Virus record (IMG/VR): IMGVR_UViG_3300046485_000109
Coordinates: 1 to 56,445 of that record
DNA: 56,445 bases
Source: a virus
Taxonomy: Duplodnaviria; Caudoviricetes
Direction: 5' to 3' (one strand)
In this document: one piece after another, positions 1 through 56,445 of the stretch
Layout of the letters: every line of letters begins with the position of its first letter
How positions within the stretch are numbered: position 1 is the stretch's first letter
The notes under the pieces: model-generated
Told to the model about the DNA's origin: nothing
Database searches by the model: none
Seen by the model: only the letters and a program-made list of their open reading frames with translations
Translations under genes and position numbers: made by a program

Positions 1-284
1 TATTGTTTTGAAGGTGAATATCTCCCATTATTACATTCACTTTTCACAAACATCATCATAAAAGCTTTAACCATTTTAGCTAACTTAAATTTGTCATCTT
101 TATAAATTTTAGTTAATAGCAGATGGCAAATAAAATGTTCTCTGGCAGAAAGTTTTACTAAATTATCTTTAGTATCTAAACCACCCAAAGATTTTGGAAT
201 TATATGATGGCTTTCTGTATATCCTTCAAATTTATTATTTGATCTAAAATTTATAATATCAAAATATATTTTTTCATAATTCAT
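1..284 (-). CDS. HNH homing endonuclease (Mob-like), runs off window edge
   Basis: Manual translation MNYEKIYFDII...YTESHHIIPKSLGGLDTKDNLVKLSAREHFICHLLL; HNH motif; late promoter TATAAATA at 311-318. Confidence 0.85.
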   Translation of the reverse strand, partial: MNYEKIYFDIINFRSNNKFEGYTESHHIIPKSLGGLDTKDNLVKLSAREHFICHLLLTKIYKDDKFKLAKMVKAFMMMFVKSECNNGRYSPSKQ

Positions 285-349
285 AAACTATTAATCTCTC
301 TATAAAATAGTATTTATAGAAGTTAATAGTTTTTAATAAAAAATTTTTG

Positions 350-422
350 CTCCGGGAACTGGTTACGATCCAGTCTCATCCGGTTAACAGCCGGAGGTGC
401 TCACCTAGAATACTATCCCGGA
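350..422 (-). tRNA. tRNA-Asn(GTT), no encoded CCA, atypical T-loop
   Basis: Acceptor TCCGGGA/TCCCGGA; anticodon arm TCCGG-CTGTTAA-CCGGA; T arm ACTGG-ATCGTAA-CCAGT. Confidence 0.85.
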
Positions 423-491
423 GCAAAAATCTCTTTCTTTAATCTAAAATTTTAAAAGAGCTAATAAAGTATTTATCTTTATTTATGTATC

Positions 492-523
492 TATTTTATC
501 ACACTTTTTTTGTGTGTGTAAAC
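492..523 (-). promoter_or_regulatory. sigma70-like early promoter upstream of tRNA-Asn
   Basis: TTTACA...GTGTGA-TAAAAT; near-identical copy at 941-971. Confidence 0.65.
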
Positions 524-529
524 ATGTAT

Positions 530-934
530 TTATACTTTTTGGAGTCTATCAAAAATGTCATCCATTGATAACATTATTCCGGTATCTTCATCTTTTACAT
601 GAGATGCATTTCGTTCGAACATCCACCATAGAAGCATTAGATCATCATAATTAGATGTTATCCATTTTTTAACTTGCTTAACATCTTCATTTGGAATTTT
701 TATCGTTTCTGGTTTAGATTTTTCTTTTGGTTCAGTATGATCTATTGATAGAACAAAATTATTATTTTCTCGCCATTTGCCTTTGATGTTAGAAACTTTA
801 ACACGAGGTCCATGTTGACCACCAATTCTTCCAATCCAGATAATGTAATTCAGACCAGTTTCATCAGGTCTAAGATTAGCCATTTCCGTTAATGGAAAAT
901 TTTCTACATCAGTACATATTTCAATTAATTTCAT
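530..934 (-). CDS. DUF4160-like phage protein, putative head-packaged protein
   Basis: EMANLRPDETGL..IWI...HGPRVKVSN; paralog of 19058-19438. Confidence 0.5.
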   Translation of the reverse strand: MKLIEICTDVENFPLTEMANLRPDETGLNYIIWIGRIGGQHGPRVKVSNIKGKWRENNNFVLSIDHTEPKEKSKPETIKIPNEDVKQVKKWITSNYDDLMLLWWMFERNASHVKDEDTGIMLSMDDIFDRLQKV

Positions 935-972
935 TTATTTATTCTATCACACTTTTTTGAGTGTGTAAGCAT

Positions 973-1164
973 TTATTTATAGTATTCTTGAAATTCTTTT
1001 TTGTAGTATTTCCAAGCATCTTTTGGGTTGCTAACAATACTAAATAAAACTGCAACTACTAACATTGGAAATACTAAAACCTTGATCCACAATGGTTCAC
1101 GTTTACTTGAATGTTTATTGCCTAATTGTTGATATAAAACCGGATTATAAAATAACCAAATCAT
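973..1164 (-). CDS. small membrane protein
   Basis: One hydrophobic segment; overlaps neighbouring ORF in operon. Confidence 0.55.
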   Translation of the reverse strand: MIWLFYNPVLYQQLGNKHSSKREPLWIKVLVFPMLVVAVLFSIVSNPKDAWKYYKKEFQEYYK

Positions 1165-1361
1165 TTCTCAATTCCTTTAGTTGAACAGAAAACATTACCA
1201 GTTTCATCGATTGTATACGAAATGAAACCTTGGTTATAACAGAACATTGAGGCATGATCTGTTATAATCAGTCCAGGACTAAAAAGTGCAAACCACATAA
1301 GAGAACATAGAATACAACCAATTATAAACCATACCAGGTTAAACCAAAATATATTTTTCAT
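1161..1361 (-). CDS. small membrane protein
   Basis: N-terminal TM segment plus Cys pair; ATGA coupling to panD. Confidence 0.55.
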   Translation of the reverse strand: MKNIFWFNLVWFIIGCILCSLMWFALFSPGLIITDHASMFCYNQGFISYTIDETGNVFCSTKGIEK

Positions 1362-1702
1362 TGTTCAATAGCCTCGTTTTTATCATTTACAAAAACAACT
1401 TTAGGTACATAAGAACTATCAGATTCAATCATGCCGTAAGTACAAATGATAATAAGATCACCTGGTATTCCAAGACGAGCTGCAGAGCCATTTAATGCTA
1501 TCATGCCTTTAATAGAAGAAGGAATAGCATAAGTTGTAAAGCGTTCACCATTATTTACATTGTAAATTTGGATTTGTTCATTAGGAACAATACCTGCCTT
1601 TTCCATTAGTTCACGATCTATAGAGCACGAACCGTGATAGTTAATATTGGCTTCCATTATAGTAGCTCGATGAATCTTGGATTTCAATACTGTTATGAGC
1701 AT
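1358..1702 (-). CDS. panD: aspartate 1-decarboxylase
   Basis: KSKIHRAT...NYHG/SCSID self-cleavage site, RFTTYAI, NGSAAR motifs. Confidence 0.95.
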   Translation of the reverse strand: MLITVLKSKIHRATIMEANINYHGSCSIDRELMEKAGIVPNEQIQIYNVNNGERFTTYAIPSSIKGMIALNGSAARLGIPGDLIIICTYGMIESDSSYVPKVVFVNDKNEAIEQ

Positions 1703-1716
1703 ATAATTATCTCGGA

Positions 1717-2028
1717 TTAACTAAATTTAAAATTTGATTCATGGCTGTTGGCAAAACTTGGGCTATTATATCGTACCTTCCATCCAAAATTTTCAAAAAT
1801 TGGTTCTATATCTAACCACTTATAATCAAAATCTTTACTTTCAATAAACAATTTGGCAATTATTAAATCTTCAACCTCATTACATTTAACAATCGCAATA
1901 CCATCACTGTTAATATTTTTAATAATCAATTCATTAAAGGCTTCAATAACTTCCGGTGGCATTGAAGTTTGTTTACTTTGACATACTTGTTGTTTTGTAA
2001 TCGGTTGAACAGTTTCTACTTCCATCAT
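1717..2028 (-). CDS. hypothetical phage protein
   Basis: ORF with GAGG SD; WLDIE..F...GWKV.Y motif common in phages. Confidence 0.6.
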   Translation of the reverse strand: MMEVETVQPITKQQVCQSKQTSMPPEVIEAFNELIIKNINSDGIAIVKCNEVEDLIIAKLFIESKDFDYKWLDIEPIFENFGWKVRYNSPSFANSHESNFKFS

Positions 2029-2048
2029 TTAATCCTCTAAAGTTAAAA

Positions 2049-2118
2049 TAAGTTAGAACAAAAAACATTTATGGGGATAATCTTAACAGGATAACCCATT
2101 AATAACGGTTCTAACTTA
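2049..2118 (-). ncRNA. minimal Y-RNA/stem-bulge-like RNA (copy 1)
   Basis: TAAGTTAGAAC-CG...ATGGG-TTATC...CCCAT...TTTTTT-GTTCTAACTTA; extended -10 TGATATAAT (TATAAT at 2124-2129) places the start at the stem. Confidence 0.7.
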
Positions 2119-2129
2119 AATTCATTATA

Positions 2130-2594
2130 TCATACTTTCCAGTATTCTACGTATGATTTTATATCTTTTAAATTGTTAAAAGCCAAATCATGAGAAATAT
2201 TTTTTATTATTTCACTAATTGCAAAATAAACATGTTCATTATCTCTAATTGCAGTTAGTTGATGATAATTAGTTAGATCTTTAACCCATTCTGAAATATC
2301 ATGTTCTGAAGTAAAATGATCTAAAAACATCCATTGATAATAATCTCGTTCTTTTGGGAATTTATTCCCTTTAAATTTTAGAGGTTTTATTTGTCTAATC
2401 CATGAAGAAATATCTCTAATATGTTTATCATAATTTAATTCATCTTCCCATTTAAGAACTTTTATTAAATGTTCAATAATTGGAACAGAAAGACTTGTTA
2501 TTTTACTTTCAACATCTCGTTTAGAGAATGCCATTTCATATAATCTATCAGAAACTGCTTCTCCTAATTCTTCAAATAATTCTCTAATCTTCAT
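2130..2594 (-). CDS. DUF29-like protein with MKIRELFE leader
   Basis: IIEHLIKVLKW...W..QI resembles DUF29. Confidence 0.5.
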   Translation of the reverse strand: MKIRELFEELGEAVSDRLYEMAFSKRDVESKITSLSVPIIEHLIKVLKWEDELNYDKHIRDISSWIRQIKPLKFKGNKFPKERDYYQWMFLDHFTSEHDISEWVKDLTNYHQLTAIRDNEHVYFAISEIIKNISHDLAFNNLKDIKSYVEYWKV

Positions 2595-2596
2595 TT

Positions 2597-2812
2597 TTAC
2601 TCTGCTTCTGGTTCTTGAGTACCTTTTGCGGGTTTAGCTTCTTTACCGACATTAGAATACTTAGCATGATGAGCGGCTTCTCGAATCGCCGTAATCATCA
2701 GCTTACGCCAAACTTTATCAGGTGATGCACTGACATGTTTTGGAATTTTAACTTTCAGTTGTGGTTTAGCTTTTTTTACTTTCTCTACAACTGCTGGTTT
2801 TTTTGCTGCCAT
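2597..2812 (-). CDS. basic hypothetical protein
   Basis: ORF with AAGGT SD. Confidence 0.6.
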   Translation of the reverse strand: MAAKKPAVVEKVKKAKPQLKVKIPKHVSASPDKVWRKLMITAIREAAHHAKYSNVGKEAKPAKGTQEPEAE

Positions 2813-3228
2813 TTTATTTTACCTTAGGTGTTATTAAAAATTTTAGTGTCTTGAAAAGCAATATCTGTTAAAAGTTGGTTCGCCAATTATATTAAGTCGC
2901 ATCAAAATATAAAGCACTTGAAAAATTAAATGAAATTTAATGTTTTTATATAGAGATTTAATATCATTATACATTTCTGAAATCAATTTTTCAGTTGCAG
3001 TTTTATGTGGTATGCCAGCAACTTTACAGAATATTTTTTGTTCTGATTCATTTGTCGTAAAGATAACAATTAATTTAGTTGACCAACGATTGTACCATGG
3101 TTTTTTGCTATCCAAATAACTTTGAGTTACTCAGGTTGCTTCATTTTTAGGTATTTTAGTTTCAATACTATTATCGCCAATAATATCTTCTTCAAATTTT
3201 GGGCAGGCACTCATATAATTATCTCCAA

Positions 3229-3414
3229 TTAACCCAATAAAATTTGTTCATTCAATATTGGTTGTAAATTTCCAGGTCTAAATTTTGCTTCTTTCAGATC
3301 AGTCCCTTCGAACCATTGAACTTTTACAAGATCATTATCATAATCTATTTTAGAAACAGTCATTTTAGGACCGCCCGTTTTTAACTGTACTACAGTTCCT
3401 ATACTAATACTCAT
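3229..3414 (-). CDS. DUF2158/YodC family protein
   Basis: GTVVQLKTGGPKMTV...VQWF motif. Confidence 0.85.
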   Translation of the reverse strand: MSISIGTVVQLKTGGPKMTVSKIDYDNDLVKVQWFEGTDLKEAKFRPGNLQPILNEQILLG

Positions 3415-3602
3415 TTATTTTTACTCCTTTGGATTATTCTTACAAAAGGGACAAGGGTCTCTATTGTTTTTAATTTCTATAACTCGTTTTTCATAAGCGC
3501 TATATTCATCAGCACTCACAAATTTTGGATATTCTGGTGTCATCGGAAGAAAACGAATAATCGCATCTTTTGGAAAGCCTTTATTTAAATAATCGGTTGT
3601 CA

Positions 3603-4166
3603 TCATTTCCATTGGTGTTCTCGTTTAGATTGTCGTTTCCAGCATTTTTCTTGATGTGAACATTTCTCTCTATCCCAACTATCAGGTGGAACAGCTTTAC
3701 GACGGTATGAGATTATTATATCATAGTCTTCAGCTTCTGGAAACAAATAATCTTCGCGATTAGAACGAAACGTAGTAATCGGATGATAATGTCCCCATGC
3801 ACTTTTCTTTCTTCCATGTCTTTTTTGATGTATCCAAGCACTACCTTTTTTCTTTTGTGCTTTACGGTATTCATGTGCTTTCCATGCCAGTGCATCAATA
3901 GAATACCAGTTTCCATCTTGATCGTATACAGCAAAATGACTAACTGGAATTCTTTGCCATGCATAAGCAGAATATCTGCTTGACATATCTACAGAATGCC
4001 AGATATCATCCCAGTCGCCAAAACGATCTGATAATTTATATGTCGTGAAGTAGTTAAAAAAACTATTCCATGTATCAAAATAAAAATATCTTAATTTTCT
4101 ACTTACATAACATAACCCATCATCTACATAATAAACATAGATACCAGGTACATTTTGAATTTTCAT
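3603..4166 (-). CDS. hypothetical protein with basic C-terminal WD...CWKRQSKR..QWK motif
   Basis: ORF with AGGAG SD. Confidence 0.65.
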   Translation of the reverse strand: MKIQNVPGIYVYYVDDGLCYVSRKLRYFYFDTWNSFFNYFTTYKLSDRFGDWDDIWHSVDMSSRYSAYAWQRIPVSHFAVYDQDGNWYSIDALAWKAHEYRKAQKKKGSAWIHQKRHGRKKSAWGHYHPITTFRSNREDYLFPEAEDYDIIISYRRKAVPPDSWDREKCSHQEKCWKRQSKREHQWK

Positions 4167-4193
4167 TGTTGTCTCCTACTAAGTTAAAATAAC

Positions 4194-4232
4194 CTAGTGG
4201 AAACCTTCATTTTTATTATGAAGAATTGACAT
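4194..4232 (-). CDS. 12-aa upstream ORF (MSILHNKNEGFH)
   Basis: AGGA SD; stop lies inside a hairpin abutting the next SD. Confidence 0.4.
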   Translation of the reverse strand: MSILHNKNEGFH

Positions 4233-4307
4233 AATTTAATTCCTATAATAGTTCTAATATAATCCACATTATTGTAGTTAATATAAAAACAAAAAATGCT
4301 GGAGACA

Positions 4308-4523
4308 TTATGGATAACCCCAACGATGAAGTGCTTCCATTGCTTTTAATTCTGGAACAACTTGATTGCTATATTGACCTGAAGTAGCATGAGCAATCAC
4401 TCTAAGAGCACACCAATAAACTAATCTTTCCGGTAATAACCATGCAATTTTAATTACCATTTTTTCAAATACTCTACTGATTTCATGTTCAGTAGAAAGT
4501 TTTAAGTATGCTACATCTATCAT
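4308..4523 (-). CDS. hypothetical phage protein
   Basis: IAWLLPERLVYWCA.RV.AHAT motif. Confidence 0.6.
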   Translation of the reverse strand: MIDVAYLKLSTEHEISRVFEKMVIKIAWLLPERLVYWCALRVIAHATSGQYSNQVVPELKAMEALHRWGYP

Positions 4524-4557
4524 TTATCTTACCTTTATTTTTAACCTGATACGATAT

Positions 4558-4800
4558 TTATTCGTAAAAAGTGTTAGCTATTTTATAACCGCAAACGTCG
4601 GCAGCATTTACTTTACAGCCAACACTATTTTCTTCAGCAACGATTTCACAAATATTAATACATTGTTCAACAACGAGAGCAATTAGTTTTTCTGGATTTA
4701 TTTCGTTATAAGAAAAATCACCAATATACTTATGGTTTTTAGTAACCAGTTCTAAAGATTGTTTAATTAGTTCTTGTACTTTTTCGTCTTGTAATTTCAT
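4558..4800 (-). CDS. hypothetical protein
   Basis: GAGG SD; early promoter upstream. Confidence 0.6.
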   Translation of the reverse strand: MKLQDEKVQELIKQSLELVTKNHKYIGDFSYNEINPEKLIALVVEQCINICEIVAEENSVGCKVNAADVCGYKIANTFYE

Positions 4801-4827
4801 TTCTCATTCCTCATCAAACTTTAGACT

Positions 4828-4880
4828 ATCATATCACACTTTTAAAATTTGTACACAACTATTAGTGAGAACTAGTTATA
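4828..4880 (-). promoter_or_regulatory. early promoter with upstream AACTAGTT box
   Basis: TGTACA...TGATATGAT; box at 4870-4877. Confidence 0.65.
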
Positions 4881-5181
4881 ATTTATTCCGAAATTCTTTT
4901 AGTTTATTAAGATACATTTGTTCAAATGCATTTTTATCTGTTTCGGTATTAAACCAAAATATATAATGAAATCCTCCACCTCCATAACAACTTTTTTGAG
5001 CTAACATATCTTCAATAAAGTAAAAAGCATTATTTACAGTAATTGGATATTCACATTCTTTAATATACGAATGTATTTCATTCCAGAAAGTAAACTCAAT
5101 TTCATTGAAAAGATCTGGGCGATATGTATTATATGAAAATTCTTGAGATGTTTTATCTATCATTTTAATTCTATTTGCCAA
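4876..5181 (-). CDS. hypothetical protein
   Basis: ORF track; operon context. Confidence 0.5.
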   Translation of the reverse strand: MANRIKMIDKTSQEFSYNTYRPDLFNEIEFTFWNEIHSYIKECEYPITVNNAFYFIEDMLAQKSCYGGGGFHYIFWFNTETDKNAFEQMYLNKLKEFRNKL

Positions 5182-5366
5182 TCAGATTTTCTGAAAATTT
5201 CTGTTACTAGAATATTATAAATCAAAACGGATGCTATAAAAATGACAGCCAGAATTATTAAAACATTTTCATAAATGTTATTAACAGATAATTTAACTTT
5301 TTCTATTGGCGGCTTTGGTTTAATACCGGCCAGTTTCACTAAGTTTTTTCTTTGTGATTCATTCAT
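5160..5366 (-). CDS. small membrane protein
   Basis: One TM segment. Confidence 0.5.
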   Translation of the reverse strand: MNESQRKNLVKLAGIKPKPPIEKVKLSVNNIYENVLIILAVIFIASVLIYNILVTEIFRKSDWQIELK

Positions 5367-5553
5367 TTATCTAGTCTCATTGGATAATAATGAAATTTAT
5401 CATGTTGCATAATAAAATCTATTTTTCAAAAAGTATAATATTTTATCTGAAAAAAGATAAAAAATACCTTCTAAAAATATCAGAATATAAAATAACCCTA
5501 CAAGTATATAAGTTAGTATTTCCACAAAGATTGTTTTTAATAGTTCTTTCATA

Positions 5554-6198
5554 TTATTTTCTCAGTAAATCTTTTAATGTATTAGCAACAGTTTTCCAGT
5601 CATTTTGTAAATCTTCTGGAGATTTGAAATTTTCTTCTCGTTCTCTTAATCTTTTAATTTGACTAAGTGCTCTCCATAAATGATAATCATCACCTTGAGT
5701 AAGAACTTTATAGATATAATCCCACAGACGTTCATACCAAGATTTACGGAAATACCTGTCACGTAATGACCAAATTAAACCTGCATTTTCAGTCATTGGT
5801 TGAACACCAGCAAGTTCAGACGCAATCAAATTTGGAACGATTTTACGTATCATTGGCAACATAACTTTAGTGTATTCATCATGCGATTTTTTTACAGTTG
5901 CTGATCGTGTAAGAATTAGATAATCTCTATAACCATCAAGGTTGTTTTTTATTTTATACGCAGCTTGTCGTTCTTGAAAGAGTTGTCTTAATAGACTTTC
6001 ATATTTTGGATGTTTCCATTTTAGAGCAAACTTAATACCATACAATAGAACTATCTGGGAACCTTGTACATAATAAACTTGTTCATGAATACAACGTACC
6101 CAACTATCTTCATCGACAAACCAGCCAATGTTTACACCTTCTCGATGAATTTCATTACCGGCTTTATCAAAATGCACTACGACTGATGGTAAACTCAT
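5554..6198 (-). CDS. protein containing a gp23 major-capsid (Gol-region) fragment
   Basis: VMLPMIRKIVPNLIASELAGVQPMTENAGLIWSLR resembles T4 gp23 VMGMVRRAIPNLIAFDICGVQPMNSPTG. Confidence 0.7.
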   Translation of the reverse strand: MSLPSVVVHFDKAGNEIHREGVNIGWFVDEDSWVRCIHEQVYYVQGSQIVLLYGIKFALKWKHPKYESLLRQLFQERQAAYKIKNNLDGYRDYLILTRSATVKKSHDEYTKVMLPMIRKIVPNLIASELAGVQPMTENAGLIWSLRDRYFRKSWYERLWDYIYKVLTQGDDYHLWRALSQIKRLREREENFKSPEDLQNDWKTVANTLKDLLRK

Positions 6199-6305
6199 TT
6201 TGATCCCAATACTGAAATAGCAGTCATATAATTATAAAGAGCTTTTTCATAACCATCAAAATCACCATATTCTTTCCAGCATTGAATTGCTAAGTCATCT
6301 ATTTT

Positions 6306-6581
6306 TTATTCATCTGAATACCTTATTAGTTCATTTTGTTTACGCCAATTTTGAATAGAAGACATTGGCCATTTTCGTTGTTTTCTAATCATGTTAAAAC
6401 TTTTTAATGATTTATTAGTATAGAATTTTTCTTTACTATTCAACCAGGACAATCTCAAATTATCCTCTAATTCTAATTTGAAAGTAAAATACTTTTTATT
6501 AAAGTGTTTATTAGAGAAACGATACTTTGGTTTTAAAAAACCTTTAAAGTAGTTTCGTCTTTTAAAAGATTTCCATTTCAT
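6306..6581 (-). CDS. basic hypothetical protein
   Basis: ATGA-coupled to upstream ORF. Confidence 0.45.
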   Translation of the reverse strand: MKWKSFKRRNYFKGFLKPKYRFSNKHFNKKYFTFKLELEDNLRLSWLNSKEKFYTNKSLKSFNMIRKQRKWPMSSIQNWRKQNELIRYSDE

Positions 6582-7021
6582 TGATCTTCAGTCCAATAAA
6601 GTCCACAATCAGGACATTGACATTGATACCAATACCTATCAGCACTTGGATCATAATTGCCAGTATTACAACACGCGAGTTTAGTTGAATTAGGATGCGT
6701 ACATACAGTGTTTTGTAAGTAATCAAGTTCACAATCTAACTTTCTTTGTTCTTCATCTAGCCGCGCTTTTTCGGCTTGAATATCAGTAATTACTCGAGCA
6801 GGTACAACCTCTATCCATCCAATCACTCCACCCCAAATAACAGAATTATCTGTTATCTCAAGAGGAAATACACCAGAAGTGAACGTAAGGGTTTCTTTTA
6901 TCCAGGATAATAGTTCCTCTTCATCTTTGAAGAAAATGTCACTGATAACACACTGTTCATCAGAAACATATCCAGAAGTACCTATCCAGCATTGTAGTTT
7001 TCTTCTTTTAAATTTAATCAT
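6578..7021 (-). CDS. hypothetical protein with C-terminal Zn-ribbon
   Basis: CTH...YDPSADRYW...CPDCG. Confidence 0.65.
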   Translation of the reverse strand: MIKFKRRKLQCWIGTSGYVSDEQCVISDIFFKDEEELLSWIKETLTFTSGVFPLEITDNSVIWGGVIGWIEVVPARVITDIQAEKARLDEEQRKLDCELDYLQNTVCTHPNSTKLACCNTGNYDPSADRYWYQCQCPDCGLYWTEDQ

Positions 7022-7172
7022 CTTTCATTAGCTCCAGCATATATTCAAGACACTTGCCGCAATATTCACCAAGATGTAATCGAGACTGGATTTCTTCTAA
7101 GGTTTGACCTTCATCTAAACAAGCTTGAATTTCTTTTAACGAAATATTATTACAGACACATATTATCATAAT

Positions 7173-7523
7173 TTAAACTCGATGAACATAGACTTTTAGT
7201 CCTTTTTTAGTTGCATAATCAATCATATTTTTAGTACCTCTGGATTGACCATCCCAAATAGCTATCAATGCGCCTTCATCCCCTGCATAATCAGCCATTT
7301 GACAGTTACGAATATGACCGGCAGCTTTACCGTGTTTATTCCAATCGGCTGGGAATTCTTTAATGGGGATACCAAATTCATTAGCGAAGCGTTCTCCTAG
7401 AGAATCAGCACCGCGTGCTTTGCCGGATACAACTTCAGTTATGTCAAAATCAGAAAATAAAATAGCTCGACATACTTCTTCGTAATCTGTTATTTCACGT
7501 CCACCAGCGATTATGGTTCGCAT
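7173..7523 (-). CDS. DUF2493/YspA SLOG-family protein
   Basis: IIAGGR, VVSGKARGAD, ADW.KHGKAAG.IRN, WDGQSRGT motifs. Confidence 0.9.
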   Translation of the reverse strand: MRTIIAGGREITDYEEVCRAILFSDFDITEVVSGKARGADSLGERFANEFGIPIKEFPADWNKHGKAAGHIRNCQMADYAGDEGALIAIWDGQSRGTKNMIDYATKKGLKVYVHRV

Positions 7524-7593
7524 GAGAAAAGTTCTCTCTCTATTAAGATATTAAAAATTATATCCTAACAGAGAGGGAAAAGACATAAGTTTG

Positions 7594-8178
7594 TTACTTA
7601 ATGTTTGAAATGAGTGCTTTGACTTCTGCTAATTCGGAATCATATGATTTGCCCCAATTTTTAGCAGCTTTTAATGCTTGTTTAGCGATTTCTTTAATTT
7701 TTTTGCCCCAATCTTTTAGACCTTCTTTAAGAGCAGTTCTAAGAGCAGGTGATTTTTCAGCAACCGTAATTTTAGTATGTTCTTCAACTAGCAATTTTAC
7801 TTGTTCTTCTAGATCAGGAACTAAAGCAACTAATTTTTCTAAAATTAAAGCATAATCTACTTTTTCTGTTCTAACAGATTGTTTTTTAGACAAAGTTAAA
7901 GTAGCTGAAATAGTATCAACAACGCGAGTTAATACTTCATCATCAGCATTGAATAAATCTTCAACTTCTTCTTTAATATCTGCATTTAACAAAGATTGTT
8001 GTTCTTGTAATTTTTCAACAGCTTTTTGTAATTTTTTATAACGAAAAATCAAACGTGTAAATTTACCGGATTGATTCCCTTGAAGAGACAAAATAACTCG
8101 ATCTAATTGACCTTTTACTTTTTTCTCTTCATACTCTAATTCTTCTCTTCGACCTTCAAATAATTCTGATAATAGCAT
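7594..8178 (-). CDS. coiled-coil late protein with MLLSELFE leader
   Basis: Late promoter at 8199-8206; AAGGAG SD. Confidence 0.7.
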   Translation of the reverse strand: MLLSELFEGRREELEYEEKKVKGQLDRVILSLQGNQSGKFTRLIFRYKKLQKAVEKLQEQQSLLNADIKEEVEDLFNADDEVLTRVVDTISATLTLSKKQSVRTEKVDYALILEKLVALVPDLEEQVKLLVEEHTKITVAEKSPALRTALKEGLKDWGKKIKEIAKQALKAAKNWGKSYDSELAEVKALISNIK

Positions 8179-8226
8179 AATTGTCTCCTTTAAATTATTA
8201 TTTATAGGAGGCTTTAATTGCTCTCT

Positions 8227-8801
8227 TTAAATAATAGGAATATCTCGACCTAATAATGTAAACCCTTCGATAACAGGTGGAACAACATGAGAGAACGCAT
8301 TACTACCAATAGCTTTAAGGTGTTCCCTAATTTCCATATGTAACTGTCCAAGCATGTTCTCTCCGGTCAATAGAGTAGGATCGTCTTTATGAAATTTTGC
8401 ACCCCAAAAATCATCTTTTTTAGAAATTTCAACAATTTCTTTATCACCAGTTTCTAGTAAAAGATCACGATATTCTACATGATTTTTAGCTTTGAGTTGA
8501 AGACACCATAACATAATATCAACTTTATTGTCTTCGAAAAAATCAATAGTTTCATTAGCACGACGACCATCTTTTTTTGCTACCATTTTTGCGCCCATAC
8601 CTGCTTTCTGATCCAAAATTTCTTTTTGATACTCGGGTTTATGAGGGAATCGCATTGCTTGATACAAATTTTCTGATGAATAAATCATTACATCTGGAAA
8701 AACTCTAAACTTAAATCCACCTGCCATATTACTAAATCCACCCCCCATTTTTCAGCAACTTTTGAAAAAGCGCAAACATCTGACAAAATATAAGTTTTCA
8801 T
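8227..8801 (-). pseudogene. NADAR (YbiA-like) protein with frameshift at a G6 tract
   Basis: GGFSNM, SENLYQAMRF, IVEIS..DDFWGA, GENMLG motifs; upstream MKTYILSDVCAFSKVAEKW is in another frame across 8741-8746. Confidence 0.8.
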
Positions 8802-8884
8802 ATCATTTTCCCCATTTAATTTTTACTATAAGGTTTATATTAAACTATTTTTTGATAAATGTATACAGTCAAACTTTAGAGTAC

Positions 8885-8919
8885 AAAAAAGGAGAGAACC
8901 TTTCGATTCTCTCCTTTTT
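8885..8919. terminator. intrinsic terminator, probably bidirectional
   Basis: AAAAAAGGAGAGAA...TTCTCTCCTTTTT. Confidence 0.75.
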
Positions 8920-8950
8920 CTTTAACGAGTAAGTTTTTTAATACTTACTT

Positions 8951-11164
8951 TTATTTGCCATCGTCGACAGTTAATTTAACTGCGACATTTACACCATTTG
9001 AAACATAACCTTTAGTCACTTCAGCTTTATAACCAACTTGAATTGATGTTGCATGACCAGCATATGTGATCACCGCGCAATCAGCAACTGTAAAGGTTTT
9101 AGTACCAATAGTAACTTGATTTCCAGAAACCGCTGTTACTTTAGCATTTGCTACTGCAGATTTAGCACCAGAAGGAACTGCGCAAGATGCTGCAGGTACT
9201 GGAGTAGCTGTTGCAGGTACTGGAGTAGCTGTTGCAGGTACTGGAGTTGCTGTTGCAGGTACTGGAGTTGCTGTCGCAGGAACCGGAGTAGCCGTTGCAG
9301 GTACTGGAGTTGCTGTCGCAGGTACTGGAGTTGCTGTCGCAGGTACTGGAGTAGCTGTTGCAGGTACTGGAGTAGCCGTTGCAGGTACTGGAGTTGCTGT
9401 TGGAACTATAACTACAGGAGCAGGATCAACAGTTACTGTAGTTGGAATACAGTACATTGGTTTCCCATTAGCATCGACTGCTGCGCCATATGAACCAGAA
9501 TAAGTAACAAATCCACCATTAGGGAATGTGCCATTCAATAATCCACCATTAAATGCATATACAACACCAGTTGCAGGAATTGCAAGTAGGGTTGAAGCAG
9601 TAGTAATGTACGCAGATTTCAAAATAGTTCCGTCGATTTTTGCAATGCTTCCATTTCGTGCAGTACCATTAAGAATTACTTCACTTACACCAGAACAAGC
9701 TTGGGCTACTGGAGGTGGAGCAACTATTTGGCCATTAGCATTTAAAATGTTCATTGTATAAACTTGAGCACTTACAGTTCCATCAACATCTGTTACATGA
9801 ACAGTAAAAGTAAATGCACCAGCAACCGTAGGTGTTCCAGAAATAATACCGGTGTCAGGCGTAATTGCTAAACCATCAGGTAATGCACCAGTATCAACAG
9901 TTATAAAATAAGGAGCATTACCACCAAAGACAATAGTATTATCTTCCATTTTGGTATTGACTTTAATATCTGGCAAATTAGGTAGTTGTGTCAATGGCAT
10001 AACATCTTCAAATGCAACCATATTACCAGCTAAGTAAGTACCAACAAGTGCAACTTTAGAACAATCATATTGAGCGGTAAAAACATCAAAGATTGCAGGA
10101 TCCCAAGTAGTAATACCTACATTTGTTTGTGAACCGTGGATACCATCAGGACCAATTGCATCACACATTTGCTCATGTGTTTCATAGTCAAATGATTCAA
10201 CTGGTGCAATATTTTTAAACCATTCATATTTGCGAGTAATAGTTTCATCATTAGCTACATTTTCAGCAGCACCAACATGAGCTTGTTTGGCTCCACCATT
10301 TTGTCCAGCTGGTGGGGTTTGAACAAGATACCACTCACTTTCAATTTGAGCAGGTTCACCATTTTGCCAATCAGCTAAACCATCTCCATTATTATCTTCA
10401 TTAACCAACGCTTTTACAACGTCATCAGCATTTTTTCCGATTTTTTTATTATGAGTTGAAGTTTTAGTAACTTTCAACCATGTTGGTGTACCCCATTGAG
10501 CAGGAGGAACTGGAGCTTTTTCAGCGGGTGCTGGTTGAATAGGAACTACTTGAACAACTGGTGGTTGAACAGGAGCTACCCAAGGTTGAACAGGAGCTGG
10601 AGCTTGAAATACAGGAGCAGCCATACTTGCACCAGGGACAAGAGCACCAGCACTAGTACCGTGAACTAGTTTGCCAGTACCATCATCATTCAACCAATAA
10701 TAAGCAATAGATGTAACACCAGTTGGACCAGCTGACATTGCTGTCACGAAATGTTCACAACCTGTATCACCAACAGGTGAGGTACAAGAATGTCCACCAG
10801 TTGCCCAAGTACCAGACATTGGAATAGTGTTAACTACATATTTGCCAGTGGCATCTTTTAAAGATTCATAATGAACGACTGCATGAGGTTTACCAGCAGC
10901 ATCAGTATAAGAAGTAATTGTAGGTGCTTTATATCGACCATAAGTCCATGTATAACCTACTTGAGAAGGAAACGCATTTTCATAATCGATTTCAAACCCG
11001 TATGCAGGTTTACCAGTATCATTTGCGATGTCAAAGTTACCGGCAGTGCCACTTAGCACTCCAGCTGTAGAACCGCAAACACCATATCCATTACATGCTA
11101 CTGTCGCACTCGCAATAGGCGTAAAGAACGATGCCAAAAGCGGCACGTATTTCATAAATTTCAT
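8951..11164 (-). CDS. secreted surface protein: signal peptide, putative Ig (He_PIG-like) domain, PATATPV linker, DUF5666-like C-terminus
   Basis: Signal peptide ending ASA; GALPDGL...GIISGTPT Ig motif; late promoter at 11222-11229. Confidence 0.75.
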   Translation of the reverse strand: MKFMKYVPLLASFFTPIASATVACNGYGVCGSTAGVLSGTAGNFDIANDTGKPAYGFEIDYENAFPSQVGYTWTYGRYKAPTITSYTDAAGKPHAVVHYESLKDATGKYVVNTIPMSGTWATGGHSCTSPVGDTGCEHFVTAMSAGPTGVTSIAYYWLNDDGTGKLVHGTSAGALVPGASMAAPVFQAPAPVQPWVAPVQPPVVQVVPIQPAPAEKAPVPPAQWGTPTWLKVTKTSTHNKKIGKNADDVVKALVNEDNNGDGLADWQNGEPAQIESEWYLVQTPPAGQNGGAKQAHVGAAENVANDETITRKYEWFKNIAPVESFDYETHEQMCDAIGPDGIHGSQTNVGITTWDPAIFDVFTAQYDCSKVALVGTYLAGNMVAFEDVMPLTQLPNLPDIKVNTKMEDNTIVFGGNAPYFITVDTGALPDGLAITPDTGIISGTPTVAGAFTFTVHVTDVDGTVSAQVYTMNILNANGQIVAPPPVAQACSGVSEVILNGTARNGSIAKIDGTILKSAYITTASTLLAIPATGVVYAFNGGLLNGTFPNGGFVTYSGSYGAAVDANGKPMYCIPTTVTVDPAPVVIVPTATPVPATATPVPATATPVPATATPVPATATPVPATATPVPATATPVPATATPVPATATPVPATATPVPAASCAVPSGAKSAVANAKVTAVSGNQVTIGTKTFTVADCAVITYAGHATSIQVGYKAEVTKGYVSNGVNVAVKLTVDDGK
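9192..9404 (-). repeat. about ten 21-bp coding tandem repeats (PATATPV)
   Basis: gcaggtactggagtwgctgty units with synonymous variation. Confidence 0.9.
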
Positions 11165-11288
11165 TTATTTCTCTCCAAGGGTAGTAAATTTAATTGTTTA
11201 TAAAGTATAACGAACACTAAGTATTTATAGTCAAAAATTGTATTACGATTTGTAATAGAATTTTTTTAATATAATTTTAATGTTAAAC

Positions 11289-11321
11289 AAGGATCAGCAA
11301 CCATTATGGTTGCTGATCCTT
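11289..11321. terminator. near-perfect palindromic hairpin, probable terminator
   Basis: AAGGATCAGCAACCAT-T-ATGGTTGCTGATCCTT. Confidence 0.6.
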
Positions 11322-11361
11322 TCTGATAACCGCTTTTAACGGTTGGGAATAGCCTAAAATT

Positions 11362-11820
11362 TTAAAGTGCTTTCAAAATTTTAGAAGGTTCTACGGCTTG
11401 TTTGTTGACGTAAAATTTGCCGTGTGAAAAGCTGACTTTTTTATCAGCAACTTCAATCAAAAAGCCGCGATTGATAAATTTGACATGTTTTTTATCCAAG
11501 TGATTTTTCAAACCTGTCATATCAACAACTTTAACTCGTTGACGTTCTGTTTTTTCAACTTTGGCTCTATCTTCGTCGGTAACACGAAACGCTTTAAGCT
11601 CTTTATTCAATTGGATCAATTGGATCAATTCAGGTTCGATTGTTTTACGAACTTCTACAGCAGCTTTATAAACCGCTTTCAGTTCGGTAAAATCTTTTCC
11701 TTCAGCTTTAGCAGCAATTACTTCTGCTTTAGCATATTGAGCAGCATGTACTGCTTCAACGAATTTTGCCAATACTTCATTTTTGGCAACCAGTTTTTCT
11801 TGATATGTTTGAGTTCTCAT
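11362..11820 (-). CDS. early hypothetical protein
   Basis: GGAGAATTACG leader; promoter at 11884-11933 with upstream box. Confidence 0.7.
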   Translation of the reverse strand: MRTQTYQEKLVAKNEVLAKFVEAVHAAQYAKAEVIAAKAEGKDFTELKAVYKAAVEVRKTIEPELIQLIQLNKELKAFRVTDEDRAKVEKTERQRVKVVDMTGLKNHLDKKHVKFINRGFLIEVADKKVSFSHGKFYVNKQAVEPSKILKAL

Positions 11821-12050
11821 CGTAATTCTCCAGTAAATTTATCATCTTAGGTTTTTTAGTTCGGTATCTCCGAACATGAGAATATAATATCACATTACGG
11901 AAAAATGTAAACATTTATTTGTGTGAACTGGTTAACAGTTTTTGAAGACATCTAGCAATAGATGTAGTGATATTTCTTCTGTTTTCGCATTTGTACTTAC
12001 TCCAATAATAGAACTTAATCTATTTGTTGAAAAAGTACAAAAACAATCAT

Positions 12051-12124
12051 TGGAGCGGGCTACGAGAATCTAACTCGTTTCTTTCGCTTGGAAGGCGAAG
12101 GCCCGGACAATAGACCAAGCCCGC
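12051..12124 (-). tRNA. tRNA-Gly(TCC) with CCA, atypical D and T loops
   Basis: GCGGGCT/AGCCCGC-T-CCA; TTCGC-CTTCCAA-GCGAA; T-loop TTAGATT. Confidence 0.85.
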
Positions 12125-12133
12125 ATGTTTTAT

Positions 12134-12442
12134 TTATACTTCTAAGTAAAGCGCTAAAGCAACATCAGAAAATTCTTGTGGGAATTCATTTCTGAGTTTT
12201 AATAATTGATCGCTGTCGTAATTGATGTTAATTGTAACAAATTCATTTTTCTGTTGTCCTTTTAAACCTAAGGCAACATATGCTCTGACATGTTCATAAG
12301 TTATATTTAATCCTTTGGCTCGACATTGAGCAAATAATTCATCACGAGCATTGGCAAGAATTTCTGCTTCATAAATCAATGGATCACGACCCGCTGGTAT
12401 TTCTTCATAAGACTGAAGTCTAAATGTATATTCTATAAGCAT
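12134..12442 (-). CDS. hypothetical protein
   Basis: Starts 1 nt after the upstream stop. Confidence 0.6.
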   Translation of the reverse strand: MLIEYTFRLQSYEEIPAGRDPLIYEAEILANARDELFAQCRAKGLNITYEHVRAYVALGLKGQQKNEFVTININYDSDQLLKLRNEFPQEFSDVALALYLEV

Positions 12443-12443
12443 T

Positions 12444-13049
12444 TTATAAATCCTTCAATATTAATCTAATATGTTTTTTATCTACATCATAGGACCAAAC
12501 TCTATTATCAAAATCCCAGTCCTCTAATCCGTGATATATTACAACATCTTTTTCTAAAAAAGTTCCGTCACTTATATCAATAATATCAACAGTGATATCA
12601 GTCATTTTACTTAAACTTGACCATAATTTTCTAGCACCAAAAAATTGAGTTTCATCACCGAGAATATTAAATTTCAATTCTTTTACGAAATATCGATATA
12701 ATGATGTTGCTATTCGTAGTCCTTTCATTTTATCTGGAACTTTAACTCCTTCAACATTCATAAAAGTTTCTTGCATATTAGGAATGTTTGTAGGTTTAAA
12801 TTCAATTTGAAAATTTTCTTCAAATCTGGTTTCATCATTTTTTTTAATAAAGTCACCAACTATATAAAAATCACTCGACTTCAACTTGTAAATTTTCTTA
12901 ATACCTAAATACAGAATTTCAAGTTCGCCAATATAATCATATTGAGTTTTTAATACAGCTTCACCTCTATAAGTAATAGTCAATTCACCAAGTTGCCAAT
13001 CACCATATGCTGCTATTGCGTTCATCTCTAAAAGTTCTTTAATTTTCAC
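12444..13049 (-). CDS. GNAT-like acetyltransferase with MKIKELLE leader
   Basis: VKVPDKMKGLRIATSLY...DETQFFGARKLW; paralog of 15569-16195. Confidence 0.6.
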   Translation of the reverse strand: MKIKELLEMNAIAAYGDWQLGELTITYRGEAVLKTQYDYIGELEILYLGIKKIYKLKSSDFYIVGDFIKKNDETRFEENFQIEFKPTNIPNMQETFMNVEGVKVPDKMKGLRIATSLYRYFVKELKFNILGDETQFFGARKLWSSLSKMTDITVDIIDISDGTFLEKDVVIYHGLEDWDFDNRVWSYDVDKKHIRLILKDL

Positions 13050-13101
13050 TGTATTGCCTTAAAATAAATCGCTCCAAAATTACACTCATTAAATGTAATT
13101 T

Positions 13102-13172
13102 TGGAGCGAGAGAGAATCGAACTCTCAAGAGAGCAATGCAAATGCTCCAGTTTCCCATTAGCTTACCGCCCC
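13102..13172 (-). tRNA. tRNA-Ala(TGC), no encoded CCA
   Basis: GGGGCGG/TCGCTCC with G3:U70; GAGCA-TTTGCAT-TGCTC; TTCGATT loop. Confidence 0.9.
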
Positions 13173-13182
13173 ATAAATTTAG

Positions 13183-13294
13183 TTGATAAACAAAAGTAAT
13201 AATTGAGTTAAAGTTAACCATATTCAAGCTAGGAATCGAACCCAGAACTATTTTTTTGCAATAAAATGATAATCAATTATAAGCGGTTTATCAA
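13183..13294 (-). ncRNA. YrlA-like Y RNA with internal T-arm (copy 3)
   Basis: TTGATAAAC-CG...ATAATTGA-TTATC...CTGGG-TTCGATT-CCTAG...TCAATTAT...TTTT-GTTTATCAA. Confidence 0.65.
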
Positions 13295-13301
13295 AACCTT
13301 T

Positions 13302-13697
13302 TTAATGTACTTTTACTACTTCAATTCCACTTGAAGGTATTAAGCCTTCAAATACAAATTCAGTATGCAATTTAACTGTAGAAGAGCATATCATATAATC
13401 TAAATCAAACCAAGCATTTTCTAATTTACAATTACATAATCCAAAGATAGGAGTAAAAGTAACACCCGGTGATGAAACAGTTATATTTGATAATTTACGC
13501 TCTATTAGTTTTCTTATATCTTTAGAAAACTGTTCAAATGCTACAGGTATTTCAAAATCAATTTTAACTTTTTTATTCTTCAAATCAAAGTTAGCTTTAA
13601 CTACTTGTTTTGCTAAAATGCTATTTGGCAATGCATCAAATGTAATCGCAAATTGATGCGAAATCCACGGTTGTAAAATTCCCATTCCTGTTTCCAT
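13302..13697 (-). CDS. late protein, possible tail-tube-like paralog
   Basis: GILQP....F.ITF......LAKQV resembles jumbo-phage tube N-termini; late promoter at 13736-13743. Confidence 0.4.
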   Translation of the reverse strand: METGMGILQPWISHQFAITFDALPNSILAKQVVKANFDLKNKKVKIDFEIPVAFEQFSKDIRKLIERKLSNITVSSPGVTFTPIFGLCNCKLENAWFDLDYMICSSTVKLHTEFVFEGLIPSSGIEVVKVH

Positions 13698-13770
13698 TTT
13701 AAATACCTCTTATTATTCTTTCTGTTTTAAAGAGGTATTTATAGTAAAAGTAAGACTTGACATTTCGGCT

Positions 13771-14127
13771 CTAATTGCCTGGTGTGAGAGGTCTTAAAAT
13801 TACCTCTTTAACAGCCTTGACTACAAAAATAATATCTTCTGTTGACATAGATACTTTATCACAAAGTTGAACGGCTGCCTCACGATAGCTTTTATGAGCA
13901 AAACCTTGCCAGTTATGAACACCGTTTTTAACATCATAATACCATTCACAGCCATCAGTATGATTATGCTTACACAGTGTATTATGTAATACCACTGCCA
14001 GTTCTTCAACTGGCGATAAAAGTGTTAGTGCTTTAGCTTCTTCTAACTCAAGAGTCAACTTAAGTTTAGTGGCTTCAAGGTTTTCAATTTCTTTTTGTAA
14101 TTCATCAATGGTTTTCATGATCATCAT
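13771..14127 (-). CDS. hypothetical protein (LH..LC.HNHTDGC.W motif)
   Basis: Early promoter with box at 14191-14198. Confidence 0.6.
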   Translation of the reverse strand: MMIMKTIDELQKEIENLEATKLKLTLELEEAKALTLLSPVEELAVVLHNTLCKHNHTDGCEWYYDVKNGVHNWQGFAHKSYREAAVQLCDKVSMSTEDIIFVVKAVKEVILRPLTPGN

Positions 14128-14207
14128 CTCTCTTTAAAGTATGAATTCATTATATCCTGTTTTTCAAAATTGTACACACCTATTAGTGTGAACTAGTTAT
14201 CGTTTTT

Positions 14208-15080
14208 TCAAATTGTTAAAGAGCATATTTTCTGTTTAGTTTTAAATTCTCCGCAGCAGCTAAGACTACAAAATTTTCTATTTTTTCTAATATCTCGCTG
14301 ACAAGCTTTAAAAATAATTTCACAATTTAAACATTGTAATTCACTCCAATTTCGCTTTGGATCTAAAATCACTTTTTCTTTTTTCTTATTTTGTTCTTTA
14401 CTCCATCCAATAGGAATGATATCTATTTTTAAAATTTTAGTATTTTGTTTTGGTTTTCGTCCTTTACACCAACCAGATGGAATGATGTCTGTTTTTAATA
14501 TTTTAGTATTTTCTAAAGTATCTAAATTATAAATCCATATCTTTCCATACTGAGAATTCTTTTCACCTTGCTGATGACAATTATTTTTATGAATTAAACG
14601 AATTTTTAGTTTCGTTTCATCAGAATGTGTTTTTCCAGTAAAAGTATCATATTTTATTTTACCTTCAGCATGAAGTTTTTTAGCTAGTGTACTCATTCTA
14701 TTTTTATTTCGATTTACACATTCTTGATTATTCCAAAAATATTCAGCAACTTTTTTACCATTTTCTTTTCTAAATTCTTGATTTTCCATTTGATTAATAT
14801 AATCAAATCCGCCGTGACCTCCACGGCGGAGATTATAAACATCTTCCCTCAAGAGAAATTCCTCAGTTACGATTTCTTTTTCTCTTGCATACATATCTTC
14901 AGTATTACTAAAGAATTCTAGTATGTCTTTACGAAAGTTTTCTAAACCATGCTTTTCAATAGCATATTTTAACACCTTTCCTGAGCCCATATACCCATCT
15001 TCTAAATTCTGGGTTTTATGAACGCCAACATAGATCTTGTTATTCACGAGGTTAGTGATTTGATAGATGTAATAGTACAT
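14208..15080 (-). CDS. GIY-YIG homing endonuclease (Seg-like) with NUMOD3
   Basis: YIYQITNLVNNKIYVGVH...YMGSG...YNL; GKTHSDETK; late promoter at 15100-15107. Confidence 0.9.
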   Translation of the reverse strand: MYYYIYQITNLVNNKIYVGVHKTQNLEDGYMGSGKVLKYAIEKHGLENFRKDILEFFSNTEDMYAREKEIVTEEFLLREDVYNLRRGGHGGFDYINQMENQEFRKENGKKVAEYFWNNQECVNRNKNRMSTLAKKLHAEGKIKYDTFTGKTHSDETKLKIRLIHKNNCHQQGEKNSQYGKIWIYNLDTLENTKILKTDIIPSGWCKGRKPKQNTKILKIDIIPIGWSKEQNKKKEKVILDPKRNWSELQCLNCEIIFKACQRDIRKNRKFCSLSCCGEFKTKQKICSLTI

Positions 15081-15123
15081 ATATGTACCTCCTTACATCT
15101 ATTTATAACAATTCTACTTTGTG

Positions 15124-15194
15124 TATTCCTAACGGGTGTCGAGCCCGTGCTATCACCTTGAAAGGGTGATATTCTACCGTTAAACTATAGGAAT
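15124..15194 (-). tRNA. tRNA-Glu(TTC), no encoded CCA
   Basis: ATTCCTA/TAGGAAT; TCACC-CTTTCAA-GGTGA; T-loop CTCGACA. Confidence 0.85.
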
Positions 15195-15207
15195 ATAAAG
15201 CCTAAAT

Positions 15208-15280
15208 TCGGGATTGTAGGACTCGAACCTACGTCTCCGATTCCCAAAACCGGTGCTAAACCAACCTCAGCTAAACCCCG
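15208..15280 (-). tRNA. tRNA-Pro(TGG), no encoded CCA
   Basis: CGGGGTT/AATCCCG; CCGGT-TTTGGGA-ATCGG; TTCGAGT loop. Confidence 0.9.
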
Positions 15281-15312
15281 AATTTAGACTCTACTACTTT
15301 CTTTCAGACATT

Positions 15313-15342
15313 AAAAAAGGGAACCTGTTTAGAGTTCCCTTT
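15313..15342 (-). terminator. intrinsic terminator (attenuator) upstream of tRNA-Pro/Glu
   Basis: AAAGGGAAC-N9-GTTCCCTTT-TTT. Confidence 0.75.
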
Positions 15343-15367
15343 GATAAAGTCTTGTTACTTCTTAACT

Positions 15368-15481
15368 TTACAAAAGGAACCTCTTTCTATCACTCTCCGG
15401 ATACGACGGAGCATAACTTGGCGCAGCATAGCTTGCCTCGTCAATAATACTCATAATGTCAATAATTCTGGAAGTGTTCAT
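15368..15481 (-). CDS. 37-aa putative attenuator leader peptide
   Basis: MNTSRIIDIMSIIDEASYAAPSYAPSYPESDRKRFLL; its 3' end is the antiterminator strand. Confidence 0.6.
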   Translation of the reverse strand: MNTSRIIDIMSIIDEASYAAPSYAPSYPESDRKRFLL

Positions 15482-15568
15482 TTGTTTTTAACTCGCGTTT
15501 GTAATGTAAGTTTGTATATTCTATTTATAGGTTTTCTAAAAATTATGTAGTTATTTTATCACAATTTT

Positions 15569-16195
15569 TTAAGTTTGTACATCTTTATTTTTTGCTACTA
15601 ATAAAGTATAAGTTTTTGAATTATTAATAGACCAAATTTCAGCATCATCTATATTTAATCCATCATATACTTCAGGTTTACCATCTTTCATTCTCAGTTC
15701 AGTATCATCTGATATATAGACTTCATAATTATTTTTAATAGCCTTCTTAGCTACTTTTTTCCAAAGCTCTTTACCACCAAGGTATTGTAAATTATCTGAG
15801 ATAACAACATAACCAGCTTGTATTAGTGCAAGATAAAGATAATAACCAACACCACGACGTTGTTGAATTTTATTAATCTCAACACCATCTATTTGTAGAA
15901 CTTTTTCAGGTACATCTATATCTTCAATTGAAGATATATTTAAAGGCTTCTTAAAATCTACAGAACCTAAGATATAAGCACCAGGAGCATTATCATCGGG
16001 CCGTTCACCTCGTTCCCCTATAAAAGCAAAAGTTTTATCTTTAGATAAACCAACAATAAATGTTTTATCAAAAATAATATCATATTTTGCAGTTATACTA
16101 TTAGTAGTATAAAATTTTTTAAAATTACCAGAAATTAATGTTGGTAATTCTCTATTTATAAATTGAGGCATTTCAAATAATTCTTCAACTTTCAT
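15569..16195 (-). CDS. GNAT-like acetyltransferase with MKVEELFE leader
   Basis: QQRRGVGYYLY motif A; SDNLQYLGGKELW. Confidence 0.65.
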   Translation of the reverse strand: MKVEELFEMPQFINRELPTLISGNFKKFYTTNSITAKYDIIFDKTFIVGLSKDKTFAFIGERGERPDDNAPGAYILGSVDFKKPLNISSIEDIDVPEKVLQIDGVEINKIQQRRGVGYYLYLALIQAGYVVISDNLQYLGGKELWKKVAKKAIKNNYEVYISDDTELRMKDGKPEVYDGLNIDDAEIWSINNSKTYTLLVAKNKDVQT

Positions 16196-16243
16196 AAATT
16201 TATTTTATCACAATTTTAACTTTACGTATATCTTTACTTTTAA

Positions 16244-16270
16244 TGGTGCGCCAGGGGAGAATCGAACTCC
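16244..16270 (-). pseudogene. orphan tRNA 3' fragment (T arm, acceptor strand, CCA) of tRNA-Leu(TAG)
   Basis: GGAG-TTCGATT-CTCC-C-CTGGCGC-A-CCA; pairs with GCGCCGG at 17278-17284. Confidence 0.8.
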
Positions 16271-16312
16271 GGTAAAATTATAAATATAATTTTAATATAA
16301 TAAAACTAAATT

Positions 16313-17224
16313 ATGATAAATTTAACACCTAGATGTTCATGTATTATTTGTAGAAATAATCAATCTGCAAAAGGCATTCATTCTCATTTTATAACAGCAC
16401 ATACAAAAGAAGGAAATGATAGGATTAAAAATACTTCAAAACATTCTAGTGCTAAAGCAACAACTACTCGCAAAAATAAAAATTTTATTTTAAATTTAGA
16501 AAAATGGAAAATATATTATTCTAATCCTACTAAATGTAAACACTGCAACCAAGATCTTGATTGGTTTAAACGAAAAAATACATTTTGTGATGCTTCTTGT
16601 GCCGCTAATTTTACTAATAAATTACGTCCGGTTGGGCATTCTAGTCGAATTAAAAATAATAAAAATAGATCAGACAAACTTAAAAATTTTTATAAAGATA
16701 TTAGTAAAATAAAAATTGATACTAAAAAACAAAAATTTTCAAAAGTATCGTTTTGTCAAATTTGTAATAAATCTATTCCATACAAATTAATCAAAACGTG
16801 TTCTTCTAAATGTTATAAACAACTGCTAAGTATTAAAGCTTCAACACGAATGACACATCCACAAAATGGAAAAACTATTTTATACAATGGCATTAAATTA
16901 GGTTCATCATATGAATTAAAAGTAGCACAATCATTAGATGAATATAATATTACTTGGACTAAGCCAAAACCTTTATTATATACCGATCCAAATAATAAAA
17001 TGCGTCGTTACTTTGCAGATTTTTATCTTCCGGATTTTAATATCTATTTAGATCCGAAAAATGATTTTTTAATTAATAATACTAATCCAGAAACCGGATT
17101 TAATGATTGTGAAAAAATTAAACGGGCTGAAATTTATAATAATGTGAAGATTATAATTCTTAATAAAAATCAACTTAATTGGAATACTATAAGATTATTA
17201 ATTTGTAGGGAAGGAGGGACTTGA
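16313..17224 (+). CDS. putative homing endonuclease: Zn-finger clusters plus PD-(D/E)xK-like nuclease
   Basis: Multiple CxxC; SSYELKVA...YFADFYLPDFNIYLDPK; late promoter at 16279-16286; inverted inside a tRNA gene. Confidence 0.75.
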   Translation: MINLTPRCSCIICRNNQSAKGIHSHFITAHTKEGNDRIKNTSKHSSAKATTTRKNKNFILNLEKWKIYYSNPTKCKHCNQDLDWFKRKNTFCDASCAANFTNKLRPVGHSSRIKNNKNRSDKLKNFYKDISKIKIDTKKQKFSKVSFCQICNKSIPYKLIKTCSSKCYKQLLSIKASTRMTHPQNGKTILYNGIKLGSSYELKVAQSLDEYNITWTKPKPLLYTDPNNKMRRYFADFYLPDFNIYLDPKNDFLINNTNPETGFNDCEKIKRAEIYNNVKIIILNKNQLNWNTIRLLICREGGT

Positions 17225-17284
17225 ACCCTCACTCTTAAGAACTAGCATCTAAAACTAGCATGTCTGCCATTTCATCACCGGCGC
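17206..17284 (-). tRNA. tRNA-Leu(TAG) body with non-cognate 3' acceptor strand (disrupted or chimeric)
   Basis: CTAGT-TTTAGAT-GCTAG; variable arm; T arm intact; GCGCCGG cannot pair with local CTTCCCT. Confidence 0.75.
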
Positions 17285-17286
17285 AT

Positions 17287-17769
17287 TTATCTCTTTTTCC
17301 AGAAGCCTATCGATCTCGCATATGCTTCTGCTAATAATTCTTGTGCTTCATAAGAACATAATCTATTTCGATCGGGAATTATTCCAACTCTACCTAAATC
17401 CAATCTATCTGCATCCCAACATGTATGCACTGTTAAATTGCTGCTATAACCTTCAACTGAATGAAATTCACATGCAATTGGTAATGTGCCAAGTTGATAT
17501 TCTGATATTTTAATTATGTTTTTTTCATATAAAGCTTCAGCAAATTTTGCAGCTCTTTTACCATGATCAACATCAGAACTACTATCTAATTCTCGACAAC
17601 TATCATGTAAGAAAGCAAATAATTCAACTACTTTTCTATCAGCTCCATTCTTTTCGGCCATCTTTAATCCGTTCCATCTAACTCTTGACCAATGAGCAGC
17701 ACCATGTATCGCGTTCCAGGATAATACATATTTTTTTCTTATTTCAACAATCAGTTCTTGTGTAATTAT
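17287..17769 (-). CDS. HD-domain phosphohydrolase, probable ATA start
   Basis: IHGAAHWSRV (upstream of the tracked ATG), LHDSCR, DHG, CWDADRLDLGR. Confidence 0.85.
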   Translation of the reverse strand: MITQELIVEIRKKYVLSWNAIHGAAHWSRVRWNGLKMAEKNGADRKVVELFAFLHDSCRELDSSSDVDHGKRAAKFAEALYEKNIIKISEYQLGTLPIACEFHSVEGYSSNLTVHTCWDADRLDLGRVGIIPDRNRLCSYEAQELLAEAYARSIGFWKKR

Positions 17770-17960
17770 TTTAATCTAAAAATTACTTTCTTTTCAAATA
17801 AACTTAAACCACCAACAAAACCATATCCAAAAAAAAATATTGCTAGTGCTTCACCTAATATTGGAGTAAATGCAAAATACACCCAACTTAAAATTCCTAC
17901 TAATTCTCTAAAATAAAGAACTTTTTCTTTTATGAGAGGTTTAATCAAAACCTTATACAT
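17766..17960 (-). CDS. small membrane protein
   Basis: Two hydrophobic segments. Confidence 0.45.
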   Translation of the reverse strand: MYKVLIKPLIKEKVLYFRELVGILSWVYFAFTPILGEALAIFFFGYGFVGGLSLFEKKVIFRLK

Positions 17961-17990
17961 AAATAAAAAATTAATTAAAATTGATAAATA

Positions 17991-18203
17991 ATGAAACTCG
18001 TCGAACTATTTGAAAAATATGATAAAAAACATAAATGTCTAACACCAGGTACAATTTATAAAACTAAAATACATTCAGACCATATTTCTATTAGATTAAA
18101 TCTACCAGATAAAATTAAAGAAATAAAAGCTTCTCAAACTGAAGATTTAGAATCAGACCTTCATTATGCCATAGAAAAAGTTTTAGCTAAGTATTATTTT
18201 TAA
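17991..18203 (+). CDS. small protein with MKLVELFE leader
   Basis: NATAAATA motifs upstream at 17958 and 17983. Confidence 0.65.
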   Translation: MKLVELFEKYDKKHKCLTPGTIYKTKIHSDHISIRLNLPDKIKEIKASQTEDLESDLHYAIEKVLAKYYF

Positions 18204-18352
18204 GTCCAACTCTATAATATCTTAAAGATAAGGTACGTCTTTTATACTGATACTCACCACAATATTTTTTAATAATTCGTTTTACTTCAACAGGTGTTTC
18301 TTCACCAAGTTGTTCATACACCTTATAAAAAAGTCTAATGTTTCTTTATCTA

Positions 18353-18748
18353 TCATCTCATCAGTTCGTAATGAAGATTACCAGTAATAACGTTAGATAA
18401 AAGCTCACATGCAATAGTTTGCGAAAGTTCTTTTACCAAAATGCCAGGAATTTCATCTTTAGGAACCCATTCCTTAATCTTACTTTCATGTCGAACCTGT
18501 TTTCCATTGAGTTCAAACACTACCACTACATTCTTAGATGCTCTTAAAACATCTTGGTAAATATGAACCATTCCCTTAAGTTCATTGTTATCAAGATGAA
18601 GTGCCGCCAATAAATTAGCTTCAGCTTTTTTCTGCATCTCATTCAACAATCTTACTGACTCATCTGTGGGTGCTCGTTTTTCAGTAACCGAAACATTCAC
18701 TGAACTCGGACCTCTATAACCAGGTCCTGACAAATAAGTATCAAACAT
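18353..18748 (-). CDS. hypothetical phage protein
   Basis: EKRAPTDESVRLL.EM motif. Confidence 0.65.
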   Translation of the reverse strand: MFDTYLSGPGYRGPSSVNVSVTEKRAPTDESVRLLNEMQKKAEANLLAALHLDNNELKGMVHIYQDVLRASKNVVVVFELNGKQVRHESKIKEWVPKDEIPGILVKELSQTIACELLSNVITGNLHYELMR

Positions 18749-18946
18749 CTAATTCACCTGAAATAATTTATTTAACAACTGTTTTTCTTTTTCAATTAAT
18801 GGATGTCTATTATCAATATACCATCTTAAAAATCGTTTAGAAAGATTCGAAATCGGTTTATCACGTTCAATCTCATAAGTCCACATTAAAGGACGCATCT
18901 TAAACAATAAGAAAGTTTCAAACAACTCATCATCTTCTTTAGACAT
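18749..18946 (-). CDS. hypothetical protein (start corrected to MSKEDD)
   Basis: GAGG SD; the longer ORF overlaps a tRNA. Confidence 0.55.
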   Translation of the reverse strand: MSKEDDELFETFLLFKMRPLMWTYEIERDKPISNLSKRFLRWYIDNRHPLIEKEKQLLNKLFQVN

Positions 18947-18967
18947 CTTCAATCCTCTCGTTATTAA

Positions 18968-19052
18968 TGGTGCGACAGGAGGGACTCGAACCCTCACGAC
19001 CGAAGTCACAGGTATCTTAAACCTGCACGGCTACCACTTACGTCACCGTCGC
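18968..19052 (-). tRNA. tRNA-Leu(AAG) with CCA
   Basis: GCGACGG/CTGTCGC-A-CCA; CAGGT-TTAAGAT-ACCTG; long variable arm. Confidence 0.9.
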
Positions 19053-19057
19053 GTATT

Positions 19058-19438
19058 TTATATTTTCTTTAAATCCGAATACACTTCAGCATCACTTTCA
19101 TATTCATCATTCCAATATTTCATTAATGGTTCATAATTAATAATGATCCAATCAAAAATATCATCAAGTTCAGCTTGATCCATCTTAGCTTTTCCAGCTA
19201 AAACTTTTGGTTCTTTTGAAATAGATACTGAAAAATTATCATTACTAGAAAAAGTACCTTTAACATTACTAACTTTTAATCTAGCCCAATGTCTTTGCTG
19301 AACATAGTCTTTAGAAGAAATAAAAATTATCCAAGGCAAACCTGAATTGGCCGGCTTAACGCGAGCCATCTCCCACAATTGGGATTCTGTTAAGAACAAT
19401 TCATTTGATGGATCAAAAATTAATTCTTCTAATTTCAC
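19058..19438 (-). CDS. DUF4160-like protein, paralog of 530-934 (GTG start)
   Basis: MKLEELIF...WEMARVKPANSGLPWIIFI...H.ARLKVSN. Confidence 0.6.
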   Translation of the reverse strand: MKLEELIFDPSNELFLTESQLWEMARVKPANSGLPWIIFISSKDYVQQRHWARLKVSNVKGTFSSNDNFSVSISKEPKVLAGKAKMDQAELDDIFDWIIINYEPLMKYWNDEYESDAEVYSDLKKI

Positions 19439-19466
19439 TTTTATTATTTTTCTATTATTATAAAAA

Positions 19467-19552
19467 TGGTAGCACCACCCGGACTCGAACCGAGAAGCCA
19501 TGACGGCGGAAGATTTTAAATCTCCAGAGTTTACCAATTTCTCCACGGTGCC
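19467..19552 (-). tRNA. tRNA-Leu(TAA) with CCA
   Basis: GGCACCG/TGGTGCT-A-CCA; GGAGA-TTTAAAA-TCTTC; late promoter at 19576-19583. Confidence 0.9.
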
Positions 19553-19598
19553 ATTTATTCTTTTTAATTATACCTTATTTATAGGTATTTGTACATCT

Positions 19599-19922
19599 TT
19601 ATTTTGTGCAAAGTGATTCTACATAATCAATTAGTAATTGTTGTTTTTTATCACCTAAACTATCAAAATGAAACAAATCTTTTGGAAAAGATTCACCTTT
19701 AATTTCAATGCATTTGCCATTGCTAAGCCATAATAGCAAAGTGCCTTCTAAATTTCCATCTGAATTCAATTCCAATTCATCAGTATCAACTTCAGTTATT
19801 GATGAAAACATTTTTAAGAGAGTTAAATCTCCTTGCTTTTTTCCTGAATTCAAATCAATTTTCAAATCAATTTTAATACCTTCTACGAGAGTTTGAAGTT
19901 CTGCTAATAATTTAAGTTCCAT
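19599..19922 (-). CDS. late hypothetical protein (MELKLLAEL..LVE leader)
   Basis: Late promoter at 19951-19958. Confidence 0.6.
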   Translation of the reverse strand: MELKLLAELQTLVEGIKIDLKIDLNSGKKQGDLTLLKMFSSITEVDTDELELNSDGNLEGTLLLWLSNGKCIEIKGESFPKDLFHFDSLGDKKQQLLIDYVESLCTK

Positions 19923-19963
19923 AATAATACTCTCTTTTTGGATAAAAGATTATTTATATAAAT

Positions 19964-20091
19964 TGGAGACAGAAACTGGATTCGAACCAGTGACCCGCTG
20001 GTTGGGATAATCATTTACCTACGGTCCCTTGAGAGGACAAATTATCGGAAACGATGTTATGTCGGCTGCTCTACCACTGAGCTATTCGGTC
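19964..20091 (-). ncRNA. tRNA-like RNA with anticodon arm replaced by a permuted Y-RNA core (copy 4)
   Basis: Acceptor plus CCA, GCTC-AGTGGTA-GAGC D arm, ACTGG-TTCGAAT-CCAGT T arm; insert TTTGTCCT..GGGACCG...AAATGATTATCC. Confidence 0.7.
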
Positions 20092-20100
20092 TATAATTTA

Positions 20101-20322
20101 TTAAAACAACAGAATTGCATCTGTTGTAGAATATGCTATTACCATTCGATTAGAATTTCTTAAGCAATGATTAGTCCCTTCGTTTTTAGGGCCATTTATT
20201 TTTTCACAAGCATCACGAGCTTCTTGTGGTGTTTCAAATTCAACAACATTTTGAACAACATCTGCTGCAACTTGCCCACTATTACTTGTACAAATCGTTT
20301 TTACTAAAATTTTGTAACTCAT
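20101..20322 (-). CDS. early hypothetical protein
   Basis: Promoter with AACTAGTT box at 20406-20413. Confidence 0.6.
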   Translation of the reverse strand: MSYKILVKTICTSNSGQVAADVVQNVVEFETPQEARDACEKINGPKNEGTNHCLRNSNRMVIAYSTTDAILLF

Positions 20323-20407
20323 CGTGTAATTCTCTAGGTTATCAATTTAAGAAAGTAAGATAATTATATCTTGTATTTCTGAAAAAATAAACAACTATTT
20401 ATGCAAA

Positions 20408-20638
20408 CTAGTTATCACTTTTCCAAATCAAACTAACATACTGTTTCATTAATACATCAAAATCATTATCTCTATCTTGAACTTTGGCATATGACCAACT
20501 TTGATGATAGCCATTAAAGACGAACCTAATTGAAGGTTCTCCTCCTCCCTCAAAGTCTTTAAAGAATGTATTGATCCGTTCCAAATTGATTGGTTTTTTT
20601 GTATAATGATCAACAACTGAACTTACAATAAATTTCAT
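20408..20638 (-). CDS. hypothetical protein (start corrected to MKFIV)
   Basis: GAGG SD. Confidence 0.55.
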   Translation of the reverse strand: MKFIVSSVVDHYTKKPINLERINTFFKDFEGGGEPSIRFVFNGYHQSWSYAKVQDRDNDFDVLMKQYVSLIWKSDN

Positions 20639-20651
20639 TTTAGCCTCTTTA

Positions 20652-21089
20652 TTAAAATTGTTTTTGAGCGAATACTTTATTGCTTTCAAATAAGACTTGC
20701 GGTGCATTAGTTATTTCTTGAAGTCTTTGACCTCTACGTCTATCACCTTGTCTTTTTCCAAGTTCAGGAACCATATCTACTTTAAGAGCATGATTAGATC
20801 TTCGTTCATTTGAATGATGTCTAATATGATATTCACGAACTGCAACAGGTTTATTCAACAATTTCTGTGCATTCAATTTTCGAATAATCTTTCTACCAGT
20901 CTTGTTATTACCTGTATAAATCAGTGCATGATATTCGATACCATCTGTCTTAGTATCTTTATAGATAACAATCCGGATATTATCTATTGATAATGGTTTT
21001 CTAAACCATCTCAATAGAGCCGGTGTTATAAACTGTTTAATATCAAACTCTGTAGTAGTTTCAGGTATTCTTGGTATAATCAATATCAT
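20652..21089 (-). CDS. RRM-like RNA-binding protein, host-like
   Basis: I..IP..TT..DI..F...H.LI....IIRKLN...L.NKPVAVREY; RRM topology. Confidence 0.55.
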   Translation of the reverse strand: MILIIPRIPETTTEFDIKQFITPALLRWFRKPLSIDNIRIVIYKDTKTDGIEYHALIYTGNNKTGRKIIRKLNAQKLLNKPVAVREYHIRHHSNERRSNHALKVDMVPELGKRQGDRRRGQRLQEITNAPQVLFESNKVFAQKQF

Positions 21090-21493
21090 CGTTTCATTCC
21101 TCTATAAATTATCTTCGGTAAAGTAAAATGCCTACACCTAAACCAACTATATAACCAGCAGCAAAGCATAATAAAAATATCATTGTTTTTTCATTCCTCT
21201 AATTTTTTTATTATTAACTAACCATTGAACAAAATGAGACCATACATTAGCACTAGACCCTCTATCAGTACAATACCAATCATCTCTAGAAGTGTCATCA
21301 AGTGTCAATAACCATTCTTCATATAGTGCATCAATCTCTTGAAATGTTTTCTTGTTCATCTTTATCAGCCTTCAATTTATTTTTAACATCTTTTAGAACT
21401 TTCCTACATTGGGCCGGTGTTAAATCTCCAACATCAATATATGAAACTCTTCTATCACCTGGTGTAATAACTTCATAAGTATTACGATAATTT

Positions 21494-21715
21494 TTACAAT
21501 TTTTCTTTCTTAATAACCTGAACTAATTCTCTAATATTTGGAACAGGTTTAGTACAAATAACAGTGTTTGATGTAAAATCAAATAAAATACCAGATTCTA
21601 AATCAATACATTCCTGTGTAACATTCTTAATATTGTTAATCATAGAATGCTGTCTAAATAATATCAACGATTGAACTAAGACAATCAAAGACATAAATGC
21701 TAAAATTTTATTCAT
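21494..21715 (-). CDS. small membrane protein
   Basis: N-terminal TM segment plus Cys pair. Confidence 0.55.
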   Translation of the reverse strand: MNKILAFMSLIVLVQSLILFRQHSMINNIKNVTQECIDLESGILFDFTSNTVICTKPVPNIRELVQVIKKEKL

Positions 21716-21790
21716 TTGCTTAATATCCTTTTAAAAGAGAGAGAAAGATAAACAATTATCTTGTTTATCTTTCTATTTAATATCCCTTTT

Positions 21791-22036
21791 TTAAGCTTTT
21801 AATTTTTTAGGATCTTTTTTTGACAAACGTCCTTCATTATACATTGCAGATAAGAAAAATGCCATGACGCCTGGAAATAGGTTTGTCAATAGAGCAAGTT
21901 CTGTAAATCCACCAAGTAAAATTATACTCAATATATTAAATGCAAAATATGCAGTTATAGCAGATAATACTGGACTGCATTTAATCCAAGTCCATACTAT
22001 GGATTTTACGGTATGTTGCGAAGGTATTGTTGCCAT
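21791..22036 (-). CDS. membrane protein
   Basis: Two TM segments; GGGGAG SD. Confidence 0.6.
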   Translation of the reverse strand: MATIPSQHTVKSIVWTWIKCSPVLSAITAYFAFNILSIILLGGFTELALLTNLFPGVMAFFLSAMYNEGRLSKKDPKKLKA

Positions 22037-22178
22037 GATATTTCTCCCCGTGAATAATTAAACACAAATTAACAACTTTAAATGAAAGCTGCTATTTGTA
22101 TTTAACAGGTTTCAATTTGATTTTATCACGATTTTGGTATCATGTACAATACTTTTTTTTAGATATTGATATCTAATT

Positions 22179-22310
22179 TGGCGCCACTGGCGAGAATCGA
22201 ACTCACTACCAACTCCTTAACCTGGATAACCATTTTCGGTCGGTTGATATACTAGACAACAAAAAGTGAAAACGACTTTTTTAGTTGCTCTACCAATGAG
22301 CTACAGTGGC
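22179..22310 (-). ncRNA. tRNA-like RNA with anticodon arm replaced by a permuted Y-RNA core (copy 5)
   Basis: Perfect GCCACTG/CAGTGGC-G-CCA; D and T arms; insert TTTTTGTTG..CAACCG...GAAAATGGTTATCCAGGTTAAG. Confidence 0.75.
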
Positions 22311-22321
22311 TTTAAAAATTT

Positions 22322-22455
22322 ATTGACGTTATCGTAGTCAATTCTTGGTCGAAGCCTGTCCAAGACGGTAGTACTATGAACACTAATAGTAATGTCATTG
22401 CTAATGTATGACCTATTAGACTAGTACGAACTCTCATTAGCGCCTGCTTTCGGTA
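22322..22455 (-). ncRNA. candidate structured RNA with pseudoknot
   Basis: Nested stems GTACTA/TAGTAC, CTAATAG/CTATTAG, GTCAT/ATGAC; loop CATTAGC complementary to upstream GCTAATG; two further hairpins. Confidence 0.5.
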
Positions 22456-22881
22456 ATTTATTCTACTGGAATCCAAGTAAAATGATAGATAATACTATAT
22501 TTTTTAGAACTAAATGGTTTTCTAATTTGAAAAAATAAGGTTGGAAAACATAAACATTTAATAGTTTCAAAGGTATTTGTAGCAATACATTCTTTTTGTT
22601 TATTAATTTTTTTCAATCTTACTAAAAAATACCAGCCATTTGGTTTTAATTTAATATCTCGTCCTGTAGTCATATTTGATGTTTCATCAAAAGTAGAATC
22701 AACAACTTTATTTAAATTCCGTCCATATAAAAACCAAGGTTCTCGTGGTAAGACCCCCACATTCTTGTTTATCAAATCTCATTTTTATAACCTCTCTACT
22801 ATAAGTTCTATTATAACATAACCAACAAGTAAAAGTACAACTAAACTTGTTATTATCGAAAATCTTTTCCAGCGTCTTTCA

Positions 22882-23175
22882 TCATCCATTTTTGATGAGC
22901 CACATCGCTAGGGCTTCACCACCCGCATCCGGTTTGAATCGTCCAATCAATTTAGAATTCTCTGTAAAATGAGGATCAAGTTCTCTTAAATTTCTCAGTT
23001 CTTTTTCAGTCATTTCAAAAAACAATAATAATTTTTCACCTTCATAAGTAGTACAACCAAAGTATTTTACTCGAGCCAATAACCAATCGCCAATCGCCTT
23101 GTGATAAGCACCATTGTATTTCATAGTTAAGTGGATTTGGATTTTTCGAATCAGTTTGATATGAAAATGCACCAC
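22882..23175 (-). CDS. hypothetical phage protein
   Basis: VKY.GCTTYEGEKLL...LDPHF...IGRF.P motif. Confidence 0.6.
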   Translation of the reverse strand: MVHFHIKLIRKIQIHLTMKYNGAYHKAIGDWLLARVKYFGCTTYEGEKLLLFFEMTEKELRNLRELDPHFTENSKLIGRFKPDAGGEALAMWLIKNG

Positions 23176-23337
23176 TCATACTTTTTGGAAAACAACCCAT
23201 GTTTAATTCATCTTATTAAAATCTATAAGACTATTCTAACATATTACATCGCGTTTGTAAAACGTTAAAGGTTGTCATCCTAATGGATTTCCAGCTTTTA
23301 CACTAGCACGGGATTTACCATCATCACCAAAAATTAG

Positions 23338-23406
23338 GTGTTCAACAAAAAAGTTCTTATGGGGGATAATCTTAACAGGATAACCCATTAGCGAACGGGT
23401 GAACAT
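23338..23406 (-). ncRNA. minimal Y-RNA/stem-bulge-like RNA (copy 2)
   Basis: Core AATGGGTTATCCTGTTAAGATTATCCCC identical to copy 1 with different outer stems; own promoter TTTACA/TG-TATAAT at 23413-23440. Confidence 0.75.
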
Positions 23407-23445
23407 GTAGCTATTATACACTTTTTTTATGTTATGTAAACATTT

Positions 23446-23637
23446 TTAATCGATTCCCGATGATCGATTTTCTATTAGCTTGTACAGTGCAACTATTAGT
23501 TCTTCACGAGCTTGGATAAAAACATCGTATCCATGAGAATTAAATGTAGTGGCAGCTGATGCCATATTGTCTGCCATTTGAATTAGCTGAACAATATATT
23601 CTTCAGCTATGTAGGCTTGTTGGTATTTTAAATCCAT
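23446..23637 (-). CDS. hypothetical protein
   Basis: AGGAG SD; last gene of a three-gene late operon. Confidence 0.6.
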   Translation of the reverse strand: MDLKYQQAYIAEEYIVQLIQMADNMASAATTFNSHGYDVFIQAREELIVALYKLIENRSSGID

Positions 23638-23675
23638 ATCAGTTACTCCTATAGTTCGTTACCACAACGGGACGA

Positions 23676-24305
23676 TTAGAAGAATGACACGATGCTCCAA
23701 TTATTACTTCTGCAAATAAGACTTAAAGATCCATATGCTTTAGTGATAACAATAGTGCTCTGCCCATCAATCAATTCTAAGTATGCCGCTTTGATGGTGA
23801 CTTTTCGATTCCCCAATGGGGGAGCCATTTCAGCTTTCACAATATATTTCGTGCCATCGGGCGGTGATGTCGGTAATTGAATTGTTACCGGCCCATTTGA
23901 ACTTACGCCAATATAGAAGTCTGATAGAGTTGCGCTATAATCTTCACTTACGAAACGAGTTGGGGTAACATACTCACCTGGTTCTCCCTTATCGCCTTTT
24001 TCACCTGGATTTCCAATTTCTCCTTGCTCTCCTTTTTCCCCTTGGATTCCTTGTATTCCTTGAGGACCTTGCTCACCAACATTTCCTTTTTCTCCAGGAT
24101 CTCCTTTTAGACCTGGTATTGGTGGTTCTGTATTTTCAATTATATCATTATTTATAATAATAATTTCTTCATCTTGAAATGAAGTTGTTGCTCCAGCAAG
24201 CGCATAATTTGCTTTATTTAACAAAAGCTTATTGAACGGTTGCCCATTTGATAGTTTTAGTAAAGCTTCATTGAGTTCGATTAATCGTCTGTCTAAATCG
24301 TCCAT
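23676..24305 (-). CDS. collagen-like protein
   Basis: GxY repeats followed by a beta-rich C-terminal domain. Confidence 0.8.
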
Positions 24306-24330
24306 TTAATTTACCTCCATAATCACATCA

Positions 24331-24364
24331 AAGAAAGAACTGGACCGAAATCCAGTTCTTCTTC
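24331..24364 (-). terminator. hairpin/terminator within operon
   Basis: AAGAACTGGA-N6-TCCAGTTCTT. Confidence 0.6.
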
Positions 24365-24377
24365 AACATGAGATAAA

Positions 24378-25205
24378 TTAAACTACGTTATTAGTAGCTG
24401 TGTTACGACCAGCATTGCCACTCATTGTACCAAAATTAACAGTACCTTGTTTTACATCTTGGATTTGAGAAGCGAAAGCTTGTAATTGAGATTGTACTGA
24501 AGCCCATTGTGCTTGACTTTGGTTAACTTCAGCAGTATGTCTCCAATGATCGCGACCGTGTCTTTCTTCAACAAGTTCAGCGTTACGTTCTACAAGAGCA
24601 CGATTTAAATCATGATATTTTAAATCATTAATTAAATTACGTGTAACTGTACCATCATTAAAGATGTCACGACTGATTTGTGCTTGACCTAATGCAATTG
24701 CAGCAGCATTTTTAGCTTGTTCAAGCATTACAGCAGCGGCATTTTTAGCAGCTTCTAATGCATTAGCAGTTGCAACTTTTTCGCCATTAGCACTAATTTG
24801 ATATGCTAATGATAAAGAACTTGCATCTTGTAACGTTTTTAAAGCTGCGATTTCACGAGCTGCATCTCTGTCAGCTTGCATAGAAGCAATAAAGAAACCA
24901 GAAGCTTGGTCTCTTATGCTATCTTTTGTGTTTTCAATACGATCTGCTAAATCATAACGAGCATCTTTAGTTGCCGATACACCTTCATATTGTGATTTAA
25001 GACCTTCTTTAACTATTTCGCCATCACCTTGGCCAATAGCATAACGAATATCAGCAGTAGCATTGGCTACTTGTTGACGACTATTTGAACCTTCGACAGC
25101 TGCTTCACGTCTAATGGTTGATGTTTGTTCGGCTTGCTCACGACGAATATCAGCATGGTCGGCTGCAAGAATTTGGATATCAGAAATTGTGACTGGATCT
25201 GCCAT
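24378..25205 (-). CDS. Ala-rich coiled-coil late protein
   Basis: AAGGAG SD; TRNLI...DLNRAL motif; late promoter at 25376-25383. Confidence 0.7.
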   Translation of the reverse strand: MADPVTISDIQILAADHADIRREQAEQTSTIRREAAVEGSNSRQQVANATADIRYAIGQGDGEIVKEGLKSQYEGVSATKDARYDLADRIENTKDSIRDQASGFFIASMQADRDAAREIAALKTLQDASSLSLAYQISANGEKVATANALEAAKNAAAVMLEQAKNAAAIALGQAQISRDIFNDGTVTRNLINDLKYHDLNRALVERNAELVEERHGRDHWRHTAEVNQSQAQWASVQSQLQAFASQIQDVKQGTVNFGTMSGNAGRNTATNNVV

Positions 25206-25214
25206 GGTAGAACT

Positions 25215-25370
25215 CCTTTTATGTGACTTCAGGACTTAGCCTTATTCACTTATTATTGTTAGGGCTTTCGAAAGCCCGAGGTTTGTTGGATAGTGAGCCA
25301 GCACTATCACTGATGTAGGTCAGAGACCTAACAATGAGTTGGTAGAAACGATATCCACCTTGAATTCTAT
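25215..25370 (-). promoter_or_regulatory. long structured 5' leader
   Basis: Hairpins TAGGTC/GACCTA, GATAGTG/CACTATC, GGGCTT/AAGCCC; possible closing stem ATTGTTAG/CTAACAAT. Confidence 0.5.
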
Positions 25371-25408
25371 ACTACTATTTATACCAGTTCGTCTTTATTT
25401 CACGATAA

Positions 25409-26782
25409 TTATTCAACAATAGAAATCTTATCGTCTTCAGTAAGATTAACTATTTGTGGAATACTTCCAACAAATCTTTGTCGAGGATTAAATGAAATGT
25501 GTGTATAAGGACTGTCATCACTAACACCCATATCACCCCCAATCATTATAGTTCCTATAACATCGGCAATATGATTAGATGTAAAATCACCTCTCAATCG
25601 TGTCATAATATCACCCAGCAAATGTTCAATCGTATTTGCTTTGTATTCAATTCGACTATCTACAATAACCGATGATTGAACTCCAGGAACTTCACCATAT
25701 CTTGGAGTTCTAAATCTAAATGTTGCATTAGCTTCTTGTGGAATATAATATGGATAAACAATCTTTACTTTCTTACGTTGCTCAGTTGTTAAATTCAATA
25801 AATCTTTACCTAACATTGTCGCTGAAACAACCAATTTTTTGCCAGAAGATAATTGTGATTTTATTTCTTCATAATTTCCAAAGGCCTTAATGTATTCAGG
25901 ATGTGATTTAATATACTCGTCAGCACTGTCACCTTCACCAGATAATCCCTTTGTCCAATAATATGTGTAAATAGAAGGTGTTAAACCTGGGGCATCTGTG
26001 ATAGGCAATAAAGTTGGTATATGTTTATCTTCTGAAAACTGTTGAATTGTATCCCATGAACCTGTTACCATACCACTTACAATTAGAGTTGGTGGTGTCT
26101 GTTTATACTTTTCTTCAAGTTGTTTTGGCCATGTTGATTGATCTCCAGTCAATTTCCAGATAGAATAATCAATTGCTCGAAAATCTTTTATAACTTTTGA
26201 AGCGCTTCTATTATGTAAAAATACAAACTGTTTAATCTTATTCTCAAATATCTTAACATCACTTTCAGGTATTCCATCTGAAACGATAGTTACCAATTTC
26301 ATCCTATCAGTAGTAACTCCAACCGGTTTTTCTGTATTGAGAGTTTTCAAAAAAGAAACTAAAGATTTTAATTCAGTTCCAGAATAAGTATACTTTGGCA
26401 TGATTACTTCTAAATGTCTATTAGAAGGATCAATTCCTTTTGTAATCGCAGTCTCTAGTGTCTTATCATTATAAGCTGGTCTTGCTGGAATTTTTCCATA
26501 TTTGTCAATTACATATTTGTGAACTGATTTTTCGTACATATTCCCATTAGTAAGTGTTTCACGACCAACTGTTGGTAACCCTGAATATGAACTAAATAAT
26601 GCTTGTTTGTTGATAGGAAGAACAATAGAAGCTCCTTCTATCATTCCTGATCCTGATTGTAAATGACATTCTACACATGCTCTTTGTCCATGTAGACCTT
26701 TATAATAAATCTCTTTACCGAAATCAGCGTGTACAGATGAACCGGCAATTGCGATTACCATTGCTGAAGCTCCAATACCCAT
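25409..26782 (-). CDS. exported cytochrome c fused to a periplasmic-binding-like domain
   Basis: Signal peptide; CVECH heme motif; distal MPKY ligand. Confidence 0.8.
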   Translation of the reverse strand: MGIGASAMVIAIAGSSVHADFGKEIYYKGLHGQRACVECHLQSGSGMIEGASIVLPINKQALFSSYSGLPTVGRETLTNGNMYEKSVHKYVIDKYGKIPARPAYNDKTLETAITKGIDPSNRHLEVIMPKYTYSGTELKSLVSFLKTLNTEKPVGVTTDRMKLVTIVSDGIPESDVKIFENKIKQFVFLHNRSASKVIKDFRAIDYSIWKLTGDQSTWPKQLEEKYKQTPPTLIVSGMVTGSWDTIQQFSEDKHIPTLLPITDAPGLTPSIYTYYWTKGLSGEGDSADEYIKSHPEYIKAFGNYEEIKSQLSSGKKLVVSATMLGKDLLNLTTEQRKKVKIVYPYYIPQEANATFRFRTPRYGEVPGVQSSVIVDSRIEYKANTIEHLLGDIMTRLRGDFTSNHIADVIGTIMIGGDMGVSDDSPYTHISFNPRQRFVGSIPQIVNLTEDDKISIVE

Positions 26783-26900
26783 TTTTATTTCCTCTTATCA
26801 AAGTAAACATCAAATAAACCTCTAAAAAATTCTCTGTATTGAAAACCTTTTAGAGGTGGTTCTAGAACATTATATCCTAGAACCACTAATCTTTACAACG

Positions 26901-29900
26901 TTATTGTGCTAGTGTTGGAACAGTTGGAGCCGAAGCTACACCATTGCCAATAGCATTTTTAGCACTAACTCTTAACATATAATTAGTATTTTTTGATAAG
27001 CCATTAACATTGGCAACTACTGTATTAGGGCCAAGAATTGCACCACTAACTTTTGCAGTTGACCAACCTTTACCCGCATTACAAGATGATACTTGGGCTG
27101 GGGTATTAGCTTTACATTTCTGAACTGTATAACCAGTATTGTTATTGGCAACATCAGTCCAAATTAAACCAATTGTATAAGGAGCACCAATTGTACCAGA
27201 AGATGCTATCAATGATACTGGAGCAACTGGTTTCAATTTCATATCAATCACTGCTATATTACTTACAGCACCCGTAGTTGAACCATTTATTGGTGTTACT
27301 CGGAATGAATAAGTTACATTTTTAGCAAGTACCAAAGTTGAATTAAATGACATGGTAGTTGTACCAGCTGGAGTACCAGGTAGAACAGTCCAAACATTTG
27401 TTGTAGATGGAGTATATTCAACTTTATAAGTAACTGAACCAACCGAAGTATTAGTCCATGTTAAAGTTTCACCAGTAACATTTGTTTTAGTTGCAGTTGT
27501 AACTTGAGCCGTTAAATCAGTTACTCCATTCAATAATGTACCACCAACAGTTACTGTATAAGCTTGCGGTGTAGAACTAATTTTTTTAGAATCAGTTACT
27601 GTAACACTAAAGTTATATGTTCCAGGAACAGTTGGATTGCCAGACAATACACCATTTGCAAAAGTCAAACCAGTTGGAATTGTTCCAGTAGTTGACCAGG
27701 TATAAGGAGCAGTACCACCAGTTACACTAACAGTTTGATTATAAGCAGTTCCAACCATTCCACTAGGCAATGAAGCTGTGGTAATACTTGGTGTCAAACT
27801 TGCTCCGATTGTTACATTATAAGTTTTACTTGAACTTGTTGGCAGTGGGTTAGCACTATCAGTTGCTGTTACAGTAAAGTTATAAACCCCAGCAGTAGTA
27901 GGTGTTCCACTAATCAATCCATTTGTTACTGTTAAACCAGGAGGTACAGTACCAGTAGTTGACCAGCTATAAGGACTAATACCGCCAGATACATTTAATG
28001 GTTGACTATAAGTTACGCCAACATTGCTATTTGGTAATACCGCAGTCGCTAAGTTTGTTGTTGAAATACTAACAACATAAGCTTGAGCAGACGATTTTAC
28101 ATTTTTAGAATCAGTAACTGTTACGCTAAAACTAAAATTACCAACTGTTGTAGGTGTTCCAGATAATACTCCATTTGAAAATATCAAACCTGTTGGAACA
28201 GTACCTGTAGAAGTCCAAGTATATGGACCAGTACCACCAGCAACCTGAATGGTTTGGTTATAAGTATTTCCTACATTACCATTTGGAATTGATAATGTCA
28301 TAACACTTGGAACCAGAGCTGAAGCTCCAATGGTTATCGTTTGAGGCAATGATACCGTTTTTGCTGGAGTAGAACTATCAGTCACTGATACATTGAAATT
28401 AAATGTACCAATCACACTTGGAGTACCAGAAATAGTACCTGCAGTTGTCATAGTTAAACCAGTTGGAAGAGTACCACCAGTTATTGTAAAGCGGTAAGGC
28501 AATCCATTTGCTACAGTATTAGTTAAACCACCAGAAGCACTAAATGTGGTTGGTGTATATGCTGTACCTTTAACACCAGCCGGAAGAACTGGAGCGTTAA
28601 TAGTAAGCGGCATAACCATAACAATTGGTCTCATCATATCATGTTCTTCATGACCTAATAAGTGACAGTGCCAAACATATTCCATACCATAATCAGTCAT
28701 TACATTTGTTAGAGTTGTACCATTACTATCAGTCATTGTTGCATTTACTGGTACTGATGGATCTAACGGTCTAACTGAGTTTGGTAATTTCCAAGGTAGA
28801 TAAGGTTGTACTGGACGAGCAGCAACAAACGTATCAAGTGTTGGTGACATTCTAATTACTTCTTTCAAACCCTGTTCTTCTGGATCAATTTCTTGAGCCG
28901 TGCCATCAATTGCTACTCGACCAATCAATTGAAGATTAAACAAGTGAAAATGGATATAGTGTTGATCGATACCTTGATGGTCTAAACGCCAGATTTGAGT
29001 ACCATCACCTAATGTTCCAACCATTGGATAGGGTTGAAATGTCGGCTGCATTATTTCAGTTGGTGGATTGAAATAACTGTATGGTTGAGCAGCACCAGCA
29101 CTTGGTCCAATATTAGGAAGAACCGCACCTAATAGAGCATTCAATCTACCATATTCCATATCCCAATTTTCAACAATTGCTTTTTCTTGAATTGGAATAG
29201 TAACATTAGAAGTACTTAATGCATTAGCTGTAGGATCCCAAGGTTTAAAAGTGAAAAACATATCAGTCAAATTTGGTTTTTGATCGGGTATTTTTCCACC
29301 TAGAACATTGTTATAAACCGAAGTTGGAACTAATGGTTTTTCTTGAGCATTTGCATAAACAGCAGTCCAAGATTTATTCAATTTTGTGATATCAAATGCT
29401 GGAGCACCAACACCTGCAGTTTTAATAGGATCACAGAAATAAATGCTAGTTGAATCAGTAACATTTGTATCGCAAACATTTACTTGCATTACAGTACGTG
29501 TATTAGGACCATATCCTGGAAGAACAGTTGGTGCACCTCCTTGGAATGTATTATCTGGTGAACCAGTATAATAGTCATAACGTTCATCAAATGCTGGATA
29601 AGGGGCTGGTGCATCATTATACAATAGAACTGTTTGACCGGCATAATTGCTAAAATCAACAATTGCATCAAAACGTTCTGCTGGACCAACAACCAAACCA
29701 TGTTCTTTCACATTCAAAGTAAAAATAACTCGACGTGATTGTTCATAAGTTACAGGTTGTGTTTTTAATGTTTGCGGTTTAGGTAACCAACCACCTTCAT
29801 TAGCCAAGATTGTAAATTGTGGACCAATCGCAGCTGGATCAGGAGCACCACCATTACGACCATCAGCAGGCCAGGTTAATGGATATGCAGGACTCAACAT

Positions 29901-32114
29901 TGCTGGTACCATATTGATTTCGGTATTAGGTGAAGCTAACATCGTTGCACCTGTACCTGTTGCATCAGTAACTGTAACAATTGGAGCAGTATCATATGGT
30001 GGAACTGCTTGAGTAACTGTTTTTGTATCAACTATCATATTAGTAATAGTTGCAGTTGCAGTTGGTTGAGTACCAGGAACACCATTAAATACTACAGTTG
30101 GAGCAGAGGTATATCCACGACCACCATTTGTTACTTGAACCAATAAACCAGATGGTTGAGTTGGATCCAGGATTGCAATTGCTTGTGCACCAGTACCACC
30201 ACCGCCTTGTAATACAACTGTTGGTTCTGAAATGTATCCAGGATCAACTGTAGACGTTACTGTAATAGAATCAACAACTCCAGATGTAATTGCATTAACT
30301 TGAGCTGGAGTTCCAGTTCCTGATTTCCAACCACCAGATAATGTTATTGTTGGAGCAGTATAATTTTTGCCACCAGAAATAACAGTTAGACCGATAGGAT
30401 CAGCAATAAACCAGTTCAAACTCAATGTTCTATCATCAGCAGCATTTAACAACTTAAAACGATGTGTATTAGGAGTTACTGACAATTTTGGCCAAGCTGT
30501 ACCATTTACAGTTACACTATCCATGAATGATTCAGGAGTGCCTGTTGGATTAGTAGTACCTGGAACCAAAGGTGGTTCATTTGGAGTAGTTAGTGCATCA
30601 ATGTAAGACAAATTAGGAACTGGTCCAATAATCTGAGTTGTAATAGGTGGATAAATCCAGGTATTATAATCCCAGCGGCCTAAATCATTTACTCCACTAG
30701 CCGATGTTGGATGTTGATTTGGCATATAAACATGTGGAAGCCACAAATCACCAGCAGTTGGTACAGCAGTTGTTGATGCTGTTGCAGGTTTAGAACCCCA
30801 TGCCCAAGTTGGATCTTGATTGATAATATTTGCTGGATCAACCCAAGTTTTATCTTGAATGACTAATGGGATACCAATACCATCTGGCAATTGAGCCAAA
30901 CCTGGATTTCCACCAGAATTATTAGAGCCGTTAATCAAATCATCTTCAATTGGATCTTTCAGAATATAACCAGCAGCCATACCAGCATATACGTTCAATC
31001 GTGTCAAACCGTAAGCATGATCATGATAAAACATGAATTTAGCAGATTGTTGATTTGTATAATACATGGTCAATGAACCTTGACCAGGATCATTTGTTGC
31101 TCCAGCAACTGAACAGACAAGTTGAGCGGCACATGCTTCAATTGTATTCCCTTGTGCATCAAACCACATATCAGGAACAAATTTTACAGCTGGTCCACGT
31201 TTATTAACATTAGTTTCTCCGACTGGAGAAGTCCATTGATGTGGAGTACCATCAGAAATCCATGGAGTTGCTCCACCATGTAAATGTACAGTAATACGAT
31301 TTTGAGAAAATTCTTTACCGGCACCCATATAAGTGTCATCAACAGGCAATGGTAAATTGCCATCAACTCCTACTGGAAGATAGTTAGTAAATTTTACTCG
31401 AACTGGTTTATTTTTAGTAGCTACAACTGATGGTCCCAAATAATTAGGGGGTGCAACAGCATATACTTGATTACCCGCCAAATCTTTAATTGCAGATCCA
31501 TTTGGATAGGTCAAGGCAATATGTTGAGATGGAGTTCCTGCTGCATTTAATGCTGCCACAACAGCTGGTGTTTCAAGCTGAACATAGCCTCGTAAGGTTG
31601 TTGGAGGTAGTTCAGAATGCATTTTAATTGAATATTGAACTACACCAATTTCATAATAATCGGAAGCATATTCAATACCCTCGGCTGGCTGGGCTGGAGT
31701 TGCCGCTCCAGGATAAGTAACAGTATCAGGAGTTGCTACAACTAATTCCATTCCATTAGCATTAGATTTACCAATTTGTGGAAGATCATCAATAAATTTA
31801 TGCAAACCACCTGTAATTGTACCATCTCCATTTAGCGTAGGTTGAGGCGAATTCGCATAGTTAGGATAACTACCATAATAATCTGGTTGTAAATTTTGAT
31901 TAAAAGCATTTGCAGGAGTTACTGCCGCTTTAAAAGTTGGAATATAAGCTGCTGGATAGCATGGACCGGCACCATATGTATTCTGTCCTCCACATGGTTG
32001 GCCATAGCCATTACCTGAACCTGGAGTAGATAACACAGCAAAAGCACCGTTGCTTATTACAGCGCCGATAGAAATTGCTAACATTGTATTAAGTTTATTC
32101 ATATTTTTCACCAT
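26901..32114 (-). CDS. large secreted multicopper oxidase with Ig-like and FN3 domains
   Basis: VHLHG, FYHDH, HYIHFH, WHCHLLGHEEHDMM copper motifs; four GTPT-type Ig repeats. Confidence 0.92.
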   Translation of the reverse strand: MVKNMNKLNTMLAISIGAVISNGAFAVLSTPGSGNGYGQPCGGQNTYGAGPCYPAAYIPTFKAAVTPANAFNQNLQPDYYGSYPNYANSPQPTLNGDGTITGGLHKFIDDLPQIGKSNANGMELVVATPDTVTYPGAATPAQPAEGIEYASDYYEIGVVQYSIKMHSELPPTTLRGYVQLETPAVVAALNAAGTPSQHIALTYPNGSAIKDLAGNQVYAVAPPNYLGPSVVATKNKPVRVKFTNYLPVGVDGNLPLPVDDTYMGAGKEFSQNRITVHLHGGATPWISDGTPHQWTSPVGETNVNKRGPAVKFVPDMWFDAQGNTIEACAAQLVCSVAGATNDPGQGSLTMYYTNQQSAKFMFYHDHAYGLTRLNVYAGMAAGYILKDPIEDDLINGSNNSGGNPGLAQLPDGIGIPLVIQDKTWVDPANIINQDPTWAWGSKPATASTTAVPTAGDLWLPHVYMPNQHPTSASGVNDLGRWDYNTWIYPPITTQIIGPVPNLSYIDALTTPNEPPLVPGTTNPTGTPESFMDSVTVNGTAWPKLSVTPNTHRFKLLNAADDRTLSLNWFIADPIGLTVISGGKNYTAPTITLSGGWKSGTGTPAQVNAITSGVVDSITVTSTVDPGYISEPTVVLQGGGGTGAQAIAILDPTQPSGLLVQVTNGGRGYTSAPTVVFNGVPGTQPTATATITNMIVDTKTVTQAVPPYDTAPIVTVTDATGTGATMLASPNTEINMVPAMLSPAYPLTWPADGRNGGAPDPAAIGPQFTILANEGGWLPKPQTLKTQPVTYEQSRRVIFTLNVKEHGLVVGPAERFDAIVDFSNYAGQTVLLYNDAPAPYPAFDERYDYYTGSPDNTFQGGAPTVLPGYGPNTRTVMQVNVCDTNVTDSTSIYFCDPIKTAGVGAPAFDITKLNKSWTAVYANAQEKPLVPTSVYNNVLGGKIPDQKPNLTDMFFTFKPWDPTANALSTSNVTIPIQEKAIVENWDMEYGRLNALLGAVLPNIGPSAGAAQPYSYFNPPTEIMQPTFQPYPMVGTLGDGTQIWRLDHQGIDQHYIHFHLFNLQLIGRVAIDGTAQEIDPEEQGLKEVIRMSPTLDTFVAARPVQPYLPWKLPNSVRPLDPSVPVNATMTDSNGTTLTNVMTDYGMEYVWHCHLLGHEEHDMMRPIVMVMPLTINAPVLPAGVKGTAYTPTTFSASGGLTNTVANGLPYRFTITGGTLPTGLTMTTAGTISGTPSVIGTFNFNVSVTDSSTPAKTVSLPQTITIGASALVPSVMTLSIPNGNVGNTYNQTIQVAGGTGPYTWTSTGTVPTGLIFSNGVLSGTPTTVGNFSFSVTVTDSKNVKSSAQAYVVSISTTNLATAVLPNSNVGVTYSQPLNVSGGISPYSWSTTGTVPPGLTVTNGLISGTPTTAGVYNFTVTATDSANPLPTSSSKTYNVTIGASLTPSITTASLPSGMVGTAYNQTVSVTGGTAPYTWSTTGTIPTGLTFANGVLSGNPTVPGTYNFSVTVTDSKKISSTPQAYTVTVGGTLLNGVTDLTAQVTTATKTNVTGETLTWTNTSVGSVTYKVEYTPSTTNVWTVLPGTPAGTTTMSFNSTLVLAKNVTYSFRVTPINGSTTGAVSNIAVIDMKLKPVAPVSLIASSGTIGAPYTIGLIWTDVANNNTGYTVQKCKANTPAQVSSCNAGKGWSTAKVSGAILGPNTVVANVNGLSKNTNYMLRVSAKNAIGNGVASAPTVPTLAQ

Positions 32115-32416
32115 TACTTAATTTTTCTTACAACAGTATTGTTAGAAGTTTTAGCTAATCCATCTGAATTTGCTAATTTTCCGCAATCTTTTTTCTTGGT
32201 ATTGCAATTACTAGCATACCGTGCCAGTGCGGCTTTTTTACGATCTTGTGATGTAATCCAAGTCTTCTGAACATTTGGATTTTTATTCAAGAATTCGTTA
32301 ATTGATTCACCACGCTGTAACTGTGGCTCATTATCTTTATCTAAATTTTTAGCCTGTACCGAAGTAATGACAAAAAAATAAAGCATAAACATCATTAAAA
32401 ACTTCATGGTATTCAC
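32114..32416 (-). CDS. small exported protein heading the oxidase operon
   Basis: Signal peptide (VQA); stop overlaps oxidase start. Confidence 0.65.
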   Translation of the reverse strand: MNTMKFLMMFMLYFFVITSVQAKNLDKDNEPQLQRGESINEFLNKNPNVQKTWITSQDRKKAALARYASNCNTKKKDCGKLANSDGLAKTSNNTVVRKIK

Positions 32417-32486
32417 CTCTTTTTTATTAAAAACATTTAACGTATAAACTGTATTTTTGATCTTTTTATAATTTCCCCCGAGATTA

Positions 32487-32513
32487 TTAAAATTAGATTA
32501 AAATTAGATTAAA
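32487..32513. repeat. 11-bp direct repeat, possible OmpR-family box
   Basis: TTAAAATTAGA x2 plus TTAAA upstream of the oxidase operon. Confidence 0.45.
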
Positions 32514-32529
32514 GGGCTATATATCCATT

Positions 32530-33513
32530 TTAAATAGCCAGTTCTAATGCTTTAGACATTGCTGTATCTTTTAGTTTGTTTTGGAATCCATAAAGTGCGT
32601 CCCAAAATTGGTGTGATGGATTTCTTCTGCCAGTACCATGGGTAAAGTTTTCTGTAACTGCATTTACTGCATTCCACAAAGTATCTTTGCCAAATTGGTT
32701 ACCAGCCCCGTGATTATAAAAAGCCATCAAATTATCAACTTTGCGTTCTTGTGCTTTTGTAAAGTCTTTATCGAAATCTTCTACTAGAAGTTCTTTAAAG
32801 AAGTCATAAGCTTGTGATTGACTGATTTTAGTATTAGCCAATTTGCGGGTATTAGCAATAAAGCTTGCCCAACTTTCATCGATCAAACCCATATCAACTT
32901 TAACTTGATCGGCATCCCATTCAGCCCGATGAGAAACTTTAACAACCCCTTTAGATGCAGAATTTAATGCAATAGTCAAGGTGTTATTACAAACTACTCG
33001 AGTGGAAACAAATTTAGCAGTAGTGTTTAAACTACCATCAACTGCAGTTGTCAATAATAAATGTCCAGAAACTTTATCACCTTGAACTACTTCAAAGTCT
33101 TTACCAAGTTCGGCAAGAGCCCAGAAACGACGGCCATCAAATAATGAACCGGCAGTCGACAGTTTCATATTATTTTTTTCTACAAGATCACGGAAGAATT
33201 CGACAATTTCTTTTGGTTGTACAACCTTGAAATCTTTTGAAACGACTGACAATGGACTTTGATTGTCAGAACGATAGAGGACTTTACGATCTTTGAATAC
33301 TTTCAAATCTGGTAAAAAGAGAGGAGCTTCACCTGGAACGCTAAATGTAACATCAGCATCTTTAACTTCCCAGTTCAAACCGGCAGCTTCGATCCACTGT
33401 TCGATAGTGGATCCTTCTTGTATTTCTTGACCTAATCCGTGCCAAATTGCTTTTCTATCACCAGTAAAAGCAATATTTGCACGACCATTCGCCATATCTA
33501 ACTCATGTGCCAT
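32530..33513 (-). CDS. DUF932 (TIGR03299-like) protein
   Basis: MAHE...WHGLG...AGLNWEV...TRVVCNNTL...TLWNAVNAVTE. Confidence 0.92.
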   Translation of the reverse strand: MAHELDMANGRANIAFTGDRKAIWHGLGQEIQEGSTIEQWIEAAGLNWEVKDADVTFSVPGEAPLFLPDLKVFKDRKVLYRSDNQSPLSVVSKDFKVVQPKEIVEFFRDLVEKNNMKLSTAGSLFDGRRFWALAELGKDFEVVQGDKVSGHLLLTTAVDGSLNTTAKFVSTRVVCNNTLTIALNSASKGVVKVSHRAEWDADQVKVDMGLIDESWASFIANTRKLANTKISQSQAYDFFKELLVEDFDKDFTKAQERKVDNLMAFYNHGAGNQFGKDTLWNAVNAVTENFTHGTGRRNPSHQFWDALYGFQNKLKDTAMSKALELAI

Positions 33514-33612
33514 CGTAATTCTCCTCAGTTGTTTTAGAATATGTATATATTTTATCAGGTACTTATAAAAAAGTACATTTCTCTATAGAGAGAAAAATGT
33601 TAACTGGTTCTC

Positions 33613-33915
33613 TCAACTATGAGCGTCAACAATAAAATTAAAAAGTTGTTCAACGAATTCTTTTTTGTCTTCTGCAATATCTCCAAACAGAATAATGAAA
33701 CTGTTTTCTTTTCCATGTCTAAAAGCTAAGCACGATGGAAATACATCTTGTAGTTCTTTAAAAAAGTCAATATTTGGATCAGACATAAAAATGTCTTCCA
33801 TGTGAAGCCAAACTTTTACAAGTGTAAATCCGTTATGTTCAAACTCTTTAGAATATACAACTCTTATATGATGAACTTCTTCAAAAAATTGCTTAACTTG
33901 CTTTTTCATCGTCAT
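33613..33915 (-). CDS. hypothetical protein
   Basis: AGGAG SD. Confidence 0.55.
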   Translation of the reverse strand: MTMKKQVKQFFEEVHHIRVVYSKEFEHNGFTLVKVWLHMEDIFMSDPNIDFFKELQDVFPSCLAFRHGKENSFIILFGDIAEDKKEFVEQLFNFIVDAHS

Positions 33916-33923
33916 CTCCTACA

Positions 33924-34181
33924 CTAGAAAAAACGTTTAGCAAAATGAATAGCCATCATATCAGCCCAACCTGCAGCTTGTTCAACATTAGTAACATTAT
34001 CACAAGTTGAAAGTGCTACCGCATGTTTGGACCATTCCTCACGAAACAATTTCCTATCTTCTTGAGATAAGATTGAATCAACTTTTGACACTATTTGACT
34101 AACCTGAGTCATAGTTGTTGTATTTGGATCGAAGTTGACCAATTCTTCAAAGCGGGCTTTTCTATCTGTTGAAATTGACAT
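33924..34181 (-). CDS. early hypothetical protein
   Basis: Promoter with AACTAGTT box at 34258-34265. Confidence 0.6.
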   Translation of the reverse strand: MSISTDRKARFEELVNFDPNTTTMTQVSQIVSKVDSILSQEDRKLFREEWSKHAVALSTCDNVTNVEQAAGWADMMAIHFAKRFF

Positions 34182-34273
34182 TGTATTTTCCTCAGTTGTT
34201 TTTAAAGTATAAGCAAATTATATACTTTTTTTGCATCTGTACATGGTTATTAGTGTGAACTAGTTATCAGTTT

Positions 34274-34549
34274 TTAGTCATTTTCTACAACTGAATGTGG
34301 AATCCTTTCAAGCAATTTTGAAACCATTGTCATTGAATCAAAATACAGTTTTACTGTAGGTTGTGTAAGATTTTTAATTTCAACTATAGTCGCATAAAGG
34401 CCTGAATGAGGACCTCTACCTACTGTAGTAATACAGGTACTGATTTCTAGTGTATCACCAATCTGTAAAGTTTTTACTAATTCTTCTTTTGATGCACTAG
34501 TAGTTTTACCAGTTACAATAATATGAGCTTTTAATTTTATTTTCGACAT
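34274..34549 (-). CDS. hypothetical protein
   Basis: TAATG coupling. Confidence 0.55.
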   Translation of the reverse strand: MSKIKLKAHIIVTGKTTSASKEELVKTLQIGDTLEISTCITTVGRGPHSGLYATIVEIKNLTQPTVKLYFDSMTMVSKLLERIPHSVVEND

Positions 34550-34839
34550 TATTCATCAGCAAAGTTAATTTCTTGGTATTCACCATTTTCATCTTTAATA
34601 TATCTAGGTTCACTTAAATCTCGAATTAACCAGCCAACCGAACCACCAATACCAAAGCCAAGTGCCCAAACACCACTAACTGGGCCAGCTATGCGAGAGA
34701 TTAAAAAACAAAAGATAATATAACCGAAAGCACAAATCATTACTTGAGCACCTGTATTAGTTCTTGCCCATACATGTTTCAGTGAAGGTTCTTTCCAGAA
34801 TGGCTTAGGATTTCTTTGTTCTAGTGTTGATGGTTTCAT
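34549..34839 (-). CDS. membrane protein
   Basis: Two TM segments; AAGGAG SD before MKPS. Confidence 0.55.
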   Translation of the reverse strand: MKPSTLEQRNPKPFWKEPSLKHVWARTNTGAQVMICAFGYIIFCFLISRIAGPVSGVWALGFGIGGSVGWLIRDLSEPRYIKDENGEYQEINFADE

Positions 34840-35386
34840 CTTATGCTCCTTTAAATCCAAGACTTATTAGGTAATCGTGGTCAACAAATTCTTGTCCAAT
34901 AACTTCTAAGAAAGTAGTCCAAGCCTCCACTTCTAAAATAAAGTCCTTTTCTAAACCGAAATCATCATCGCCCCCATGCACAAACACGATACATTCCAAG
35001 ATACTCAGTAGATTCTTCTAATTCAAAAAAGGAAACGTGAACTAAAAATGTGTTAGAATTAAGTTCATATGAAGGATACCAACTATCACGTGTGGGTTTA
35101 TACACTTCTACGGGTTTCATCTTATTTTTCCTCAATTTCTATTAAATCAAACCAGTAATTTTTTGAAGAACTTCCATCAGGTTCCCATGCATAATGATGA
35201 TCTTCTGAACTAAAATGGTTTAATATGGTCTATGTTTCATTTCTAGGTATGAAAATGACATGGACAAAAACACCATTTCGCATTTTAACTTTAACAGGTT
35301 TATCAGTGTGCAAAAAACGTTTTTGAATTTCAAGAGTAAAATCATTAAAATGATCTTTTGGTGATAATAGTTTTGTATTTTTCATC

Positions 35387-35647
35387 TTATTCGCTCGTAT
35401 CTAATGTAGTTTCAAATTCTAATAAATCTAAATCAAAATCGTTGTCAAATTCTCCTACTTGATATTCTTCGATTTCTTCAGTTTCATAGGCCAAAGATCT
35501 AAGACACCATCCAGTTCCAATACCTAATAAAGCAACTCCAGCAACGTAGCCTATCATTAAGGTTATTGAAGCACAAAGAGACAAATATAATGAAACAACA
35601 ATAAAAGTTTGTATACCCTTTTTTGTTCGTGTACGTAAAGATTTCAT
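35387..35647 (-). CDS. membrane protein with acidic tail
   Basis: Two TM segments; G.G.GW..R.L like the 34549 ORF. Confidence 0.55.
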   Translation of the reverse strand: MKSLRTRTKKGIQTFIVVSLYLSLCASITLMIGYVAGVALLGIGTGWCLRSLAYETEEIEEYQVGEFDNDFDLDLLEFETTLDTSE

Positions 35648-35739
35648 TTTTAAATTCCAGTTCATTAATTTATGGGTAAAATTATAAACTGATTTTTAGA
35701 AAAGTTCAATGTTTTTCTGTAAATTAGTTATCAAATTTG

Positions 35740-36534
35740 TTACAAAGATTTGTAAACTTTTTTAACACTATCCAAATGTGATTGATCCATTACTTTGCCA
35801 AAAGTATTGACAGCCAAGAAGGCAGCATATTTTTCTTTTTGAGTTGAATTTTCTGAAAGAACACCCATTGAAATACCATAAGTTCTAAAATGATTACTAT
35901 CTCGGAAAGATAGTTGAGAATAGTAAACACCTTTATAGTGGAACCGGTCTTCATAAAATTCAACCAATGCAGTCAACCGTTGTTTACCATCAATGACTTC
36001 ATACATTTTTCCATAATCTTCGTATGGACGTTTTGCGAATACAAACAAACCAATAGTAATATTGTTGAAGATGGAATCAATCAATTTTTCTTTATCTTCT
36101 TGAGACCAAACATATTCACGTTGGTACTCAGGAGAGAAATCAACACCAGCATAATCAGAAAAAACTATTGATAATAAACCATCAATTTCACGGTTTGATT
36201 GATTCATGCGATATGCAATCGGCACCGTAAAAGAAGTATCGGTTTGTGCATTTAATTTATCAAGTTGATGCCAACAAACAATTTGTTCTTCAGAATATTC
36301 AGTTGGTTTCCCATAAACTTCTTTTGTTCCAAAACAATGAATTTTGTAAGAAACATCTTCATAGACTTCTAAAATTTCAGTTTTGTCATGATTACCATAA
36401 CGAACTCTTTCACCAACTTCAAAAGTGCGAGTAGGTTTGAAACCATCACGAACTCTCCAATCGACATTAGTCACTGGGTTGAATTCTAATGGTGGTTTTA
36501 CAAATTCTTTTTGTTTTGTTTTTTTAGTAGCCAT
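35740..36534 (-). CDS. DUF262 (ParB-like/GmrS-type) domain protein
   Basis: PEYQREYVW, LIDSI, EVIDGKQRLT. Confidence 0.9.
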   Translation of the reverse strand: MATKKTKQKEFVKPPLEFNPVTNVDWRVRDGFKPTRTFEVGERVRYGNHDKTEILEVYEDVSYKIHCFGTKEVYGKPTEYSEEQIVCWHQLDKLNAQTDTSFTVPIAYRMNQSNREIDGLLSIVFSDYAGVDFSPEYQREYVWSQEDKEKLIDSIFNNITIGLFVFAKRPYEDYGKMYEVIDGKQRLTALVEFYEDRFHYKGVYYSQLSFRDSNHFRTYGISMGVLSENSTQKEKYAAFLAVNTFGKVMDQSHLDSVKKVYKSL

Positions 36535-36595
36535 GATTATGTCTCTAATTCATTAATTTATGAACAGATTATAAACTATTTTTCAAACTTGTACA

Positions 36596-37474
36596 CTACT
36601 GATTTGAGAACAAGTTATCAATTTTAGAAATTCTTTCTTTCTTAAGAAAATCACCAATCGCTCTACCTTTCAAATGAACAATAAACTCTGACAACTCTTT
36701 GACAGTTACTGTGCTATAAGCATTCATCATATCAGTAGCTCTATCTGGGTTTTTCATATTGTCTTGATTTACAGTAGTCCACAGGTAAAAAACTGTCCAG
36801 AATCTCAGTGAATCATGTGATACTCTAAACTCATCAAATAATTCAACTGTTGATTTACTATCGACATCATACAGTTCTTCAAACCTTTTATAATCCAATG
36901 CCAAATCTCTTACACTATTCGGAAACTTCATTTTTTCACAAACAGAAACAATCACATCTCTTTCAAACATCGTAAAAATATAAGCCAACCGTTCAGTAAC
37001 TGTTTTCAACTTAGGAACAAAGGTTACAATTTTAATATAACTTGGCGAATCTAAAAATTTATCTAGTTCAGGAAAGATAACATTTAGTGCATCCGTAATA
37101 ACTAGTACACCCAAAAAAATGATTGGGTCTTTTTCACTAAAAGCTTTTTCAAATTCAGCAACAATCCGTTCTTTTGACAAATGTTCGAGTTCTCCATTTT
37201 GAACAATTTCTTTCATTAACTCCATCGTTCTTTTATCAATTTTAAAGTCTGGATATCTAGCAGCAAACCGAGCAACTCGCAATACTCTCAATGGATCTTC
37301 GGCAAAAGCAGGTGATACATGTCTCAAGATTTTATCTTCCAAATCTTGACGACCATTAAATGGATCAATAATAATTCCAGTATTTTCATCCAGAGCCATG
37401 GAATTTATAGTAAGGTCTCGTCTTGAACTATCTGAGATTAGGTCTACAAAATCTTTTACTGTTATCATATTCAT
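36596..37474 (-). CDS. cca: CCA-adding enzyme, C-terminal part
   Basis: RRDLTINSMA, IDPFNGRQDL, FAEDPLRVLRVARFAAR, ERIVAE; own GAGGAG SD and promoter. Confidence 0.92.
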   Translation of the reverse strand: MNMITVKDFVDLISDSSRRDLTINSMALDENTGIIIDPFNGRQDLEDKILRHVSPAFAEDPLRVLRVARFAARYPDFKIDKRTMELMKEIVQNGELEHLSKERIVAEFEKAFSEKDPIIFLGVLVITDALNVIFPELDKFLDSPSYIKIVTFVPKLKTVTERLAYIFTMFERDVIVSVCEKMKFPNSVRDLALDYKRFEELYDVDSKSTVELFDEFRVSHDSLRFWTVFYLWTTVNQDNMKNPDRATDMMNAYSTVTVKELSEFIVHLKGRAIGDFLKKERISKIDNLFSNQ

Positions 37475-37532
37475 TGTCAAATCTCCTCACTTTAGTATAA
37501 ATAAATTATATCACACTTCTTTAGGAAAGTAT

Positions 37533-38525
37533 ATGAAAGATAAAATTTTAGAAGAATTTTCGGTTTTAGATTGTATCATTAGCCATAAAAAATTAGAAGA
37601 ATATGTGGATTTTTGTTTGTCTAATACAATATCAAATAAAAATAACTCATCATCACATCATATTTTGCCAGTTGCAAAAACATTGCCTTTTAAGAAATTT
37701 GAAAATTTGAAAGATTATCCATGGAATAAGGCTGAACTTTCATATTATAATCATTATTATGCTCATTTCTTATTAGCTCAAGCGATAAACCATTTATCAG
37801 TAATTACTGCTTTTTGTGGAATGCATAAAAAAGATATAATTTTAGAAAGACTTTCCGAAAATGATTTAATTAATGAAAGCGAGTTTAATGATCTTTACAC
37901 AAACCGAAATGTTCTTATAAGCAAATGGCGTAAAGAAATTATTTCTATTGATGGGGTTGAAATGTCTCGAGCTAAATTCTATAACTTAAATAGAATTGTT
38001 CCTCAAAAAGAAAAAGACAAACACATCAAAAGAATGAAAGAAAATAATATAGTTCATTTACCTGGCGTTTTAGAGAAATTAAGAAAAACTAAATCCGAAA
38101 CTTTTATAAATGGTAAAAATTTAGATACTATTTCAGCTGAACTTGCCGCAGAAACTATGAAAAAAGAATTCTATTTAGAGTCTGGCGAATTAACTACTAG
38201 ATATAAAGAAAATGGAAGAAAAATTTCAAAAACTTTAAATACAGAATTTTTAGATAGTAATGGTAATATAACAACACTTGCTAAAGAAAAAGGAAAGATT
38301 ATCCAGAAAACCTTGATAGCTAAAGGAAAATTTTATTACCTAAAAAATGTCTTTGACTTTACTATTTGTGAACATTTGCCTGCAGTAGAAATTAGAAAAA
38401 TTTGTGCCAACCTTGAAAAGAAAACTAAAGAAAATTATTTAGGACAGGAATTGTCAGCACAAACTCTTCTTATAAAAAATGGAAAAGAACACTTTATCGG
38501 ATCTTATGTTGAAAGATGTCCATAA
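37533..38525 (+). CDS. HNH homing endonuclease inserted in cca, opposite strand
   Basis: HHILP...N...L....HYYAHFLL; late promoter TATAAATA at 37496-37503. Confidence 0.85.
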
Positions 38526-38832
38526 GAATACTAATATCATATTCTGTATTAGGATCAAATCCAAATTTTTCAAATTTAGACAATAGAACAGGATCAAGAT
38601 TATCAAATTCTGTTTCAAAGCCATGGTAACCGGCCGCAACTTTACGTTCTTTACGAGCCAGTGCATATTCACAACCATCTTTCAAAAAGACTGGAAAATC
38701 AGCACCTACTTGAACATAACCTTGCTCAATCATTTCTTCTGGGGTTGCACCAACGACAACATAGTCTTTGTCTTTAGGTGTCAAACCCATCAGAGAATCT
38801 CTTACCCAACCACCTACAGCAAAAATTTTCAT
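38494..38832 (-). CDS. cca: CCA-adding enzyme, N-terminal part
   Basis: [36 protein letters not shown]...GYHGF. Confidence 0.92.
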
Positions 38833-38834
38833 TG

Positions 38835-39038
38835 TTAAATTCCTTCAATAGCGTCAATACAACGCCAGCATTCTACATTGCTATTGTCTTCTTGAAAGGT
38901 AAATGCTGGATTGCCAGTCTGTGTATTGGCAATAACACCAGTGATAGTGTTAACTTCATTACCAGACTTGAAAGGTTTTTTTGATTTTTTAGCTACTTGT
39001 TTGCCAATGTAGCTATCATAATTTGATTTAGTTTTCAT
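38835..39038 (-). CDS. hypothetical phage protein
   Basis: K.SKKPFKSG...NTI.GV..N..T...AFTF.ED.S.VEC motif. Confidence 0.65.
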
Positions 39039-39317
39039 CTTAAATTCCTCAGCAAAGATTATCGGCGTTTTTTTTAGCTTCTTCAAGAGTATCGAAAGTA
39101 TCTAAATATTGATCTGATCCACCGTACATTGGTGTTTCTTCAACATCAAACTTTCCATCCCGTATGTAGATGTAACAATAGGCTCCATCACCCATATAAC
39201 GTTCATATACTTTTTCATCGTCCATCTCTAAATCCTCATATTTAACTTTAGAGTATACTATATCACACTTCTATAGTCTGTGTAAACTATTAGAAGTGTG
39301 ATTTAGATATCAGTTTT

Positions 39318-39590
39318 TTAGTTCCATTTGACAGGTTCACTAGTTACGTAACGTAAACCAATATTGATAACTGTTAGGACTTGTGCTTGCAATGCTTCAT
39401 CCATTACATATCCCCATTTAGATTGTATGAAAAAAGCAACGAATGCTAGTAAATTTATCCATACTGTTTTTGAACGAAGTATATGTTTTACATCTTGTGC
39501 ATCAATCTTGCCATCAGCAAGAATGCCCATATCATCTTGTTGTGCAGGAATTATAGGATCTTTTTGAGAAGTTTTTTCTAAGTTTGCCAT
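39318..39590 (-). CDS. putative holin
   Basis: SKTVWIN...two TM segments...NI.LR.VT.EP; late promoter with SD-sequestering hairpin. Confidence 0.65.
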   Translation of the reverse strand: MANLEKTSQKDPIIPAQQDDMGILADGKIDAQDVKHILRSKTVWINLLAFVAFFIQSKWGYVMDEALQAQVLTVINIGLRYVTSEPVKWN

Positions 39591-39652
39591 GGTATTTTGC
39601 TCCAATTATGTAATATCTTTTAAAAAGGTATTTATCATAATTGGAGCAAATT

Positions 39653-39728
39653 TGGTGCCCCGCCTGCGACTTGAACGCAGCCTTCTCCCTTATGAGGGGA
39701 GTACTCTCGCCCGGTGAGTTATCATGGC
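39653..39728 (-). tRNA. tRNA with CAT anticodon (Met or Ile2), weak acceptor stem
   Basis: CTCCC-CTCATAA-GGGAG; T arm; ACCA end; two acceptor mismatches. Confidence 0.75.
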
Positions 39729-39746
39729 TTTAAATCGGTAAAGCTT

Positions 39747-39977
39747 TTATTGGCAGGAAATTCCACCACCATTTGTTCCAATAACTTGTTGTTGGAAACC
39801 TCTACTATCAACAGAAAATAACATTCCTGCTTTGCAAATGGTTCCACCATGTTGAAATTTTTCAGTCCATGCTCCATGTGGATCTATAAAAGCAGAAGCA
39901 AAAGCAGTTCCTAAAATTCCTAAAATTGCAATCGTAATTATTAATTCGATTAGGGTAAAACCTTTTTGTACTTTCAT
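39747..39977 (-). CDS. type IV pilin-like N-methylation domain protein
   Basis: QKG/FTLIELIITIAILGIL prepilin motif. Confidence 0.85.
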   Translation of the reverse strand: MKVQKGFTLIELIITIAILGILGTAFASAFIDPHGAWTEKFQHGGTICKAGMLFSVDSRGFQQQVIGTNGGGISCQ

Positions 39978-40004
39978 CTTTATATTCCTCTAAATTTAAA
40001 CTGT

Positions 40005-40289
40005 TTAATCTCTATCTCTGTGATGTCCACCATGATAGCCTTCATGACGTTCATGTTCACGCCATTCATGTCCAAATCCTTGATGAGAAGGTATTCTATC
40101 ACCATAGAATGGCATAGTAAACTGCATGCCTGGAGCAAATTGCGGCATTGGATGTTGGTAGTACTGTGGAGCATAGTAATAACCAGGAGTTTGATACATA
40201 AACTGAGCTCGTGGCTGAGAATAATACGGACCACTTGCACAAGCAGTAGTTGATAACATCACACTAACAAATAGTAAAAGCTTTTTCAT
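40005..40289 (-). CDS. small exported Pro/Tyr/His-rich protein
   Basis: Signal peptide; low-complexity tail; GGAGG SD. Confidence 0.6.
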   Translation of the reverse strand: MKKLLLFVSVMLSTTACASGPYYSQPRAQFMYQTPGYYYAPQYYQHPMPQFAPGMQFTMPFYGDRIPSHQGFGHEWREHERHEGYHGGHHRDRD

Positions 40290-40492
40290 TTATAACCTCC
40301 AGTTTTGTCTCGTGAAAGACAGATTTGATTTTGAGTTTGAACTTCTTCAACCAATACACCATTTTGAGAATGACATTGGGTAAGTTTAGAATAAAGTTCG
40401 GTATCAGCAAAATGAAGTGAGGAGGCAATGATAAAAAGCACTATGATTAGTCCTAATACCAAACCAACAGTGATTAGAATTTGTTTAAGCAT
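40286..40492 (-). CDS. small membrane protein (TM plus Cys pair)
   Basis: C...NGVLV.......ICL; similar to neighbours. Confidence 0.55.
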   Translation of the reverse strand: MLKQILITVGLVLGLIIVLFIIASSLHFADTELYSKLTQCHSQNGVLVEEVQTQNQICLSRDKTGGYK

Positions 40493-40673
40493 CGGTAGGG
40501 AAACAAAGCAAATCGTCAGTACCATGTTCTTCAACTACAACACCACCTTCTTCATGACATTTTTTAGTAAAAGTTTGTTCTTGTTGAGTAGTCTTAGTAG
40601 TGATATACAATACTGCTACTACAATACCAGTCAAAACAATACCAAATACTAATTGCAATATTTTATTTTTCAT
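40485..40673 (-). CDS. small membrane protein (TM plus Cys pair)
   Basis: C.EEGGVVV......LLC. Confidence 0.55.
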   Translation of the reverse strand: MKNKILQLVFGIVLTGIVVAVLYITTKTTQQEQTFTKKCHEEGGVVVEEHGTDDLLCFPTDA

Positions 40674-40911
40674 ATTAATTTGTCCTATAATCGAAAGTGT
40701 ATTTATTCTTCAGAATCTGAAAATCGTTTAGCATAAGCATTTAAACAGCCATCTGACCAAAGATTTACTTCTTCAAGCGTTGACAATCCATCTGTAGCAA
40801 CTAAAGAAGTCCAGGCTCTAAGCCATACTTCTTTTTGTTCTGCCAACGATACAAAGCCTACATCATCATTAAAAAATGTTTCTTCATTATTTTTTTTCAA
40901 AGTTCATAATT

Positions 40912-41415
40912 TTAGTTTTTAGTTAAAAGATCGGTACATTTATTAATGTCAATATCACCATGCCAAAATGATAACAATTTATCTCTATTGTATTTTCTAA
41001 ATTTGCGAAGATCTATATCTATAGGTTCTGCAATTATCATATCGCCATTGAGTGGAATTGTTTTATATTCAGAAATCTTAAAAACTTCTTTGCCGAGAAG
41101 AGCTTGAGTTGGAGCTAGAAAATGAGGTTCTTTATTACAAAAATTCATATTTGATATAAAAATATGAAATGTTAAACCAGTTTCTTTTGGCCACAAATCA
41201 AAGTAAACATTATTAGTCTTAGCTTTTTCACTTTCTTCTGGAAGTTCTTCATATTCAAATGGAGTAAGATCTGATTGAGCAATTGGCATCTTCAATTCTT
41301 CGCCGATCCATTGAATAAATGATACTACTTCTGTGTAATCACCAGACCATCCATAAGTTTTTGCCAGTGTAATAATATCTTGTCTAAATTTTTTTTCATC
41401 AGAGAGTAAATTCAT
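40912..41415 (-). CDS. hypothetical protein, C-terminal part resembles the DUF4160-like paralogs
   Basis: LWPKETGLTFHIFIS...NRDKLLSFW. Confidence 0.5.
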   Translation of the reverse strand: MNLLSDEKKFRQDIITLAKTYGWSGDYTEVVSFIQWIGEELKMPIAQSDLTPFEYEELPEESEKAKTNNVYFDLWPKETGLTFHIFISNMNFCNKEPHFLAPTQALLGKEVFKISEYKTIPLNGDMIIAEPIDIDLRKFRKYNRDKLLSFWHGDIDINKCTDLLTKN

Positions 41416-41609
41416 GTCGTTTTTGTCCAATTAAATTATAACAAAACTGATTTTTATTTTTATCAATCAGCATAATACCTTGTTTTGCTCTACATAATTG
41501 ATTTGCTTCAAATTGAAAAGCAATAGTTTTAGCAAGATATAATCCTAAAATAGGACCAATTACCACAATAAGAAGAATAAAAATTATTCTTTTTAAGATT
41601 TCCACAGCA

Positions 41610-41825
41610 TTATTCTTTAAATGCAGAAACACATTCAGGTTCTACATTATTTTGAGAATTAAAAAAGAAAAAGTCTTTATCTTCTAAAGGTGGTGTAAAA
41701 CTTCCTAAACACTGTTCATCAAATAAATGCGGATCAATACTCATTCTATACATAAGTGGAGCTAGAATTATTCCAATACCTAAACCTATCAGGATTAGGC
41801 TTATTAAATTATCTTTTTTGATCAT
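41610..41825 (-). CDS. small membrane protein
   Basis: TM plus Cys pair. Confidence 0.5.
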   Translation of the reverse strand: MIKKDNLISLILIGLGIGIILAPLMYRMSIDPHLFDEQCLGSFTPPLEDKDFFFFNSQNNVEPECVSAFKE

Positions 41826-41830
41826 AATGA

Positions 41831-42265
41831 TTATACCAATTCTTTAGCAAGATTAGAAGCCATTTTGCCATCATACTTACCTGCATATGCAATTTTCAAA
41901 AAGCCCATAATTAAACCAACATTTGGAATGCCTGGAGCACTCGTTATATAAGTATTGATAACAGCGCGAAGTTCTTCTTCATTCATTTGTTGAGGGGTGT
42001 ACTTGGCAAGCTGATCAAGTTCCATTTTACATGCGGAAATTTTTTCAAAATCTTCAATTCGTTCTACAGCCGCTAACAATTCTTTAGCACCATCAGTAAA
42101 CTTTTTTACTACTCTGATTACTTCTTCATCAGTTGATTCCCGCTTGCCATCATCAAGTCCTGGACGAGAAGCTTCACCTAATAGGGTGACAAGGAAGGTT
42201 GAATGAGTAGCTTTAGCTTTTCGAGCAATAAGAGAATCATCGCGAATTTGTTGTAAGAGTGACAT
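41831..42265 (-). CDS. GatB/YqeY domain protein
   Basis: TDEEVI.VVKK...Y.PQQM.EEEL...G.IMG.LK....GK.DGK. Confidence 0.9.
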   Translation of the reverse strand: MSLLQQIRDDSLIARKAKATHSTFLVTLLGEASRPGLDDGKRESTDEEVIRVVKKFTDGAKELLAAVERIEDFEKISACKMELDQLAKYTPQQMNEEELRAVINTYITSAPGIPNVGLIMGFLKIAYAGKYDGKMASNLAKELV

Positions 42266-42331
42266 TTTTACCTTTTTATTTTGAGATCGTGATACTATCA
42301 TATCACGATCTACTGGAAGTGTAAACAACTT

Positions 42332-42727
42332 TTAATCTAAGGGATTGTGGCCTCTTGCTCTTAAGCAATTCCTGAATACACGTTTATATGTTTCATCAGC
42401 TTGAAATCCACCTTTAGTTGCTCCACCAAGACCACCAACTGTACCACCTAATGCTGCTCCAGTCGCTGGATTCCCCATTAATGCACCAATAGCAGCTCCA
42501 CCAGCTCCTCCTAAAAGAGCTCCAGTAATGCCATCGGTTGCTACTCCTTTTCCAACTGATGAATTATCTTTTGCCAATTGTTCGCATTGAGCGATATCTT
42601 GTTGAAGGAATGATGATCTTGAATCTGAGTAAGGATCTACAACAGGACGATATCCAGAAGTTTGTGCACATCCGGAAGTTAATATAATTGCCGTGATTGC
42701 AGCAACTTTGTATATCATTTGTTTCAT
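42332..42727 (-). CDS. glycine-zipper lipoprotein
   Basis: Lipobox TSGC; GxxxG zipper; NCLRARG end. Confidence 0.85.
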   Translation of the reverse strand: MKQMIYKVAAITAIILTSGCAQTSGYRPVVDPYSDSRSSFLQQDIAQCEQLAKDNSSVGKGVATDGITGALLGGAGGAAIGALMGNPATGAALGGTVGGLGGATKGGFQADETYKRVFRNCLRARGHNPLD

Positions 42728-42889
42728 TTTAGATTTTCTCCTTTAAAAATAAGTATTTATTTAAAATATGCTATAAAGTTTCCAATTAGCACTGCGGTGA
42801 AAAACATTATCAAAATTGAGACTATCATCTATTTTTCCTCATTTAAAAAGAATAAGCTGTTATAACTTTATAGCAGCTTTGATTTGATA

Positions 42890-43147
42890 TTAAACAGCGA
42901 GATTGTTTAAAATTCTAATATTACTTAGTGCTTGTTCATAATGAAAAGTGTCTTTTTGAGTCATCGCACTTTCCATTAATTTATTTGCTTCTTGTTTGAA
43001 CTTTTCAAATACAAGTTCTGGTTCATCTCCATTTTCGACAGCATGTTCCATATTGCCTAATAGAATAGACAAAAATATAGCCTCAACAGAAGTGTTTTTT
43101 CTAGCATCTTCGAATGCTATTTTAACTTTTTCTAGTATAGACATCAT
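42890..43147 (-). CDS. hypothetical protein
   Basis: GGAG SD. Confidence 0.5.
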   Translation of the reverse strand: MMSILEKVKIAFEDARKNTSVEAIFLSILLGNMEHAVENGDEPELVFEKFKQEANKLMESAMTQKDTFHYEQALSNIRILNNLAV

Positions 43148-43165
43148 AGTACTCCACGGTTCTAA

Positions 43166-43411
43166 TTAAACTAAAGTTGCGAAGAATTTAAGATTTTTCA
43201 AAAAGTTCACGACCTGCCAAAGTTCACGAGTAACTTCTAAATCAACCATTTCAGAATTGATATGTTTTAATTCTAAAAGATCATTAGCTAATTCAGTATA
43301 TTCACTTTCAGAAATTAAATTAGATGAATATTGATTTTGTAAATTAACTGCGCGTTCTGCTAAATCTTTAATTTCTGGGATTGGTGAGATTAAAAAATCA
43401 TTGATATCCAT
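43166..43411 (-). CDS. hypothetical protein paired with upstream lipoprotein
   Basis: 1-nt spacing; ISESEY.EL..DL motif. Confidence 0.6.
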   Translation of the reverse strand: MDINDFLISPIPEIKDLAERAVNLQNQYSSNLISESEYTELANDLLELKHINSEMVDLEVTRELWQVVNFLKNLKFFATLV

Positions 43412-43412
43412 A

Positions 43413-43796
43413 TTATTGAGCTCCTAATGTTGCTGATACTGTTCTTGCAGCATCTTTGATATTTTGTAATTTTTGTACACAATATGTAGTACTTGGACTA
43501 GTTGTTTTATAACGCTCAGCTAATTCATTTGTCATACTTGCAAGGGTTTCAGTTACAGTTCTAACTTCTGGGGCATTTGAACGAAGTTCACTATATAATG
43601 CCATATGTCTAGCATGTTCTTTTAATTTATTAGTACCAATTTTTAAATCTAAACTTGAATCAGGTTTAGTACAAAGTTCTAACAAATCTTGTGACTGTTC
43701 ATATAATGATACATAACGGTCAAATTGAATTCCATCGAAAATTATATTACTACACCCAGTAATCGTTAGCGCTAATAGAATTATCTGTAATTTCAT
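43413..43796 (-). CDS. lipoprotein
   Basis: Lipobox ITGC. Confidence 0.7.
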   Translation of the reverse strand: MKLQIILLALTITGCSNIIFDGIQFDRYVSLYEQSQDLLELCTKPDSSLDLKIGTNKLKEHARHMALYSELRSNAPEVRTVTETLASMTNELAERYKTTSPSTTYCVQKLQNIKDAARTVSATLGAQ

Positions 43797-43805
43797 TTTT
43801 TCTCC

Positions 43806-44066
43806 TTATAATAATTTAGTTTCCAAAATTGAATCTAATCTAAATGAACGCCAAGCAGCTTTATCTAAATCAAATACTCTAATTGTAGTGAATGAAGTCT
43901 GCTCTGGTCTTGCTATGGTGATATCGCCTGGCAAAGGTTCTAACAATTCTTCTTTCAATGTACATTTCATTGTCCTCTTTTCACCATTCACCTTAGTGAA
44001 GACTACTTCGAGAGTGTTGTTTTTCAATAACTGTTTGAATTCGTTAAACTTTTCTTCTTTTGTCAT
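43806..44066 (-). CDS. WYL_2/DUF2693-like SH3 protein
   Basis: FTKVNGEKR.M.CTL...VFDLDK.AWRSFR. Confidence 0.85.
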   Translation of the reverse strand: MTKEEKFNEFKQLLKNNTLEVVFTKVNGEKRTMKCTLKEELLEPLPGDITIARPEQTSFTTIRVFDLDKAAWRSFRLDSILETKLL

Positions 44067-44231
44067 AATATTTTCTCTTAAATTAACACTCATAATTAGT
44101 AATTTACTTTATCATGCTTTTTTTACAAAGTACACTAATTTTTTAACATAAAAAAGTCCTTTGAAATCAACTAATAAAAAACTGTCAGACTATTGGTGCT
44201 TATATCTCTCTCTTAATTTTTCTCTCTCTTC

Positions 44232-44277
44232 TTTTTTCATCTCTGTCTTTTTCATCTCTGTCTTTTTTCATCTCTGT
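44232..44277 (+). repeat. three copies of TTTTTCATCTCTGT in a pyrimidine-rich intergenic region
   Basis: Direct repeats seen in sequence. Confidence 0.7.
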
Positions 44278-44376
44278 TCACTTCGTTTTTCAACTGATAT
44301 ATGTCATATCAAGTTAAGCTCATCGTGTTTAACAGACATCACTCTGTTCATTCAGATCAGTATTTCTGCACTTCTG

Positions 44377-47300
44377 TTAGCAGCCAATTAAACCTTGTTT
44401 CATGTTTGTTGCGTTTAGTTCAGATACGATTTGTATGTCAGTTAGTTTAGCGCATGATTGAAGTATTTCATCTTGGTTGCATTGAATGGTGAACAGTGAT
44501 CCAAATGAATTAATTGCGTATACAGGAACTAGAACAACAGTTGCAATTTCAGTTGGTAATCGTTGATGAATTAAACTGAATAGTTCAGTTGCATAGAAAG
44601 TATCTCCAAAATCCCAGTTTTTAATACTAAAGAATTCAGTAATAACTTTTAGTACTTCTGTTTGTAAAGCTTCAGATGTCATTGTAGCTGTAATTGCACG
44701 AACTATTTTAAATGTTGCTCTCATTTGAGGATCAGCTAAAGATCCAAATAATAATTTTAGTTTGGCTGAATGTAAAACTACAGTATCAGATAACATTTTA
44801 TTTTTAAGTAATGGAGCATAACTGTTTCTTAATTCTAATGGAGATGGAGCAATTGGAGCAATTGCTGTTGTTCCATTGATATAATCTTGCATTGAACTAT
44901 AATAGCCATCTGTCAAAATGTAAGTATCATGTATATTAGATGGAGAAGGATCTATTAAATTAGTATATGGAGTAAAATGCTGCCACATAAAATCTAATCC
45001 TGTTCGATTAATCGAACGACCCCAATATCCAGCTATAGTTGCATCATAAGAACTAATAAAACTTCCAGGAGTAAAAGTTATTCCAACTGGTTTTGCTGTT
45101 GTTATAGTAGAAGTAATTTTAGATCCATCTGAATTTAATTGAAAATAATAATAAAAACTTGTTAAATTAACATCGTTACTTACATTAGAAAAATTTTCAA
45201 ATTGCAAAAAATTATCTGATATTAATTTAGTCGAAACTGTTGAAAAATTTAAACCGATCATATCAGTTGAAATAATTTCAAGAGCTTTAGTATCAACAAT
45301 ACCATTTTTATCAATCACCGGACCAACAACATCATAATTTTGATTTTCTGCAAGTGCTCTTCCATCTGGTTTAATGTTAGATCTTAATATTCTGATAATA
45401 TCAAATACTTTATCTTTAGTTTGCCCATCTATAATTTGTTGTTGAGAATTATACCAAAAATTAGTAGTTGGAGAAGATGCAGTTAATTTCAATTCACGGT
45501 AATTGATAGTATAATTTGTTACTGTAGATTGAGTAGAGTTTAATGTAGCTTCTACCCAAATAATCCATGAATTTGGATTACGTTTTCCAGATGGCAAATA
45601 TAAAGTTGGATCAAATACTCGTGCATTTGCATTAGGACTTTCTCCAGTATTAGGATCAGTAACTACAAGATCTACGCCATTAATTAATTCCCAACGTCCA
45701 AGTAAATTCATTGTTGAAATCAAAGGCGAATTTGTTGAACTTCCAATAGTATCGCAAACATAATTTATTGGAGACCATGAAGATACAGCAATTTCAGGTA
45801 ATCTTAAAATGAATGCATCGCCAGGATATAATGAATATTCTGGAATACTTGGTTGAATTAAGGTTACATCTAATGGAGCAGATGGATTAGAACTTAAAAA
45901 TGATAAACCGATTTCACCAATACCAATAACACCCCTAAGATTAGAACTAATGTTTATAGTTTTTGCATCAGCACCAACTTCAAAAGTAAATACTTCAGCA
46001 GCATAATGTTGATTATTGTCAATAGATTTTCTTTCTAAAATCCTAATAGTAATTTTAGTATCAACATCTCTTCCCACCATAGGAACGGCACGATTAAAAG
46101 CTAATCCAAAACGTGTTTGCCATGCTGTCGGCTGTAATCCAGATCCAACATCACCAGGAATAAAAGCATTAACACTGTCAATAGTTCTTGGCAAAGTATG
46201 TAACCATAATTTACTTGTACTAGAAGGATGCAAACCTGGATCTGGAATAATTCCATAGTTAACATTATTAATAGTAACATATCCTTGTGGTTCACCATAA
46301 TAATGCTGATCTAATGCACCCTGAATTAATGTTTTTTCTAATTGAGGACCTCTGATTATTGAACCATCTAATTGAGAATAAACTTGTCTATTATCTTCGA
46401 TAAATTTTCTACGAGTTAAACTAACAACACATGTTGTATCAAATGGAGAATTAACATCAGATCCATCTTGAGTAGCGCTAACATAATTTAAAATATTAAT
46501 AATACCAGGAGACGATAATAACGGTTCAATTACAGTATCAATTAAACTGCGAGATGGAACAGTTGAACCAGTACTAATAGAATTAATAGAAAGATCATAT
46601 CCAATAGTAAGATCATCTCCAAAAACTTTCACATTTTGATATTGTCCAGATGCATCATTCCAATCGATATATTTCGGTTGTCCGGCAAAAGTTCTGTTAA
46701 TCGAAACCAATCTTAAAATAGATTGGTCACGCAACATATAAGTATTATAATCTTGTCCATTCACCATTCTATTCTGAGCATAATAAGTAGCTGGAGCAGC
46801 TTGTCTAATATGTTCGATAGATTCAGATGCTGCAGAATTTTGAATAGTTGCAGTTAAATTAAAAGTGATAGATGATTGTTGATTAGTTCCATCTGTTGCA
46901 ATATATTGAAATGAAAATTGTTCATTTACCATTTTACTTGGTGGAATTACTATAGTCGTATTAGCAGACTGTCTCATCCAAAAATAATAACTTCCGACAG
47001 GCATATCAGAAAAATCACCATCTCCAAATAATAATTTTATTGCATCATTTTCTAAAGTTTCAACTTCATATTTGCTTCTATTTTTAATGGTATTGAATGA
47101 AAGATTAGTATCTGCTAGATTTTCTACTTGTTCCCATATTTTTTGAATTGCTCCATTCCCGTCAACTTCGACTACCCAAACGTCAGTATCATTAACATTA
47201 ATTGGAGCTAAAGTCAATGCTTGATTTGGAATAGCATTTGCAATGGTATATGGCAGATAAGACAAAATACCTTGTTTGATATACATTAACATACCAGTAT

Positions 47301-48036
47301 AATCTGAACTATCTCCTAAACCATCTTCTGCATAAATGACAGATAATTGAGCATTTATATCTGGAGTTTTTTCATAAGGACCATTATCACTCAATTCAAC
47401 AGGTACAATTTCCATTGGGAAAGTTTGTAATCCAGTATCGGCAGTAAAACGGAATACACCATTATTCAACGAATTTTTAGTTGTATTGAATGTATACAAT
47501 TGCATCATCACATCGCCAACTTGTTTTAAGCTTGTATATTGTCCGAATTGTCCATTTAAAGTTCTGTTCAATACTAAGAAGAATTGCTCTTTCCAATTAG
47601 CATTATTAGGATCATTCCAAATAATTGTTAAACCAGATAAATTACTTCCTTGACTATCAAAAACATTTTCAGAAGTAGTAATTGAACTTATTTTAACTAA
47701 ACCTCTAGCTGGTATGTTACGTGAAGGTTTATAAGAAATTATTTTCGCAAGTTTTAGAATTGATTGCTTACGTTGAGCTGTTGTTATAAACTGTTCATGA
47801 GATAACATATCAAGACGATATGAAATTTGTTCAGCAACATAGGCAAATGACTCGCAGATGGCGATTAATTCACTGGACTCTATAAAATCGTTAAATGATT
47901 CTGGAAAATAAATCTGCAAGTATGATATTATTGATGACTTTATTGAATCATAGTCAAAACTAGTAAAATTGATTTGATTGAATGCCTGGTATGCTTTTGA
48001 CCAAGATTCTGCACTATATAAATTACGTATTGCCAT
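44377..48036 (-). CDS. baseplate wedge protein (gp6-like)
   Basis: DYDSIK...FNDFIESSE...Y.P.RN; LFGDG; ESIEHIR...AQNRMV...DY. Confidence 0.88.
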   Translation of the reverse strand: MAIRNLYSAESWSKAYQAFNQINFTSFDYDSIKSSIISYLQIYFPESFNDFIESSELIAICESFAYVAEQISYRLDMLSHEQFITTAQRKQSILKLAKIISYKPSRNIPARGLVKISSITTSENVFDSQGSNLSGLTIIWNDPNNANWKEQFFLVLNRTLNGQFGQYTSLKQVGDVMMQLYTFNTTKNSLNNGVFRFTADTGLQTFPMEIVPVELSDNGPYEKTPDINAQLSVIYAEDGLGDSSDYTGMLMYIKQGILSYLPYTIANAIPNQALTLAPINVNDTDVWVVEVDGNGAIQKIWEQVENLADTNLSFNTIKNRSKYEVETLENDAIKLLFGDGDFSDMPVGSYYFWMRQSANTTIVIPPSKMVNEQFSFQYIATDGTNQQSSITFNLTATIQNSAASESIEHIRQAAPATYYAQNRMVNGQDYNTYMLRDQSILRLVSINRTFAGQPKYIDWNDASGQYQNVKVFGDDLTIGYDLSINSISTGSTVPSRSLIDTVIEPLLSSPGIINILNYVSATQDGSDVNSPFDTTCVVSLTRRKFIEDNRQVYSQLDGSIIRGPQLEKTLIQGALDQHYYGEPQGYVTINNVNYGIIPDPGLHPSSTSKLWLHTLPRTIDSVNAFIPGDVGSGLQPTAWQTRFGLAFNRAVPMVGRDVDTKITIRILERKSIDNNQHYAAEVFTFEVGADAKTINISSNLRGVIGIGEIGLSFLSSNPSAPLDVTLIQPSIPEYSLYPGDAFILRLPEIAVSSWSPINYVCDTIGSSTNSPLISTMNLLGRWELINGVDLVVTDPNTGESPNANARVFDPTLYLPSGKRNPNSWIIWVEATLNSTQSTVTNYTINYRELKLTASSPTTNFWYNSQQQIIDGQTKDKVFDIIRILRSNIKPDGRALAENQNYDVVGPVIDKNGIVDTKALEIISTDMIGLNFSTVSTKLISDNFLQFENFSNVSNDVNLTSFYYYFQLNSDGSKITSTITTAKPVGITFTPGSFISSYDATIAGYWGRSINRTGLDFMWQHFTPYTNLIDPSPSNIHDTYILTDGYYSSMQDYINGTTAIAPIAPSPLELRNSYAPLLKNKMLSDTVVLHSAKLKLLFGSLADPQMRATFKIVRAITATMTSEALQTEVLKVITEFFSIKNWDFGDTFYATELFSLIHQRLPTEIATVVLVPVYAINSFGSLFTIQCNQDEILQSCAKLTDIQIVSELNATNMKQGLIGC

Positions 48037-48081
48037 TTGTTTAGTATTCCTAAATGTGTTAGTACTTATGTTCTATTTAAC

Positions 48082-48447
48082 TTATCCACCAGTTTTAACT
48101 TCGATGTGGATTGTATGAGTTACCTTAAATTCGATGAATAATAAATCAGCAAATGCAGAAATTGTATTATGATCTGGAACAGAAAGAACTTGTAATGTTA
48201 CTAATTGAACTCTTGGATCATACTCAAATACAGCTCTTAAATCATCTTCTATAATTTGTCTTGTGATTTCATCATTAGGTTCGAATGTCATTAATGGAAT
48301 TCTAGTACCAAAAGTTGGCATCATTACTCGACTGCCTATTGGAGTATAGATATGGTTCATTAAATCTTGTTTAACGACTTCTATATCTGAAATTCCTAAA
48401 TTTTTTGTCTTCATCCAGTTTTTAGATGATAGTCCATGATAGAACAT
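48082..48447 (-). CDS. baseplate gp25-like protein
   Basis: T.IGSRVMMPTFGT.I....FEP...YDPRV. Confidence 0.9.
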   Translation of the reverse strand: MFYHGLSSKNWMKTKNLGISDIEVVKQDLMNHIYTPIGSRVMMPTFGTRIPLMTFEPNDEITRQIIEDDLRAVFEYDPRVQLVTLQVLSVPDHNTISAFADLLFIEFKVTHTIHIEVKTGG

Positions 48448-48452
48448 AATTA

Positions 48453-49679
48453 TTATCCTTTAAAATGAGAATTTCTCGATGTATTTGCTGGCCTTATAAA
48501 AGGTTCATGCTCTGGCATTATTGATGGACCAGCTGCCGAATTAGCGCAAATTGCTTCAGATGCATCTCCACCAGGGAATACAACTCTATCATTATCACCA
48601 TCCCCCGGAGTTTTATGAGAATTAGCGGTAACAGCATATCCCGACATTGCTAAAACTCCATCACTTTTTATATTTACCTGTCCACCAGATACTTTTGTAT
48701 CTGTACTATTAATATCTGCTTTACATCCAGACATTGCAATTTGACCACCAGCTTTAAGATGAACATTCCCGCCGGTGACATTTGTATCTGCTTCACTCAA
48801 AATATTAATAGTCCCTTGAGCATTCAAATTGATATTTCTATTAGCTGAAATATTAACATCTTCTCCAGCATGCATTGAAATTGATTTAGATCCATAAATG
48901 TGAATATGACCATCTTCATCAAGCTCTACCCACGTTTCTCCTTTAGCAGTTGAAACATAAATTCTTTCATTTGAATCATCTAAAATGACTTGATTCCCTT
49001 CACATGTTTTAATACGAACACGACAGTTATCAGGAGCATCAGACATAGTAATAAAATGATGTCCTGGTGTTGTCCAACAATAAGTTTGCGGATCTAAATA
49101 ACGTTCATCTGCTGGGCATTTTGCATAACCTTCAGCACCATCTTTTATATCAGCGGCTTGAGCAACCTGTCTTTCAGATGGACCTCTTGTTTGAGTAATA
49201 GGATCATTTAAATCTACGAATGCTGCTTTAGCATTTGACGATGCAGGTTCAAGTGCATCGTATGTATCAGTCCATGGTCCTGCAGTTCTATCAGGTTTTG
49301 CATTCCTTCCGCCAGGAAGACTACGATTTCGATGAATATCGTAAAAGCTTGCAAAATAAAACCTACGATTTGGTTCTCCATTTAATAAAAAAACTAGCAC
49401 TTGAGAATTTATTTTAGGTAAAGCCCAAAATCCATAACTAACAGGTCCATGGGATACTGCTCCAGATCTACCAGCTGGAAAATCAACTGTAACTCCACCA
49501 AAAGGAGTAGCATATTCTGCCCAAGGCAGATTAGAAATACTATAATGTTCTCCATCAAGAGCTGGACACCAAATTTTTAATCTTCCCATTTGGTCTGGAT
49601 CAGCAGTATCCATAACAAAACCATCTGTAATAAATGGCCAAGCTTGTTTAAAATTATTGAAAGTTGATGATCTTCCCAT
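48453..49679 (-). CDS. baseplate central spike (gp5/VgrG-like)
   Basis: DPDQMGRLKIW OB-fold; beta-helix repeats; PEHEPF tip. Confidence 0.85.
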   Translation of the reverse strand: MGRSSTFNNFKQAWPFITDGFVMDTADPDQMGRLKIWCPALDGEHYSISNLPWAEYATPFGGVTVDFPAGRSGAVSHGPVSYGFWALPKINSQVLVFLLNGEPNRRFYFASFYDIHRNRSLPGGRNAKPDRTAGPWTDTYDALEPASSNAKAAFVDLNDPITQTRGPSERQVAQAADIKDGAEGYAKCPADERYLDPQTYCWTTPGHHFITMSDAPDNCRVRIKTCEGNQVILDDSNERIYVSTAKGETWVELDEDGHIHIYGSKSISMHAGEDVNISANRNINLNAQGTINILSEADTNVTGGNVHLKAGGQIAMSGCKADINSTDTKVSGGQVNIKSDGVLAMSGYAVTANSHKTPGDGDNDRVVFPGGDASEAICANSAAGPSIMPEHEPFIRPANTSRNSHFKG

Positions 49680-51853
49680 TATGTTTTGGCCTTAACAGTA
49701 TTAGATTGCATTGAGGAATATTCACCATATAGATCACATGTATGTAATGATAAATCTTGAGTGAAGGAAGAAGATGAAAATTCATTATGAATAGCTGAAC
49801 AAAAATACCAACCGTCATAAAAGAGTTGAGTTTTTATTTTATTAGTAAAACCTGTTGAATCATTAACATTGGCTTGTGCAAACGGATAATCTGCAGGTCC
49901 ATAAATGTTAATTTTAGCATACATTCCACCTTTCACAAAAGGTTTATATAAACCTTTCTGATTGAGAGTTTCTTGTATTGGGGTAATTAGATTTTTAATC
50001 CATTTTCTATGTTCAATATGTGCAGCAACTATAGTTGCTCCACCTTTAGCAGCTGGAGTTTTCCCATTGCCATAGTCCCATGCTGTTAATTTAGCAAAAT
50101 CGATATTTTCTGTTGAAATATAAGTCTGAATAGATTCTGTCAATTGAACATGAGGCGGAACTGAATCTATTATATAAGATTTATATAGATCCGGATTACC
50201 TCTAATTTTAACAGCAGGCTGTAACATTGCCGCTGTTAAATCCGATAAAGATCTATGAAATTCTTGTTTATTTTGAAACTGTTTGGCAGCATCAGTTTGA
50301 TTTTGATTTACCATAACAGCATTATTCGTATACTGTACGAATGATGGAGGTGGCGCAATTACTGGTTGCATTGGTCTTAATTTGTAAAGCATTGGCTTAA
50401 CTTGAGATATCGAACCATCATCTTTTTTAGTTTGAGGTTGTCCATTTATCATTTGAACAGCAGATACGCTAGCATTAGATTTGCTGTATAGTCCTAGCAT
50501 CATATTATTGACTTTGATATCTAAATGTAAAATATCTTCATTCTTTCCAGAAAAAACATAATCAAAAATGATAGCGCCTGGTGGAACATATTTTTGATTT
50601 TTGCTATTTTGATCATATTCGTCTGTTATTTGACTATCAGATTGATTAATATCAGGTATAGAAAATGAAACAACATCAAAATGAACTAATACCATATCTT
50701 TATCAGAGGTGATACTAGTTAAAACTTTAAGAATTTGCGCAGTACCTGCAGATTTTGCTTCAAGATTTGCCATCTTATTAATTTCATCGCAAGATGTTAA
50801 TAATGCCCATAATACATCTTGCACTTTCATGTTAATTGATGTAGCAAAATATCCAACTGCTGGTGCTTTTGGATCTTTCTTGATAGATTCATCAATTCTA
50901 GCTTTTTCTTTTGAATTTGCAACATCCAATTCTTTTTGTTTTTGATCTTGCAGTTTTTTAATTTGCGCTGCAAAATCAGTTTCAGTTATTTTTGCACCTG
51001 GACTACTAACTTTATAATAGAACCATTCTGGTGGAATTGTTATCATATACTGAACTAATCTACCACGACGCTGTTGTGTAGTTTGTGGATTTTTGGTTTG
51101 AACTTGAGACGTAATTACTGGGCCTTCAACTGGTTTATCGATTTGATTAGCAGCAAAATAGAATTTTCGACTTGCTTGATTGAGCTGATTTTCTAGTGAT
51201 TGAATTGCTTCACCTAGTAATGATTGATTAAACTTTATAGTTTGAGCTTCACCAGCCCAAAGATTTGTATAGAGTTCTATACCATCTCCTAACATTCCAG
51301 AAATTGCACAGAAAGAAAGTTCGTACCTTCCACCATCTGTTCCGAATTGAGTTAAATTAAAATCTGCAGTCATTACCATTGCTACACTGATACTATCAAC
51401 AATTTCTGTTTCACCTCTATCTGTATGTCCAATAAACATAGTATGTAATAGAAATGTGACACCATTGATATCTGTTTGCAAGACTTCATCGCATAACCAT
51501 TTCATATAGTTAAAAAAACCAATGCCTGAGGGATCAATAATTTGCATTTCGATTTTAGATCCAATCATAGTATGATCAGATGGAGATGAATTACCACCAA
51601 TAAGAACTGTAAACTTCAGGTTATCCATCATGAAATCTGAAGTTTTACGAGTATCAAATACTAAGTAAGCTCCAGTATCTTTTTGAATTTCTTGACCAAG
51701 TCTAGCATTTGTAACTGATGATAAAAAAGTTGAAGGTTCACCAGGTTTAGGTTCAGTCATTAAACGAATTATCTCAGTATTATTTGCAGCTACCAAGATA
51801 TGATGATATGAATGCGAACGGAATTTGTCAAGTGGGTTTTGAGGCTGCGACAT
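49679..51853 (-). CDS. putative baseplate hub protein
   Basis: NPLD.FRS.SYH; IRGNP; Y.G.Y.......F....F.Q.L; synteny. Confidence 0.65.
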   Translation of the reverse strand: MSQPQNPLDKFRSHSYHHILVAANNTEIIRLMTEPKPGEPSTFLSSVTNARLGQEIQKDTGAYLVFDTRKTSDFMMDNLKFTVLIGGNSSPSDHTMIGSKIEMQIIDPSGIGFFNYMKWLCDEVLQTDINGVTFLLHTMFIGHTDRGETEIVDSISVAMVMTADFNLTQFGTDGGRYELSFCAISGMLGDGIELYTNLWAGEAQTIKFNQSLLGEAIQSLENQLNQASRKFYFAANQIDKPVEGPVITSQVQTKNPQTTQQRRGRLVQYMITIPPEWFYYKVSSPGAKITETDFAAQIKKLQDQKQKELDVANSKEKARIDESIKKDPKAPAVGYFATSINMKVQDVLWALLTSCDEINKMANLEAKSAGTAQILKVLTSITSDKDMVLVHFDVVSFSIPDINQSDSQITDEYDQNSKNQKYVPPGAIIFDYVFSGKNEDILHLDIKVNNMMLGLYSKSNASVSAVQMINGQPQTKKDDGSISQVKPMLYKLRPMQPVIAPPPSFVQYTNNAVMVNQNQTDAAKQFQNKQEFHRSLSDLTAAMLQPAVKIRGNPDLYKSYIIDSVPPHVQLTESIQTYISTENIDFAKLTAWDYGNGKTPAAKGGATIVAAHIEHRKWIKNLITPIQETLNQKGLYKPFVKGGMYAKINIYGPADYPFAQANVNDSTGFTNKIKTQLFYDGWYFCSAIHNEFSSSSFTQDLSLHTCDLYGEYSSMQSNTVKAKT

Positions 51854-51865
51854 GAGTTCTCTATT

Positions 51866-52243
51866 TTATAGTACTATAGGAGGCAAGACGTTCTCTGCTG
51901 TTCTTGCTGATTGGATGCCACCGGTTTTTTGGCCAAATAGCAACTGTAATCTATTTAACGTTGGAATTAGAAGCTTTCTTCCTGGAATAATTTCAATCCA
52001 TGGATCTAAAATGTTATTATATTGAGCAATAATCCACCACCAACGAGGTTCATTATAGAAAGCATATGCAATTAGATCAATTCTGTTTGTATATTTTTCT
52101 TCTATGATATAAATCTGATCGGAACTATCTTTAGGAAAATCAAATCGACTCCACCATTCAAGACCAATTGGACCTACTTCAGTAAGTCCACCCTGAACAT
52201 AACGCGAATTTTTAACATTTACAGAACTATTTGAAGTTGTCAT
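51866..52243 (-). CDS. baseplate wedge gp53/LysM-like protein
   Basis: RIDLIAY.FY....WWWIIAQYN.I.DP. Confidence 0.8.
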   Translation of the reverse strand: MTTSNSSVNVKNSRYVQGGLTEVGPIGLEWWSRFDFPKDSSDQIYIIEEKYTNRIDLIAYAFYNEPRWWWIIAQYNNILDPWIEIIPGRKLLIPTLNRLQLLFGQKTGGIQSARTAENVLPPIVL

Positions 52244-53475
52244 TAGAATAATCCAAATTTAGATACACCACTATTCTGCATTCCTAAATTCGAAGCAGAA
52301 TCGTGCATGATAGATTGTTTAGAAGGATTTGATGGCACAAATGGCTTCCATGGCTGTGCTCCCCATTCTTTAGCTGCCGCAATGGTTGGAATAGGCGCAC
52401 CTTTAGGAACAGATTGAGCTCCTCCTAAATCTTTCGGCTGTGGTGTTGCTGATGTCACTACTTTCTCCCCAGCTGTAGCAGTACTCGGTTCATTCGAACT
52501 TATTCCACTTTGAGAGGTATCTGTAGTTGTATTTCCAGAAGTAGATGTTTCTGGTTTACTAACTTCCAATGGGGGAATTACTGCAGGAACATATGCTCCT
52601 ATCATGTCACCTTGCTTATACGCAGCAAGATCGAAGCCACTATATTCCCTAGGTGACCAAGCTTCTTTAAGTTGTAATTGACCTAAATTCATAATGACAG
52701 GGAATGGTTCTCCATTTGAAGTATGAATCCAATCGACATCATTAGGCCAATCCCAACTAGCATTTTCTAATACTACTGGAATACTACCAATATTATGCTG
52801 TCCATACGCTGTAAATTCCAGTAAATCTGGCGGAGCACCTAACATATCTGGAGTAGACATTTCAGTACCAGAACCATAATATGGCATTAACCATCCACGA
52901 ATAGTATTAATAATTTTTTGATTTTCATCAGCTTCTGCAATAGTTCGAGATATAAGTTTGATATTGCCAATTGACCAAGATCTTGGAGCTGTATGATTAT
53001 ACTTTGCTATTAGACCAGGATGATGTGGCATCATTACATCATCATATTGAGCTGCTCTGCTTTCTGAAATAGTTGGCATCACCCTAAAGAATACAATTTC
53101 TCCAGAAGTTTTTGATACTAATTTAACCCCAAATTTCTGAACTCCTCCTCCAACTGCACCGAGACCGCCTAACATACTAGCTATTTCAGTAGCTCCCATT
53201 CCATTTTTTAAGGTTTCAAATCCACCAGAAAGATTAGTTCCGAATTTATCAATAGCATCATGCATACTTTGAGTATAACTACCATTAGTTAGTGCGCCAA
53301 AGTCAGTTGGAGCAATATTAGAAACATTATTAGTAGAAGGTCCCCAATTAATCGCATTTGCCATTTCTGTCAATTTGGTGCTATTATCAACTGTTAATGG
53401 TGAAAGAGTTCCACTGCCATTAAGTTCCCATCCTGAAAATTTTGGCATTCCAGGAATGTCAATTACATCTGCCAT
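52243..53475 (-). CDS. tail tube initiator-like protein
   Basis: P.ISESR.A.Y; GAPP......YG......IPVV......WP.DVD.I. Confidence 0.65.
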   Translation of the reverse strand: MADVIDIPGMPKFSGWELNGSGTLSPLTVDNSTKLTEMANAINWGPSTNNVSNIAPTDFGALTNGSYTQSMHDAIDKFGTNLSGGFETLKNGMGATEIASMLGGLGAVGGGVQKFGVKLVSKTSGEIVFFRVMPTISESRAAQYDDVMMPHHPGLIAKYNHTAPRSWSIGNIKLISRTIAEADENQKIINTIRGWLMPYYGSGTEMSTPDMLGAPPDLLEFTAYGQHNIGSIPVVLENASWDWPNDVDWIHTSNGEPFPVIMNLGQLQLKEAWSPREYSGFDLAAYKQGDMIGAYVPAVIPPLEVSKPETSTSGNTTTDTSQSGISSNEPSTATAGEKVVTSATPQPKDLGGAQSVPKGAPIPTIAAAKEWGAQPWKPFVPSNPSKQSIMHDSASNLGMQNSGVSKFGLF

Positions 53476-54170
53476 TATTCAATTCCTATAGAGGTTTTAA
53501 TTTTGTTAAACATGAGCTTAGCAAGTTCTGGTTTTTTATCTAATCCAACTATTTTAGCGAATTCGTCTAAGTATCCAAGCTCAACTGCTCTTCTTGCAAC
53601 TGATCCTGAAATTTCATCATCTGATAAATTACTATCTTTTAGTTTTTCAATTGCACTATCGATTGCTATTTTTTTATCTAACTTTTTAGTTTCGACTGCT
53701 TCTGAAGATCTATCTAATCCTGGAATAATAACATGATCAATTTCAGATCCATCTGGTTTCATAAAACTCTTTTTTAACATTTTAAGATAACCTTCTGCTC
53801 TATCTGATCCAGCACCAATTGCAATTGGTTCAAATCCATTATCACGTAAAACACCAAGAGCAATACTACCATTCTTAGCTGTTAAAAATTTAACACCATT
53901 AGCTTTTCCAGAAGCTTCCATAAAACTAATACGTTCTGAAGCAGTCAATGGATTTTTTTGTTTATCTTCACTTGACTTTTCACCAGCAACTATTACCACC
54001 ACAGGCATTGCTTCTAAATGCAAATCTGGATTATTTCGGATAAATTCTTTCATTTTTTGAATTACTTTATAATGCCCAAGGGTTGGAGGATTACACCTAG
54101 CTATCATAAACGCCACTCTCTTATTCTGCATTGGGGGCAAAGCTTCAAATAATAATTCTTGATTTAACAT
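53475..54170 (-). CDS. cytidylyltransferase-like (HIGH superfamily) protein
   Basis: RCNPPTLGH, KNPL, GSDR, SGS.AR; MLNQELLFE leader. Confidence 0.8.
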   Translation of the reverse strand: MLNQELLFEALPPMQNKRVAFMIARCNPPTLGHYKVIQKMKEFIRNNPDLHLEAMPVVVIVAGEKSSEDKQKNPLTASERISFMEASGKANGVKFLTAKNGSIALGVLRDNGFEPIAIGAGSDRAEGYLKMLKKSFMKPDGSEIDHVIIPGLDRSSEAVETKKLDKKIAIDSAIEKLKDSNLSDDEISGSVARRAVELGYLDEFAKIVGLDKKPELAKLMFNKIKTSIGIE

Positions 54171-54304
54171 AATTTTGACTAAGATAAAGATTTCATATTA
54201 GCAGTATTTATCACTAAATTAAAAGTGTACAAATGCCAAAATACATGATATAATTAATTTTAATAAACGGTCATTTACAACGAGCTCAAGAGGAGCCAAA
54301 TAAT

Positions 54305-54811
54305 ATGACCGCCGACATTTTAGAATTTTCAGAACCAACTAAATTAGAAAAACCAAAAAAAGCTAGACCAAAAAAAGTTTTACGAGAAAAACGTAATAAT
54401 GATGAAGGTTGTTATGTAACAAACGCTCAACTTCTTCCTGAAGTGCTTCGAGCAAAAGAATTAGGTAAAGTCACACCTGAATTAGCAATCATGATGCAGA
54501 AAATTGCAGAACGATATGCTATGTCAAAAAACTTCGCTCACCTTTCCTTTAGAGAAGATATGGTTGCGGCCGGAGTTCTTAATCTTCTGCAAAATGGATT
54601 AAAGTTCAATCCTGAAAAATCAAATAATCCATTCTCATACTATACCCAATGTCTATATCATTCCAGCCTTCAGGTCATAGCTGACGAAAAGAAACAGCGT
54701 CAAATACGCGATGACTTACTATTAGATAGTGGGTTTGATGCATCGATGTCATATATGGAAACAGAACGAGATGAATATCGTCAAAGACATTCTGACATAT
54801 TTGAAGATTAA
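54305..54811 (+). CDS. late sigma factor (gp55-like)
   Basis: YVTN..L; NF....FREDM; KFNPEKSNNPFSYYTQ; EKKQ. Confidence 0.88.
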   Translation: MTADILEFSEPTKLEKPKKARPKKVLREKRNNDEGCYVTNAQLLPEVLRAKELGKVTPELAIMMQKIAERYAMSKNFAHLSFREDMVAAGVLNLLQNGLKFNPEKSNNPFSYYTQCLYHSSLQVIADEKKQRQIRDDLLLDSGFDASMSYMETERDEYRQRHSDIFED

Positions 54812-54828
54812 AAGGTGTAAAAACAAAT

Positions 54829-55899
54829 ATGGAAGATCAATTAGCTACTGTTCGTCTAGAATTATCACCAATTTCTAAAATTGCTATGTTTACGGACATC
54901 CACTTTGGGTGTCACAATAATTCTAATCAACACAATCAGGATTGTTTAGACTTTGTGGATTGGTTTATTGTTCAATGTAAAGAACAAAAAGTAGATGCCA
55001 TAGGCTTTTTGGGCGATTGGTTTGAAACCAGGAATTCATTAAACATTCTAACGCTTAAACATTCTAATACATCATTAAGAAAATTAAATTCCTTAGGATT
55101 GCCAATTTTTTTTATTATTGGTAATCATGATTTATATCACCGTCATAATCGTGATGTGCATTCAGCAGATTTATTTCGTGAATTTGAAAATGTTCATATT
55201 ATCGAAGAACCAGTAAAAGTAAATGATTCTCTTTTATTTCTACCATTTTTATTTAATCATGAATATGCTCAAGTTGTAAATTTAGTTAATGCATCTGAAT
55301 ATGTCTTTGGTCATTTCGAGTTTCGGAATTTCTATTTGACTGGTACATCGAGAGTCGCTGAGCATGGTTATCATCATAAGATTTTTGATGGTCCCAAACA
55401 TATTTTTTCTGGACATTATCATAAGCGACAAGCTTCAGATAATGTGATTTATATTGGAAATCCATTTGCTACTTCTTATGCTGATGCCGGTGATTATCAA
55501 CGAGGGTGTTGTATTCTTGAAACAGCATCTGGTGAAGTCGATTTTATCGATTATGTTGGTCCTACTTATGTTAAGACAAAATTAAGTTTGCTATTAGCTG
55601 GAGAAGTCGATCTTAGGCAGCAAGCTAGATTGAAATGCATATTAGACGTGGATATTACATATTCAGAAGCACAATCATTAAAGGCGGAATTTCTTGAATT
55701 ATATAAGTTAAGAGAATTTTCGCTTGAAGAAAATTCTCGAGAACAGCAAGCTTCTTTAGAAGAAACTGCAATGGCTGAACTTGATGAATTAGATTTAAGT
55801 TCGCTAAATGAAACAGTAAAAAAATTGATAGAAGCTGGTGTTCAAGCTACTACTAATATAGATCCAAAAAAACTTATCATAGAATATGAGGCACTTTAA
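54829..55899 (+). CDS. recombination nuclease gp47 (Mre11/SbcD-like)
   Basis: DIHFG, LGDWF, GNHD, GHFE, SGHYH motifs. Confidence 0.92.
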   Translation: MEDQLATVRLELSPISKIAMFTDIHFGCHNNSNQHNQDCLDFVDWFIVQCKEQKVDAIGFLGDWFETRNSLNILTLKHSNTSLRKLNSLGLPIFFIIGNHDLYHRHNRDVHSADLFREFENVHIIEEPVKVNDSLLFLPFLFNHEYAQVVNLVNASEYVFGHFEFRNFYLTGTSRVAEHGYHHKIFDGPKHIFSGHYHKRQASDNVIYIGNPFATSYADAGDYQRGCCILETASGEVDFIDYVGPTYVKTKLSLLLAGEVDLRQQARLKCILDVDITYSEAQSLKAEFLELYKLREFSLEENSREQQASLEETAMAELDELDLSSLNETVKKLIEAGVQATTNIDPKKLIIEYEAL

Positions 55900-56150
55900 T
55901 GTCGATTGCTTTAACGCTCAATAGTATTAAATTTAGAAATTATCTATCATATGGAAATGCATGGACAGAATTACGATTTGATAACGGGATAAACACTTTT
56001 ATTTCTGGTGAAAATCATGATACTGGATCTAAAAATGGATGTGGAAAATGTGTTTTAGGAGAAACTCTTATAAATATTAGAAATAAGAAAACAGGTGAAA
56101 TTATTTCAATACCAATAGGAGAATTTTATGACATGCATGAAGGGACATAA
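55899..56150 (+). CDS. gp46 (Rad50/SbcC-like) N-terminal fragment fused to a 33-aa N-intein
   Basis: FRNYLSYGN...G.N......NGCGK followed by CVLGETLINIR...IGEFY then stop. Confidence 0.85.
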   Translation: MSIALTLNSIKFRNYLSYGNAWTELRFDNGINTFISGENHDTGSKNGCGKCVLGETLINIRNKKTGEIISIPIGEFYDMHEGT

Positions 56151-56445
56151 ATCTGAAAGTTCAAAAATTGAATTTATTAACAAAGTGTTAGATGAAATAA
56201 TAAAAGATTTAGAACCTTCATTTAGAGAGAAATTATATACGATAGGAATTGAAAATTTACATTTACGTAGAATTGATATTTCGAAAAAAATAATTTCTAA
56301 CATTAATGGAAATTCAAACGGAAGAGGTAAAAATTATTGGATATCTAGAGGATGGGATGAAGCTGATGCCCACACCAAATTTAAAAAACAACCAAAACGA
56401 AAATCAATATCTCCATTTTCTTTAGAATTTTGGATAGAAAAAATA
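56128..56445 (+). CDS. probable free-standing endonuclease within the fractured gp46 locus, truncated by window
   Basis: AGGAG SD; open to window end; YWISRGWDEADA and SPFSLEFWI repeat-like motifs. Confidence 0.6.
   Translation, partial: MTCMKGHKSESSKIEFINKVLDEIIKDLEPSFREKLYTIGIENLHLRRIDISKKIISNINGNSNGRGKNYWISRGWDEADAHTKFKKQPKRKSISPFSLEFWIEKI

Follow-up and report, generated by a model that had tools for sequence, protein, structure and literature searches.

Our analysis identified what is probably a ribosome-mediated transcription attenuator in front of the tRNA-Pro and tRNA-Glu genes of a giant T4-like phage, as judged from its sequence and from predicted folding. The window, which is the whole stretch of 56,445 nucleotides that was analysed, carries on its minus strand a segment (15581-15306) that is most likely the 5′ leader of a transcription unit running into these two genes. 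On that strand an early-type promoter is followed by the motif TATAAATA, a 37-codon frame, a 20-bp hairpin, a terminator, tRNA-Pro and tRNA-Glu. Computation established the parts, their mutual exclusion, the near-equal energies of the two folds, the rarity of the arrangement and its conservation, with compensatory changes, in one related lineage. The original prediction had described a geometry of the trp/his attenuator type, and this description holds: the frame, the stop codon within the upstream arm, the antiterminator and the terminator all recur in two further records, G004 and G005.

Promoters, leader frame and tRNA genes

The early-type promoter is a sigma-70-like site with an extended -10 element at 15581-15553 on the minus strand (TGTACA-17-TAAAAT, 9 of 12 matches, TG before the -10); its original placement, from 15551, was about right. 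It overlaps the stop codon of an upstream 208-codon frame, and its -10 lies within the motif KTGTGATAnAATA, all nine window copies of which are on the gene strand. The late-type promoter, TATAAATA, was located by motif match at 15529-15522 on the minus strand, just where it had been predicted, and we take it to be a late promoter by comparison with the T4-type late-promoter consensus. Whereas 10.3 ± 2.8 matches to this motif are expected, the window has 17, and 14 of these lie on the minus strand. The promoter block as a whole (15589-15520) shares 84.5% identity over 71 nt with a matching block in the related loci L030 and L031, and the late motif is kept in L030 at 8067-8074. Inspection by eye revealed no sigma-70 promoter inside the 37-codon frame.

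The leader frame occupies 15481-15368 on the minus strand (ATG start, 37 codons, TAA stop) and is among the listed open reading frames, as had been claimed. The GC-rich distal codons described with it are present too, with a GC content of 59% at 15395-15440 versus 33% for the window. A degenerate tRNA considered in this GC-rich patch was dropped, the tRNA model giving no match. No clear Shine-Dalgarno site was seen for this frame or for its 46-codon counterpart in L030; the duplex available to the window frame amounts to -2.5 kcal/mol, which 71% of 38 long frames equal or better. The window start is located in unstructured, A-rich RNA, and opening this region costs 3.2 kcal/mol, versus 6.6 ± 2.8 for real starts (91% harder to open) and 9.2 ± 3.2 for 150 random ATGs (99% harder). 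Codon usage, at a score of -0.12 per codon, falls between that of real genes and that of spurious frames: 0.7% of real 37-codon windows (0.55 ± 0.24) score lower, and 15% of 66 spurious frames (-0.37 ± 0.32) score higher. Nine of the 37 codons are rare. Shuffled sequences had an ATG frame that reached the TAA (15370-15368) with 15 codons or more in 411 of 5000 cases, and with 37 or more in 54 of 5000.

Codons 22-31, in the distal frame, form a hairpin (15417-15389, minus strand; core CUCCG/CGGAG) in the minimum free energy (MFE) structures of the full leader and of the 80 nt that precede the terminator arm; it might conceivably serve as a pause hairpin. Two tandem duplications, other than the direct repeat described below, lie inside the frame. 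Tblastn of the 37- and 46-residue peptides against 50,697 phage records returned no match, and phmmer of the 37-residue peptide against 1.84 billion representatives returned three matches, all to low-complexity stretches in proteins of 387-734 residues.

Both tRNA genes lie beyond the terminator on the minus strand, in agreement with the original prediction. The gene for tRNA-Pro (UGG), at 15281-15207, was called by ARAGORN, scores 57.8 bits with Rfam and begins 34 nt past the terminator stem; that for tRNA-Glu (UUC), at 15194-15123, was called by ARAGORN as well and scores 62.9 bits. A clear terminator just upstream of a tRNA gene is exceptional in the window and three relatives. When the 200 nt upstream of their 31 distinct tRNA genes were scanned laxly, four sites were flagged, and the sole one with a clean stem and six T residues was the window site before tRNA-Pro. 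A strict scan of the 140 nt upstream of 18 further tRNAs in 80 loci gave no terminator sites. Within the window, small frames and genes for GIY-YIG or HNH endonucleases are interspersed with the tRNA genes. A candidate ochre-suppressor tRNA at 17206-17279 was dropped after re-reading of its loop gave the anticodon UAG (Leu).

Two mutually exclusive hairpins

The intrinsic terminator claimed before the tRNA genes was confirmed. It spans 15352-15306 on the minus strand and has a core stem (15342-15333 with 15325-15316, thus 15342-15316 in all), a 7-nt loop and six T residues (15318-15313); this stem-loop is found once in the window. Its 5′ side belongs to a shared arm, region 3 (15351-15331, minus strand), which pairs either with the terminator 3′ arm or with the upstream region 2 (inverted repeats I3 and I4). 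According to the pair list, region 2 (15384-15364, minus strand) contains the last four sense codons of the leader frame and its TAA stop. The original prediction had paired 15380-15365 with 15350-15334. This pairing is real and longer than had been stated, since the antiterminator (15384-15331) comprises 20 bp with one bulge and has the stop codon paired in the middle of the helix. Folding of both conformers, which had been proposed as a check, gave -19.9 kcal/mol for the antiterminator and -19.3 kcal/mol for the extended terminator hairpin, so that the two are nearly isoenergetic. They exclude each other, as all 10 core 5′-arm bases of the terminator are taken up by the antiterminator. The full window leader is likewise isoenergetic between the two folds (-45.6 kcal/mol with the terminator and -45.1 kcal/mol with the antiterminator). 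The sequence of region 2 repeats, in direct orientation, the terminator 3′ arm and tail (score 33 versus 16.8 ± 3.3; reached in 0 of 1000 shuffles).

Chance controls were applied to this pairing. Adding the terminator 5′ arm to the 80 nt upstream of it brings a pairing gain of -13.3 kcal/mol; 4 of 2000 dinucleotide shuffles attained this, as did a single one of 1410 natural 80-nt stretches taken from this strand. The site ranks first of the 28 terminator-like sites that the window and about 87 kb of related loci contain. The fold of the leader as a whole is not unusual (z = -1.35; 21 of 200 shuffles fold as well). Rfam scans returned only the tRNAs and chance matches (E≤1 over 11000-21000; E≤10 over 15285-15570).

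In naked window RNA the antiterminator is the MFE structure for every 3′ end from 15334 to 15310. No strong 1:2 hairpin, through which termination would occur without translation, was found: region 2 pairs only weakly with the 5′ end (12 bp in the window, 7 bp in L030), and the antiterminator is the MFE structure once region 3 is made. For want of such a hairpin, the prediction for naked RNA is read-through, not termination. The leader was also refolded with a ribosome masking part of it, using an assumed footprint size. Under this mask the window leader is predicted to give up the antiterminator for the terminator as the A site moves from codon 30 to codon 31, right after the codons for S-Y-P-E-S. 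The same folding of L030 is untidy, with the antiterminator as the MFE structure only for A-site codons 36-38.

A homologous unit in one related lineage

The unit recurs in one syntenic relative, G004 (locus L030), which is colinear with the window, and in identical form in G005. Conservation of the frame and of the antiterminator pairing had been named as a point on which the original prediction could fail; both are kept in G004 and G005. The G004 unit has the same promoter pair, a 46-codon ATG frame, an antiterminator and a terminator. Its frame ends at the same TAA inside an identical 13-mer (window 15377-15365); 36 of 5000 shuffles gave a frame of 46 codons or more, and the L030 start opens at 2.0 kcal/mol. 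The L030 antiterminator folds at -21.5 kcal/mol, again with the stop codon paired within the helix, and the terminator at -13.8 kcal/mol. The latter has an 11-bp stem and a T-rich tail, and 10 of its 11 5′-arm bases pair alternatively with region 2. The L030 pairing gain was reached by 8 of 2000 shuffles, and at full length the MFE structure prefers the terminator once the terminator 3′ arm is made. Between the terminator and the tRNA cluster L030 carries about 510 nt with a promoter-like site, recognized by eye, and a 74-codon frame; the 108 nt after the terminator gave no indication of a structured RNA (z = -0.52).

When the window and L030 terminators are aligned, all 10 pairs are kept and none is broken. 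Two pairs have changed on both sides (AU/UA and CG/UA) and one on one side; with just two different DNA sequences to compare, this covariation rests on few events. Region 2 differs too in the part that pairs with the changed arm, and the codons there go from Arg-Phe to Gly-Pro, which points to selection on pairing at this position rather than on the peptide.

The leader interior has only 58% DNA identity between the window and L030, with many gaps, and the frame is kept open in both; that it stays open is all that we claim for it. Purifying selection at the peptide level was considered and found unsupported by shuffles, a frame control, BLASTP and codon-phase counts. BLASTP gave no alignment of the two peptides at E≤100, 105 of 2000 residue shuffles align globally as well as the two peptides do, and a pair of non-coding frames scores nearly as high (24 versus 27). 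No third-position bias was seen in the window/L030 DNA alignments, and of the 20 residues that are identical, 11 are encoded by differing codons. The N-terminal residues IID and SIID do line up between the two peptides. Gene callers called two close variants, P0004 and P0005, as proteins. In-frame indels among P0004, P0005 and L030 were not counted, a protein search finding only variants that keep the frame.

Other relatives were sought in several ways. G001 and an L012-type phage possess the orthologous tRNA-Pro and lack the whole leader. Searches through the 208-residue and 118-residue neighbours confirmed no relative. An exact 36-nt tRNA-Pro pattern gave no matches; the pattern of the tRNA-Pro 5′ half matched only G001 and the L012 type among viral contigs and, among metagenome contigs, three L012-type copies and one GC-richer phage, all without the leader. 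Leader patterns had no matches in viral contigs, and the eight matches of the leader pattern in genome contigs were all unrelated gene-end terminators in bacterial metagenome-assembled genomes. A profile search with alignment A3 recovered only the two close variants P0004 and P0005. With the L030 leader as query, BLAST over 50 entire records gave matches in G004 and G005 only, and covariance model R1, run over 82 records, found G004 and one false match, which is a common gene-end terminator of G064. In four DNA runs, contigs contained short stretches that match the window exactly; no variant occurred in the covered parts, and they yielded no population covariation. Among RNA runs, none was listed as containing the stretch. 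The part of this T4-like genome that contains the unit is hyperplastic and rich in endonucleases, and nearby gene content is shuffled among relatives.

Proposed mechanism, alternatives and known systems

Based on these observations, we propose the following. RNA from the early-type or the late-type promoter would carry the 37-codon frame, and the last four codons and the stop would form the 5′ arm of the 20-bp antiterminator, sequestering the whole 5′ arm of the terminator. The antiterminator would be transcribed before the terminator and, if it stayed intact, the polymerase would read through into the tRNA genes. A ribosome at the end of the frame would cover the antiterminator 5′ arm, the terminator would then form and transcription would stop 34 nt before tRNA-Pro. 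With the ribosome absent, or held at or before codon 30, the antiterminator would remain intact. Slow or failed translation of the leader would thus lead to more tRNA transcription. We infer translation of the leader frame, its coupling to transcription there and an efficient terminator.

The original prediction had gone further, describing a ribosome-controlled switch that senses tRNA depletion. Its first part agrees with predicted folding, given the flip at codons 30/31, but we regard the sensing of tRNA depletion as rather unlikely. In this version the leader would respond to the supply of the very tRNAs under its control: shortage or cleavage of the tRNAs concerned would stall ribosomes at Pro, Glu (and Tyr) codons just before region 2, and the stall would switch phage tRNA-Pro and tRNA-Glu on. 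Put as a feedback sensor, and with the same doubt, stalls at Ser-Tyr-Pro-Glu would keep the antiterminator closed and turn on a tRNA-Pro/tRNA-Tyr/tRNA-Glu cluster. S-Y-P-E is indeed the only conserved stretch beside the switch point (window codons 26-29, L030 codons 38-41), the predicted switch in the window comes directly after these codons, and the tRNA genes downstream are those for Pro and Glu in the window, and for Pro, Tyr and Glu in G004. The L030 peptide is enriched in Pro and Glu (10 of 46 residues, p=0.017; 8 of 26 in its distal part, p=0.0035). The window frame contains two CCG and two GAG codons, which are rare in the phage genes (3.2 and 4.2 per 1000) and which the UGG and UUC anticodons could presumably read through wobble. 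The Pro and Glu codons of the distal leader are present as originally described, but their enrichment as the mark of a sensor is weak. Pro and Glu are not enriched in the window peptide (5 of 37, p=0.33), and in the pooled peptides Ser (13 of 83, p=0.0045), the most enriched residue, and Ile (p=0.03) rank above Pro (0.06), Tyr (0.11) and Glu (0.14), although the unit has neither a tRNA-Ser nor a tRNA-Ile. Codon runs of the kind found in his, thr or phe leaders are missing, Tyr was joined to this reading after the data were seen, and the masked L030 leader already folds as the terminator with codons Y39, P40 and E41 in the A site.

Other explanations dispense with the attenuator as such. The frame may encode a small protein with its own job, in which case the terminator would simply end a small gene, the tRNAs would be made by leak-through or from other promoters, and the alternative hairpin would be a by-product of duplication. 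We judge this improbable, though it has evidence on its side: the frame is open in two phages with an accessible start, gene callers called the two close variants as proteins, the aligned N-terminal residues (IID and SIID) have nothing to do with Pro or Glu, and the G004 tRNA cluster is preceded by a separate promoter-like site, seen by eye. Region 2 moreover directly repeats the 3′ half of the terminator; because of this and of the two tandem duplications in the frame, the alternative pairing could arise without selection. Yet the two peptides are not significantly alike, and apart from low-complexity matches to long proteins no relatives turned up among the 1.84 billion representatives. The antiterminator was also kept in both phages despite the changed terminator arm. 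If the frame is translated, a ribosome at the stop would still disrupt the antiterminator, and since it must do so, translation-dependent termination follows from the structure whether selected or not.

A somewhat smaller likelihood attaches to the frame being untranslated, with the hairpin permanently masking the terminator, perhaps as a duplication scar that neutralises an inherited terminator, or with the fold being chosen by something else than the ribosome, be it a protein, an RNA or the speed of the polymerase. The missing Shine-Dalgarno site, the atypical codon usage and the proneness of the region to duplication fit such an account, as does the preference for the antiterminator, which is the MFE structure of naked nascent RNA in the window and locally much the more stable hairpin in L030 (-21.5 versus -13.8 kcal/mol). 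ATG frames of 37 and 46 codons to the same stop are, however, unlikely by chance (54 and 36 of 5000 shuffles), both start sites are unusually open, and a useless terminator should decay, yet 10 of 10 pairs were kept through two compensatory changes. Nor does any Rfam family match, T-box included. Finally, phage T4 encodes stable RNAs beside its tRNA genes, and the stretch from promoter to terminator, with its defined ends, GC-rich patch and internal hairpins, could be a stable non-coding RNA of about 200 to 235 nt. We consider this very improbable, as the whole-leader fold is unremarkable (z = -1.35; 21 of 200 shuffles), Rfam gives no match, and the interior DNA is poorly conserved (58% identity, many gaps) while the frame stays open.

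Ribosome-mediated attenuation, the reading that we prefer, can be compared with known systems. Leader-peptide transcription attenuators control the enterobacterial amino-acid operons trp, his, leu, thr, pheA and ilv. The pheL leader is the subject of one report (PMC3082878). Like these attenuators, the phage unit has a short frame just past a promoter, an intrinsic terminator ahead of the regulated genes, an upstream arm competing for the terminator 5′ arm, and a stop placed so that a finishing ribosome would block the antiterminator. In contrast to them, it precedes phage tRNA genes rather than biosynthetic genes, it has no strong 1:2 hairpin, and its frames are long (37 codons in the window, 46 in L030), with no single-codon run and no Shine-Dalgarno site. 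T-box riboswitches are tRNA-sensing antiterminators, and here too a choice between terminator and antiterminator would be tied to the tRNA economy. The phage leader differs from them in having no T-box match in Rfam scans, a one-base antiterminator bulge and an open frame that overlaps the switch. The tRNA region of phage T4 contains tRNA genes, the homing endonuclease segB and stable RNAs, which resembles the placement of the window tRNAs among small frames and endonuclease genes; we know of no leader frame with a terminator/antiterminator pair described from it.

Two further comparisons rest on published reports. PeSL cassettes are composite terminator/early-promoter motifs of T4-like phages (PMC4122927; PMC2839356). 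As described there, they share with the present unit a highly conserved promoter block beside a stem-loop in a hyperplastic T4-like region; unlike them, the unit has the order promoter, frame, stem-loops, and a conserved competitor overlaps the stop codon. Ribosome-stalling attenuators that sense translation stress ahead of resistance or stress genes have been reported for vmlR of Bacillus subtilis (PMC9226507) and for the upstream frame of whiB7 in mycobacteria (bioRxiv 10.1101/2023.06.02.543512). These also combine an upstream frame with a terminator/antiterminator pair and turn slowed ribosomes into read-through, the logic of a general sensor of translation trouble. They respond to antibiotics or amino-acid shortage in bacteria, whereas the present unit is carried by a phage and has tRNA as its output.

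Genes for tRNAs are widespread in phages, and what they do is still under debate; among other things, they have been proposed to compensate for codon usage, to replace degraded host tRNAs and to allow escape from anticodon nucleases (PMC10264068). The regulation of these genes is hardly known. No leader-peptide attenuator upstream of tRNA genes was described in the titles and abstracts searched, which came from outside the subscription journals and the older literature on the T4 tRNA region. The leader would offer a compact part of about 230 nt that can be tested by reporter assays and in vitro. If the proposed mechanism is true, at least some phages tune their tRNA output to the state of translation. 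Should the leader in addition sense tRNAs, it would stand as the first known case of such an attenuator governing tRNA genes, and it would give the phage a built-in counter to tRNA-targeting immunity, in which host defence nucleases cleave tRNAs.

Architecture and folding of the leader unit

The original prediction described a trp/his-type leader-peptide attenuator controlling phage tRNA genes, and all of its elements were found as placed, on the minus strand. A sigma-70-like promoter (15581-15553) lies at the 3' end of a 208-codon frame (15569) and is followed by the late-promoter motif TATAAATA (15529-15522), an ATG leader frame of 37 codons (15481-15368), a terminator with a core stem at 15342-15316 and six T, tRNA-Pro(UGG) (15281-15207) and tRNA-Glu(UUC) (15194-15123). 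A second TATAAATA (15107-15100) precedes a GIY-YIG gene. The alternative pairing is present and is longer than had been claimed. Folding gave an antiterminator of 20 pairs with one bulge (15384-15331), which pairs the leader stop codon mid-helix and engages 10/10 core bases of the terminator 5' arm. The two conformers are close in energy (-19.9 kcal/mol for the antiterminator vs -19.3 for the extended terminator). As the naked transcript grows, the lowest-energy fold at every 3' end from 15334 to 15310 is the antiterminator; for the whole leader the two folds are isoenergetic (-45.6 for the terminator form vs -45.1 for the antiterminator form).

Such competition is rare by chance. Adding the terminator 5' arm to the upstream 80 nt yields a pairing gain of -13.3 kcal/mol, matched by 4/2000 dinucleotide shuffles and by 1/1410 natural stretches of the same strand. 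No other site in a set of 28 terminator-like sites, taken from the window and related loci, faces so strong a competitor upstream (-12.9 vs mean -3.5, sd 3.6). Shuffled sequences held an ATG-initiated frame closed by the in-arm TAA with at least 15 codons in 411/5000 cases and with at least 37 codons in 54/5000. The antiterminator 5' arm is also a direct repeat of the terminator 3' arm and its tail (score 33 vs 16.8 +/- 3.3; 0/1000 shuffles), and the leader frame holds two tandem duplications, one of 18 nt and one of 15 nt. The competing arm could therefore be a product of duplication, which weakens the case for an attenuator.

Related phages with and without the unit

Eighty loci were collected via a 124-aa neighbour gene (17287-17661). 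Local BLAST of the leader against them matched L030 and L031, loci of the phage records G004 (119 kb) and G005 (86 kb), with 84.5% identity over 71 nt spanning both promoters. The two loci are mutually identical here, and both records are colinear with the window around the unit. The combination of upstream frame, stop codon within the arm and both pairings was thus recovered in this one lineage. In L030 an early-type promoter and then TATAAATA (8067-8074) precede an ATG frame of 46 codons (8101-8241), whose stop lies within a 13-mer identical in the window. There the 21-pair antiterminator (-21.5 kcal/mol) again pairs the stop codon within its helix, and the 11-pair terminator (-13.8 kcal/mol) runs into a T-rich tail. 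The pairing gain of -10.8 was matched by 8/2000 shuffles, and a frame of at least 46 codons arose in 36/5000. In a two-sequence alignment of the terminators, 10/10 pairs were kept and none broken, with two pairs changed on both sides (AU/UA, CG/UA) and one on a single side. The antiterminator segment facing the changed arm also differs in L030 with pairing retained, its codons passing from Arg-Phe to Gly-Pro; the constraint on it looks like pairing rather than peptide. The full-length minimum-energy fold of L030 favours the terminator as soon as the 3' arm is made, which weakens the case. A further weakness is the G004 context: after the terminator come 108 nt without significant structure, a promoter-like site (by eye) and a 74-codon frame before the tRNA cluster is reached, which consists of tRNA-Pro with a 30-nt anticodon-loop insertion, tRNA-Tyr and tRNA-Glu(UUC).

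Other relatives carry the tRNAs without the leader. G001, a 164-kb record with a virion protein 64% identical to that of the window, has an orthologous tRNA-Pro (84% identity) followed by tRNA-Glu(CUC) and tRNA-Tyr; the unit is absent, with only promoters and a tRNA-like fragment upstream of tRNA-Pro. By eye, this fragment (locus L005, about 1385-1445, +) resembles a tRNA reduced to its 5' two-thirds, with GAU in the anticodon loop, and ARAGORN made no call. The unit is also absent in the L012-type phage, where tRNA-Tyr directly precedes tRNA-Pro. Under looser criteria, the 200 nt preceding each of 31 distinct tRNA genes (window and three relatives) held four terminator-like sites in all; a clean stem with T6 occurred only at the window's site, the other three being weak or inside other features. 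A stricter scan of up to 140 nt upstream of 18 more tRNAs, from 4 of 80 further loci, found none. No description of an attenuator-like leader unit before tRNA genes was found in the literature searched by title and abstract.

The genome and its tRNA region

The IMG/VR completeness estimate for the window's 56,445 bases is 16%, which suggests a full genome of roughly 350 kb. For one of its virion proteins, the deposited phages supplied a single, distant relative, in Ralstonia phage RsoM2USA (27% identity). Four further public DNA runs, whose labels name peat or permafrost metagenomes, contain short contigs with pieces of 14200-16200 that match exactly (0 differences); the phage genotype recurs across several data sets. 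The minus strand carries most frames, 14/17 copies of TATAAATA (17 vs 10.3 +/- 2.8 expected) and 9/9 copies of an extended -10 motif, KTGTGATAnAATA. Two of the latter (16201-16213 and 940-952, minus) stop roughly 7 nt short of the start codons of frames of 208 and 134 aa that lack a Shine-Dalgarno site, and these mRNAs may be leaderless.

Between 11 and 21 kb, tRNA genes are interspersed with small frames and with GIY-YIG and HNH-like endonuclease genes, a stretch that we take to resemble the tRNA region of T4-like phages. The GIY-YIG homing endonuclease gene (14208-15080, minus; phrog_314, E=1.2e-43) closely follows tRNA-Glu, with the HNH-like gene nearby on the opposite strand (16313-17224, plus). 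Gene order near the tRNAs varies among the window, G001 and G004. Two minus-strand frames that adjoin tRNA genes, 15569-16195 (208 aa) and 12444-13049 (201 aa), share 26% identity across 124 residues (E=3e-6) and are distant paralogues. Two minus-strand copies of TATAAATA closely precede tRNA genes, one (12131-12138) with a gap of 6 nt to tRNA-Gly and the other (19576-19583) with a gap of 23 nt to tRNA-Leu(UAA), so some tRNAs may be transcribed directly from late promoters.

Inverted repeats flank tRNA-Pro and would add about 10 acceptor-stem pairs to the precursor in the window (15282-15293 with 15196-15206), in L005 (1501-1512 with 1587-1598), where pairing is kept through changes on both sides (by eye), and in L012 (about 10838-10847 with 10926-10935), where a similar flank follows an encoded CCA. 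They may be a processing signal or the mark of a mobile tRNA cassette. Two tRNA-like genes, neither called by ARAGORN, carry insertions and may be small introns or disrupted genes: 19967-20091 (minus; 66 nt in the anticodon arm vs 13 in the model, 40.9 bits) and the G004 tRNA-Pro(UGG) (L030 8813-8913, plus; anticodon loop longer by 30 nt, 43.9 bits). Directly after the 124-aa gene, a tRNA-like gene (17206-17279, minus) is detected by Rfam alone (31.6 bits); its D arm is very short and its anticodon is read as UAG (Leu), and L030 has tRNA-Leu(UAG) at that place. A perfect 19-bp hairpin with a T-rich tail (13069-13109, minus) begins within the tRNA-Ala 3' end and looks like a terminator sharing bases with the acceptor strand.

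Leader translation and competing explanations

A switch that operates independently of translation, or a masked terminator, is quite unlikely in our estimation, and the evidence on translation points both ways. Counting against it, the best Shine-Dalgarno duplex (-2.5 kcal/mol) is equalled or bettered by 71% of 38 long frames, and 9/37 codons are rare for this phage vs a mean of 1.9. On codon usage the leader scores -0.12 per codon, compared with 0.55 +/- 0.24 for 37-codon windows of real genes (lower in only 0.7%) and -0.37 +/- 0.32 for 66 spurious frames (15% above the leader). Counting for it, a Shine-Dalgarno site is also missing from several long frames of this phage, and the RNA around the start is very open (3.2 kcal/mol to open it vs 6.6 +/- 2.8 at real starts and 9.2 +/- 3.2 at 150 random ATGs, 99% of them harder to open); the L030 start costs 2.0 kcal/mol. 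A small gene with the hairpin as by-product is a further reading, which we consider unlikely. MAFFT aligned the two peptides with 20 identical residues in 32 columns, encoded by different codons in 11/20. This likeness is not significant, which weakens the case for the attenuator: the global score was reached by 105/2000 residue shuffles, a non-coding frame pair aligned nearly as well (24 vs 27), BLASTP between the two gave no alignment, and third-position changes showed no excess in the DNA alignments. Two further variants in other assemblies (47 and 46 aa, with 96% and 91% identity to L030) were left uncounted as evidence because a protein search favours open frames. A small stable RNA is very improbable.

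Ribosome position was modelled by masking all RNA up to 12 nt past the first base of the A-site codon, an assumed ribosome footprint. The masked window leader forms the antiterminator for A-site codons up to 30 (a near tie at 26) and the terminator from 31 to the stop, the fold flipping directly after S-Y-P-E-S. The L030 leader is untidy at equilibrium, with the antiterminator as minimum-energy fold only at codons 36-38. The proposal that Pro and Glu codons sense tRNA depletion or cleavage fared unevenly. These residues are enriched in the L030 peptide (10/46, p=0.017; distal part 8/26, p=0.0035), not in that of the window (5/37, p=0.33), and in the pooled peptides Ser is most enriched (13/83, p=0.0045), followed by Ile (0.03), Pro (0.06), Tyr (0.11) and Glu (0.14). 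The S-Y-P-E common to both leaders beside the switch, together with the Pro-Tyr-Glu cluster of G004, is suggestive, though noticed after the fact. That the leader gauges the supply of tRNA-Pro and tRNA-Glu is possible but doubtful.

Taken together, the unit is a genuine structure that chance would seldom produce, and one related lineage preserves it with compensatory change. In the window and in L030 alike, an open frame has its end within the switch. We lean towards a ribosome-mediated attenuator ahead of the tRNA-Pro/Glu cluster as the best reading of this unit.

Follow-up and report, generated by a model that had tools for sequence, protein, structure and literature searches.

A tRNA-shaped RNA gene of an uncultured jumbo phage with a candidate Ro60-binding stem in its anticodon arm

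Introduction

What kind of RNA is encoded by a phage gene that has the acceptor stem, D arm, T arm and CCA end of a tRNA, and a structured insert of about 60 nt in place of the anticodon loop? The question is raised by element A, a tRNA-shaped RNA gene of 128 nt, including its encoded CCA, located at 19964..20091 on the minus strand of a 56,445-base IMG/VR virus record, which is referred to at its full length as the window. Y RNAs and Ro60 are conserved from bacteria to humans, and the original prediction, made from the DNA letters alone, regarded element A as a tRNA/Y-RNA chimera, the second of its kind beside a sister, element B, at 22179..22310 on the minus strand (window coordinates throughout).

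The window is approximately 16% complete according to CheckV and is therefore a fragment of a jumbo phage. Its GC content is about 32%, and T4-like structural genes are accompanied by several homing endonucleases and a tRNA cluster. The closest deposited relative of the window phage is Ralstonia phage RsoM2USA, with 27% protein identity, and a megablast search with 6 kb against deposited phages gave no match. In the following, G001-G009 denote viral records that bear members of the RNA family described below, and L-numbers denote family copies or the contigs that carry them.

The bacterial Y RNAs of the YrlA class are described as tRNA mimics that resemble circularly permuted tRNAs, and both features, together with the presence of YrlA in bacteria and 22 phages, are already in print (Chen et al. 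2014, PMC4201824; Wang et al. 2018, bioRxiv 10.1101/312249). In the same reports, YrlA of M. smegmatis is opened by RNase P and receives a CCA (PMC4201824; bioRxiv 10.1101/312249).

Anatomy of element A

The Rfam tRNA model recognizes element A at 19967-20091 with 40.9 bits (gathering score 29) and places a 66-nt insert in the anticodon arm, where a canonical tRNA has a 5-bp stem and a 7-nt loop. ARAGORN did not call element A in its default mode, and its intron mode was set aside on account of inconsistent identities, namely Val(aac) for element A and Trp(cca) for element B. The 5′ strand of the acceptor stem, GACCGAA (20085..20091), pairs at six of seven positions with 19968-19974, leaving a C4:U69 mismatch, and the 3′ strand TTCTGTC is followed by the discriminator T73 (19967) and the encoded CCA (19966-19964), the whole segment covering 19964..19974. 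All these parts had been named in the original prediction and are found on the minus strand where it had put them. The Rfam alignment further defines the D arm, GCTC-AGTGGTA-GAGC (20068..20082), and the T arm, ACTGG-TTCGAAT-CCAGT (19975..19991). An anticodon-stem-like helix is formed by GCCGA (20062..20066) and CCAGC (19997-20001) with just three of five pairs; the same pattern, GCNGN/NCAGC with a mismatch at the third pair, is present in the family members L190, L192, L332 and L330a and in the Y RNA of Streptomyces phage TunaTartare. The 3′ strand of this helix lies within 19992..20005, between CCAA and the variable loop GGGTC, a segment to which CCAAACAGC-GGGTT corresponds in the alignment with the TunaTartare Y RNA.

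The insert consists of two helices, P1 and P2, and several conserved single-stranded parts. It begins with the A-rich leader CATAACA (20055..20061), for which the family consensus is AAACA (aAaCa), with an A in column 5 in 28 of 28 aligned sequences. P1 is built from the 5′ strand TCGTTTCC (20047..20054) and the 3′ strand GTAAATGA (20011..20018), the latter aligning with GTAATTGG of the TunaTartare Y RNA. It has eight pairs, six of them with double compensatory changes among the 28 sequences and in agreement with RNAalifold, and TCGTTTCC/GTAAATGA of element A forms seven of the eight; conserved U.G and G.U wobbles lie at its base. The 5′ side of the internal loop, GATAATTT (20039..20046), ends in an invariant TTT before P2, with T in columns 24-25 in all 28 sequences. 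P2, the hairpin GTCCT-CTCAA-GGGAC (20024..20038), caps the stem; double changes are present in four of its five pairs, 98.5% of its alignment cells are paired, and reading the alignment by eye gives a GNRA loop in most relatives. It is followed by a bulged C, a G and a 3-nt linker (CG-TAG, 20019..20023), the proposed Ro60-contact region. L156 alone among the 28 sequences has gaps at both columns; the other 27 have the C and the G. In the tail TTATC (20006..20010), the second T is present in 27 of 28 sequences and the other four positions are invariant. The paired and conserved segments that had been picked out beforehand, TCGTTT/AAATGA, GTCCT/GGGAC-CG and TTATC, thus reappear as P1, as P2 with the bulged C-G, and as the tail at 20010-20006. 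A GATAAT/ATTATC pseudoknot is possible in element A and, on manual checking, is not conserved in its relatives, and a leader-tail helix, AUAA/UUAU, is confined to a few members; neither was retained.

The original prediction was staked on the formation of these stems. Energy folding of element A alone lends them no support: its z-score is -0.08, with 79 of 200 shuffles at least as stable, the cloverleaf with P1 and P2 (-27.7) lies 0.8 kcal/mol above the minimum free energy fold (-28.5), and P1 of the isolated core is closed in that fold, by a strict criterion, in 5 of 28 sequences only. The support for P1 and P2 is comparative and comes from covariation and RNAalifold. Within the window, the exact 12-mer AAATGNTTATCC is found only in elements A and B. 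When two mismatches are allowed it occurs 44 times, compared with 41 expected from shuffling, so that only the exact form is informative.

A covarying RNA family in jumbo phages

The core of element A is shared with element B, a sister chimera for which the Rfam tRNA model gives 43.6 bits and whose anticodon arm, apart from the same stem inserted into its 5′ strand, is recognizably tRNA-Asn-like. Contig L328 has an uninterrupted tRNA-Asn(GTT) that can be aligned with the flanks of element B, which have AG in place of CT at loop positions 32-33. Further copies were obtained from pattern scans of IMG/VR filtered by tRNA context, and two covariance models were built, R1 from three copies and R2 from 28. 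R2 scores element A at 54.2 bits (E 1.5e-10) and element B at 57.2 bits, and has no other hits in the window. With R1 and R2, 39 copies were found in 16 uncultured jumbo-phage records and five metagenome contigs. Ten viral records hold 22 of them (two in the window, four in G001, two in G002, one in G003, three each in G004, G005 and G006, one in G007, two in G008 and one in G009), eight are on the five metagenome contigs, and nine are in six further records that were reached via their Ro60 gene. Genomes carry two to four copies, as with YrlA/YrlB.

Across 28 sequences, in an alignment that is itself fitted to the model, 96.0% of the cells in paired columns are paired and 10 of 13 pairs show double changes; this covariation score was reached by none of 500 shuffles, and slid controls were paired at 29-55%. 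RNAalifold proposed the same two helices unprompted and added a pair between the last A of the leader and the first T of TTATC. The elements that are invariant or nearly so in the alignment, AAACA, UCG, UUUG, C-CG, UGG and UUAUC, are all present in element A. Since the conserved U.G and G.U pairs would become mismatches in an RNA of the opposite strand, the fold belongs to the tRNA-sense RNA. The earlier argument that a core kept in a second tRNA scaffold speaks against a random insertion holds, the core being a conserved and covarying RNA family.

Two classes can be distinguished. In the branch class, which includes element B, the anticodon stem is complete apart from the inserted stem, which emerges from its 5′ strand at positions 27/28 to 29/30. 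In the other class, the inserted stem replaces the loop; its members are element A, L190, L192, L332, L330a, L111, L036 and L189. One copy, L328b, lies outside any tRNA, directly 3′ of a CCA end. R2 gave no hits in Serratia phage BF, RaK2, GAP32 or RsoM2USA, and blastn of two other family cores against deposited phages returned only noise (E=6). A pattern scan of contigs from cellular genomes gave at least 120 matches; among the matches listed, 0 of 120 had a T loop downstream, and all therefore looked like chance.

Collinear similarity to Ro-linked Y RNAs

The nearest actual sequence was found in a different kind of phage. A BLAST search with element A matched the Streptomyces phages TunaTartare and Sham over query positions 74-114 with 81.4% identity, at an E value of 0.4 that is weak alone. 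At the matching site of TunaTartare, Rfam reports a full-length YrlA (model 1-114, 34.8 bits, E 5.6e-6), below the gathering score of 69. This YrlA-like RNA (NC_070784.1 68383-68498) is encoded beside a tRNA-Ile, 1.8 kb upstream of an annotated Ro-like RNA-binding protein. Both of its halves align with element A and six relatives. The shared 5′ half reads D arm-A-GCnGn-A-rich-TCG-stem, represented by D arm-A-GCGGT-A/T-rich-TCG-ATTAC in TunaTartare and D arm-A-GCCGA-CATAACA-TCG-TTTCC in element A, and the shared 3′ half reads GTAAnTGG-TTATC-(..)CCAA-nCAGC-GGGT-T arm, represented by GTAATTGG-TTATC-TTCCAA-ACAGC-GGGTT-T arm and GTAAATGA-TTATC-CCAA-CCAGC-GGGTC-T arm, respectively. By manual count, 36 of 46 aligned positions are identical in the 3′ half; GTAAnTGnTTATC and CCAAnCAGCGGGT are common to both RNAs, and their D arms are near-identical. 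CG-GTT-GTAATTGG in TunaTartare also repeats the spacing of element A, that is, CG, three nucleotides and the P1 strand. In contrast to element A, the TunaTartare Y RNA has its ends in the Ro stem, a closed hairpin as the counterpart of the acceptor, and no capped P2; its carrier, a 131-kb actinophage, is also unlike the phage of element A.

The comparison extends to the YrlA class (RF02553) as a whole. A tRNA-like D arm, T arm and acceptor helix are common to YrlA and element A, as is a long stem that replaces the anticodon loop. The YrlA consensus runs from the D arm through a short stem, a small loop, a 7-bp stem and an A-rich ..cUuG stretch to a terminal stem. The order in the long helix of element A is a weak 5-bp stem, the internal loop AAACA/UUAUC, P1 with 8-9 bp, a loop with UUUG opposite the bulged C-G, and the capped P2. 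On one strand, the D arm, a short stem, an A-rich loop, a stem starting with UCG and an A/U-rich ..UUG are common to both RNAs, the A/U-rich ...AcUuG stretch of YrlA being the counterpart of the internal loop GATAATTT; on the other, they share CG with three nucleotides, a stem ending in UGG, UUAUC, CAA, NCAGC and the T arm. At the level of sequence, the long helix of element A is the piece-by-piece counterpart of the Ro60-binding stem of YrlA. In YrlA RNAs, a conserved YUAY is reported to follow the stem, and the Ro motif to lie on the other strand (PMC4201824). The Ro60 motifs given in that source are GGUCCGA for vertebrates and GNCGAAN0-1G for bacteria (PMC4201824); the literal bacterial motif is absent from element A, which reads GACCGTAGG / GGGACCGTAGG.

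The two RNAs differ in how these parts are wired. In YrlA, the acceptor is a closed loop, a free CCA is missing and both ends are in the Ro stem, whereas element A has an open acceptor, an encoded CCA and a capped Ro-like stem. With the ends open at the acceptor and the Ro stem capped, the reverse of YrlA, element A can therefore be described as a circular permutation of YrlA. RF02553 gave no hit to element A at E<=10, as expected for such a permutation, which a covariance model cannot score, and element B reached 11.9 bits only, in the D-arm half (gathering threshold 69). YrlA opened by RNase P and bearing a CCA resembles element A as a Y RNA with a tRNA-like, CCA-carrying acceptor end. In YrlA, however, this end arises when the closed loop is cut, which gives two pieces or places ends in both stems, whereas in element A it is encoded directly. 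Element A further differs from YrlA in having no adjacent Ro60 gene, and some of its relatives keep a full anticodon arm.

Ro60 genes in the phage clade

A further possible common trait of YrlA and element A is an origin in genomes or clades that encode Ro60. A TROVE (Ro60) protein has been described in a small subset of jumbo phages, and cellular TROVE as an RNA-repair platform with a tRNA-like partner (PMC7824862). TROVE ORFs of 530-628 aa are present in G001, G002, G004, G005, G006 and G008, that is, in six of nine tested family-bearing records and in all three complete genomes. The six proteins share 50-56% mutual identity and keep the DxSGS motif. The three records with no TROVE gene are fragments that are 16-29% complete; the window is one of them, its 56 kb (about 16% of the genome) containing no Ro60 gene. 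In the relatives, the chimeras and the Ro60 gene are separated by 9-90 kb and are never adjacent, unlike in bacteria. No Rfam family was detected within approximately 1.5 kb of four of these Ro60 genes. Canonical YrlA above the cut-off was absent from G000, G001, G004, G005 and G006, the best score being 29 bits, a level that tRNA cross-hits also reached in 13 of 14 control genomes. Among 23 further Ro60-encoding phage records, the stem is present in six and missing in 17, including all six genomes of 405-479 kb, so that the co-occurrence may reflect the ancestry of one clade.

A predicted Y RNA with ordinary tRNA wiring

The covarying family, the collinearity with the Y RNA of TunaTartare and the Ro60 genes in six of nine records support the predicted tRNA/Y-RNA chimera. 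We hypothesize that element A is probably a YrlA-type Y RNA with ordinary tRNA wiring, whose long stem would dock on the Ro60 of its phage clade. For its transcription, processing, Ro60 binding and downstream role, we infer the following course. Element A would be transcribed from the minus strand along with the array of tRNAs and small ORFs, trimmed as tRNAs are, and folded into an L shape. A promoter and terminator scan was at chance level for promoters. The four sequencing runs found were all DNA metagenomes, with no RNA run among them. The long stem would then dock on the Ro60 (TROVE) protein encoded by phages of the clade, probably through its bulged C-G and UUUG region, because a motif on the 5′ strand plays that role in known Y RNAs (PMC4201824). 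The tRNA body may stabilize the RNA and provide a platform for tRNA-binding factors, and the particle formed by Ro60 and element A could act in RNA quality control or repair during infection, beside the RNA ligases of the clade. None of 18 neighbouring small ORFs tested was suggestive of an RNA-cutting or RNA-joining enzyme; their functional matches were to homing/HNH endonuclease families, one weak "endonuclease" and a CCA-adding enzyme.

Less likely alternatives: introns, cassettes and selfish insertions

A Y RNA needs no anticodon arm, and the intact arms with sensible anticodons in many family members therefore look intron-like. Since a plain Y-RNA role leaves the tRNA-grade anticodon arms of the branch class unexplained, readings in which the insert is excised have been kept. 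The simplest of these, which we regard as unlikely, is that the insert is an intron cut by an endonuclease and sealed by phage ligases of the Rnl1/Rnl2 type to give a working tRNA. For 25 class-I-type members, every pair of junctions was enumerated for which 22-23 nt remain between the D and T stems (leaving out L122 and L196, which are class II or unclear, L328b, which is not in a tRNA, L329, which is identical to L189, and L338, L343 and the nine copies reached via Ro60 records, which were found later). In-silico removal restored five stem pairs together with U33 and R37 in 8 of 25 (shuffle mean 0.12, maximum 2, 1000 trials), and 20 of 25 scored at least 6 of 7 (shuffle mean 1.39, maximum 5, 1000 trials). 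The resulting CTGTTAA, CTCATAA, CTTATAA and ATTCCAA are typical anticodon loops, six members have a predicted amino-acid identity that equals that of the best-matching uninterrupted tRNA, and the syntenic pair L128/L331b has U29-A41 versus A29-U41 across the insert. G006 has 44 tRNAs and none for Trp, which L190, with the anticodon CCA, would provide; G005 has no Gly-CCC, and L189 would provide one. Rnl1-like genes occur in four of five records and Rnl2-like genes in three of five, and G006 has a repair cassette of a cREC_REC protein, an Rnl1-like protein, an OB+RNA_ligase protein, a P-loop protein and an RNase T-like protein. However, the distance from junction to core is not fixed, with tails of 3-6 nt and leaders of 4-8 nt, and a 3′ junction set at tail position 3, 4 or 5 suits subsets of the family only. 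A group I intron has roughly 200 nt or more and a P3-P8 catalytic core; the core here, with 57 nt and two helices, is far too small, and Rfam detects no intron family at E<=10. Archaeal/eukaryal-type tRNA introns have a bulge-helix-bulge at their junctions and are cut by the splicing endonuclease EndA. Hand inspection revealed no such geometry, EndA (PF01974) is found in none of five records, with archaeal controls detected, and RtcB (PF01139) likewise in none of five. In a hand check of RNase III-type excision, which was also discarded, the implied stagger is a 5′ and not a 3′ overhang. Element A itself would give a CUCCCAA loop with U73 and hence, under the intron reading, a Gly-like product, but even its best in-silico removal regains just three of five anticodon-stem pairs, a score that 19% of flank shuffles reach. 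Element B would have A32 G33 where the related uninterrupted tRNA-Asn has C32 U33. The TunaTartare Y RNA shares the apparent anticodon region of the element A subclass, TTATC-C/T-N-AA, which therefore need not be an anticodon, and L328b, just 3′ of a CCA end, is outside any tRNA. An uninterrupted allele was found neither in contigs of four DNA metagenome runs nor among 277 tRNAs, where combined scores peaked at about 38 of roughly 70; two apparent uninterrupted "joints" in metagenome contigs were short matches to the D and T arms of other organisms' tRNAs.

The homology to YrlA and the tRNA-grade anticodon arms would be reconciled if the Ro-binding stem were an excisable cassette, so that members with intact arms yield a tRNA and a free hairpin Y RNA of about 55 nt, and members with degraded arms, such as element A, stay whole. 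Ro60 and RNA ligases do occur together in complete genomes, and possible processing of YrlA-like RNAs towards canonical tRNAs has been raised in a preprint (bioRxiv 10.1101/312249); yet the junctions are variable and no candidate endonuclease was found, and we consider this reading distinctly improbable. A broader version, in our view doubtful, takes the family as a missing link between tRNAs and Y RNAs that acts in two ways, its members with intact anticodon arms being either chargeable tRNAs with a Ro60 handle or pre-tRNAs that release a hairpin Y RNA and are resealed by phage RNA ligases. We give very little credence to the insert being a small mobile or decaying element, possibly spread with GIY-YIG homing endonucleases, which would leave element A a functionless pseudogene. 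The insert is indeed found in at least 14 anticodon contexts and at several positions, Seg-like GIY-YIG ORFs recur beside it in five genomes, and element A and L125 have poor anticodon stems, L125 also a poor acceptor. Against this, P1 and P2 have been kept by compensatory changes across divergent phages, the strand-specific G.U pairs have been conserved, most members have an intact acceptor stem (7/7 pairs), and the core motifs are common to a Ro-linked Y RNA.

Related phage RNAs and implications

The reading of element A as a YrlA-type Y RNA in a tRNA frame can be set against other RNAs encoded in phage tRNA clusters. To our knowledge, no function is known for rnaC and rnaD of phage T4. Like element A, they are encoded in a tRNA cluster and have a T arm and an acceptor-like end, and the T4 RNAs are stable. 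A kinship was dismissed, there being no relation in sequence or structure and no hit of R1 at E<=10 with filters off. In Lak megaphages, 'enigmatic' introns have been reported in tRNA genes (Devoto et al. 2019, PMC6784885). Compared by description only, these and the element A family are both non-group-I inserts in the anticodon arms of huge-phage tRNAs with no known splicing route. One of the Lak inserts is described as tRNA-like (PMC6784885), as opposed to the two-helix stem of the element A family. In the main texts of the literature, we found no description of the element A family, or of a Y RNA with unpermuted tRNA topology and an encoded CCA, in some cases with an anticodon arm; material supplementary to PMC6784885 and PMC4201824 may be relevant here.

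The family bears on what the tRNA-like half of bacterial Y RNAs does and on how this class of RNA originated. It would represent the unpermuted form in nature, with a real tRNA frame, a CCA end and a Ro-type stem. It therefore makes testable the ideas that Y RNAs arose from tRNAs and that RNase P, the CCA-adding enzyme and perhaps synthetases interact with the tRNA half. Otherwise orphan Ro60 genes in a clade of 330-370 kb soil phages gain candidate RNA partners, and are tied to the RNA-repair gene sets of these phages, whose presumed function is to counter host tRNA-cutting defences. If true, excision and resealing would mean that a bacterial virus has a pathway of tRNA splicing or repair linked to Ro60. 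The best DNA matches to the window itself came from peat metagenomes.

Homing endonucleases and RNA-processing genes

The only ORF family common to at least three genomes around the chimeras (tRNA-shaped genes carrying the two-helix stem) encodes GIY-YIG Seg-like proteins, which occur in five genomes in total. In the window, a GIY-YIG Seg-like homing endonuclease lies within the tRNA cluster (14208-15080, minus strand), and similar ORFs also lie near family copies in the viral records G001, G003, G006 and G007. The window further contains an ORF on the minus strand matching the profile of tRNA nucleotidyltransferase, the CCA-adding enzyme (36596-37480); the match begins at profile position 83 of 392, and the N-terminal part is hence absent. 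The start of this ORF is overlapped by an HNH/homing-endonuclease-like ORF on the plus strand (37398-38525), and from this arrangement the CCA-adding enzyme gene (36596-38525 region) looks to have been split by a homing element.

In G006, an RNA-repair cassette is located at about 272.9-279.2 kb (12910-19174 of locus L357). It encodes an Rnl1-like ligase, a protein that combines an OB fold with an RNA_ligase domain, a P-loop protein of the AAA_28 type, an RNase T-like exonuclease and cREC_REC, a receiver domain for cyclic-phosphate processing.

Two other features of the window are a tRNA recognized by Rfam with 31.6 bits and not called by ARAGORN (17206-17279, minus strand), and a 214-aa ORF (5554-6198, minus strand), which matches the Gp23 major capsid profile over positions 1 to 47 only and may be a fragment or fusion.

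tRNA repertoires of related viruses

ARAGORN searches of whole records identified 44 tRNAs in G006 (368 kb), 45 in G001 and 56 in G005; neither a Trp nor a Phe tRNA was called in the 368-kb record of G006. In each of the three records the anticodon CTA is found on one or two tRNAs. These tRNAs would read amber codons, and on the basis of their anticodons TAG may therefore be recoded in all three viruses.

When the insert was removed in silico, some members were left with A34 anticodons, namely ATT in two cases and ACT in one (loci L331:276-332, L330:2702-2757 and L193). Such anticodons are unusual in bacterial-type tRNAs. The anticodon loops also differ within the syntenic locus pairs L128/L331b and L026/L331a.

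Unusual copies of the stem

One copy of the stem is not within any tRNA (contig L328, 1987-2042, plus strand). A chimera-bearing tRNA precedes it, and the copy begins 3 nt past the CCA of that tRNA; it has the tail TTAATCC and is followed on its 3' side by a terminator-like hairpin. Two further copies, L196 (G006:108060-108115) and L122 (G001:136561-136617), reside in class II tRNA-like frames with a long variable arm; L196 additionally possesses a GCC-GAAA-GGC hairpin in its leader and three extra bases ahead of the acceptor 3' strand.

Follow-up and report, generated by a model that had tools for sequence, protein, structure and literature searches.

A candidate phage Y RNA in tRNA topology, with a Y-type module branching from the anticodon arm of a tRNA-bodied gene

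What kind of RNA is encoded by a giant-phage gene that has the ends and arms of a tRNA and carries an additional element inside its anticodon arm? The gene, here called W1, lies in a 56,445-nt stretch of phage DNA (the window), and an earlier note on this DNA had described it as a chimera of a tRNA and a Y RNA. The reading that we favor, with a probability of about 65%, is that W1 is a phage Y RNA in tRNA topology, i.e., a Ro60-binding tRNA look-alike that does not decode. According to the published accounts at hand, YrlA is already in print for bacteria and 22 phages, and TROVE (Ro60) genes for a small subset of jumbo phages. In the literature searched, we found no description of a Y RNA in tRNA topology, although reviews or supplements may mention one.

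The tRNA body of W1

The tRNA part of W1 comprises the following features:

22179–22310, minus strand: whole tRNA-Y chimera W1, 132 nt, including G73 and the encoded CCA; matched by Rfam RF00005
22304–22310, minus strand: acceptor 5' strand GCCACUG, pairing with 22183–22189 (CAGUGGC) in 7/7 pairs
22182 and 22179–22181, minus strand: G73 and CCA, respectively
22287–22301, minus strand: D arm GCUC-AUUGGUA-GAGC, from the Rfam alignment
22190–22206, minus strand: T arm GUGAG-UUCGAUU-CUCGC, from 5/5 pairs and the Rfam alignment

The 7-bp acceptor, G73, CCA, and the D and T arms described in the earlier note are all present on the minus strand. RF00005 matched positions 22182–22310 with 43.6 bits (model positions 1–71), and the alignment skips 68 nt inside the anticodon arm. 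As the cut-off of this model is 29 bits, W1 counts as a tRNA cloverleaf by Rfam; ARAGORN called no tRNA at this position. U8, A14, GG, and UUCGA provide the D and T arms with the bases of tRNA tertiary interactions, a feature by which the tRNA-like domain of YrlA is also recognized. With ordinary tRNA-Asn(GUU), W1 shares the acceptor, the D and T arms, G73, CCA, and GUU at the anticodon position, whereas it differs by a 56-nt branch that splits the anticodon stem and by G33 in place of U33. The identity set of AsnRS consists of the anticodon and G73. As part of the favored reading, the body of W1 would be derived from a tRNA-Asn, with an anticodon-like arm that is split yet intact. The window already contains an ordinary tRNA-Asn(GTT) at 349–422, to which W1 shows no close paralogy.

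Folded alone, W1 reaches a minimum free energy of −37.7 kcal/mol with an A-run paired to a U-run, compared to −26.8 kcal/mol for the comparative structure, which is disfavored by about 11 kcal/mol in single-sequence folding. The comparative structure was recovered from single-sequence folds neither for W1 nor for W2, a second chimera in the window. Since W1 alone folds otherwise, its structure rests on comparison and not on thermodynamics.

A covarying module with a conserved core

The insert of W1 contains a module with these parts:

22224–22279, minus strand: Y-type module, 56 nt, in the order linker, P1, UUU, P2 hairpin, CCG, P1 return, UUAUCC
22268–22275, minus strand: P1 5' strand UCGUUUUC, forming 8 pairs with GAAAAUGG at 22230–22237
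22241–22263, minus strand: proposed Ro60 site, composed of UUU, the P2 hairpin GUUG-UCUAGUAUAU-CAAC, and the unpaired CG of CCG
22225–22229, minus strand: UUAUC, whose last C doubles as split-stem position 30

Both pairings claimed beforehand, UCGUUUUC with GAAAAUGG and GUUG-loop-CAAC followed by CG, were found in W1, where the first C of CCG closes P2. We built a covariance model of the module (R1) from five copies, W1 among them. As a training copy, W1 scored 65.8 bits; W2, which was outside the training set, scored 40.7 bits (E 6e-8). The second chimera has the following position:

19964–20091, minus strand: tRNA-Y chimera W2 with U73 and CCA; Rfam tRNA 40.9 bits; module at 20005–20058

The Rfam match to W2 runs from 20091 to 19967 over the full model, with 66 nt skipped. 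The inserts of W1 and W2 have UCGUUU(U/C)C, UUUG-hairpin-ACCG, and AAAUGRUUAUCC in common. In both RNAs, the P2-side helix is closed by a loop of 10–13 nt, and the RNA ends at the acceptor.

A family alignment of 33 copies was assembled from the window and 24 loci of 20 other phage records; it was fitted to R1, which biases it towards the structure. Paired cells amounted to 94.4%, compared to 75.7% in shuffles, and 16–50% of cells were paired in slid-register controls. Compensatory cells numbered 82 (25.7 in shuffles), and 11 of 13 pairs were changed on both sides (shuffle mean 7.5). None of 500 shuffles matched the observed value. Covariation across the 33 copies supports both helices, P1 with 8 bp and P2 with 5 bp, and 7 of the 8 P1 pairs show double-sided changes. 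The G-C pair closing P2 is present in all 33 copies, and UCG opens P1 in 27 of them. The earlier note had made its proposal depend on conservation of a CCG/UUUG/UUAUC core among homologs, and this core is indeed kept: CCG in 33/33 copies, UUUG (including the UUU opposite CCG) in 28/33, and UUAUC in 33/33. By these comparative data, the module is a conserved folded RNA. One of its helices has a bulged C facing a bulge on the other strand, as is characteristic of Y RNAs, and is the putative Ro60 site.

Minimal and YrlA-like copies in the window

To search beyond R1, we used a core pattern, CCG-N3-12-WUGR-N0-1-UUAUC. It occurs at five places in the window, all on the minus strand, and at none in the window read backwards; 200 shuffles of the window gave a mean of 0.34 matches and a maximum of 2. 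Three further RNAs match this pattern:

23338–23406, minus strand: minimal Y-like RNA A, ending in the lower stem, with the anticodon-like tip CUGUUAA
2050–2117, minus strand: minimal Y-like RNA B, laid out like A
13183–13294, minus strand: YrlA-like Y RNA, also a partial R1 match

The earlier note had listed a 17-mer of the minimal copies. It occurs exactly twice, at 2082–2098 and 23371–23387 on the minus strand, with 0.20 occurrences expected. RNA A is preceded by a promoter-like site (23440–23413, 11/12 matches), and its fold is weak (z −0.68). RNA B folds with −19.6 kcal/mol (z −5.09), and 0/200 shuffles were as good. The tip CUGUUAA is found on both minimal RNAs, despite their having no tRNA body. 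The YrlA-like RNA (13294–13183) is ordered as a lower stem formed by UUGAUAAA and UUUAUCAA, CCG, UUAUC, an anticodon-like hairpin with the loop AUUGCAA, a T arm, and UUUUG. Its fold has a z-score of −0.70, and its helices therefore rest on inspection and the family pattern.

The window combines three forms, i.e., tRNA topology (W1 and W2), minimal hairpins (two), and a YrlA-like form (one).

Copies in other phages

Pattern scans of 2.9 million viral contigs revealed that the tRNA-plus-insert design recurs in other contigs, most of which are jumbo-phage fragments or complete genomes. True matches accounted for 1/12, 10/24, and 5/21 stretches in three scans, none of the last five being new; the remaining stretches were chance matches or ordinary tRNAs. 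A scan of viral contigs with a pattern for the minimal copies gave 0 matches. R1 identified 15 good copies in five whole records, with 2–4 copies each and all within tRNA bodies, and 10 further copies in 7 of 20 additional large TROVE-encoding records. The core pattern matched 6–12 times per jumbo genome, compared to 0–2 matches when it was reversed.

Neither W1 nor a minimal copy nor a 3.6-kb region had a BLAST match among 50,697 GenBank phages, and a search for close relatives of the window phage by means of a 1737-aa ORF gave one weak 31-residue match only. A strict pattern applied to the genomes of 185,579 species matched twice, in both cases by chance within coding sequence of genomes without a TROVE match.

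Association of the core with Ro60 genes

The published Ro60 site is a helix in which a C bulges from one strand and 3 nt bulge from the other, and a UUAUC motif is located in loops of sbRNAs and vertebrate Y RNAs, according to the account in PMC4726728; the layout of the module core agrees with both as described there. We compared the module with the distribution of TROVE genes. The window, which represents 16% of the genome according to CheckV, contains no TROVE gene. Among nine module-bearing records, five encode TROVE (4/5, then 1/4), including all three complete genomes, and the four records without TROVE are all fragments (12–45% complete). The five Ro60 proteins of module-bearing records share 50–57% mutual identity, and the nearest cultured-phage proteins are about 40–44% identical to them. 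In 6 of 7 R1-positive TROVE records, Ro60 is at least 51% identical to that of G001, one of the module-bearing phages. R1 matched in 5 of 11 TROVE-encoding records that are at least 90% complete.

The decisive test was the placement of the core relative to TROVE. Within 1.5 kb upstream of TROVE and on the same strand, the core pattern occurred 40 times, at 30 of 62 phage loci. Upstream controls at the 62 loci gave 0 occurrences on the other strand and 0 for the backward pattern; 1.5 kb downstream, there were 0 on the same strand and 1 on the opposite strand. The core is thus shown to be associated with Ro60 genes. The copies upstream of TROVE are stand-alone RNAs; of their 33 distinct cores, only 11 closed cleanly and directly in the form stem-CCG...UU(U/C)G-stem. 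Chen et al. called Y RNAs by proximity to Ro60 on the same strand, as described in PMC4201824. The core has this placement in the TROVE loci of relatives; W1 itself lies in the 16%-complete window without TROVE. The claim that the insert is a Y-RNA-type module gains weight from the same core upstream of TROVE and from TROVE genes in module-bearing phages.

Phage TROVE is flanked by genes for an HNH endonuclease and DHFR as well as by unknown ORFs, with no RNA-repair partner among the genes within 2 kb.

In one alternative, W1 is a decoy or scaffold derived from a tRNA, and its module has a protein partner other than Ro60, with the co-occurrence of TROVE reflecting jumbo-clade ancestry. This alternative would agree with the location of the tRNA-embedded copies, which reside in tRNA clusters 13–100 kb away from TROVE in complete genomes, as well as with the many module-bearing fragments that, like the window, have no TROVE gene and with the Rfam Y models finding no match. 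However, the same core lies directly upstream of TROVE on the same strand at nearly half of the loci, so that clade membership alone is no explanation, and the core layout fits the known Ro60 site. We consider a partner other than Ro60 unlikely, and a Y RNA in tRNA topology remains our preferred reading.

Relation to YrlA and other Y RNAs

W1 resembles YrlA (RF02553) in that a tRNA-like domain with D and T arms is joined via the anticodon-stem position to a Ro60-type stem, and both YrlA and W1-type modules occur in Ro60-encoding phages. The topology is inverted compared to YrlA: W1 has an open acceptor with CCA, its Ro-type helix is closed by a loop, an anticodon-like stem-loop is kept, and the core consists of CCG/UUUG/UUAUC without GNCGAAN0-1G. 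According to the account in PMC4201824, the GNCGAAN0-1G motif near the 5' end defines YrlA. In the family register, it is absent from the W1 module (CAACCGACCGAAAAUGG), and homologs vary at this position. RF02553 gave no match in the window, either at the gathering threshold or at E up to 1, and exceeded the cut-off in 0/5 related genomes (best 39.3 bits versus 69). By motif and score, W1 falls outside the YrlA family in its current definition. Rfam as a whole returned tRNA matches only for the window (no Y_RNA, YrlA, or group I) and nothing for a minimal copy at E up to 10.

A link to YrlA is provided by two TROVE-encoding phages, G017 and G013, which contain RNAs with the parts of W1 in YrlA order (sub-threshold full-length RF02553 matches). 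These RNAs begin with the lower stem, CCG, UGGG-UUAUC, the anticodon-like hairpin, the variable region, and the T arm, and continue with a closed acceptor hairpin, the D arm, a linker, UUG, and the lower stem. As the parts follow in YrlA order, W1 is a circular permutation of those RNAs. Since they are closed at the acceptor and end within the Ro-type stem, they bear out the description of W1 as a topological inverse of YrlA. Moreover, closed-acceptor forms cannot be spliced into tRNAs, and the junction design would therefore be a stable end product.

In all characterized Y RNAs, the two ends pair into the stem that contains the Ro60 site, and a free CCA is absent from YrlA, as far as the account of Wang et al. 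2018 (bioRxiv 10.1101/312249) goes. In W1 and W2, the putative Ro60 site is not in a stem of the RNA's own ends, and W1 departs from both of these published generalities.

With metazoan Y RNAs and nematode sbRNAs, as portrayed by Kowalski and Krude 2015 (PMC4726728), W1 shares the bulged-C helix, the opposing 3-nt bulge, the upper stem, and UUAUC. The minimal copies of the window share their ends-in-stem layout as well, whereas W1 is permuted and fused to a tRNA, and the Rfam Y_RNA model finds no match. This likeness rests on short motifs and could be convergent. Thermus phage phiLo has Y-like RNAs, Yrl1 and Yrl2, which lie upstream of the Ro60 gene and bind the phage Ro60 (PMC12135203). Unlike W1, they are stem-bulge-stem RNAs with a CGAA motif, and the account in PMC12135203 describes no tRNA body or acceptor end. 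A further parallel is found in the 'enigmatic' tRNA introns of Lak megaphages (Devoto et al. 2019, PMC6784885), which are conserved inserts, including one in tRNA-Tyr GTA. They are likened to W1 by description only, and the account in PMC6784885 draws no link to Ro60 or Y RNAs.

A split anticodon arm is retained

The anticodon arm of W1 consists of these elements:

22283–22285, minus strand: upper anticodon stem 5' strand ACU (positions 27–29), pairing with AGU at 22212–22214, from the split-stem search
22212–22225, minus strand: retained anticodon-like element CC-AGGUUAA-GG-AGU, 5/5 stem pairs with the insert skipped
22217–22223, minus strand: anticodon-like loop with GUU at 34–36 and G33

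Two statements of the earlier note had to be revised here, namely that there is no 7-nt anticodon loop and that the module stands in place of the anticodon. Directly after UUAU, a split 5-bp stem (ACU|CC/GGAGU) closes a 7-nt loop with GUU, and the module is a side branch of the 5' strand of this stem, inserted between positions 29 and 30. The loop departs from the canonical form in that G33 replaces U33. With its split stem and G33, W1 lacks the continuous 5-bp anticodon stem and 7-nt loop with U33 and R37 of a decoding tRNA.

A uniform search for a split anticodon arm was applied to the 33 module copies and to 200 shuffles, with the following outcome:

5/5 stem pairs: 17/33 copies; shuffle mean 3.9, maximum 8
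5/5 pairs, U33, and R37: 11/33 copies; shuffle mean 0.45, maximum 3
At least 4/5 pairs, U33, and R37: 20/33 copies; shuffle mean 2.7, maximum 7

The insertion point of the module ranges from 27/28 to 31/32 among the copies. W2 forms 3/5 pairs only, and some others deviate by C33, a 9-nt loop, or a mismatched stem. In the Asn-type copies of W1, G001, and G005, xxGUUAA is constant and the small stems covary (CC/GG, UGC/GCA, and CCA/UGG). Anticodon and body are often concordant, with GUA on class II bodies and GUU together with G73. To judge by this pattern, the surviving anticodon arms show that they are read by something, with synthetases, modification enzymes, and anticodon nucleases as candidates, and they would favor some tRNA-type use.

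The retained arms also bear on the possibility that W1 is an intron-bearing tRNA-Asn, in which a phage or host endonuclease cuts out the module and the halves are ligated to a decoding tRNA, perhaps with release of a free Y RNA. With the insert left out, a 5-bp stem and a 7-nt loop are restored in 17/33 copies and a fully canonical loop in 11/33, both well above the shuffles. Anticodon and body are often concordant, and 'introns' without explanation have been described in tRNAs of huge phages (PMC6784885, as far as described there). Several observations argue against splicing. The restored loop of W1 has G33, other copies deviate as described above, and W2 forms 3/5 pairs; the insertion point shifts between copies. 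The same junction is shared by the closed-acceptor RNAs in YrlA order and by the body-less minimal RNAs, neither of which could yield a tRNA. Ordinary tRNAs of the same anticodons co-exist, as in G001, where ordinary Val-tac and Asn-gtt tRNAs accompany the chimeras. Rfam found no non-tRNA match in 11000–41000 at E up to 1 and hence no group I signature; by inspection, the insert (68 nt by Rfam) is too short for a group I intron (about 200 nt or more), and no bulge-helix-bulge motif is apparent. Overall, we judge an intron to be quite improbable.

Four DNA sequencing runs compared with the window showed no joint spanning the insert and do not help to choose between these readings. One record in which 18 letters replace 19995–20067 reads as an ordinary tRNA of another organism with 80% likeness. 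ARAGORN with introns called 18/33 copies with assorted anticodons and inconsistent splice models, and its intron calls were therefore disregarded.

That W1 is a decaying, functionless tRNA gene broken by an inserted repeat is very improbable: the missing ARAGORN call, G33, and the absence of a cloverleaf from the single-sequence fold would fit, but every arm is intact, the Rfam score is above the cut-off, the insert shows compensatory changes in 33 copies from diverse phages, and the Asn-type copies of three divergent phages keep body and loop with covarying stems.

Proposed function and significance

For W1 as a Y RNA in tRNA topology, we infer Ro60 binding, processing, and a lack of both splicing and decoding. 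W1 would be transcribed along with the minus-strand tRNA cluster and released in the manner of a tRNA: RNase P would generate the 5' end, and the 3' end would be trimmed back to the encoded CCA. The P2/bulge element would then dock onto the ring of the phage Ro60 (TROVE) protein. The tRNA body and the exposed anticodon-like loop could act as an effector or tether, as proposed for the tRNA-like domain of YrlA, joining Ro60 to a tRNA-binding factor or nuclease. W1 would not take part in decoding; G33, the branch in the anticodon stem, the ordinary tRNAs of the same anticodon, and the non-tRNA forms sharing the junction speak against both decoding and splicing.

In W1, the building blocks of Y RNAs occur in a true tRNA topology: the CCA end is open, the anticodon arm survives, and the Ro-type helix is closed. 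The tRNA/Y junction is shown to be a permutable design, and its natural variants provide material for probing the purpose of the tRNA-like domain of Y RNAs. The Y RNA repertoire would be enlarged by a phage family that the Rfam models did not detect here, and a concrete, testable candidate identity becomes available for part of the unexplained inserts in tRNA genes of huge phages. The chimeras also bear on the descent of Y RNAs from tRNAs, which was suggested by Chen et al. 2014 according to the account in PMC4201824.

A more speculative extension, which we regard as rather unlikely though worth stating, is that the open-acceptor chimeras are aminoacylated and bring Ro60 and a tethered nuclease to synthetases, EF-Tu, or anticodon-targeting defense nucleases. 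If so, RNA surveillance by Ro60 would be coupled directly to the tRNA pool, and the chimeras would be living intermediates of an origin of Y RNAs from tRNA genes. Combinations of anticodon and discriminator are kept in the chimeras, namely GUU with G73 in W1, and UCC with U73 or GUA on a class II body in others.

Y-Like RNAs and Other Features of the tRNA Cluster

In addition to the first tRNA-Y chimera, the window contains a second one (W2), in which a Y-RNA-type module is likewise carried by a tRNA body:

19964–20091, minus strand: W2, second tRNA-Y chimera

The 3' end of W2 consists of discriminator U73 followed by CCA, its acceptor has a single C-U mismatch, and only 3/5 pairs are formed in the anticodon stem. 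Its UUAUCC continues directly into CAA, and then into the 3' strand. W2 forms a subgroup with copies from five loci of phage records (L016, L068, L072, L024, and L019); in this subgroup, the module is positioned on the stem's loop side.

Y-like RNAs with other architectures were also identified in the window:

2050–2117, minus strand: stand-alone minimal Y-like RNA
23338–23406, minus strand: stand-alone minimal Y-like RNA
13183–13294, minus strand: YrlA-like Y RNA

Both minimal Y-like RNAs are preceded by sigma-70-type promoter-like sites and have CUGUUAA, a tRNA-Asn-type loop, at their tip; a pattern scan of viral contigs revealed zero copies of their exact core. In other phages (G001 146167 and 145619; G003 113823), a few bases separate the start of minimal Y-like RNAs from the CCA of a tRNA lying upstream, and their 5' ends may therefore be set by tRNA 3' processing. 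The YrlA-like RNA comprises a lower stem, CCG, UUAUC, a 5-bp hairpin (loop AUUGCAA), a T arm, and UUUUG, with no clearly visible D arm or acceptor, and is directly followed downstream by tRNA-Ala (13101–13173).

An irregular copy in another phage (L017, about 87–252; G002 352957) combines the core and a T arm with an unusual 5' part, in which a D arm is not recognisable. In G006, a single phage Ro60 gene has two tandem Y-like RNAs (L076 869 and 989) upstream of it, an arrangement resembling bacterial YrlA/YrlB pairs.

Regarding other tRNA-related genes, the complete 368-kb, TROVE-encoding phage G003 carries two CTA-anticodon (amber-reading) tRNAs (L164 199–272 and 2682–2759; labelled Pyl by ARAGORN), which may be a sign of stop-codon reassignment or suppression. 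The 360-kb phage G001 has a permuted tmRNA gene (L162 8013–8450; tag ANDESYRVAA) next to its tRNA cluster. In the window, a weak tRNA-like match (17206–17279, minus strand; 31.6 bits) with acceptor mismatches and a 3-nt D loop received no tRNA call from ARAGORN, and a GIY-YIG (SegE-like) homing-endonuclease ORF (14208–15080, minus strand) is located within the tRNA cluster.
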